A DNA stretch of 47,770 nt from Gammaproteobacteria bacterium (GCA_010030245.1 RGPR01000001.1:1-47770); one strand, 5' to 3'; shown: positions 1 to 47,770, counted from the stretch's first letter. Notes: generated from the sequence alone by a model not told the origin. Program-made: numbers and translations.

Positions 1-21
1 ATTCAATCTAAGAGGCCTATC

Positions 22-1209
22 ATGAGTGCTTTTGTTAAAGATGTCTTCATACCCGCATTAGGCGCGGTTGGGAGTATGGGTTGGAACGGTTTGGGAATGG
101 TGAGTGCAATGATTCCCATTGTAGGTAAGTATGTGTCAAAAGTGTTTTTTGATCAAGCTGTAAGGAACAATGAAGACACCGCAGAGATGAGAGCAGATTA
201 TGCAAAGGGGGAGGCAAGACAAAACGAAACAATTTCGAAGCAAGAAACATTACAAGCAGAGGCAATGAAAAAAAGTGAAAAAGCTCAATTAGAAATGACT
301 GTCACACAAGCTAATACCGAAAATGCTACAAGGTTATTTAAAATAGAGCAAGGATATAGAAAAACCGAAGCGGAAACTCAAGGATCAACAAACAGAATAA
401 AAAGCAAAGGTACCCACTATAAATCAATGACTGAAATTCACCAAGAGTTAACCGCTGCTGCAGAACAAACCACTAAAGACGCCAAAGTAAACCAAACCCA
501 AACGCAACTAGCTGATGCTGCTGTAATGACACTCAACGAAGCAGACAAACTGGTTGTTGAAGCACATGCTAAACTTATCCAATCACTCAATGCATTTGAA
601 AAATCAAGCGCCGATTACCTGTTGCAAGCCACAAAAGGTCATAACCAAGACCATAATACCATCAATGAAGGACAAGCCAACATTGGTGTAGCTAACGCCG
701 TGGCTAAAGAAGAATCTAATGCAATCAAAACAAGAGCTAAAATAGACATCGCTAATGGACATAAAGTGATTGAGGCTTTCCTGGATGTTTACAAAGCAGA
801 ACAAGATGCCCTAACCAAGCTTAAAATAGACTGTGGAAAGCAGGAATCAGGGACCCTCATTGAACAAAAAGAACTAGAATACGCAAAAAAAATACAGCCC
901 ATACTTGACGAACAATTAGAATCCAGAAGGTCTCTTTTAAATTTCAAAGTAGATGAAAAATTGGCCGGATTTCATCTCGATAGATTAAATGATTTATCTA
1001 AACAAGTACAAGCAGAAATTTCAGAAACACAGCAAAAAATTAGTCAAGACCCAAATAACCTGACAGCTAACGAGCAACATCTTGGCAATCTCACCCAATT
1101 TGCCGAAAGAATTAAAACCATCGCTGCGCAAAAGGGGAAATCCTCACCAGAACAAACACAAACGCAAACACAAGAACACCAGCCAGCGCAGCGGCAACAA
1201 GGAGTTTAG
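22..1209 (+). CDS. hypothetical protein; paired N-terminal hydrophobic segments followed by a long Q/K/E/T-rich coiled-coil and TQ-repeat tail (effector-like orphan)
   Basis: 395-aa track ORF with AAGAGG 6 nt upstream of the ATG. Two hydrophobic segments (VFIPALGAVGSMGW and LGMVSAMIPIVG) lie at residues ~8-36. The rest is helical low-complexity sequence with no catalytic motif I recognise, ending EQTQTQTQEHQPAQRQQGV. Confidence 0.55.
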   Translation: MSAFVKDVFIPALGAVGSMGWNGLGMVSAMIPIVGKYVSKVFFDQAVRNNEDTAEMRADYAKGEARQNETISKQETLQAEAMKKSEKAQLEMTVTQANTENATRLFKIEQGYRKTEAETQGSTNRIKSKGTHYKSMTEIHQELTAAAEQTTKDAKVNQTQTQLADAAVMTLNEADKLVVEAHAKLIQSLNAFEKSSADYLLQATKGHNQDHNTINEGQANIGVANAVAKEESNAIKTRAKIDIANGHKVIEAFLDVYKAEQDALTKLKIDCGKQESGTLIEQKELEYAKKIQPILDEQLESRRSLLNFKVDEKLAGFHLDRLNDLSKQVQAEISETQQKISQDPNNLTANEQHLGNLTQFAERIKTIAAQKGKSSPEQTQTQTQEHQPAQRQQGV

Positions 1210-1223
1210 TTTAGTGGCTCAAG

Positions 1224-1269
1224 CTTGATCTGACAGTCGTCGATTTTTAGAAGTATCTGTCAGGTCAAG
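1224..1269 (+). terminator. long-loop hairpin downstream of the first ORF (possible terminator)
   Basis: CTTGATCTGACAG-N20-CTGTCAGGTCAAG forms a 13-bp stem with one G:U pair. It starts 15 nt after the TAG at 1207-1209 and is followed by GTTTCGTT. The 20-nt loop and weak U-tract make it atypical. Confidence 0.3.
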
Positions 1270-1374
1270 TTTCGTTCCAATTCCTTTGTCCCGGCCGTGG
1301 TATCAATAAGCTCGGTCACACTTAACATAAAATAATCAGAATTGTTTCTTAAAAAAATCTGTCTATCATTGAAT

Positions 1375-1803
1375 TTAAGCATAGTAAATCAAACATAAGC
1401 CACTTAAGATGAGCGTAGAACCTGCTATAAAACGTAAATCAAAGTGATTACATTGAAAAAACAAATATAAAAATATGGCACTAAAAATAGGATATGTGCT
1501 TTCAATCAGTGCTGGTAAAGGCGCATTATTACTGGATTTTATCGCATATAAAATGAAATAGGTAGCAATATTAGCAGTAATTATTTGTAATAAAAATATC
1601 AGCATTATTTTTTTGTCAGACATTAAATACACCAAGTCTGTTTTTAAATGATGCTGGTAGGCTAGCACCATAAAAAATAAAGCACTAATGAATAAATTTA
1701 AAGCCATAAAAGTCAATATTGAAATCTTTTCAAGAATGACTTCACAAATCGCATAATTAAAGCCCCAAATAATTGAGGCATATAAAGCAAATTTGAACCA
1801 CAT
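1375..1803 (-). CDS. single-domain EamA/DMT-superfamily membrane protein (142 aa)
   Basis: Entirely hydrophobic multi-TM ORF. The N-terminus ALYASIIWGFNYAICEVILEKIS and the C-terminus IAGSTLILSGLCLIYYA fit the start and end of one EamA repeat. Typical DMT carriers have two such repeats. Confidence 0.55.
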   Translation of the reverse strand: MWFKFALYASIIWGFNYAICEVILEKISILTFMALNLFISALFFMVLAYQHHLKTDLVYLMSDKKIMLIFLLQIITANIATYFILYAIKSSNNAPLPALIESTYPIFSAIFLYLFFQCNHFDLRFIAGSTLILSGLCLIYYA

Positions 1804-1990
1804 AATGAAATTGCTCCTTTATCTAGCCAAGAACGTTAATAGGAAGAAAAGCTTTGCCAGTACTAATGATAATTAACAAAATGTTTGATGCATGTGAAGT
1901 ATAATCAACAATAATTACTCTTCTATTGCTACACAGATTATCACAATGATATGGTAACAATTCTAAATATAATATATTTAAAAGATAATC

Positions 1991-3862
1991 ATGCATGTAA
2001 AAAAAATACCTGCCCCTTTCGGGACGTGCTTAGGCCTTGCTCCAGGTAATGTTGCAGTCTATTCTTCGCATGAAGACCCACACCTGCCTGCTTGCTTAAA
2101 AAATCGTGACGACTATCGTAGCTACCTAGATGGTATATTCATGGGCTATAAATGGCAATGTGTGGAATTTGCTCGACGATGGTTGTATATCAATAAACAC
2201 TATATTTTTGCTGATATCAGTATGGCCTATGATATTTTTGAATTACGTTCAGTGAGTAGCACTAAAGATAATACTATATTACCCCTTAAATCATTTAAAA
2301 ATGGTGCTAAACATTGGCCTGTTCCTGGCTGCTTAATCATTTGGGCAGAAGGTGGTTATTTTGAAGATACTGGTCATGTTGCGGTGGTTATGGAAGTGTT
2401 CCCTGATGAAATACATATTATCGAACAAAATGTTGAGCAAACTATTTGGCCTGATGGACAAACTTACTCTCGAAAATTAAAAAGTTTTATCACTGCTGAT
2501 GGCGGATATTTAATTGAAGACCTTATTGATATCAATACTCAAGTTTTAGGTTGGGTTATTCAAACAGCCAACCCCCTACATGCAGAAGTAGTTAAGACCT
2601 CAGACCCTAAACTATTTGAATTAAAGCTGCAAAGTGTCCCAAAAATAGCGAAATATGACACTCCCTGGTTAGAACTAAACAATCCAGATGAATCAGCATT
2701 TGTAAAGAAGATGGGTGGACATAAACTAAATACTTTAGTCCCAGTCCAATATATTTGCATATCAGAAACTGCAGCAAAGGAATTAAAACATGCCACCAAT
2801 GAACTGCATGCGATGTTTATGCACGCAACCTACCATGTTTTGCAAGACGATAAACGTTTAGAAAAATTTAATATTCCACCTGCTCTGTGGCCAAAAATAC
2901 ACCGTTCATGGGAAGAACGAAAAAACCAGATGGTTACAGGACGCTTTGATTTTGCAATGACAGAACGCGGAATAAAGGTATTTGAATATAATGCTGATTC
3001 AGCATCATGTATTTTAGAATGTGGAACAATTCAAGAAAAATGGGCAAATCACTATGATTGTCAAATAGGTCGAAATCCTGGTGTTGATCTGTTCTACCAT
3101 TTAGTGAATGCGTGGCGACACAATCATATAGGCGGCATTTTGCATATTTTACAAGATGATGATCCGGAAGAACACTATCATGCACAATACATGAAAAAAG
3201 CGATTACAGCTGCAGGCATTACTTGTAAAATTATTGTTGGCTTTGATAGCTTAAGTTGGAATAGTGCAGGTGAAGTGATTGACGACGAGCAAATTCCATT
3301 AAAATGCATATGGAAAACCTGGGCTTGGGAAACTGCTTTACAACAAATTCGTCACGAATATACAAAAGAATTATTGAGTGTTGTGCAGGATCAAACAGCA
3401 ACGCCTCGTCTTGTAGATGTATTACTACAAGATAATATCATGGTATATGAACCATTATGGACCTTGATCACCAGTAATAAAGCACTCTTACCTGTCTTAT
3501 GGGAGTTGTTCCCAGATAATCCATACTTGCTGAACGCGCAATATGAAGTTACAGCGGCGTTATTATCAGATGGATATGTCTCAAAACCTTTAGCTGGATA
3601 TGCTGGCGATAACATTCGAATTTTTAGTTCATCTAATATCATCATAAATGAAAGAAACGGCCGATTTTGTCATCAAGATCAGATTTACCAAACTTTTTTT
3701 CAATTGCCAGAACGTGATGGCTACCATATTCAATTAGCAGCTTTTACCGTTGATGGCAAATATGCTGGTGCAACTACGCGAGTAGATAAATCAATCATTA
3801 TTAACACCCACAGTGATATTTTACCGCTTCGTGTAGTAGCAGACAAATGCTACTGCAAATAG
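1991..3862 (+). CDS. gss: bifunctional glutathionylspermidine amidase/synthetase
   Basis: 623 aa, collinear by eye with E. coli Gss (619 aa). N-terminal CHAP amidase: PFGTCLGLAPGNVAVYSS and YKWQCVEFARRW (catalytic Cys). C-terminal ATP-grasp synthetase: TGRFDFAMTERGIKVFEYNADSAS, KTWAWETA, YEPLWTLITSNKALLPVLW, QLAAFTVDGKYAGATTR. Confidence 0.9.
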   Translation: MHVKKIPAPFGTCLGLAPGNVAVYSSHEDPHLPACLKNRDDYRSYLDGIFMGYKWQCVEFARRWLYINKHYIFADISMAYDIFELRSVSSTKDNTILPLKSFKNGAKHWPVPGCLIIWAEGGYFEDTGHVAVVMEVFPDEIHIIEQNVEQTIWPDGQTYSRKLKSFITADGGYLIEDLIDINTQVLGWVIQTANPLHAEVVKTSDPKLFELKLQSVPKIAKYDTPWLELNNPDESAFVKKMGGHKLNTLVPVQYICISETAAKELKHATNELHAMFMHATYHVLQDDKRLEKFNIPPALWPKIHRSWEERKNQMVTGRFDFAMTERGIKVFEYNADSASCILECGTIQEKWANHYDCQIGRNPGVDLFYHLVNAWRHNHIGGILHILQDDDPEEHYHAQYMKKAITAAGITCKIIVGFDSLSWNSAGEVIDDEQIPLKCIWKTWAWETALQQIRHEYTKELLSVVQDQTATPRLVDVLLQDNIMVYEPLWTLITSNKALLPVLWELFPDNPYLLNAQYEVTAALLSDGYVSKPLAGYAGDNIRIFSSSNIIINERNGRFCHQDQIYQTFFQLPERDGYHIQLAAFTVDGKYAGATTRVDKSIIINTHSDILPLRVVADKCYCK

Positions 3863-3880
3863 CTGCACGCGACATTTTAT

Positions 3881-4795
3881 TCATATTATGGCCATTTGAA
3901 GAGCGCTTAGGTCTCGAATTTCTTCAACATTGCCTTCAATTGTTTTACAAATGTTGTCCAAAGGGAGGTGGCTTAAATTCTTTTGAGAAAATGGATTTTG
4001 TAGTTCGATGCTAATCTGATCGATTGAAAAAAGTGCATAAGAGACGATACCTACAATTAATGGACTGATATATAAAGAAATGTCTGCTAAGGCAAATGGC
4101 AAAATCAATAAGAAAAATAAAATAAAGCGCCTTGATTTTATAGCCATCACAAAGGGCATCGGTGTTTTTAAAATCCGTTCACAGGCGCCTTGAGCATTAA
4201 CAATTTCTTGTATTGGCGTTTGTGCCGCAAGGAAGGTGTAGCCATCTAGCCAGTCATTATCTCGCCCAATTTGTAGCTCCTTTGCCATCATGGTCAGTAG
4301 TATATTCGGATGATGTTTGGATACATTTAACTTCTCAATATGTTCTATATCAATCAAATGAGATAAGTATTGCATATCGGCTGAGCCTCTTAAATTATCT
4401 TTCATCAGATAGGGTAAAGCTGAAATCATATTGGTGATTTTAAGCAGCCAAACAGGTTCAGGGTTTTTGGTATATTGAACGAGTATGATAGAAAGGTTCC
4501 TCGATTGATTGACAATATTACCCCATAATTTCCTTGCCTCCCACCATCGATCGTGGCCTGCATTGAGTCTAAAGACCAAGATTAAGGCCATGATAAACCC
4601 ACCATATTCAAACGGGCCAATAGGTAAAGCAGGTAATCGGAATAAATCACAAAGATATGTTACTAAGCACGTATAAATAACAATGAAGCATACTTTTTTA
4701 ATAACCTTTGGTGTAACTGAACCTGTTAAAGTTAAGGCATTTTTGAAAAAATTGTCATATTCATGCTGATTTTGCAAGTTATCATTTTGATTCAT
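3881..4795 (-). CDS. bestrophin-family (YneE/UPF0187-like) anion channel
   Basis: HDRWWEARKLWG motif after two TM helices, later TM pair FILFFLLILPFALADISLYISPLIVGIVSYALF. I prefer the ATG at 4795 (MNQNDNLQ..., 304 aa) to the track start at 4963, whose extra 56 aa look non-coding. Confidence 0.7.
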   Translation of the reverse strand: MNQNDNLQNQHEYDNFFKNALTLTGSVTPKVIKKVCFIVIYTCLVTYLCDLFRLPALPIGPFEYGGFIMALILVFRLNAGHDRWWEARKLWGNIVNQSRNLSIILVQYTKNPEPVWLLKITNMISALPYLMKDNLRGSADMQYLSHLIDIEHIEKLNVSKHHPNILLTMMAKELQIGRDNDWLDGYTFLAAQTPIQEIVNAQGACERILKTPMPFVMAIKSRRFILFFLLILPFALADISLYISPLIVGIVSYALFSIDQISIELQNPFSQKNLSHLPLDNICKTIEGNVEEIRDLSALQMAII

Positions 4796-5069
4796 TTTTA
4801 TTAGCACCAATTGTATTATTGAAGTAAACCCTGGATGACAGGTTTGCAGTTTAGCTCTTAAATTATGGTATATCAATAGTGATTGGACTTCTATTGATGA
4901 TAGGCTCAGTTTGAATAAAAAAAGGTTATAAAAAGAGTTAAGCCGAAACTCTATACCAAACATCTTTGCATATTTTTAAACATAAGAATTTATAACGATC
5001 ATAATGCCTTTTAAACAGACAAATATGTGTGGTCATGATATCATGCCGTCTTCTATTCTCTATAGGTGA

Positions 5070-5399
5070 TATTATGAACAACTTTACTTCTCAATAGCAG
5101 AGAAGGAAATACAAGAGTCATATGACCAAAGAAGTGAAGAGTGCGCAAGACAAGCATTAGAAAACGTCAAACGAGGAAATTCATTCTTTGATGAGGGAGA
5201 AAGAAAATATAAAAAAACATGTATAGAAGCCTGTGAAGAAGCTAGAACATTAGCAGATCTAGCCAATTTTTTAAAAACAATTAACGATGGAACCATCCCA
5301 TATGAAGAAGCTGCAAAACAAGCACAAGCTGAAATAAAGGAAGCAACAAAAAAAGCGATCGAAGCAGCAAAAAGCCATATGTCGGCTCAGCCGAACTGA
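5070..5399 (+). pseudogene. start-less 109-codon open frame (K/E/A-rich helical product); probable decayed or truncated gene
   Basis: Hand translation gives YYEQLYFSIAEKEIQESYDQRSEECARQALENVKRGNSFFDEGERKYKKTCIEACEEARTLADLANFLKTINDGTIPYEEAAKQAQAEIKEATKKAIEAAKSHMSAQPN*. There is no ATG/GTG/TTG in frame until codon 104. An in-frame TGA at 5067-5069 is preceded by in-frame ATGs at 5004 and 5043. A frame this long without stops is unlikely by chance in AT-rich DNA. Confidence 0.35.
5369..5396 (-). terminator. possible terminator hairpins just downstream of tRNA-Pro
   Basis: Minus strand after the CCA end reads GTTCGGC-TGA-GCCGAC, then AGCC-GACATAT-GGCT followed by TTTT. The stems are short, so the call is weak. 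Confidence 0.3.
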
Positions 5400-5401
5400 T
5401 A

Positions 5402-5478
5402 TGGTCGGAGTGACAGGAATTGAACCTGCGACCCCTGCCTCCCGAAGGCAGTGCTCTACCAGGCTGAGCTACACTCCG
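5402..5478 (-). tRNA. tRNA-Pro (anticodon CGG)
   Basis: The reverse complement folds by hand into a 77-nt cloverleaf. Acceptor CGGAGTG/CACTCCG, D-arm GCTC-AGCCTGGTA-GAGC, anticodon stem CTGCC/GGCAG with loop TTCGGGA, variable GGGTC, T-arm GCAGG-TTCAATT-CCTGT, discriminator A and encoded CCA. Confidence 0.93.
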
Positions 5479-5487
5479 AATCTCTCA

Positions 5488-5976
5488 CTAATGGGTTTTT
5501 AGGGGGGGCGTCAATATGTCTTGGCTTGATAATGCGCCTTTTACCTGATGTTGGTAAAATTGAATGAGCATCACAGTCATTGGTCTTCTAATGGTAATCA
5601 CATCATCATATGTTGACGCTTTGGATTGAAAATCAAGTACTTCGTTCATGTCATTTGCAGGTGTGGTATTGTATTGCCCCATCGGATTAAGCTCTTTCTT
5701 CACATCTCTGGAATCTTCACGTATAAACGATGAAGTCTTGATGATTTTAAAATAAGGAAAACCCTTTTCCTTACAGAGTTCTGCTGAGCGTCTTAAGGCA
5801 TATTGATAAACTTGTTCCTTGCTACTACGTTGATTACCTAGAAAGCGAACCATGTAAGTATTGTCAGACATTTTGGTATCTCGATAGCCTGACCCATTTA
5901 ATTCAGCAGGTTTGTAAACCGTAGCACAGGCGCCCAACAATAGGCTTGCAATAATTAGACCTAACAGTCTTTTCAT
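5488..5976 (-). CDS. lipoprotein, function unknown
   Basis: MKRLLGLIIASLLLGAC signal peptide with an LGAC lipobox. The mature part has the pattern GY..T....Y.V.F.GN......V..YAL.R.AELC...G seen in a family of small proteobacterial lipoproteins. Confidence 0.6.
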   Translation of the reverse strand: MKRLLGLIIASLLLGACATVYKPAELNGSGYRDTKMSDNTYMVRFLGNQRSSKEQVYQYALRRSAELCKEKGFPYFKIIKTSSFIREDSRDVKKELNPMGQYNTTPANDMNEVLDFQSKASTYDDVITIRRPMTVMLIQFYQHQVKGALSSQDILTPPLKTH

Positions 5977-6098
5977 GATTCATCCTTAAAACCAAAAGAG
6001 ACAATCTAACATGGCCATCAATAATTTTCCATCAAATCGATATGGATTCAAGAAAAACTATGCTAATCTTTTTTTAAAAATCATTTAAAAAAAATTCA

Positions 6099-6323
6099 AT
6101 GATCAAAATTCTCGTCATAAGCCTTATAGGAATAAATCTCATAGCCTGCGTTAACGTTGCCTCAAAGCCAATTGAATACCGTGAAGTGGTTCATGACCGC
6201 ATCACGAATAGGATTGAGTTGGGAGACAATCAGAATAACATTGACGTCACTGAGGGAGAAAGAATTATCCCCCTCAGGCATCCTCGCTTTAACGTCTATT
6301 TTGATACTTACCAACAAACTTAG
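6099..6323 (+). CDS. small putative lipoprotein (74 aa)
   Basis: MIKILVISLIGINLIAC has a signal-peptide-like N-terminus with an LIAC lipobox. Its last 4 nt overlap the convergent topA stop. No homolog recognised. Confidence 0.4.
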   Translation: MIKILVISLIGINLIACVNVASKPIEYREVVHDRITNRIELGDNQNNIDVTEGERIIPLRHPRFNVYFDTYQQT

Positions 6324-8590
6324 ACATTATCAGTATGGCCACATTCACTTTGAGGACATATTTTTTGTTCCCCAAACTTTTTGGTGACTTTTAGGCTCAA
6401 AATAGGCCATTTGCATTTTGGGCAAGGTTCATTCAGTGGCTGATTCCAAATTGCATACTTACACTTTGGATAACCACCACAAGAATAAAAAATACGTCCT
6501 TTTTTAGATTTACGCTTTAATATAGGATGAGATTGGCAAATCGGACAAGTGACCCCCGTATCTTCAGGTTTATCCAGTGGCTCCATGAATTTACATTCTG
6601 GATAATTTGAGCATCCCACAAAAAGTCCATACTTACCACGTTTGATTTGTAGCGCTGAGCTACAAGTAGGGCAAGCCCTATCAATCGTTTTGACTTCTGG
6701 CTCAGTGCCTGTACTATTTTGCCCCATATCCTGGGTATAATCACATTCAGGATAAGCGGTGCAACCAATAAAACGCCCTCTTTTCCCTAAACGGATAGCT
6801 AAAGGCTTATCACATTTGGGACAGTTTTCGTTTAGTTCTTCGGTTGTGACATCTTTGCGCTGAACGGTGTCATCAATTTGTTGGACTTTTTCAGAAAATG
6901 GTTGCCAGAAGTTTTCTAATACGGGTATCCATTCTTGTTCGCCACGAGATATTGCGTCTAAGGTATCTTCAAGGCCTGCTGTGAACTTATAATCCACATA
7001 AGTGTTAAAATACTCTGTCAAGAAATGACTAACAATACGGCCCACATCTGTTGGAATAAAGCGTTTTTTCTCCACCACGACATAATCTCTATCCTGCAGT
7101 GTTGAAATAATGCTCGCATACGTTGAAGGACGCCCTATATCAAATTCCTCGAGGGCCTTGACCAAACTGGCTTCACTGTAACGCGCAGGTGGCTCCGTAT
7201 GATGCTCTTCAACGATAATGTCTTTGAGCTTAATTTTATCACCAACTGCCAACTCAGGTAGCATGGTTTCAGCATCATCATCATTTTGTTCATCCTTGCC
7301 TTCTTCATAAACAGACAAAAAGCCTGGGAAAATAATTTGGGAACCATTGGCCCTGAATTTATCTTCAACGCCTGATTGCAAATCTACAGCAACCGTATCA
7401 AGACGAGCAGAACTCATTTGTGAAGCCATGGTGCGCTGCCAAATCAACTGATACAATTTTCGTTGATCAGGACTTAAAAATGACTTCATGGCTTCTGGCG
7501 TCCGCATCACATCAGTAGGCCGGATGGCTTCATGTGCTTCTTGGGCATTTTTTGATTTGGTTTTAAATATCCTTGGGGTGTCAGGGCAAAAGTTTTTACC
7601 ATAACGCTCAGTAATAAAATGACGAATATTGCTAAGCGCTTCCCCGGCTAAATTAACCGAGTCTGTACGCATGTAAGTAATCAGACCTGAGGTGCCTGAA
7701 CCAATATCAATCCCTTCATAAAGTTGCTGGGCAATTTGCATGGTCTTACGCGCGGTAAAACCTAATTTACGAGATGCATCTTGTTGGAGGGATGCGGTAA
7801 TAAATGGTGGTGATGGATGGCGCAAACGCTCTTTACGGGTGACATTGACCACTTCCAAGCTGCCATTAGCACGTTTTAAAATTGCCTCTCGAGCTGCGGC
7901 TGCATCTTCACCATTTTGCCAATAAAACTGTTCTACTTTATCTTGCATCCAATGGGTCAATCGTGCATTGAATTTGCTTTTTTGTTGGCAATTGGCAATG
8001 ACATACCAGTAAGGCTGGGAGATAAAACGGTCGATTTCGTCTTCACGCTCCACAATTAAACGTAATGCCGGACTTTGCACACGACCTGCTGAAAGTCCGC
8101 GTCTGATTTTTTTCCAAAGCAGCGGTGATAAATTAAATCCGACCAGATAATCAAGGGCACGTCGAGCCTGCTGAGCGTTCACCAAGTGCATGGCTATATC
8201 ACGAGGTGCTTCGATAGCTTCTTTGACCGCTTGTTTGGTGATTTCATAAAAAACGATTCGATGAACGGCTTTATTTTTTATCAATCCTTTATCTTGCAAT
8301 ACGCTCAAGATATGCCAAGAAATAGCCTCCCCTTCGCGATCCGGGTCAGTTGCCAGATAGAGGGTGTCAGCTTGTTTGATGGCTTTTACAATGGCATCCA
8401 CATGGCGGCTATTACGTTCAATCAACGTGTAGGTCATGGCAAAATTAGCTTCTGGTTTTACTGAGCCTTTTTTTGCAGGAAGATCGCGTACGTGACCATA
8501 CGATGCCATGACTGTAAAATCTTTACCAAGATACTTTTCAATGGTTTTTGCTTTCGCTGGTGACTCCACTATCACCAAATTTTTTGTCAT
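6320..8590 (-). CDS. topA: DNA topoisomerase I
   Basis: Toprim N-terminus LVIVESPAKAKTIEKYLG, DPDREGEAISWH, active-site region GLITYMRTDS, and a C-terminal array of CxxC...CxxC zinc ribbons (CPKCDKP, CPTCSSA, CPICQSH, CPKCKWP). Confidence 0.95.
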   Translation of the reverse strand: MTKNLVIVESPAKAKTIEKYLGKDFTVMASYGHVRDLPAKKGSVKPEANFAMTYTLIERNSRHVDAIVKAIKQADTLYLATDPDREGEAISWHILSVLQDKGLIKNKAVHRIVFYEITKQAVKEAIEAPRDIAMHLVNAQQARRALDYLVGFNLSPLLWKKIRRGLSAGRVQSPALRLIVEREDEIDRFISQPYWYVIANCQQKSKFNARLTHWMQDKVEQFYWQNGEDAAAAREAILKRANGSLEVVNVTRKERLRHPSPPFITASLQQDASRKLGFTARKTMQIAQQLYEGIDIGSGTSGLITYMRTDSVNLAGEALSNIRHFITERYGKNFCPDTPRIFKTKSKNAQEAHEAIRPTDVMRTPEAMKSFLSPDQRKLYQLIWQRTMASQMSSARLDTVAVDLQSGVEDKFRANGSQIIFPGFLSVYEEGKDEQNDDDAETMLPELAVGDKIKLKDIIVEEHHTEPPARYSEASLVKALEEFDIGRPSTYASIISTLQDRDYVVVEKKRFIPTDVGRIVSHFLTEYFNTYVDYKFTAGLEDTLDAISRGEQEWIPVLENFWQPFSEKVQQIDDTVQRKDVTTEELNENCPKCDKPLAIRLGKRGRFIGCTAYPECDYTQDMGQNSTGTEPEVKTIDRACPTCSSALQIKRGKYGLFVGCSNYPECKFMEPLDKPEDTGVTCPICQSHPILKRKSKKGRIFYSCGGYPKCKYAIWNQPLNEPCPKCKWPILSLKVTKKFGEQKICPQSECGHTDNV

Positions 8591-8602
8591 TATTTCTCCA
8601 TT

Positions 8603-9031
8603 TTAGTGCATGGTTGTGAGAGCCATCTCCGTATTCAATGAAAATTCTAGCATCATCAGTTCTCTGTCTGACAAGAAATCAAATAACACTTGATGGGTAA
8701 TGTACTTAATTTCAGCCACAGAAACAAACCGCATACTAGACTCTAACACAAGATCCATGACTTGCTCAAATTGTTCACATGAAAGGACGCCAGTATGCAA
8801 CAAACGCATCAAAAATTGAAGAGCTGGTTTGGTTAATTTTGCTTGTTCCAACACAGTGAGTACACGAGTACCCTTATTAGATTGGGTATGAAAAATGGGT
8901 AAGGTGATTTCATCTGAATCAAATGATATCAAGTTATCTTCTGTTTCATTCATCTGTTTAGATTTTAGTTGTGTTAGTGTTTGTTCAAACAAGGACAACA
9001 ACATTTCAAACAATTGATCATTCATAAACAC
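8603..9031 (-). CDS. smg: Smg (DUF494) family protein
   Basis: 142-aa acidic protein with an MF..LF..L..LFE N-terminus like E. coli Smg. It sits in the conserved position between dprA and topA. Confidence 0.6.
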   Translation of the reverse strand: MFMNDQLFEMLLSLFEQTLTQLKSKQMNETEDNLISFDSDEITLPIFHTQSNKGTRVLTVLEQAKLTKPALQFLMRLLHTGVLSCEQFEQVMDLVLESSMRFVSVAEIKYITHQVLFDFLSDRELMMLEFSLNTEMALTTMH

Positions 9032-9060
9032 CTCGCAGCACTATCATAGCAAACAACCCA

Positions 9061-9939
9061 CTAAAGGGGACAATATAGCGCCTGATATTCTTCCCAGACC
9101 TCTTGATCAGTCATAACCAGTTTGGCGCCTTGTTGAATCAAGTAATGGCATCCTGCAGACAAAGGGTTTGTCACTTCTCCCGGGACTGCAAAGACCTCTC
9201 GATTCTGTTCTACAGCATGCAATGCAGTGATCATACTACCACTTTTAATTGCAGCCTCAATAATCAATGTGATTAATGATAATCCACATATTATACGATT
9301 TCTTTGGGGGAATTGTCTAGTCTTTGGCGCTGTTTTTGGTAAAAATTCACTCAAAAGCACCCCTTTCTCGATAATTTTCTCGGCAAGATCACGATGTCGA
9401 TGGGGATAAATATACTCTACACCATTACCCAAAACCGCTATGGTTGGCATATTTGCAGCAATTGCGCCTTGATGGGCTAAACCATCAATACCTAATGCCA
9501 TGCCACTGACGATACATAATCCCTTCAAACTCAAAGCATAGGCCCACTGCTTGGCAATGGCGGCTCCATAGGCACTAGGTTTACGACTACCAACCATCGA
9601 TAGACAAGGCAAATTCAACACACTAAGCTCGCCTTTGGCGTAAAGACGAATGGGTGGGTGAGGGATTTGGCGCAAAAGCGCTGGATATTCTTTATCAAGG
9701 CAAGTGAACAAATGACAATTAGCACTTTCCTGCCACCTTAGATCGGCTTCATATTGCTGCCAATTAGGTGATTTTAAAATGGCGGCTAGCTTTTCCGGGA
9801 TAGCTCGTCTTAAAGAAGATTGCGCATATTCGTTGAAAAGTTCTGCTAGATTAGGCCAGTAATGCCTAAGATTCGCTAAGGTTTTAGGGCCAATGCCTGG
9901 GGCATAAGAGAGTAAAATAAGGGCTGTTCGATTATCCAT
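9061..9939 (-). CDS. dprA: DNA-processing protein DprA (Smf)
   Basis: APGIGPKTLANL helix-hairpin-helix, Rossmann-like core MVGSRKPSAYG...IVSGMALGIDGLAHQGA...TIAVLGNG, and FPQRNRIICGLS. Start moved to ATG 9939 (MDNRTALILL); the track's upstream extension looks non-coding. Confidence 0.85.
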   Translation of the reverse strand: MDNRTALILLSYAPGIGPKTLANLRHYWPNLAELFNEYAQSSLRRAIPEKLAAILKSPNWQQYEADLRWQESANCHLFTCLDKEYPALLRQIPHPPIRLYAKGELSVLNLPCLSMVGSRKPSAYGAAIAKQWAYALSLKGLCIVSGMALGIDGLAHQGAIAANMPTIAVLGNGVEYIYPHRHRDLAEKIIEKGVLLSEFLPKTAPKTRQFPQRNRIICGLSLITLIIEAAIKSGSMITALHAVEQNREVFAVPGEVTNPLSAGCHYLIQQGAKLVMTDQEVWEEYQALYCPL

Positions 9940-10093
9940 AATGGCGATGGTCAAGCAAGATTCCATGATAAAACAAATTATAAACCTGTTGCGAAAATCA
10001 TCAAGCTTCTTTTCCAAAGCGCCCGCTATGAATTGACCATAATTCGCGAAAAATGCTATAATATCGGCATATTTATTGTTGGATTATCGATAC

Positions 10094-10600
10094 ATGGCCA
10101 TCCTTAAGATTTTATATTTGCCCGATGAACGTCTAAGAATTGTTTCCAAACCTGTCACTGAATTTGATGCCAATCTCCAAACCCTCATCGATGACATGTT
10201 TGCAACCATGTATGATGCTCGGGGTGTCGGGCTTGCTGCACCTCAAATTGGTCAAAATATTCGCTTATCTGTGGTCGATGTCAGTGAATCACGTCAAGAA
10301 CAATTGGTGTTTATCAACCCTGAAATCATTGCCAGCGAAGGTAGTGAACAATTTCAGGAAGGCTGCCTATCGGTTCCAGGTGCCTTGGAAAAAGTGGTAC
10401 GTGCGAAATATGTCAAGGTAAAAGCGATGGATAGACATGGCAAGCTCTTTGAAATCGACTGTGATGGTTTATTGGCTGAATGCATTCAACACGAAATTGA
10501 TCATTTGAATGGCAAATTATTCATTGATTTATTATCGCCAATCAAGCGACAGCGTGCCCGAAAAGACTTGGAAAAATACCTCAAAAAACACCCCAACTAG
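10094..10600 (+). CDS. def: peptide deformylase
   Basis: GVGLAAPQIG, EGCLSVPG and QHEIDHLNG metal-binding motifs. The N-terminus MAILKILYLPDERLR aligns with E. coli MSVLQVLHIPDERLR, so the ATG at 10094 is preferred over the TTG at 10076. Confidence 0.93.
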   Translation: MAILKILYLPDERLRIVSKPVTEFDANLQTLIDDMFATMYDARGVGLAAPQIGQNIRLSVVDVSESRQEQLVFINPEIIASEGSEQFQEGCLSVPGALEKVVRAKYVKVKAMDRHGKLFEIDCDGLLAECIQHEIDHLNGKLFIDLLSPIKRQRARKDLEKYLKKHPN

Positions 10601-10607
10601 AGTTAAC

Positions 10608-11540
10608 ATGCGTTTAAAAATTATTTATGCAGGAACCCCCTACTTTGCGTTGCCTGCACTTGAAGCCATTTACCAAGCAGGCCATGACATCATTGCCGTA
10701 TTGACTCAACCCGACAGACCTGCAGGTCGCGGTCAAAAATTACAAACCAGTGTGATAAAAGATTGGGCCATCGAACATCAAATAGCAGTGTATCAACCCC
10801 AAACCCTAAAAACAGCAGAGACGCAGGCACAAATTAAAGCGCTTGATGCTGATGTCATGGTGGTTGCAGCCTATGGCTTGATTTTACCGCAAGCAGTACT
10901 TAAGATGCCTCGTTTTGGTTGTATCAATATTCATGCCTCTATCTTACCCTATTGGCGAGGTGCTGCCCCGATTCAATATGCCATCTTAAATGGTGATAGC
11001 GAAACAGGTATTAGCATCATGCAAATGGATGTGGGTATGGATACTGGTGACGTCTTGGATATCATCAAATGCCCTATTTTAGCTGACGATACCGCTGAAA
11101 GCTTAACTCAAAAACTAGCAACACTAGCCCCTCACGGTATTCTAACAACCCTTCATAACATTCATGATCTAAAGCCTATGCTTCAGGATAATACACTGGC
11201 AACTTATGCACCAAAAATCAAAAAAGAAGATGCAAAAATTAATTGGCATCAAGACAGTAGCAGCATTTTAAGACAAATTCATGCTTATAACCCTTGGCCC
11301 TCAGCCTTTACCATCTTCCAAGATCATACTGTGAAAATCCATGCGGCAACATTAGGCCCTGAAGTACAAGGCCAACCCGGACAAATCATGGCCATTGAAC
11401 ACCAAGGCCTTCTTGTTTGCTGTGGTCAAGGCAGTCTTTGCTTAACCATTTGGCAATGGCCAAATGCCAAAAAAATGAGGATATCTGATTACTTACATGG
11501 CAGCAATATGAATGTGACCGTTGGACAATTGTTCGAATGA
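10608..11540 (+). CDS. fmt: methionyl-tRNA formyltransferase
   Basis: MRLKIIYAGTPYFALPAL, QPDRPAGRGQK, NIHASILPYWRGAAPIQYAI. The true start ATG 10608 is 8 nt after the def stop; the track's upstream extension overlaps def. Confidence 0.92.
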   Translation: MRLKIIYAGTPYFALPALEAIYQAGHDIIAVLTQPDRPAGRGQKLQTSVIKDWAIEHQIAVYQPQTLKTAETQAQIKALDADVMVVAAYGLILPQAVLKMPRFGCINIHASILPYWRGAAPIQYAILNGDSETGISIMQMDVGMDTGDVLDIIKCPILADDTAESLTQKLATLAPHGILTTLHNIHDLKPMLQDNTLATYAPKIKKEDAKINWHQDSSSILRQIHAYNPWPSAFTIFQDHTVKIHAATLGPEVQGQPGQIMAIEHQGLLVCCGQGSLCLTIWQWPNAKKMRISDYLHGSNMNVTVGQLFE

Positions 11541-12808
11541 ATATCAATTATCGTCAACAAGCCTTAGAAGGCTTAACCCCCCTTTTACAGGGGAACCCCC
11601 TTCCTGATGCTTTTGCACATTATCTCCCAAGCGCAAAATATTTATTATTACAAACTTGTCGCTACTTTTATCGCCTTGAACGCATCGCTTTACAATTTGT
11701 CACTAAAACACCCAAAGATAAAACAGTGTTCGCTATCTTAATTTTAGGATTGGCCGAACTGCACCAATTGGATAAGCAGGCGCATGCTGTTATTAATGAG
11801 TTTGTCAGCTTATGCAAAAAAAATAAATTTAGTTCTGCATCAGGACTTGTGAATGCCGTATTAAGAAAATCGATTACCCATAAAGCTGCTTGGGAAAACA
11901 CACTAGCCTCTGATTTAAGTTACCTTTATGCGCATCCACTTTGGTTTATCAAACGGGTCCAAGAGGATTATCCTCATCATTGGCAAGATATCCTTGCTGC
12001 AAATAATGCGCACCCACCCATGACGCTGCGGGTTAATCAAGCGAAAATCAAGCGCGATGCCTATCTTAAAGCCCATCCTTTAAATGCCACTATGTGCAGT
12101 CACAGTCAAAATGGATTCACGCTGCACGATGCCATCGATATCAAGGATATCCCGGGTTTTAATGAGGGCCTCATTTCTGTTCAAGATGAAGCCGCTCAAC
12201 TTTGTCCATCTTTGCTTTTACTGCAAGACGAACTGCGAGTTCTTGATGCTTGCGCTGCCCCTGGCGGAAAAACGGCCCATATGCTTGAAACAAATCAAAC
12301 TCTAAAACTTGTGGCCCTAGAGCTGCAAGCCTTTCGTTTTGAACGCCTCAAAAGTACGCTGCAACGCCTTGATTTAGCAGCTGAACTCATTCAAGGAAAT
12401 GCCTTAAATCTAGACACTTGGTGGCATGGACAATATTTTGATCGCATCTTGATTGATGCGCCTTGCTCTGGTACTGGGGTCATTCGTCGTCATCCAGACA
12501 TCAAACTGCGTCGTCAAGAGCAAAGTATTGCCTTAAACCTCGAGATCCAACAGGCATTACTGCAAAAACTTTGGCAAACTTTAAAGCCAGGTGGCCGAAT
12601 GCTTTATGCCACATGCTCAATTCTTAAAGAAGAAAATGATCGCCAAATTCAGACATTTTTAGAAAATACCAACGATGCGCTTCATGTCGAGATCATCAAT
12701 AATGTTGGGCTTAAAACGCGCTACGGTTTACAAATTTTACCCGGCCAAAACAACATGGATGGTTTTTACTATGCGATGCTCGCGAAAAAAGCAGACAATG
12801 GGGCTTAA
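11537..12808 (+). CDS. rsmB: 16S rRNA (cytosine967-C5)-methyltransferase
   Basis: N-terminal NusB-like domain, then VLDACAAPGGKTAH, ILIDAPCSGTGVIRRHPDIK and MLYATCSI motifs. ATGA overlap with the fmt stop. Confidence 0.9.
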   Translation: MNINYRQQALEGLTPLLQGNPLPDAFAHYLPSAKYLLLQTCRYFYRLERIALQFVTKTPKDKTVFAILILGLAELHQLDKQAHAVINEFVSLCKKNKFSSASGLVNAVLRKSITHKAAWENTLASDLSYLYAHPLWFIKRVQEDYPHHWQDILAANNAHPPMTLRVNQAKIKRDAYLKAHPLNATMCSHSQNGFTLHDAIDIKDIPGFNEGLISVQDEAAQLCPSLLLLQDELRVLDACAAPGGKTAHMLETNQTLKLVALELQAFRFERLKSTLQRLDLAAELIQGNALNLDTWWHGQYFDRILIDAPCSGTGVIRRHPDIKLRRQEQSIALNLEIQQALLQKLWQTLKPGGRMLYATCSILKEENDRQIQTFLENTNDALHVEIINNVGLKTRYGLQILPGQNNMDGFYYAMLAKKADNGA

Positions 12809-12819
12809 AGCCCCAATTG
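12796..12819. terminator. hairpin between convergent rsmB and dacB
   Basis: CAATGGGGC-TTAAA-GCCCCAATTG (9 bp with a 1-nt bulge) spans the rsmB stop codon. On the minus strand it is followed by TCTGCTTTTTT, so it fits best as the terminator of the dacB operon. Confidence 0.45.
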
Positions 12820-12824
12820 CATGA

Positions 12825-14621
12825 TTAACCCATCGGGCGAATAATCCAACGTTTTTGTGATCCATGATCCGGTTGATGCTGAAGCCACAAAATCTTCAAG
12901 GCATCTGCGCCAATATTTGGTGCTTGCATGCTTTCAACGGCAACGCTAAATGGACGATTGTGATTTAATTTTTTCAACACCTGCCAAATACCGACATCAC
13001 TTGCACCGCGGTCTTCAATCACGAGCTCCTGCGGGTGGAAGACCACTGTCACCGGTTTTGCATTTAATTCACGCTTTAAGCCATACTCCAAATTACGCCA
13101 AAATGCCAATTGTCGACGAGCCATGTCTTCAGCTGTCAAGTCAATTTTCCCCTTGCCATTCGCATGCGGCAAAAATAGCGCTTGGTGAAGATTTGCTGGC
13201 TGGGATTGAATTAAAATATTAGTCGCGGCATCAATAAAACCACGATAGCGCCCTGCAATTTGAGGAGGCGTTCCTTTTCTCGTATTGATATACATCGCAA
13301 AAGCAATAATATGATCATTTTTAGATACTAAATAACCGGAAAGACTATAAACACCAACCAAGGTTCCTGTTTTTGCCCTGACCAAGCCTTTTTGGTCGGG
13401 TCGATTAAGGCGTCTGACCAGTGTGCCATCATAACCAGATATGGGAAGTGCTGAAATATACTCATAAGCCAAAGGAAACTTGGTATAGAGATAAGTCAAT
13501 AAGCTTAAGGTCTGGAAAGGTGTGACCTTATTAAAATGCGACAAGCCTGAGCCATCGGTAAAAACAGCATTGTCAAAATTAATGTGTGTCAATTCTTTCA
13601 GATAGTTAGGGGCTACCGCTTGGGCATCTGACCAAGTACTTGGGGCATGACGAATGTGATTGGTTGCCAATAAATACAGGCTATTGGCATACAAATTGTC
13701 CGAAGGTTTTAAAGTGGCAGACATCAATTGTTGAAGTGGGGGGCTATAATGCCGTGCAACTTGAATGGTTTTAGCCGGCATATGGCCATAACGCACCTGT
13801 CCTTGCCAATTGATATGCATTTGCCTCAGTTGATAGCGAATGTGTGCGCTTAAAAAATGATCGGGTTGTCGGACAGGTATTCGCTGAATCAGCGCCAGCT
13901 GACCAACACCAACACATCCTCGAACATGTAAGACACCCAAATTATCAAAATTCATGGACACGCCACAACCCTTAGGGTTAGCCTGTGTTTTTACTTGGTT
14001 ATCAATTGTAAACACCCCTTCCGGACTGGCGGTTTCGACAACAGCCATTTGTCCAACAGATGACGCAGGATTAACAGTAATACTTAAGCGATTCTCATCT
14101 AGAATCAAGGGGCCAACTGGGGCGCCATAAGAAAATTGTTGGTCTCTAGCAGTCATTCCAGGTGCATATGGTGATACTGCCGCTAAATCACTATCAACGA
14201 CAACATCCCCAGACAATTCAGTGATATGCCATTTTTTAAGTTGATCAAAAAGCGCATATAAATCACGGTGAGAAAATGAGGGATCGGGTGACAAATGCAA
14301 ATACAAAGAGCCATTTAAGCGACCTTGAGCGAGTGTTTTTGCATCGGTGCTGAGGGTGCTTGGTATTTGATAATCTGTACCCATGGTCAGCATCGCTAAA
14401 GCTTCAGAAAATAACTTCATATTACTTGCTGGAACAAAAAGCTGCCTTGATTGATGTTCATACAGGGTGTTGCCTGTGGTTAGATCAACCGCCATCATCC
14501 CCAAATTGATATTGGGATCAGTTTTATGAATCAATTGTTGCATTGACCCAGGAATCGTATTGGCATGAGCAACAAGCGAACTACAACATATGGCCACTAC
14601 TGGCCACAAACTCCGTTTCAT
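12825..14621 (-). CDS. dacB: D-alanyl-D-alanine carboxypeptidase/endopeptidase (PBP4 class) with a ~120-aa C-terminal extension
   Basis: Signal peptide MKRSLWPVVAICCSSLVAHA. SxxK (PASNMKLF), SxN (KPSDNLYAN) and KTG (RAKTGTL) motifs occur in PBP4 order. 178 aa follow the KTG motif. Confidence 0.85.
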   Translation of the reverse strand: MKRSLWPVVAICCSSLVAHANTIPGSMQQLIHKTDPNINLGMMAVDLTTGNTLYEHQSRQLFVPASNMKLFSEALAMLTMGTDYQIPSTLSTDAKTLAQGRLNGSLYLHLSPDPSFSHRDLYALFDQLKKWHITELSGDVVVDSDLAAVSPYAPGMTARDQQFSYGAPVGPLILDENRLSITVNPASSVGQMAVVETASPEGVFTIDNQVKTQANPKGCGVSMNFDNLGVLHVRGCVGVGQLALIQRIPVRQPDHFLSAHIRYQLRQMHINWQGQVRYGHMPAKTIQVARHYSPPLQQLMSATLKPSDNLYANSLYLLATNHIRHAPSTWSDAQAVAPNYLKELTHINFDNAVFTDGSGLSHFNKVTPFQTLSLLTYLYTKFPLAYEYISALPISGYDGTLVRRLNRPDQKGLVRAKTGTLVGVYSLSGYLVSKNDHIIAFAMYINTRKGTPPQIAGRYRGFIDAATNILIQSQPANLHQALFLPHANGKGKIDLTAEDMARRQLAFWRNLEYGLKRELNAKPVTVVFHPQELVIEDRGASDVGIWQVLKKLNHNRPFSVAVESMQAPNIGADALKILWLQHQPDHGSQKRWIIRPMG

Positions 14622-14647
14622 AGGCGTTACCTTCTTCTTATTAATAT

Positions 14648-15427
14648 CTAATCATAACTTAAGCCCAGTTTTTGCAGAAGCCCTTGCAGCGTTTCTTGAT
14701 CAAAATATTTAAATTTTAAGAAACCTTGACCATGCTGGCCTAACTCTAGCTCGACTGGGGCGCCAACTTGATGTGACAGTGTTTGCAAAAAATGCGCATG
14801 TTCCGAAACGTTCACATCTTTATTTTTAACAAGTTTAATTTTTTGTTCAAGCATCCTGACTGAGGCTTTATTTTTTATGGTCCAATCCAATAATGTCACT
14901 TGCCGTTGTTCTTTTAAGGGCAATAAAGCTCTAACATGGCCATAGCTAATGTATTTATCTTTCAAAGCCTGCAACACCAATTCACCCCCACCTAATAAAC
15001 GCAACATATTGCTGACATGGGCCCTTGATTTACCCAATAAGCTTGCAATGTGCTCATGTGTCCATGCATATTCGACTTGTAAGCGCTGATAACTTAAAGC
15101 CTCTTCTAAAGGCTCTAATTGTGCACGCTGAATATTTTCTAGAATAGCCAGCAACGATTTCTTTGACTCTGGCAACTGTATTTGAATACAAGGTAGCTCA
15201 TTTAAACCAATGTATTTAGCTGCTCGGAAACGGCACTCGCCTGCAATAATCTGCCCTTTTTCATCAATCAATAGGGGTTGTAATACACCATGTAGGGCAA
15301 TTGAAGCGGCAAGTTCCTTGATATATACATCATCAAAAAATTGACGTGGCTGGTATTTACCAGGCGTCAAGTTTGCTAATTTTTGCCACTGCAGCTGTGG
15401 GGTTTTATCCTTAGTCACGGCGGTCAT
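14648..15427 (-). CDS. ParB/Spo0J-family protein (orphan; GECR variant of the GERR motif)
   Basis: ParB N-domain YQPRQFFDDVYIKELAASIALHGVLQPLLI....IIAGECRFRAAKYIGL, LENIQRAQLEPLEEALSYQRL, HTH HEHIASLLGKSRAHVSNMLRLL, GHVRALL, and a C-terminal dimerisation-like VGAPVELELGQHGQGFLKFKYFDQETLQGLLQKLGL. No parA is adjacent. Confidence 0.8.
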   Translation of the reverse strand: MTAVTKDKTPQLQWQKLANLTPGKYQPRQFFDDVYIKELAASIALHGVLQPLLIDEKGQIIAGECRFRAAKYIGLNELPCIQIQLPESKKSLLAILENIQRAQLEPLEEALSYQRLQVEYAWTHEHIASLLGKSRAHVSNMLRLLGGGELVLQALKDKYISYGHVRALLPLKEQRQVTLLDWTIKNKASVRMLEQKIKLVKNKDVNVSEHAHFLQTLSHQVGAPVELELGQHGQGFLKFKYFDQETLQGLLQKLGLSYD

Positions 15428-15848
15428 GCATTAATTGCTCAATATATCGACGACAAGTCAAGGGCTGTTCAATGGCTTTGATGATTTGTCTGGTTCCACC
15501 TGTCCCTGTAATAATAATGTCACCATAATTTAAAATACTACCTATCAGCGATTGCGTAATATCAATACTTTCAATTTTATGCATTGGGATATCAATGGTT
15601 TTTTGCACAAAAAAACCTGTTTGATAAATGACATTATTTTCACCAATGCTTAGGGTCGTAAAAATAAAGCGCACCAATTCGCCAATTATCCAAGCAGCAA
15701 ATATGGCAAGAAAAATTAAAAAAGGTCGCTGATCATGTATCCCAGTAAAGTCAATTGCAATTGGAATCAATAGAATTAAAAAAGGTTTTAAAAAAATTAC
15801 CCAGTGAAGACGACTAAGATAAGGTGTTGATTTGACTGTTTCATTCAT
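15411..15848 (-). CDS. membrane protein with bacterial PH (bPH_2/DUF304, YdbT-like) domain
   Basis: Two N-terminal TM helices, then IYQTGFFVQKTIDIPMHKIESIDITQSLIGSILNYGDIIITGTGG. AAGGA lies upstream of ATG 15848. Its 3' end overlaps the parB-like start by 17 nt. Confidence 0.6.
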   Translation of the reverse strand: MNETVKSTPYLSRLHWVIFLKPFLILLIPIAIDFTGIHDQRPFLIFLAIFAAWIIGELVRFIFTTLSIGENNVIYQTGFFVQKTIDIPMHKIESIDITQSLIGSILNYGDIIITGTGGTRQIIKAIEQPLTCRRYIEQLMHDRRD

Positions 15849-15925
15849 TCTTTTTTCCTTAAATCTATCCAAAACGCACAAAGCTGACTATGATTACATT
15901 AAGTTTCTCATGATAAGTATCTACC

Positions 15926-17335
15926 ATGAACACATGCGATGAAAAGTGGTCTTGGCTTCAAGCATCCAATCCGTTAATCATCTCGTCTAGTGGCGGTGGC
16001 GGGCATTTGACTGCTGCCATGAGCCTTATTGAGCAATACCAACAACAACAAACGATTTTAGCATACCATACTGCCCAAAAACCATCCCAAGCAAGGTTTT
16101 CTTTCGAGCGTCTTTTCGAAAATTTAATGCTGTTGGCCTATTTACCTGGGATGAGGAAATTAATTCAACGGCTACATCAAATTGAGCTCCCCTCTCTTAG
16201 CGAGCTGAAACAAGAATATGCTCAACTGCGCTTACAGCAAGCTAAAACACCTTGTCGGCTGTATGTAGATTTCTTGCTTGATTGGATGCCCAATGGTTAT
16301 ATGATGACCGCATTATTTAATCTGATGCAGCGTCAAAACCATGGTTTATCGCTGCGACGATTAGTCAAAAATCAAGGCTTTATTGATAAGCTTTTTAAAC
16401 ATACCATTCAACAGCGTCTAAACAAAACCCTAATGGATGCGCTGAGCCATGAAAAACCCTATGACGCTATTATTTCCACCCAAGCACTTGGAATACCTGC
16501 CCTTTGCCGCGCTGTTGCCAAATATAATGCACACATCATGCAACACAACTTACCGCAACCTATGATTGAAATTCATCAGTTTATTACTGACATTCCTCAT
16601 CAATATGCCAAGCATTACTTAAGTCCGATGCAAGAGCTCGAATTTTTAGATAAAAGCTTTTTAAATATTCACTTGCTGAATATACACGATGACATTTCTT
16701 TTATTCCTCATAAACATGCTAAAAAAGTATGGTTCTATGAACCTGAAGATAATCCCATGATCCGCCCTAGCCTTCATCAAGCCCCTCCTGCTTTGGCACA
16801 TGGTATTCGCATTATCCTCCCTAGGCAGGCAAACATCATGATTTTACCTAAAGAGCGCTTAAGTGTGGTGATGTTAAGCTCTGCTAATGGCCAAATTAGT
16901 CTTGATTATCTCAACAGTTTAATCGCCTTAGGCATTGAGCATATTGCCTTGGTCGGCAAGTTAAGTCCAAGTCTTGTTGAAAACATCAAGGACGTGCCCT
17001 CACCACAAAGCCATATTTATTTACTGGGTCAATTAGATGCAGCAAACCTTGGGGAGCTTTTACAAAATGCCCATTTGATCATTGTCAAAAGCGGTGGCTT
17101 AAGTTTAATGGAACTGGTTTCTTTTAAATTTCACCCAACAAGCATCATTTGTTTACATGAGGACAGTGGTTTGAATGCACACAGTGGTCTTATCTGGGAA
17201 GAAGGTAATAAAAAATGGTTTATACAACATTGTCAGCAGCAGCATCAAAGCGCAATCCTTGCCAATCCTGAAAATATTTTACAAAAGTATCAAGAACTCA
17301 AGCACTCGATTTGGGTCGATAAAATATTGCCGTGA
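15926..17335 (+). CDS. GT-B fold glycosyltransferase, MurG/UgtP/MGDG-synthase-like (tentative)
   Basis: N-terminal LIISSSGGGGHLTAAMSL matches the glycine-loop-His motif of GT28/MGDG-synthase enzymes. C-terminal HLIIVKSGGLSLMELVS matches the xKxGGxTxxE motif of their C-domain. The central ~250 aa are not recognisable. Confidence 0.5.
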   Translation: MNTCDEKWSWLQASNPLIISSSGGGGHLTAAMSLIEQYQQQQTILAYHTAQKPSQARFSFERLFENLMLLAYLPGMRKLIQRLHQIELPSLSELKQEYAQLRLQQAKTPCRLYVDFLLDWMPNGYMMTALFNLMQRQNHGLSLRRLVKNQGFIDKLFKHTIQQRLNKTLMDALSHEKPYDAIISTQALGIPALCRAVAKYNAHIMQHNLPQPMIEIHQFITDIPHQYAKHYLSPMQELEFLDKSFLNIHLLNIHDDISFIPHKHAKKVWFYEPEDNPMIRPSLHQAPPALAHGIRIILPRQANIMILPKERLSVVMLSSANGQISLDYLNSLIALGIEHIALVGKLSPSLVENIKDVPSPQSHIYLLGQLDAANLGELLQNAHLIIVKSGGLSLMELVSFKFHPTSIICLHEDSGLNAHSGLIWEEGNKKWFIQHCQQQHQSAILANPENILQKYQELKHSIWVDKILP

Positions 17336-26280: not shown

Positions 26281-27744
26281 ATGACACAAGGGATTTTTGT
26301 GAATATAAAAAAATTGGGATTATATCTATCTTTAATGCTGATAAGCTGCGTTGTAAAAGCTACCGACCTCTTAGAAACCTACTACGAAGCCTTAGATAAT
26401 GACCCAATATTCAAAAGCGCCTATAGCCAATTTTTAGCAGATTCTCAATCGATTTCCAATGCCTGGTCTACCATGCTTCCCCAACTGACCGTCAACGCCT
26501 TATTTAATCGCGTTTACACTGAAGTTTTGGCAGGTGTCAATATCGATGTCAATCGGACCTATAGCCAAAGCCAATTCAACTTCCAAGCCTCTCAAACTAT
26601 TTTTAACTATAAACTTTGGTCGTTGCTGGAGCAAGCTCGCGTGAATGTGCGCGCATCACTAGCGAATTTTAATGATAACGCCCAAAACTTAATGTTGCGT
26701 TCATCTAAAATGTATTTTGATATTTTGCTTGCCGAGGATAACTTACACACAGCAGAAGTGCAGCGCAATGCCAACAAGCGCCAACTAGAACAAGCACAAG
26801 AACGTTTTAATGTTGGGCTTGACCCCATTACGACTATTTATCAAGCCAAAGCTGCCTATAACCAGTCTATAGCCCTTGTTGTTAGCGCCCAAAATAATTT
26901 AATTGGCGCAAAACAAAATCTTTCAAAACTAACCAATCATACATATAACGCCATTGCAGCTTTAAAAAATAGAGAAATTCCTTTGGTATATCCACAACCA
27001 ATGAATCCTGAAACCTGGGTTAGCACAAGTCTTAAACAAAATTACAAATTGATAGCAAGTCAATATTACTTAGAAGCGTCGAGACAAAACATCAAGGTTC
27101 AGTTTTCAAGCCACCTACCCTACTTTAATCTGTATAGTCAAGGGATTGAAACCCACAACGACGTTTCCGCCCTCAACACCCAAGTTAAAACCAATAGTGT
27201 CGATCAACTGTTTAACCAAATCTTTGTACCTCAATTACAACGCAACGGGGTAGTTGGCGTCAGTGTGTCATTACCTGTGTTTCAAGGCGGACTGGCCGTT
27301 TCCAAAACCAGAGAAGCTGAATTTCAATTCATGAACATGAGCAATCAATTGGAAAATGTCAGACGAGAAGTCATTGCCAATACCAATATTACCTACTATT
27401 CCATTACAACTGGCATCGAAAAAGTCAAAGCTGACCGGGCGACGCTTTCATCACAACGGGTATCTTTGGATAGCATTCAAGAACAATATCAAGTGGGTAC
27501 AAAAACCATCACGGACGTCTTATTCGCTCAACAACAATACTATCAAACCCAATTTCAGTATAATGCGGATCAATACAATTTAATCACGCAAATTTTACAA
27601 CTTAAATATTTAGCTGGTTCGTTAGATGTACGCGATCTGCAAGAAATCAATACATGGCTTGCCACATCTCAAATTAAAGGGCTATCACCAGACGCCCAAA
27701 AAGTGCTTGATACACTCCTGCATCCAAATAAAGTTCTGCCATGA
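26281..27744 (+). CDS. tolC: TolC-family outer membrane channel
   Basis: Signal peptide ...NIKKLGLYLSLMLISCVVKA followed by TDLLETYYEALDNDPIFKSA. Internally duplicated helical/beta repeats (...RFNVGL.., ...QYQVGTKTITDVL..). The start is ambiguous: GTG 26233 (track), ATG 26281 or GTG 26299. Confidence 0.85.
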   Translation: MTQGIFVNIKKLGLYLSLMLISCVVKATDLLETYYEALDNDPIFKSAYSQFLADSQSISNAWSTMLPQLTVNALFNRVYTEVLAGVNIDVNRTYSQSQFNFQASQTIFNYKLWSLLEQARVNVRASLANFNDNAQNLMLRSSKMYFDILLAEDNLHTAEVQRNANKRQLEQAQERFNVGLDPITTIYQAKAAYNQSIALVVSAQNNLIGAKQNLSKLTNHTYNAIAALKNREIPLVYPQPMNPETWVSTSLKQNYKLIASQYYLEASRQNIKVQFSSHLPYFNLYSQGIETHNDVSALNTQVKTNSVDQLFNQIFVPQLQRNGVVGVSVSLPVFQGGLAVSKTREAEFQFMNMSNQLENVRREVIANTNITYYSITTGIEKVKADRATLSSQRVSLDSIQEQYQVGTKTITDVLFAQQQYYQTQFQYNADQYNLITQILQLKYLAGSLDVRDLQEINTWLATSQIKGLSPDAQKVLDTLLHPNKVLP

Positions 27745-28532
27745 TTATTCTCTTAATCATGATTGGCATTATTGTTGGCATATGCTCTGGCTTAACCGGC
27801 TTAGGTGGTGGTCTCTTTTTAATTCCAACCCTGCTGTGGTGCTTCAAATATCAAGGCATATTGACAAGCCATGCGATGCAAATAGCAAGCAATACCTCTC
27901 TTGCCATTTTATGTTGTACCACCCTCGTTAATAGCTATCAATACCATAAAAATAAACTCATCGATTGGCAAATGGTTAAATCATTTTTACCAGGTTTAGT
28001 CATTGGCATTGGATGCGGCAGCATAGTGGCGAACATTCTAGATACACATGCCCTTGAACAAAGCTTCGGCTTGTTTTTATTACTGATTGTTTTACATCTT
28101 TTATGGCCGCAAAAAAAACAGCAACACAAACACAAAAGCCCAAAACATATCATTTATTTGGCCAGTATCATTACGGGTTTTTTAGCGCCAATGTTTGGAA
28201 TTGGCGGAGGCATATTAATGATCCCATTTTTTCATGCCCAAGGCCTCATCTTACTTGAAGCGATTGGTAGCTCAGTTTTTTGCTTATTACCCATCAGCAT
28301 CATTAGCCTGACAGCAAATACCCTCATAGGCTATCTCAATCATACCTTACCATTTGCGTCAGTTAATACCTTAGGCTACCTTTACTGGCCTGGTCTTTTA
28401 TATATAGCGCCAATGAGCATGTTATCAGCACCCATTGGCATAAAAGCTGCGACAAAAGCAAATCCCCAGTTCATCAAGAGCATGTTGGCATGCATCATCT
28501 TACTCACTGCTATCCAGTTATTAAGGGGCTAA
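27741..28532 (+). CDS. TauE/SafE (TSUP) family anion exporter
   Basis: GICSGLTGLGGGLFLIPTLL and the repeated MFGIGGGILMIPFF motif; 8 predicted TM helices. ATGA overlap with the tolC stop. Confidence 0.8.
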   Translation: MIILLIMIGIIVGICSGLTGLGGGLFLIPTLLWCFKYQGILTSHAMQIASNTSLAILCCTTLVNSYQYHKNKLIDWQMVKSFLPGLVIGIGCGSIVANILDTHALEQSFGLFLLLIVLHLLWPQKKQQHKHKSPKHIIYLASIITGFLAPMFGIGGGILMIPFFHAQGLILLEAIGSSVFCLLPISIISLTANTLIGYLNHTLPFASVNTLGYLYWPGLLYIAPMSMLSAPIGIKAATKANPQFIKSMLACIILLTAIQLLRG

Positions 28533-28929
28533 TCCATTTCAAACAAACCAGGGTCAATGCCGCCGTCAATCCACATAAAACCCCACCCCACGCCCAATCA
28601 ACCAAGCCCATGAATAAGGGGAAGGTTTTGAATAGTGAATAACAGGTTAAATCATATATCCCATAAACCACCCAACCAAAAATAGCCGATTGCCAAATGG
28701 CTTGCCAAGAACTGATTTTGGCATAACTTAAGCCGTAGTAGTTAAGACCAAATACCAAGAGCACATAGACCATAAAAGCAGCAGGCCAAATGGGCAATAA
28801 TTTACCCGCCTCAAGCCTCATCATACTCGAATATGCTGCGTAATAATGCGCTTTTGCGACAAGCGTTAACCATAGGCCATCCAACAGCATCATGATCATA
28901 CAACTCAATACCACCTGAATCATTAACAT
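28510..28929 (-). CDS. DUF2177-family membrane protein
   Basis: MLMIQVVLSCMIMMLLDGLWLTLVAKAHYY...AIFGWVVYGIYDLTCYSLFKTFPLFMGLVDWAWGGVLCG fits the DUF2177 pattern. AGGAG lies upstream of ATG 28929; the track's 26-aa upstream extension was rejected. Confidence 0.6.
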   Translation of the reverse strand: MLMIQVVLSCMIMMLLDGLWLTLVAKAHYYAAYSSMMRLEAGKLLPIWPAAFMVYVLLVFGLNYYGLSYAKISSWQAIWQSAIFGWVVYGIYDLTCYSLFKTFPLFMGLVDWAWGGVLCGLTAALTLVCLKWISPLITG

Positions 28930-29035
28930 TATTTTCTCCTTTTTGCTTATCCTAAACCTAATACAAGAGAAAAAAAAGATGAAGAATTTAAAAAAAAAGG
29001 CTATCATAAATTCTTTTTGAAAAATAAGTTTTTTT

Positions 29036-30820
29036 ATGGAATTTCAACAGCTAAGCCCACAGCACTTACTTCAGGCCATTATTTCAGGCTGTGAAAATTT
29101 AAAACAAGCCCGAAAAAAATTAAATGAAATTAATTTTTTCCCTGTTGCTGATGGTGATACTGGCGATAATATGGCAGCAACCGCAGCCGCCATTATCGAA
29201 AATGCAAGTGTTCAATCCACCATGCATGAAACCTTAGAATCCGTGGCCAATGCCAGTATTCTAGGCGCTCGTGGCAACTCAGGTATGCTATTCTCATCAT
29301 TCTTCAATGGCCTCTACCAAGCTTATTCTAAAACACATAGCTTAACGACGAATCAATTCAGTGACATGCTCCAAAAAGCTGCTAGTCAGGTCCGACAGAG
29401 TCTAATCGACCCCATGGAAGGCACTTTACTGACGGTAGTTGATAGTTGGGCCAAGCTTATCCATGCAAAATCCAAAGAATATACAAATTTCAAAACCCTA
29501 TGCCATGATATCTTACATCCTCTGCATGAAGCTTTACATCAACACTGCCAATATACGCATAAAAATGACGAAAAAGTATTAGATGCGGGTGCGCTTGGTT
29601 TTTATCACTTTGTTGAAGGTTTTTCAAAAGCCTTAGGTGAGCATCAAACTTATACACCCATTCAGACTGAGAGCATTGAGGATTTTTCAATACCCAATCA
29701 AGACCACCAATTTTCAACAAATCCACCCCATAATCGCTATTGTACTGAAGCACTATTGAGAGATGCACTCATCTCCCCCTTGCAATTACAACAACATTTA
29801 CAAGGCTTTGGTGATAGCATCGTGGTCACCGGTCACCAACATTTACAGCGCTTCCATATTCATACCAATGCACCACAAAAAATCTTTGACTCTTTACTAA
29901 ATCTCGGACGTCTTGCGAATCCAAAAGTAGATGATATGCAGCGTCAATTTGATTGCCATATCTGTAAACCCAATCGAATTGCGTTATTAACCGACTCAAG
30001 CGCTGATCTTCCTGTCGATATCATGGATAAACATCAAATTCATTTACTCCCGATTAATATCCATATAGGGCATCACCACTTACTTGATCCCTATAGTATT
30101 GACCCTGCGCATTTTTACCAGAATATTAAGAAAAATCCAGACTATCCAACAACATCAGCTCCAAACCCACTGCAAATTAAAAATAAGTTTAGGGAATTGA
30201 GTCAACGTCACCAAGATGTCATCATGGTGTCTGTTGCAGAAAAATTATCAAGCACCTATGCCTGTGCAACCAATATTGCTAAAGAATTTAACGGTATACG
30301 TGTGCTCAATTCAAAACTCACCTCAGCAGCGCAAAGCCTACTGGTCTATCAAGCTGCAGAACTTATTGCCAATCCCCTACTGGAGGCAGATGCCATTGTT
30401 CAAGAACTTCAAGCTTCGAGCAGTAAAATTGTATTCTTTGTCTTGATCCATAAATTAGATGCCCTCATGCGCTCTGGACGAGTTGACAAAATAAGCGGTA
30501 CTTTTGCCAATTGGGCACGTGTAAAACCCATTTTACGCTTAAACGATGAAGGCCGAGGCAGCATGTACAGCAAAGCATTGACTACCAATAAAGGCTTTCA
30601 ACAACTGTTAAAAGCCATCGATCAAGAAGCTATTCTTCGACAAACTAAACTCAAACATTTTGCCATTGTCCATGCTGGACAAGATGAACAAGCAGCGAAT
30701 TTAGCACAAGCTGCCTCTGATCACTATCAACAAGATGCCCTTTATATTGGTCCTGTATCAGCGGCTATTGGACTTCATGCGGGTGCTGGTTGTATTGGTA
30801 TTGCAGCGATGTTTGAATGA
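29036..30820 (+). CDS. fusion protein: FakA-like DhaL/Dak2 kinase domain + FakA central domain + DegV (FakB-like) fatty-acid-binding domain
   Basis: N-terminal part: FFPVADGDTGDNM, LGARGNSGMLFS, PMEGTLLTV, VLDAGALGFYHFVEGF. Central part: YCTEALLRD...FGDSIVVTGHQHLQRFHIHTN...KVDDMQRQ. C-terminal part: RIALLTDSSADLP, PTTSAPNP, EKLSSTYACA (DegV hallmarks). Confidence 0.8.
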   Translation: MEFQQLSPQHLLQAIISGCENLKQARKKLNEINFFPVADGDTGDNMAATAAAIIENASVQSTMHETLESVANASILGARGNSGMLFSSFFNGLYQAYSKTHSLTTNQFSDMLQKAASQVRQSLIDPMEGTLLTVVDSWAKLIHAKSKEYTNFKTLCHDILHPLHEALHQHCQYTHKNDEKVLDAGALGFYHFVEGFSKALGEHQTYTPIQTESIEDFSIPNQDHQFSTNPPHNRYCTEALLRDALISPLQLQQHLQGFGDSIVVTGHQHLQRFHIHTNAPQKIFDSLLNLGRLANPKVDDMQRQFDCHICKPNRIALLTDSSADLPVDIMDKHQIHLLPINIHIGHHHLLDPYSIDPAHFYQNIKKNPDYPTTSAPNPLQIKNKFRELSQRHQDVIMVSVAEKLSSTYACATNIAKEFNGIRVLNSKLTSAAQSLLVYQAAELIANPLLEADAIVQELQASSSKIVFFVLIHKLDALMRSGRVDKISGTFANWARVKPILRLNDEGRGSMYSKALTTNKGFQQLLKAIDQEAILRQTKLKHFAIVHAGQDEQAANLAQAASDHYQQDALYIGPVSAAIGLHAGAGCIGIAAMFE

Positions 30821-31563
30821 TGCTGAAGCCACTGTTAATCAATCTAATCTTTGCCCATACCCTGATGTTTGGGGTGTGGTTGATTTACAAATATCAAAAA
30901 ATACCGATGATTGCCGATGTCTTTTGGTCCATTGGGATTGCGGCACAAGCATTCATATATTGCTTTTATGCCCACTGCTATCCGCTCTTGTTCATATTGC
31001 TACTCATCTGGGCCTTGCGACTATCAAGCTTTCTCTACTTTACGCGCTTCAAAAAACAACATCTAGACCCACGCTATCAATCAATTGAACAGAATAGTTC
31101 GCAAAAACCTGAACTTTTCTTCTTAGTCAATTTCCAAATTCAGGCTTTTTTACAATGTTTAGTGGCCTCAGTTTGGTTTTTTCTATGCCAAACCTCCATC
31201 CCGCTATTGTTGACCTGCATCAGTGCGTTAATCATTATTACCGGGCTTTGCATTGAAATCCATGCAGACAGAAGTTTAGAGCGCTTTAAACAACATGGAA
31301 AAGGTGTATGCCAATTGGGTCTGTGGCGTTATAGCAGACATCCCAATTATTTTGGAGAACTGTTAATTTGGTTTGGCTTTGCCATCGCTGCCAGTCATTT
31401 TCTTGGCTTTATTTCTCCACTTGTACTGCTTTTGATTATGCGTTTTATCACCGCCCCTTTAAGCGAAAAACTAAGTCTTCAGCATAAAGGTAAGCTTTAT
31501 GCTGAATATCAAAAAGTCACACCCATGATATTGCCATATAAAATATTCTTTGCTAAATTTTAA
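30817..31563 (+). CDS. DUF1295 (steroid 5-alpha-reductase/ICMT-like) membrane protein
   Basis: DPRYQSI..., EIHADRSLERFK, GLWRYSRHPNYFGELLIWFGFAI. ATGA overlap with the upstream stop. Confidence 0.75.
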   Translation: MMLKPLLINLIFAHTLMFGVWLIYKYQKIPMIADVFWSIGIAAQAFIYCFYAHCYPLLFILLLIWALRLSSFLYFTRFKKQHLDPRYQSIEQNSSQKPELFFLVNFQIQAFLQCLVASVWFFLCQTSIPLLLTCISALIIITGLCIEIHADRSLERFKQHGKGVCQLGLWRYSRHPNYFGELLIWFGFAIAASHFLGFISPLVLLLIMRFITAPLSEKLSLQHKGKLYAEYQKVTPMILPYKIFFAKF

Positions 31564-32239
31564 CTCGGGGTTTAAGGCTGCTTAAGCCCCCATCTACAGC
31601 AAGCACTTGTCCTGTTATCCAATTATTTTCGGGATCAAGAAAAAAAGATATGGCATTCACCACATCCTGAATTTGACCAATCCGACCTAATGGATGCATG
31701 GCTTCAGATGCTTTTTTAAACACTTCACTATTGAGCAAACCTTGAGTTAGACGCGTTTGCACAAGCCCAGGACAAATCACATTGAAACGCAGATCACGAT
31801 GGGCATAGGTTGCTGCAGCAGATCGTGCCAAACCAATAATGCCTGCTTTTGCAGCAGCAATGGCTTCATGATTGGCAAGACCAATTTCGGCTGCTGCCGA
31901 AGAAATGAACACCATACTTGCATGTTGCAGATGAGCACCTGCTGCTGCAACGACTGCAAATGAACTGGTCAGAGAGGCATGAATCGCGGCCATATACTCA
32001 TCATAACTGGTTAAATGCGCCGGTTTTAATAACAATGAGCCCGCACAATTCACCACGCCATCCACTGGACCAATTTCAGCAAACAATGCATTTACCGCTG
32101 CAAAATCACAAAGTTCAAGCTGATGATCACAACCCTTTTGTCTTGAAGTCGTAATAAGCTCATGGTCTTGAGCTTGCAATTTATGATAAAGACCTTGCCC
32201 AATATCACTGCTTGCCGCCAAGATAAGGTAACGTGCCAT
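31553..32239 (-). CDS. short-chain dehydrogenase/reductase family protein with atypical motifs
   Basis: NCAG, ISS, AAAKAG, FNVICPGLVQT and a C-terminal ITGQVLAVDGG are SDR-like. However, the Gly-rich loop reads LAASSDIG and the Yxxx-K tyrosine position is Ile (AIAAAK). Confidence 0.7.
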   Translation of the reverse strand: MARYLILAASSDIGQGLYHKLQAQDHELITTSRQKGCDHQLELCDFAAVNALFAEIGPVDGVVNCAGSLLLKPAHLTSYDEYMAAIHASLTSSFAVVAAAGAHLQHASMVFISSAAAEIGLANHEAIAAAKAGIIGLARSAAATYAHRDLRFNVICPGLVQTRLTQGLLNSEVFKKASEAMHPLGRIGQIQDVVNAISFFLDPENNWITGQVLAVDGGLSSLKPRVKI

Positions 32240-32674
32240 GTGAAATCCTTATTGATCATTCAAATCTTACTATAACTTGGCTACTTGAAAAAAAGAAGTC
32301 ACATTTAAAGGTTATGCAGCAATTTATTACAATTATCAACCATGACAATTGATGGCTTTCGTTCTCATGACTTCAGTAGTACAAATGATAATTAACCACT
32401 TGATGAGGTCCTAATGGGATAGGTTTTTGACAAGCCTAAAGCAATATACGCTATCAAAAACATCATCAGTAAACATGAATGATTTGCTCAACATCACTTT
32501 AGAGAACTTCGGGGAGCATATTCTGACTATCCCTTATTTCAAAGAGATATGAATTGCTAACCAAGCCAGATGTCTTAAATTTAAATCAAAAAATAATTTT
32601 TTATATCAAAAAGATATTTTTTTATTCAATATGGTGTATAATTAAATCATTAACCCAAAGCTTGAGAAAATAAA

Positions 32675-33517
32675 ATGCCGCATTCTGACTTTTTCCGATC
32701 ACATCTAAGCGCTGAAAAGTTCGATGAAAAATCTAAAAAATTGGCATTGCTACAAGAGATAAAAAATAAACTGCAAGAATTTCCTTCGGACAACATCATA
32801 ACTCCTGACCTTTTTAACACAACTCAATGGATTGAAAAATACAGCGCTGCTATTAGAACAACAATGGTTCCACTTTTAGATTTGGATATAGTCTCGCTTA
32901 GTCGCCTAGGTCAAATATTAGTATTGATCGATTTGGTCAACGATAACTCTAAATCCATTATAGAACATCCTTTATTGAGGGAACCAGTATCAGTAGTGCA
33001 CATTGTGGCGGCAGTAACCAACTTAATCGCAACAAATTCAAAGCCTAATCTATCAAAGGAACGCCAAGAACAATATGACCGATTTATAACAAAAACTTTA
33101 AAGATAATAAGCCACCCCAGCGTAGCTAAACTTGACGATAAAAGGTTAAAAGAAATCTACCAATTGGTTAGTATTGCAAATAGATTATTAGTTCCTAATC
33201 CTGCACAATTAACTGAAAATGAAAAGCTTTCTTTACAACAAGAAATAAGTAAAAAGAAGGATATGTATAAGTACCCAATCTTAGGATTTTTAGCATTAGC
33301 GCTATATGCTACTTGTTCAGCATTAGCAGGTGTTGCGCCTATTCTCATCCTTGTTGCTGCTGTTGCAATTGGTGCTGGCTTAGGTCTCACTTATAAAAGT
33401 GTAACAAGAAATGATTCAGATCTCTCTCATGAATTACAAAGCTTATGTTTATCATCATCTGATCCAAGCGCTGATAATGTCCAAAGATATGGTTTAGCGT
33501 TCAATCAAGGGCTATGA
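32675..33517 (+). CDS. hypothetical protein with a C-proximal bilobed (~40-aa) hydrophobic domain (effector/Inc-like orphan)
   Basis: 280-aa ORF flanked by >400-nt AT-rich gaps, with a TATAAT hexamer at 32637-32642. The helical N-domain has no recognisable motif. The hydrophobic segment is YPILGFLALALYATCSALAGVAPILILVAAVAIGAGLGLTY (~residues 201-241). Confidence 0.55.
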   Translation: MPHSDFFRSHLSAEKFDEKSKKLALLQEIKNKLQEFPSDNIITPDLFNTTQWIEKYSAAIRTTMVPLLDLDIVSLSRLGQILVLIDLVNDNSKSIIEHPLLREPVSVVHIVAAVTNLIATNSKPNLSKERQEQYDRFITKTLKIISHPSVAKLDDKRLKEIYQLVSIANRLLVPNPAQLTENEKLSLQQEISKKKDMYKYPILGFLALALYATCSALAGVAPILILVAAVAIGAGLGLTYKSVTRNDSDLSHELQSLCLSSSDPSADNVQRYGLAFNQGL

Positions 33518-33609
33518 TGATAACTAAATTTTGAGAAATATTTAATTTATCCGATGACAACATATTCATGCAGTTACAGCAAAAATAACATCATCCACCA
33601 CTCTTTATT

Positions 33610-33632
33610 TGCCTTAAAACAAGGCATCTTTT
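33610..33632 (+). terminator. weak hairpin + T-tract downstream of the orphan gene
   Basis: TGCCTT-AAAAC-AAGGCA followed by TCTTTT, ~90 nt after the stop. Confidence 0.3.
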
Positions 33633-33933
33633 AAAAAAATACTACCATTATTCAAAAGATTTTCCTGCTTTGCTCAAAATTAAGACCACTCACATAACTG
33701 TTATATTTCAAACAATAAGATCTTTTTTGTTTTTTTTGTGCTAAACATAAATGATTCAGATCTTTCTGTGGAATGAGGTGACTTACAATCAGCTTATCCC
33801 CCAGCCCCCACTCCCTAGATCACTGTAGAGTCCTATTCGTGTATTTTGAATATTATTTAACCTAAGTTTGAAGGGATTTGGCAAGACTATGAAAAAGAGT
33901 TAAAATAGGTCAAATTTTTAATATGCGCTGTGT

Positions 33934-35691
33934 ATGTCTAACTCCAGTCTTAAACCTAAACTATCTAAACGAATACTTAATCTACTTCGCCCCTTCTGGA
34001 AGATGGCCTTGCTTGGGGTCATTGCCAATATCTTCTATGCAGGTATTGATGCGACTTTTACCTATTTTATGAAACCTTTTTTAGATAAAAGCTTTGTTAA
34101 AGTTGATGTCGACTTTGTTTACCAGATCCCATGGATAGTCCTCGTTGGCATCACGCTTAGAGGTTTTATGGGCGGATTTGGTGGTTACTGTATGACGCAT
34201 GTTTCGCGCTCCATGGTGAATAGCTTAAGGCAAGAAGTCTTTCAAAAATTCTTGCATTTACCTGCACCGGTATTAGACTCAACACCATCAGGCCAACTAC
34301 TCTCAAAACTCCTTTACGATGTGGAACAAGTTGCTCAAGTCAGCGCTGACGCCATCACTGATATTGTCCAAAACACCTGTTTAATCATTGGGTTATTTAG
34401 TGTAATGCTCCTGGTTTCTTGGCAGTTGACCGCTATTTTCATGTTTGCAGTCCCTGCCATCGCCTTTATTGTTCGTTATACAACCAAACGAATTCGCCGT
34501 ATTAGCCGGCAAGTGCAACAATCCATGGGGCAGGTCACTGAAATGGCTAGTGAAAGCATTGACGGATTTCGGGAAATTCGGATGTTTCAAACCCAAGACT
34601 TTGTTAGTAAAAAATTCAATACCGCCGCTGAATCAGCGAAACGTCATGACTTAAAAGCGGCCATGAGCAAAGCACTGAATGTCTTCGGTGTCCAGGTCAT
34701 ATTGGCGATTGCCATGACGGTGATTATTCTCTCCGCCATTGAATTGGCTAAAATGGTCACCATCACAGCAGGTAGCTTTCTAGCCATTACCGCCGCAGGC
34801 ATCCAATTGATAAAACCGATGAAAACCTTAACCAATCTCAATGCAAGTCTGCAACGTGGTATTGCAGGGGCTGAGAGCATTTTTAATTTGCTCGATATCC
34901 CAGAAGAACCCTCAGGCCAAGCTGGTTCAGCGCAAATTGCAAAAGGTGACATTGTATTCAAGGATGTATCTTTTGCTTATCAAGATGAACAATGGATACT
35001 ACATGATTTCAATATGCATATCCCTGCCGGACAAACCATTGCGCTAGTTGGTGCTTCAGGTAGTGGCAAATCAACCTTAATTAATTTACTGCCACGTTTT
35101 TATGAGCTGCAAGCTGGTGATATTTTACTCGATGGACGCTCGATTAAAGCGTGGCCAATCAATAACCTTCGCGCTCAGTTTTCGATGGTCAGCCAACATG
35201 TCACCTTATTCAACGATAGCATCATCAATAACATTGCCTATGGCCAAGAACACCCTAATCGAGACGCCGTGATTGATGCCATCAAACAAGCTGATGCCTT
35301 TGATTTTATTGAAAAACTGCCACAAGGCCTTGATACCCTTATCGGTGAAAATGGTTTCAATCTATCAGGTGGGCAGCGTCAACGCTTAGCCCTTGCCCGA
35401 GCCATCTATAAGAATTCACCTATTTTTATCCTCGATGAAGCAACCGCAGCACTTGATAATCAAACCGAACAACACATCCAACAAGCCTTGGAAAAATTTC
35501 ACCACCAACGCAGCATGATCATCATTGCACACCGGCTGTCCAGTATTCAATTTGCAGACCAAATTTTTGTAATGCATCATGGTAAAATTATTGAACAAGG
35601 CAGTCATCATGATCTACTAAACAAACAGGGCCATTACAGTAAGCTTTATCATGCACAACACTATGAACAAATTGACACAATTCCTGTATAA
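33934..35691 (+). CDS. msbA: lipid A export ABC transporter permease/ATPase MsbA
   Basis: Six-TM domain then an NBD: GASGSGKST, LSGGQRQRLALARA, IFILDEATAALD, IIAHRLS. Directly upstream of lpxK, as in most proteobacteria. Confidence 0.92.
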   Translation: MSNSSLKPKLSKRILNLLRPFWKMALLGVIANIFYAGIDATFTYFMKPFLDKSFVKVDVDFVYQIPWIVLVGITLRGFMGGFGGYCMTHVSRSMVNSLRQEVFQKFLHLPAPVLDSTPSGQLLSKLLYDVEQVAQVSADAITDIVQNTCLIIGLFSVMLLVSWQLTAIFMFAVPAIAFIVRYTTKRIRRISRQVQQSMGQVTEMASESIDGFREIRMFQTQDFVSKKFNTAAESAKRHDLKAAMSKALNVFGVQVILAIAMTVIILSAIELAKMVTITAGSFLAITAAGIQLIKPMKTLTNLNASLQRGIAGAESIFNLLDIPEEPSGQAGSAQIAKGDIVFKDVSFAYQDEQWILHDFNMHIPAGQTIALVGASGSGKSTLINLLPRFYELQAGDILLDGRSIKAWPINNLRAQFSMVSQHVTLFNDSIINNIAYGQEHPNRDAVIDAIKQADAFDFIEKLPQGLDTLIGENGFNLSGGQRQRLALARAIYKNSPIFILDEATAALDNQTEQHIQQALEKFHHQRSMIIIAHRLSSIQFADQIFVMHHGKIIEQGSHHDLLNKQGHYSKLYHAQHYEQIDTIPV

Positions 35692-36667
35692 AGAATGGTA
35701 TCACAAGCCAAAGCCTTCTGGGCTACTTCGTCTATGCTCAGCAGTTTATCGCCCGATTAATAAGCTGCTGCTGCAACAATCCCGCAAAAAACGTCCAAGC
35801 CACTTCCCTATCCCCGTGATTGTTGTCGGTAATTTAACTGTCGGCGGGACTGGTAAAACACCCACAGTCATCGCACTATACGAATACTTCAGTCAAAGGG
35901 GACTAAAAGCCGCCATCGTCACCCGCGCTTATAAAAACACCCTGCAACACTTCCCCCATCAGGTGAGCGCGCAAGACACCGCCTCAACGATTGGGGATGA
36001 AGCCTTGCTGCTTTATCAAAAAACCAAAGCACCCATTTGGATTGCTAAAAAAAGGCTTGAAGCACTTAAAGCTATTCAACAATTAGCGCAAATTGATATC
36101 ATCATCAGTGATGACGGACTGCAACATCTTGCCATGCCCAGAGCACTTGAATGCGTGTTAATTGATGGCACCCATGGTTTTGGTAATGGCTATTGCTTAC
36201 CTGCGGGGCCTTTACGCGAAGACATTTCACGTTTAGCAACCGTTGATTTCATTATCATCAATGGATCATGCAAGCCTTCCCTTGAAACAATATTGTCGCC
36301 CTATCTCAATGATTGCCATCTGATGCAACTAAATAGTAACGATATTTACCCGCTCAACCCAGAGCATCCACCCTTTCAAAAAAATCAGTACTCACTCGCT
36401 GCTTTTGCAGGAATTGGACATCCTGATCGCTTTTTTACAAGTTTAAGCAAAGATGATATACTGTTTACGCCCTATCCATTTCAAGATCATCATCATTTTG
36501 TCAAAAAAGATTTTGATATCCCAGAAACCTGCATTATCATGACGGAAAAGGACGCGGTGAAATGTCGTGGTTTAACAGATAAAGTCATTTATGTGTTACC
36601 TGTAAAGGCTGTTTTACCTGAAATATTTTGGCAAAAACTTCATTTGAAATTGAGTAATATTTTATGA
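35651..36667 (+). CDS. lpxK: tetraacyldisaccharide 4'-kinase
   Basis: PVIVVGNLTVGGTGKTP P-loop, GDEALLL, ISDDGLQH, GNGYCLPAGPLRE. The start could be ATG 35651 or ATG 35663; both overlap the msbA 3' end. Confidence 0.9.
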   Translation: MHNTMNKLTQFLYKEWYHKPKPSGLLRLCSAVYRPINKLLLQQSRKKRPSHFPIPVIVVGNLTVGGTGKTPTVIALYEYFSQRGLKAAIVTRAYKNTLQHFPHQVSAQDTASTIGDEALLLYQKTKAPIWIAKKRLEALKAIQQLAQIDIIISDDGLQHLAMPRALECVLIDGTHGFGNGYCLPAGPLREDISRLATVDFIIINGSCKPSLETILSPYLNDCHLMQLNSNDIYPLNPEHPPFQKNQYSLAAFAGIGHPDRFFTSLSKDDILFTPYPFQDHHHFVKKDFDIPETCIIMTEKDAVKCRGLTDKVIYVLPVKAVLPEIFWQKLHLKLSNIL

Positions 36668-37674
36668 TTACAAGTATGATTTCTTCTATCTTAGGCATGT
36701 TTCTGTTGTTTTTTAGTCATATTGGCTACTGCGAAACACCCAATATTCCTCGTTTTCTTGAACTACAAGGCCATCATCATAATAGCTGGGCAGTCAATGG
36801 AATACTGCAAAATGAACAACAAGATGCCTATGGTTTTTTATTTAAAATCGAACGGTTTAAGCATTATTATCATGCCTCTGCTGCGATTTATGATCTCAAT
36901 AATCACCAAATATTATGGCATCAAGAAGCCCTAAGCAACCCTAATCAAGCTTTAATAGAAAAAATTGGGCCATTTTTCTGGCATTATAGCGCCATTAACT
37001 CAAGCTTAATTATTGGCTATCAAGATGATAAGCGGCAAATTTTTAATCTTAAGTTCGACTTGCTTGAACCAACAACGGTATATCATACCCTCCAACCAAC
37101 AGCAGATCTTAAAATAAAAGAATTTTGGTCAGGTTCGATCAATGGACATATTAATATCTCGCATGAAGAATTTGTCAATAGTAGCAACGCGTGGATTCAA
37201 AACCTAAGCCAAGATCATGATACCCATAAACCACATGCCATTCATGAATTACTGTGTAAGTTTCAAGATGGACAATCTTTATTTGCCCTACAAATTCCAG
37301 AAAAAAATGCCTTAAAAGCATCGATTACCAGTCTTTATAATGCCAATGGCGAAAAACAATTGGTTTCTCAATTTCTCAACCTTAAACGATCAAATGCTCA
37401 AGATTATCGCTTAGAATTGCACCATAACAAAAATCCATTGCACATACATGCTATTTTGGCAACTACAGATTATGATATTTTGCATGCCGAAGACACTGAA
37501 ACACATAATCAAGGCTTTTGTGTGTATCTGCAAAATCCTTGGGAATTGCTTGCTAAAGAAGAAACACTCGCTCTCCCCACCCCTAAAAAATTAAGTTTCC
37601 TTGAGAAAACCATTGCACTTGGTAAAAAACCCTTTAAAATGCCTTTTTTCTTGAAAAATAAGATGACATCATGA
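36664..37674 (+). CDS. secreted hypothetical protein, possibly AttH/CrtC-like lipocalin fold
   Basis: Signal-like N-terminus [57 protein letters not shown] loosely fits the AttH pattern F..DHG.H...EWWY.TG.L....G...GF..TFFR. ATGA overlaps on both sides (lpxK stop, ttcA start). Confidence 0.5.
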
Positions 37675-38495
37675 CTCAATTTACAGCTATTGAAAAAAAA
37701 ATATTACATTACACTGGTAAAGCCATCGGCGATTACCAAATGATCCAGCGTCATGATAAAGTCATGGTGTGTTTATCTGGTGGTAAAGACTCTTTTACCA
37801 TGCTCAGCATGTTAAAACATTTACAAAGTCGTGCGAAGCATTCTTTTGAACTCCATGCATTTACGCTCGATCAAGCCCAACCTGGTTGGGATGATTCTAA
37901 ACTTAGAGCCTGGCTAGAAGAACGTCGTATCGACTATACCATTTTATCACGTGATACTTATAGTATTGTGAAGGAAAAAATACCTGAGGGCCAAACCTAT
38001 TGCTCGCTGTGTTCAAGACTTCGTCGGGGTATTATTTATCGCTATGCCGAAGAGCATGGTTTTAACAAAATTGCTCTTGGCCATCACCGCGATGATTTGA
38101 TTCGAAGCTTAATGATGTCAATTTTATACAATGGATCAATCAGTGGTATGCCGCCAAAGCTACGTAGTGACAACGGCAAACATATTGTGATTCGTCCGTT
38201 GTGCTATGTGCAAGAAAAAAATATTATTCAATATGCCCAGGAACAAGCCTATCCAATTATCCCCTGCAACTTATGTGGCTCCCAAGAAAATTTGGCGCGC
38301 AAAAAAGTTGCTAAATTAATTGATAGTCTTGCAGAGGAAAATCCTAAAATACCAAGTAATATTTTACATGCATTACAAAATGTCAAACCTAGCCAGCTGA
38401 TGGATAAACGTCAATTTGATTTTAAAGGCTTAGAAAAATTAAATGACAATGAGCTTGAGTTTGAACTTGAAGAGCTCAGTGCAGCAGAAGACTAG
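37671..38495 (+). CDS. ttcA: tRNA 2-thiocytidine(32) synthetase
   Basis: PP-loop [46 protein letters not shown]. Collinear with E. coli TtcA. Confidence 0.93.
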
Positions 38496-38555
38496 TTAAC
38501 ATTTGCTCTAAAATAAGATAAAATGGCTTTATAGTCACAATGAGAATATGCTTTT

Positions 38556-40844
38556 ATGCTATCAACATGGTTAAGATACTCTAAAATTTATGTCAATCGA
38601 TACCTTAAATTTGACATTCTTGCCGGTCTTATTGTTTTTTTAGTCGCCCTGCCATTATGTTTGGGTATAGCACTTGCCTCAGGTTTGCCTCTGCAAACCG
38701 GTCTAATCAGTGGTGCCATTGGCGGTATTGTTGTCGGCTTCTTTAGTGGATCAGCGGTCAGCGTGTCAGGGCCTGCTGCAGGCATGGTTGCCATTTGTTT
38801 GCTTGCCCTAAGCCATCTCGGCTCCTTCGAAAATTTTTTATTGGCTTTGTTTTTTTCTGGCTGTATGCAAATCATTGCTGCCAAAAGAGCTTGGGGTGTT
38901 TTTGCCAATTATATTCCAGCATCAGTCATCAAGGGCATGATCTGTGGCATCGGCGTATTTCTCATTGCCAAACAAATCCCAATGGCGGTGACCGTCACCC
39001 ATAATTATCATGAATTTAAACATTACTTATTAGAAACAGTTTCTGAAAATAATCTCAATCCAATGGTTGATTTAAGTTTTCATATCAATAGCGGCGCTTT
39101 TATGTTAAGTCTATTGACCATAAGCCTCTTAATTTTCTTCGATAAAACCAAGCATTCACTGTTAAAATCCATCCCTGGTACAATTGCTGCAGTTGTCATT
39201 GGGACCTTATTTAACGAAGTATTGGTCATTAAGAATTCAATCTTGGCACAGCATGCACATCATCTGGTAAATATCCCCAAATTAGAAAGTTTATCGGATC
39301 TATCTCATCTGCTTCATCACCCAAATTGGCAGGAACTCAGTAATCCAATGATTTACTTTTATGCCGCAGTCATTGCCTTAGTGTCTTCAATTGAAACCTT
39401 AATCAATATTACCGCAACCGATCGTCTTGACAAAAACCATGTCAGCACCAACAAAAATAAGGAATTATTTGCCCAAGGCATAGGCAATATCGTTTCCAGT
39501 ATCTTAGGTGGTTTGCCAATCACATCAGTCGTTATACGAAGCTCTGTGAATATCGAAGCCAAGGCCAAAACCAAATTTGCAAGCATTCTTCATGGTTTGA
39601 TGTTACTCATTGCTTTATTTTTAACAACTGACATTCTCAATCGTATCCCCATCTGTATTTTGGCCAGTATCCTGATTTATGTTGGTTTTAAATTAACCCA
39701 TCCTCGCATTTACTTGACGATGATCAATCAGGGGGCTGATCGAGCGGTACCTTTTTTTGTCACCGTGATTGTTGTGAGTTTTGGCAATCTCTTAGCGGGT
39801 GTATTCACAGGCCTGCTCGTCAACTTATTATTTGTTTTGCGCAATAATAGCCGGGCAAGAATTGATATTATCCAAGAAACCACCCCCGGTGGTAGTAATT
39901 TCCGCCTATTACTCCCACAACAAACAACCTTTCTCAATAAAGCAACAATCATTGAAGAATTAAACACCATTCCCCAGAACTCAAAACTGATTATTGATGC
40001 ACGTTATGCAGAATTTATTGATAAGGAAGTGCTTGAATACATACAAGATTATACAGAATTCCAAGCACCTCTGCGGGCCATTTCCTTAAACCTGATTGGT
40101 TTTAAAGAAAAATACCAAATCCACGATCACATTGATTTTATCAATATCACCACCTACGATGCCCAATCCGTCTTAAACCCAAGTGAAGTGCTTCGTATCT
40201 TAAAGCAAGGCAATGAACGTTTTCTCAAAGATCAAGGGATCCATCGCAGTAATATGATTGATATTACCCACACTGCAGAAACCCAACATCCAATTGCTTT
40301 TGTTCTGGGTTGTATTGACTCAAGAGTTCCTGTTGAGACCATTTTTGACATGACTTTAGGTGATCTATTTTGTGCTCGAATCGCTGGTAATGTCATTAAT
40401 GATGACATTCTGGCGAGTATCGAGTATGCCTGCCATGTTGTTGGGGCTAAGCTCATCGTGATTCTTGGCCATACCCGATGTGGCGCCATTCAAGCAGCAT
40501 GTAATGATGTCAAAAAAGGCCATATCACCACTTTGCTTGCTAAAATCAATCCTGCCATCAACGCAGAATCGAAAATCAAAAACAATCGCCAAGGTGATAA
40601 TCTGGAGTTTGTCAGTCATGTCACCCATCTTAACATTGCGCATAGTATGCTCGAAATCTACAACAGAAGCCCCATTTTAAAAGACATGCTCGACCAAGGG
40701 CAAATTGGTATAGTCGGTGCATTATACGATGTGAGTTCTGGCCAGGTTCATTTTTCACTTTACCAAAATGAACTTAAGGCATTCGAAAATCCTGATGCTG
40801 ATAGTCTTTTAAAAACCCTAAAACACTTAAAAATAGAACAATAG
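38556..40844 (+). CDS. SulP-family anion transporter fused to a STAS-like linker and a C-terminal beta-carbonic anhydrase
   Basis: SulP core (LPLCLGIALASGLP, AQGIGNIVSSILGGLPITSVVIRSSVN). C-terminal beta-CA: FVLGCIDSRVP, FCARIAGNV, VILGHTRCGAIQAA. Confidence 0.9.
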   Translation: MLSTWLRYSKIYVNRYLKFDILAGLIVFLVALPLCLGIALASGLPLQTGLISGAIGGIVVGFFSGSAVSVSGPAAGMVAICLLALSHLGSFENFLLALFFSGCMQIIAAKRAWGVFANYIPASVIKGMICGIGVFLIAKQIPMAVTVTHNYHEFKHYLLETVSENNLNPMVDLSFHINSGAFMLSLLTISLLIFFDKTKHSLLKSIPGTIAAVVIGTLFNEVLVIKNSILAQHAHHLVNIPKLESLSDLSHLLHHPNWQELSNPMIYFYAAVIALVSSIETLINITATDRLDKNHVSTNKNKELFAQGIGNIVSSILGGLPITSVVIRSSVNIEAKAKTKFASILHGLMLLIALFLTTDILNRIPICILASILIYVGFKLTHPRIYLTMINQGADRAVPFFVTVIVVSFGNLLAGVFTGLLVNLLFVLRNNSRARIDIIQETTPGGSNFRLLLPQQTTFLNKATIIEELNTIPQNSKLIIDARYAEFIDKEVLEYIQDYTEFQAPLRAISLNLIGFKEKYQIHDHIDFINITTYDAQSVLNPSEVLRILKQGNERFLKDQGIHRSNMIDITHTAETQHPIAFVLGCIDSRVPVETIFDMTLGDLFCARIAGNVINDDILASIEYACHVVGAKLIVILGHTRCGAIQAACNDVKKGHITTLLAKINPAINAESKIKNNRQGDNLEFVSHVTHLNIAHSMLEIYNRSPILKDMLDQGQIGIVGALYDVSSGQVHFSLYQNELKAFENPDADSLLKTLKHLKIEQ

Positions 40845-40977
40845 GCCCAATTTAATATTAACAGCTGATATGCTCTCATGGCGTATTTGTCTTTAATGGC
40901 GCTAATGTTGGATAGTACTTATCATACTTTTTTCAGAGCAATTTTGAGCCACCTTGATAAGCCATGAGACCAGATCA

Positions 40978-42420
40978 TTAATGCCAACTACCACCTAAGG
41001 CTTTGATTAAATTAACACTAGCAACTTGACGTCTGGTTTGTAGCGCAATCAATACGATTTGCGCTTGACGATATTGAACTTCAATGGCTGCGACATCTAG
41101 TTCACTATAAACACCTATTTTGACCCGATTTAGTGCTTCTTGATATTGGATTTTTGCTGATTTTAAAGCATGTTTTTGATTATCCAGCGCGCTATCCGTT
41201 CGATAGATTTCAACCAATGCATCTTCTACTTCACGAAACGATTGTAATACGGTTTGACGATAAGCTGCTGATGTTGCTCGAAGCGTTGCCCATGCTTTCG
41301 ATAAGTCGGCCTGTAACTTAAATCCGTTAAAAATGGTCCAGGTCACCATTGGTTTTACTAAAGATACCACGGTTGTCCCTGCACTAGGCCCCAAGCTCCA
41401 ATACAGGCTATTGGCAGAAAATAATTTTGAAATATCTGCACTTTGTCCACCCAAGGTACCAAATAGATTAATTGTTGGAAAAAATGCTGCTTTAACGACG
41501 CCAATATTGGCAGCAGCACTTTTTACCCGCATTTGTGCAGCCACCACATCAGGACGTCGCTCCAAGAGCCTTGAGGGTAGATTTGGGATAGCAGTGACTC
41601 GACGATAAGGCACATACTTGGGTTTAATATGAAAGCTTGATGGAAATTGCCCCACTAAAATCGCAATTGAGTGTTCAAATTGGGCCCGTTTAATGTGGTT
41701 TTCTTCAATCAAAATGCGTGCTTGCTCGACCTGATAATGGGCTTTCTCTAAGATCGCTTGATCAATCACGCCAATACGAAATTTTTTTTCACTAAGACGC
41801 CATACTTTTTGATAAATATTCAAATTAACTTTTAACACTTGATCAACCCTATCGGCACTTCTTAATCCAAAATAATCTGTTGCCAATTGTGCATGTAAAC
41901 TCATGCTAAGCGCTGCTCTATCAAAGCCTGTCGCTTTCTGCAACGCTTCATTTGACTTCACTGCACTTCTAATTTTACCCCACAAATCTATTTCATAATT
42001 GACTAAACCCGCAAGCAAAAACGTATTATAGAGGACCTCATCACCTTTACTGACTTTATTATGCACCAAGGTATGTGAAGTCTCAGTACGCGCCATATTA
42101 TACAAAACTGTTAAATTGGGGTATAAAAAAGATCGAGCAGCTTTGGCGACATTTTTAGCTTCTTGATACTGGGCGAAAGCAATTTTAAGTTGTTGGTTAT
42201 GACAATTTAATTTTTGAGCAAGTGAAGACAGGGTATCGTCGTGATATAAACGCCACCACTGGTCTTTTTTTTCTTCATAAAGCTTAGGATGAGCCGGCTT
42301 AAAATACTGCAATTCCTTAAATGCATCGGGCAGATTCATTTTTATGGGCAAACGCTTCGGCGCCATGGTGCATGCACTTGAAAAAATCAAGATCATTAGG
42401 CCAAAGTATCGTATTTTCAT
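40978..42420 (-). CDS. efflux outer-membrane factor lipoprotein (NodT family)
   Basis: Lipobox IFSSAC; duplicated OEP repeats; C-terminal LIKALGGSW. ATGA-type overlap with the upstream adaptor gene. Confidence 0.85.
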   Translation of the reverse strand: MKIRYFGLMILIFSSACTMAPKRLPIKMNLPDAFKELQYFKPAHPKLYEEKKDQWWRLYHDDTLSSLAQKLNCHNQQLKIAFAQYQEAKNVAKAARSFLYPNLTVLYNMARTETSHTLVHNKVSKGDEVLYNTFLLAGLVNYEIDLWGKIRSAVKSNEALQKATGFDRAALSMSLHAQLATDYFGLRSADRVDQVLKVNLNIYQKVWRLSEKKFRIGVIDQAILEKAHYQVEQARILIEENHIKRAQFEHSIAILVGQFPSSFHIKPKYVPYRRVTAIPNLPSRLLERRPDVVAAQMRVKSAAANIGVVKAAFFPTINLFGTLGGQSADISKLFSANSLYWSLGPSAGTTVVSLVKPMVTWTIFNGFKLQADLSKAWATLRATSAAYRQTVLQSFREVEDALVEIYRTDSALDNQKHALKSAKIQYQEALNRVKIGVYSELDVAAIEVQYRQAQIVLIALQTRRQVASVNLIKALGGSWH

Positions 42421-43616
42421 GGGGAAACCCTAACAACTTGATCATTATCAATATCATCATAAGGATTTAAAATGAGTCGATCATTGATATTTAAACCAAA
42501 ATTAATTTCAACTTCATTGCCTAAATCACGATAAATACTGACGTCTTTAAGCACAACTTTCGAGTCTTTATCAACTGTTGCCACTTGTAAACCCTCGGTC
42601 CGGAATAATAAGGTATTCATTGGAACGCGTACACTTGTTTGTTCACTAGGAACTTTAAAATGAACATGTGTATATATCCCTGGTAACAATTGATGCTGGG
42701 CGTTATCAACCATAAATTCTGCTAATAAAGTTCGCGTCAACGGATCAATAGCTGAGGCCACATGCAGTAATTTGCCTTTAAACAATTGCCCTGGGAATTG
42801 ATCAAACTCAAAATCAACCACCATATTGGCATCGACTTTTCGAATATAAGCTTGCGGTAATTTGAGTTGAAGACGTAATTTATGACTCTGTATCATTTTA
42901 AAAAGTGGCAGCTCCGCATTGGTCTGACTACCAGAGTTGACCAGCATGCCAATATCAACATTACGAAGCGACACATAGCCATTAAATGGGGCCTTAATTT
43001 CACGAAAAGCATACATGCTTGCTATACGACGCCATTGTGCTTTAGCGGCCAACATGTCGGCATACGTTTTTTTAGCCGCATTGACTTTTTCATCAGTTTC
43101 ATGAGGGGACACCGCTTTATCAAGTAACATCGCCTGCCAACGCTTTGAAGTGATTTGTGCGATTTTATGTTGAGCCTTGGTGGCATGGTAATTGGCTTTG
43201 GCTTGGCGATATTCTGCCTCTAATTCAGGCACCTCAATCACTGCCATGACTTGGCCTTTTTTCAATTTATCACCCATATCAACATACCAGGCGTTGACAT
43301 ACCCTGGAATTCGCGAATAAATCGGCGCCTCATGCCAAGCAGTTAACGTTCCAGGTAACACATATTCATCAAAAAGAGCCACATGTCGTGGATGAGTAAC
43401 AAAAACAGTTTGAACATCAACTTTAGCCTGTTGCAAACGCATATAGATGACATGCCCCATTCGATAGCTTAGATTGAGCAGAATCATTAGCAACAATGCG
43501 ACAACGATGTAACGATATTTGCTGATCACATTTTTAAGATACTGTAGCTCAGCTGGGGATAATTTTATCTCTTGATAAAACGATTTCATTAATGACAATA
43601 TGCGGTTTTTATTCAT
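42417..43616 (-). CDS. RND efflux periplasmic adaptor (membrane fusion protein)
   Basis: N-terminal TM anchor, lipoyl/hairpin segment GYVNAWYVDMGDKLKKGQVMAVIEVPELEAEY, and a beta-barrel C-terminal region. Confidence 0.85.
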   Translation of the reverse strand: MNKNRILSLMKSFYQEIKLSPAELQYLKNVISKYRYIVVALLLMILLNLSYRMGHVIYMRLQQAKVDVQTVFVTHPRHVALFDEYVLPGTLTAWHEAPIYSRIPGYVNAWYVDMGDKLKKGQVMAVIEVPELEAEYRQAKANYHATKAQHKIAQITSKRWQAMLLDKAVSPHETDEKVNAAKKTYADMLAAKAQWRRIASMYAFREIKAPFNGYVSLRNVDIGMLVNSGSQTNAELPLFKMIQSHKLRLQLKLPQAYIRKVDANMVVDFEFDQFPGQLFKGKLLHVASAIDPLTRTLLAEFMVDNAQHQLLPGIYTHVHFKVPSEQTSVRVPMNTLLFRTEGLQVATVDKDSKVVLKDVSIYRDLGNEVEINFGLNINDRLILNPYDDIDNDQVVRVSP

Positions 43617-46600
43617 GTTTTTGCCCTAAGTAACGATGTTGATAAAGCACATAAAAAACACTCGGCACAAAAAATAAAGTAGCTAGAGTTGCCAAACTTA
43701 GTCCCCCAATAACCGCTTGTCCTAATGGTGCATTTTGCTCAGCCCCTTCCCCAATGCCTAAAGCCATCGGTAACATACCTAAAATCATGGCAAGCGCCGT
43801 CATTAATACCGGCCTAATTCTTGTTTTTGCGGCATCTATCACCGCATCATGAATGGACATCCCCTTTAATACATTCTTTTTGGCAAAACTCACCATTAAA
43901 ATACTGTTCGCGGTTGCAACCCCCATGGCCATAATTGCCCCTGTCAACGCCGGAACCGACAAATGGGTATTCAATAAAAATAAAGCCCAAACAATGCCAC
44001 ACAGTGCAATGGGTAAGGCGGTAATGATGATAAACGGGTCAAGCCAAGATTGAAAATTAATCACAATCAATAAATAAATTAAAACAATTGAAAAAACCAA
44101 GCCCCAAGTGAGACTTTGAAAAGCCTCATGCTGCGTTTTAAGCTGTCCTTTTAACATGACTTGTGATCCCTGCGGCTTGTATTGATCCATTTTTTTCAAC
44201 ATCTGCGTGATATCATGTGTCACTGATCCTATATCCCGATGTTGAATATCGGCAAGAACGTTCACCACTTCTTGGACATTATAATGCGAGACTTGAGCCG
44301 GTGTTTGGCGATATTTAATTGTTGCAACAGCACCTAAAATTTCTTGAGGATTATTAATATCCATATTGCGTAAAGGAATATTTTTGAGATCTTGCAAAGA
44401 GGTCATGTTATATTGAGGTGCCATCGCTGTAATCGCGTAAGATACGCCATTATTTGGGTCTAACCAAAAATTAGGTGTGGTTTGAAAACTACCTGATAAA
44501 GTAATTAACACATTTCGAATAATGTCTGCCTCTGATAGCCCCAAAGCCTTGGCTTTATTTCTATCGGTTTCAAGATACAGCTCAGGGTAATTCTGCGATT
44601 GCTTCACTCTTGCATCAACAATCCCTGGAATGGACTTGAGTGCATGTAATACTTTTCGAGCAAATATTTTATTTTCACTGCCTTTAAAGCCATTAATTTG
44701 CAAATCAATCGTGGCCGATAATCCAAAATTTAATATTTGGCTGACAATATCGGCAGGCATAAATGAAAACGATACCCCTGGGAATTGTTTAGGCAACTCA
44801 TCTCTTAAGGTTTCCATATAATCATAAATTGAATGGTGTTTGGAATTTAAGGCAATGGTCATCTCAGCATCATGCGGTCCATCAAAGGTTGAACTGCGAT
44901 AAATTAAATTAAGTGGACTTGTCGATATGCCAATATTATTGATGATACTTTCTATTTCTGATGCTGGAATAATGTGTTTCACCACTTTTTCAACTTGACT
45001 GGTTAATTTTGTGGTCTCTTCGACCCGGCTTCCAGTTTGGGCACGAATGTGCAAATCAATCACCGATGCATCAACTCTAGGAAAAAAATCAGCGCCAAGG
45101 ATAGGGAATAAGAAGATGATGCTCAAACCAGCACAACAGAAAACCCAAAAACAAAATTGCTGCGGACGCCTTAAAATTGCTGATAGCCGATGCGTATAAT
45201 GGTCGCGAAAACGTTCAAACTTGTGCTCAAATTGTTGATGAAATCGAAATGTAGTTTCTCCACTAGAATGCGTGATTAAATATTTTGCCATGGTCGGGAC
45301 CAACGTTCTTGATAAGAGATAAGAGGCAAACACAGCAAAAATCACTGCCTTGGCAAAAGGCATAAACATATAGCCGGTAATACTCGTTAAAAAAAACATC
45401 GGTAAAAATACGATACATATACATAACGTTGATACAAATGCAGGCGCGGCAATTTCAGCCGCCCCATCCATAATGGCATCAAATGGTTTCTTGCCTAAAG
45501 CAAATTGGCGATTGATATTTTCAATTTCAACCGTTGCATCATCAACCAAAATGCCTATAGCAAGTGCTAAACCTCCTAAGGTCATCATGTTGATGGTTTC
45601 TCCAGTAAAATGAAGTACACAAATTGATGCTAAAATGGATAAGGGAATAGACACCAGCACCACAAAGGTACTACGAATATTTCCTAAAAATAATAAGATC
45701 AAGATACTCGTTAACAAACCAGCGACAGCGCCCTCTATCAATACCCCATGAATGGCTGCTGCCACAACTTTCGACTGATCTTCAAAAAAAGCAATCTTAA
45801 TTAAGGCTGGTATATTGTCTTTGATCAAAGGGATTAATGCCTTGATTTTTTTAATGACTTCTAAAGTAGAAGCGTCTCCTGATTTATAGATCTGTAATAA
45901 TACCGCCCTCACATCATTGACTCTCACCACATTAATCTGCGGCAAAAAACCATCTCTAAACGGGGCCACATCAGATATGAGGATTTTTTTATTGCTTGGG
46001 GGCTGAAATGGCAAATGATTAAATTCATGAATTGATGATGGGCTATTGTTTAATTTGACGAAGTATTCAAAGGGGCCTAATTTTAAGGTTCCACTCGGTG
46101 CAATCACACTTTGTTGGTTAATTGCATCAACTACATTTTGGGGAGCAACCCCATAAGTCTGAAGTGCTTTAATGTTGATGTCAGCCATGACCTGTCTGAC
46201 TTTACCGCCAAATGGGGTTAAAATAGAGGCCCCTTGAACAGTGGCTAGAAACGTTCTCACAAAATTATTGGCCACGTCATTCAACTTCATCTCTGAATGG
46301 TAAGAACTGGATAGAACCATTTCTAAAATGGGTACCGTTGATGCATCATAGCTCAGAATAATAGGCGGCATCGCCCCTGGTGGAAAAGATCTTAATACCG
46401 TTTGCGATAGTGCGGTCACTTGTGACAATGCAAAACCAATATTGGCATTTGGATGAAAATAAAGCTTGATGACGCTATTGCCATAGATGGTGGTCGAATC
46501 AATGTGTTCAATGTCAGGAACGGCGGTGGTTACTGCGCGCTCAAAAATGGTGATCATGCGCTTCGTCATTTCTTCTGGCAGCATCCCTGCATATGACCAG

Positions 46601-46758
46601 ACAACGCCTACAACAGGTGTTTTGATGTGCGGGAAAATATCCATGGGCATGCGTATAATGCTCAACACGCCTAAAATCAACAGCATGAGCGCCATCACCA
46701 CAAAGGTATAAGGCTTGAGCAAGGCAATCCTAACCAACCACATGAAAATCCCTTTCAT
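43609..46758 (-). CDS. RND efflux permease (HAE1-like, AcrB/MexB superfamily)
   Basis: 1049 aa with 12-TM/two-loop architecture. The TM4 motif GGLALAIGILVDDATVEIEN is HAE1-type rather than the heavy-metal DFG..DGA type. The start may be ATG 46758 or 46743. Confidence 0.92.
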   Translation of the reverse strand: MKGIFMWLVRIALLKPYTFVVMALMLLILGVLSIIRMPMDIFPHIKTPVVGVVWSYAGMLPEEMTKRMITIFERAVTTAVPDIEHIDSTTIYGNSVIKLYFHPNANIGFALSQVTALSQTVLRSFPPGAMPPIILSYDASTVPILEMVLSSSYHSEMKLNDVANNFVRTFLATVQGASILTPFGGKVRQVMADINIKALQTYGVAPQNVVDAINQQSVIAPSGTLKLGPFEYFVKLNNSPSSIHEFNHLPFQPPSNKKILISDVAPFRDGFLPQINVVRVNDVRAVLLQIYKSGDASTLEVIKKIKALIPLIKDNIPALIKIAFFEDQSKVVAAAIHGVLIEGAVAGLLTSILILLFLGNIRSTFVVLVSIPLSILASICVLHFTGETINMMTLGGLALAIGILVDDATVEIENINRQFALGKKPFDAIMDGAAEIAAPAFVSTLCICIVFLPMFFLTSITGYMFMPFAKAVIFAVFASYLLSRTLVPTMAKYLITHSSGETTFRFHQQFEHKFERFRDHYTHRLSAILRRPQQFCFWVFCCAGLSIIFLFPILGADFFPRVDASVIDLHIRAQTGSRVEETTKLTSQVEKVVKHIIPASEIESIINNIGISTSPLNLIYRSSTFDGPHDAEMTIALNSKHHSIYDYMETLRDELPKQFPGVSFSFMPADIVSQILNFGLSATIDLQINGFKGSENKIFARKVLHALKSIPGIVDARVKQSQNYPELYLETDRNKAKALGLSEADIIRNVLITLSGSFQTTPNFWLDPNNGVSYAITAMAPQYNMTSLQDLKNIPLRNMDINNPQEILGAVATIKYRQTPAQVSHYNVQEVVNVLADIQHRDIGSVTHDITQMLKKMDQYKPQGSQVMLKGQLKTQHEAFQSLTWGLVFSIVLIYLLIVINFQSWLDPFIIITALPIALCGIVWALFLLNTHLSVPALTGAIMAMGVATANSILMVSFAKKNVLKGMSIHDAVIDAAKTRIRPVLMTALAMILGMLPMALGIGEGAEQNAPLGQAVIGGLSLATLATLFFVPSVFYVLYQHRYLGQKHE

Positions 46759-46846
46759 ACAAGAAGAATCAAAGTTTACATGATCACTTATCTAGTCACA
46801 ACTCTTATTAAACGTTATAATTTTGTTTTTTTAACTGAGTAAAATA

Positions 46847-47770: not shown

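Follow-up and report, generated by a model that had tools for sequence, protein, structure and literature searches.

A single-chain homologue of fatty acid kinase, with a DegV domain in place of the FakA C-terminal domain, in Legionellaceae and other bacteria

Positions 29036..30820 of the window (the whole stretch of DNA analysed, 47,770 nt in length) carry an ORF in which two FakA-type domains are followed, in the same frame, by a domain of the DegV (FakB) type. The host belongs to a genus of Legionellaceae known only from metagenomes, and Dot/Icm IcmL homologues are present in its genome; the Gram-negative, intracellular-type host anticipated in the original prediction is thus a member of the Legionellaceae bearing Dot/Icm. 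The locus contains the following features.

28510..29007, − strand: predicted membrane protein with a DUF2177 domain (Pfam), divergent and upstream of the fusion; context only
29036..30820, + strand: ORF of the single-chain Fak homologue (Dak2, FakA middle and DegV domains), 594 aa, ATG start, TGA stop
29141..29626, + strand: Dak2/DhaL-type ATP-Mg binding domain, aa 36-197 by Pfam, the fold taking up aa 1-204
29654..29713, + strand: linker from the N-terminal to the middle domain, aa 207-226, predicted disordered (pLDDT <50 in the AF2 model)
29732..29950, + strand: FakA-like middle domain (PF21645), aa 233-305 (Pfam)
29978..30811, + strand: full DegV (FakB-type) fatty-acid-binding domain, aa 315-592 (Pfam and NCBIfam)
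30817..31563, + strand: DUF1295/steroid-5-alpha-reductase-like membrane protein (Pfam), its ATG overlapping the TGA of the fusion (ATGA)
31553..32239, − strand: SDR-family (enoyl-ACP-reductase-like) gene (Pfam), convergent; context only

The Pfam search of the fusion ORF yielded Dak2 (E 2e-28), FakA-like_M (PF21645, E 2e-18) and DegV (PF02645, E 2.7e-60), the last match covering profile positions 2-278 of 280 and hence a complete DegV fold. No match to FakA-like_C (PF13684) was found in the ORF at E<0.1. Among the NCBIfam models, TIGR00762 (DegV) scored 226.8 bits against a cut-off of 99.7. The YloV model TIGR03599 matched at profile positions 3-297 with 215 bits (cut-off 396), a score that falls below the cut-off because the C-terminal 230 profile positions, those of FakA_C, are unmatched. 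For NF038248 (FakA_VfrB) only the first ~300 profile positions were matched (120.8 bits, cut-off 975), and the FakB1 equivalog model NF038249, which describes a stand-alone form of ~280 aa, gave 104.6 bits (cut-off 350).

Comparisons of structure gave the same picture. An AF2 model made with an input alignment of 51 homologues had a pLDDT of 88.9 and a pTM of 0.85, with disorder only at aa 207-226, a linker that matches the unstructured loop described for FakA_L (PMC9136124). The N-terminal part of the model superimposes on S. aureus FakA_N (7rm7) with Z 30.5 and rmsd 1.6 A over 201 residues, and the C-terminal part on crystal structures of DegV proteins, FakB1 and FakB2 among them, with Z 33-35 and rmsd 2.0-2.4 A over ~275 residues. 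The full chain, when superimposed, fits S. suis FakA badly (rmsd ~24 A), which tells only that the domain arrangement differs. A profile of the fused DegV domains aligned with a profile of stand-alone FakBs at E 1e-53 (hhalign). It is therefore confirmed that the ORF consists of FakA_N and the FakA middle domain followed by a bona fide DegV domain that replaces FakA_C. This is the architecture that had been proposed from the sequence, and Pfam, NCBIfam, structure superposition and profile-profile comparison agree on it; every motif quoted in its support is present in the translation, and the opposite outcome, a C-terminus made of the normal FakA C domain, is contradicted by the lack of a PF13684 match in the ORF.

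To locate catalytic and ligand-binding residues, the fusion was aligned by HMMER with S. suis FakA, with B. subtilis DegV and with S. aureus FakB2, and the 51-sequence family alignment was consulted as well. The ADP-Mg2 site of S. aureus FakA is formed by Asn32, Asp38, Asp40 (the three Mg2+ ligands), Thr41, Asn82 and Asp185 (PMC9136124); the equivalent residues of the fusion, N33, D39, D41, T42, N81 and D183, are invariant in 51 of 51 homologues. Likewise invariant in 51 of 51 are C236, H274 and H276, the counterparts of the catalytic or Zn cluster Cys240, His282 and His284 in the S. aureus FakA middle domain, where mutation leads to a ~100-fold loss (PMC9136124). In FakB1 the carboxylate network is Thr62-Ser95-Ser171-His270, and Arg173 is essential for phosphotransfer (PMC8892158). 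These residues (T62, S95, S171, R173 and H270) correspond to T373, S405, S480, R482 and H581 of the fusion; S405 and R482 are invariant among the 51 homologues, and T373, S480 and H581 are kept in 47-50 of them. Judging by both the alignments and this conservation, the catalytic and fatty-acid-binding residues are intact in the fusion.

Among the residues of known role, one departs from FakB. FakB Arg205, described as completely conserved, lies at the centre of a basic wedge that docks into an acidic groove of FakA_C (Glu548), and it also mediates membrane binding (PMC8892158). The corresponding residue of the fusion is Leu515. Among 104 fused proteins the position is hydrophobic (Phe, Leu, Val, Ile or Tyr) in 98, while 45 of 48 stand-alone FakBs, taken from two-gene loci, have Arg or Lys; the correspondence of the columns was upheld by profile-profile alignment (hhalign). 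Loss of the docking arginine is what a single-chain model predicts, since FakA_C, the docking site, is lacking in the fused proteins. In addition, FakA_NL, a form without the C domain, keeps its kinase activity at high FakB concentration (PMC9136124); with FakB tethered, FakA_C should therefore no longer be needed. The replacement of Arg205 by a hydrophobic residue as an apparent signature of fused proteins is reported here. A stand-alone FakB must shuttle between the membrane, FakA and PlsY/PlsX. Given this shuttling and the membrane role of R205, a tethered DegV domain devoid of the arginine may exchange its ligand differently, or not with membranes.

The fusion is by no means confined to the window. 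Of 201 genomes of Legionellaceae that were sampled, 70, spread over 22 of 42 genera, carry it full-length and in a single frame. The closest homologues are 63-93% identical to the protein in the window, and named Legionella proteins 37-44%. Of 400 genomes drawn evenly from the Gammaproteobacteria as a whole, about 15, belonging to many families, have it at 28-34% identity, and in all five of these that were checked the three Pfam domains are present. An exhaustive search of 1.84 billion cluster representatives (clusters at 50% identity) produced 619 cluster matches at E<=1e-30 and at least 147 clusters with a full-length match of ~580-640 aa (147 of the best 150 listed). One of the clusters is from Trichococcus flocculiformis (Bacilli), where the fusion is labelled "DegV family protein" or "DAK2 domain-containing protein", and the fusion also occurs in a Synergistales MAG. 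The taxonomic range, which the original prediction had left to a survey, thus includes Legionellaceae, other Gammaproteobacteria, Trichococcus and a Synergistales MAG. Apparent fusions in Clostridia, Bacteroidales and Actinobacteria were rejected, as ORF analysis resolved them into adjacent fakB-fakA or fakA-fakB pairs with a full FakA_C.

These counts bear on the possibility that the ORF is an artefact, created by a frameshift or by misassembly of adjacent fakA-like and fakB genes, or else a decaying pseudogene. The host assembly (2.1 Mb, 97% complete) is divided into 333 contigs with 5.6% contamination, and in two relatives (G107 and G145) the match is split into two frames, both of which could be expected under such a reading. 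Still, there is one open frame with the same ~8-residue junction in 60+ Legionellaceae genomes, complete ones included; nearly all of the best 150 cluster representatives are full-length, as given above; and the catalytic residues are conserved among the 51 homologues. Furthermore, the adjacent two-gene forms of Clostridia encode a full FakA_C, a domain that is absent from the fusion. Since the one-frame architecture recurs in hundreds of homologues, no assembly or frameshift artefact need be invoked, and the artefact and pseudogene readings appear, on the sequence evidence, effectively refuted. Purifying selection across the large fusion family is evident.

Regarding origin, FastTree trees built for each half of the protein have one well-supported branch that parts the fused from the two-gene forms. 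The trees are compatible with a single origin of the fusion followed by transfer, an origin not established by them because they are unrooted and the outgroup of two-gene forms is narrow (gut Clostridia, Bacteroidales and a few Actinobacteria only). We also considered whether the fused DegV domain is an intermediate between FakB and FakA_C. This idea found no support: the hhalign scores of the fused DegV and the stand-alone FakB profiles against FakA_C (E 4.8e-5 and 2.3e-4, respectively) do not differ meaningfully.

In the whole host genome DegV and Dak2 are matched once each, in either case inside the fusion ORF, and FakA_C (PF13684) was not found in it; therefore, there is no separate FakA or FakB to partner the fusion protein. 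PlsY is encoded on contig C307 and PlsX on contig C3, so that both of the plsX/plsY partners whose presence had been proposed as a check were found. The genome also encodes a homologue of FadL, a channel for fatty acids in the outer membrane, as well as three AMP-binding (FadD-like) enzymes. PlsB was not found in the host genome. This lack is not special, because PlsB is rare across the sampled class (28 of 400 genomes); as it is present in 3-4 of the 22 fusion-bearing genomes, we rejected PlsB absence as a special trait of fusion-bearing genomes for want of enrichment. PlsY was detected in 21 of the 22 fusion-bearing genomes checked, the exception being a 67%-complete MAG, a co-occurrence that discriminates weakly because PlsY is near-universal in the class. 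In a genome from another gammaproteobacterial family (G206), plsY is the next gene after the fused one, with the same orientation; among the genomic observations, this adjacency alone ties the fusion directly to the use of acyl-phosphate.

Taken together, the domain content, the residues and the model make it likely that the product of the ORF is a fatty acid kinase complete in one chain, which would supply acyl-phosphate to PlsY. In the proposed mechanism, a free fatty acid, either exogenous and entering via FadL or released by phospholipid turnover, would partition into the inner membrane. The DegV domain would extract it and hold its carboxylate by Thr373, Ser405, Ser480 and His581 under Arg482, while the Dak2 domain would bind ATP-Mg2 through Asn33, Asp39, Asp41, Thr42, Asn81 and Asp183. 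The Dak2 domain and the Cys236/His274/His276 cluster of the middle domain would then transfer the gamma-phosphate to form acyl-phosphate, with which PlsY could acylate glycerol-3-phosphate, or from which PlsX could make acyl-ACP. Covalent tethering would stand in for the docking of FakB on FakA_C, and this substitution would explain the loss of the docking arginine (FakB R205). Scavenging of host fatty acids, suggested originally as a plausible role, is one way in which such an enzyme might serve the cell, with recycling of endogenous fatty acids or a role linked to DUF1295 equally conceivable.

The DUF1295 gene deserves attention in this respect. Its start codon overlaps the stop codon of the fusion, and therefore it is probably co-translated with the fusion. 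A DUF1295 gene lies 3′ of the fusion in five of the seven Legionellaceae loci examined (the window, L005, L008, L009 and L086); in L009 a DUF2878 gene is situated between the two. That the conserved Legionellaceae neighbour is DUF1295, not a pls gene, could mean that the lipid substrate is more specialised. The protein might then be a kinase with the same chemistry acting on a special or modified lipid carboxylate (such as a cyclopropanated, branched or reduced acyl chain) that is handled together with the DUF1295 protein, and not on bulk exogenous fatty acid. The ATGA overlap and the recurrence of DUF1295 in the five loci speak for this possibility, as do a cyclopropane-fatty-acid-synthase-family gene that abuts the fusion on its upstream side in the Synergistales MAG (L010) and the known function of FakB isoforms as selectivity filters (PMC10146087). 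On the other hand, the carboxylate-binding network of the fusion is the generic one of FakB, and the gene context is not kept outside Legionellaceae, where the neighbours vary (an MFS transporter in two cases, plsY, metK and asnB). To our knowledge DUF1295 has no established function, which also counts against this reading. We regard a special substrate as rather unlikely. Promoter and terminator scans around the fusion gene gave background level only.

The role of the fusion could also differ from that of a scavenging kinase: it could act mainly as a sensor or regulator responding to fatty acids, or as a recycler of endogenously released fatty acids, with no part in host scavenging. S. aureus FakA (VfrB) influences virulence-factor expression, and the NCBIfam name of FakA, 'FakA_VfrB', reflects such a link. 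E. faecalis Fak has been found to recycle endogenous fatty acids (PMC12594616). The three AMP-binding enzymes of the host could take care of activating exogenous fatty acids, and the patchy presence of the fusion in Legionellaceae (about a third of the genomes) suits this reading as well, for the intracellular lifestyle as such cannot require a gene distributed in this way. Against it, no DNA-binding or signalling domain was found in the fusion ORF by Pfam, and the FadL homologue offers an uptake route for exogenous fatty acid. Recycling needs the same kinase chemistry and would therefore differ from the kinase reading in physiology only. We think a sensor or a dedicated recycler improbable.

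Returning to the single-chain kinase, the geometry of the chain suggests how the phosphate may be transferred. FakA dimerises through its middle domain. The linker from the middle domain to DegV in the fusion is ~8 residues long, the same length as the linker between the M and C domains of FakA; such a short linker together with middle-domain dimerisation suggests that, within a dimer, one subunit may phosphorylate the ligand of the other (transfer in trans). By analogy with dihydroxyacetone kinase (DAK), the DegV domain probably takes the place that FakA_C has in FakA and comes up against the ATP site of the other subunit. A broader proposal, which we hold tentatively and at somewhat less than even confidence, is that the fusion is the main Gram-negative form of Fak (in Legionellaceae and scattered Gammaproteobacteria), tethered and probably working in trans like DAK, with the hydrophobic residue at the R205 position making a permanent contact between domains or with the membrane.

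Our literature search found no biochemical study of any fused Dak2-DegV member, and no paper characterising a fused Fak or discussing Fak in Legionella. Dak2-DegV fusions as such were reported earlier, according to a preprint (bioRxiv 10.1101/2021.02.16.431466) that cites Erni et al. 2006 for them; the preprint itself describes such fusions in the vicinity of heliorhodopsin genes of Chloroflexi and Firmicutes. The current database labels of the family are "DegV family protein", "DAK2 domain protein" or, wrongly, "lipoprotein". The notion that a single-chain fusion is unusual thus holds in so far as no characterised version was found, but not for the architecture, which is widespread and already in databases. 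The ORF is one member of a large, catalogued family and a variant of a known system, not a new kind.

Reviews of 2023 and 2025 present FakAB as the Gram-positive route for exogenous fatty acids and state that Gram-negatives use acyl-CoA or acyl-ACP synthetases (PMC10146087, PMC12594616). If the fusion were indeed the main Gram-negative form of Fak, this would contradict the current statement of Fak as a Gram-positive strategy, and Legionella-type intracellular bacteria would be able to build host fatty acid into phospholipid by a thioester-independent route. As a single-chain Fak conserved in ~1/3 of the sampled Legionellaceae and occurring in further Gammaproteobacteria, it would extend acyl-phosphate-based activation to Gram-negative intracellular bacteria. 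The fused family may also be seen as a natural experiment on the Fak mechanism, one suggesting that FakA_C is replaceable by tethering, with a single residue (FakB R205 to Phe or Leu) marking the change to the tethered form. A Fak in one polypeptide should be an easier structural target than the transient FakA-FakB complex. The practical outcome is a better annotation of fused Dak2-DegV proteins.

The nearest known system is the two-component FakA and FakB of Firmicutes (S. aureus, S. suis and S. pneumoniae; PDB 7w7h, 7rm7, 5woo and 4x9x). The fusion has in common with FakA the ligands of the DhaL-type ATP-Mg2 domain and the Cys-His-His cluster of the middle domain, and with FakB the DegV fold, the catalytic Arg and the Thr/Ser/Ser/His network that binds the carboxylate; the fusion host and the Firmicutes with two-component Fak also share the downstream PlsX/PlsY pathway. 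Unlike FakA and FakB, the fusion is one polypeptide, which lacks the Glu548-bearing docking domain FakA_C and has a real DegV domain instead. The docking and membrane residue R205 of FakB is replaced by Leu or Phe in fused proteins, the fusion genome has one DegV where Firmicutes have several FakB isoforms, and the host is a Gram-negative gammaproteobacterium instead of a member of the Firmicutes. By score the fusion lies well under the NCBIfam equivalog cut-offs of both FakA and FakB1. With YloV, the 'DAK2 domain fusion protein' of the generic FakA family (TIGR03599), it matches over the N-terminal 300 residues and not over the C-terminal part.

A second likeness is to DAK. The ATP-dependent DAK of Citrobacter freundii has DhaK and DhaL in one chain and forms a domain-swapped dimer. 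Like DAK, the fusion combines in one chain a DhaL domain for the nucleotide and an EDD-fold domain for the substrate, a likeness which itself suggests phosphotransfer in trans across the dimer. The N-terminal domain of the model superimposes on E. coli DhaL with Z 23.6, and the C-terminal domain on DhaK with Z ~16 at 8-10% identity. The two differ in domain order (L-M-K in the fusion, K-L in DAK), in the extra Zn-type middle domain of the fusion and in the substrate domain, a lipid-binding DegV in the fusion and a DhaK with a hemiaminal-forming His in DAK. The dihydroxyacetone kinase models place the fusion outside their families (TIGR02361, 36.7 bits against a cut-off of 575; TIGR02365, 32.4 bits against 138). 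Finally, the catalogued Dak2-DegV fusion proteins of Legionella spp. and Trichococcus have the same three-domain architecture as the ORF described here, with no difference of substance.

The gene downstream of the fusion is a DUF1295 gene in most of the Legionellaceae loci examined. In the window it starts inside the fusion stop codon (ATGA), and its 3′ end overlaps by 11 nt that of a convergent gene; the counterparts in four other Legionellaceae loci are listed with it.

Window 30817-31563, + strand: DUF1295/steroid-5-alpha-reductase-like membrane protein gene
Window 31553-32239, − strand: SDR/enoyl-ACP-reductase-like gene, convergent with the DUF1295 gene
L005:5718-6542: DUF1295 gene
L008:5758-6537: DUF1295 gene
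L009:6315-7088: DUF1295 gene, with DUF2878 inserted between it and the fusion
L086:3285-4043: DUF1295 gene

The DUF1295 protein is a candidate lipid-modifying partner of the fusion. The Pfam match of the SDR gene begins only at about profile position 60, so that its N-terminal nucleotide-binding part looks atypical.

Outside Legionellaceae, fatty-acid and phospholipid genes adjoin fused genes.

L010:2577-3851 (Synergistales MAG CAZFJG010000080.1), + strand: cyclopropane-fatty-acid-synthase-family (CMAS) gene, 3 nt before the start of the fused Dak2-M-DegV gene
L106:621-2654 (L106 being G206:C24:2500-6500, gammaproteobacterial MAG of another family): fused kinase gene
L106, within 2363-3295: plsY, directly after the fused kinase gene on the same strand

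The CMAS gene is a second, independent tie of the fusion to fatty-acid-modifying enzymes, in a different phylum. In L106, plsY is followed by a biotin/lipoate ligase family gene.

Two further features of the window concern the envelope and the lifestyle of the organism.

Window 33934-36667, + strand: MsbA-like ABC exporter gene, then lpxK (lipid A 4′-kinase), 3 kb downstream of the fusion
Window 20383-20706, + strand: short IcmL/DotI-family match (38 bits)

The former pair is ordinary envelope-lipid context. The latter match confirms the Dot/Icm lifestyle, the main IcmL copies of the genome being located apart from it, on contigs C283 and C266.

Some Legionella orthologues of the fusion (homologues P0067 and P0089) are annotated as ‘lipoprotein’.

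Window 29078-29092 (fusion residues 15-19): lipobox-like motif IISGC, with Cys19 near-invariant across the family

Despite this motif, no signal-peptide features were found in the fusion family, and the label is probably spurious for a predicted ATP-dependent cytoplasmic enzyme.

In two relatives, one of the same genus and one of the same family, the fusion match is split between two open frames of one contig (G107:C42:7136-8930, query 1-356 and 359-594; G145:C59:1285-3064, query 2-201 and 228-592). Each split could reflect a frameshift, a pseudogene or an error in the assembly.

In two unrelated gammaproteobacterial genomes, the fused gene adjoins a transporter gene.

L096:61-1389: MFS_1 transporter gene
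L097:3466-4719: MFS_1 transporter gene

This adjacency might be likened to the LplT-Aas lysophospholipid transporter/activator pairing, which it brings to mind.
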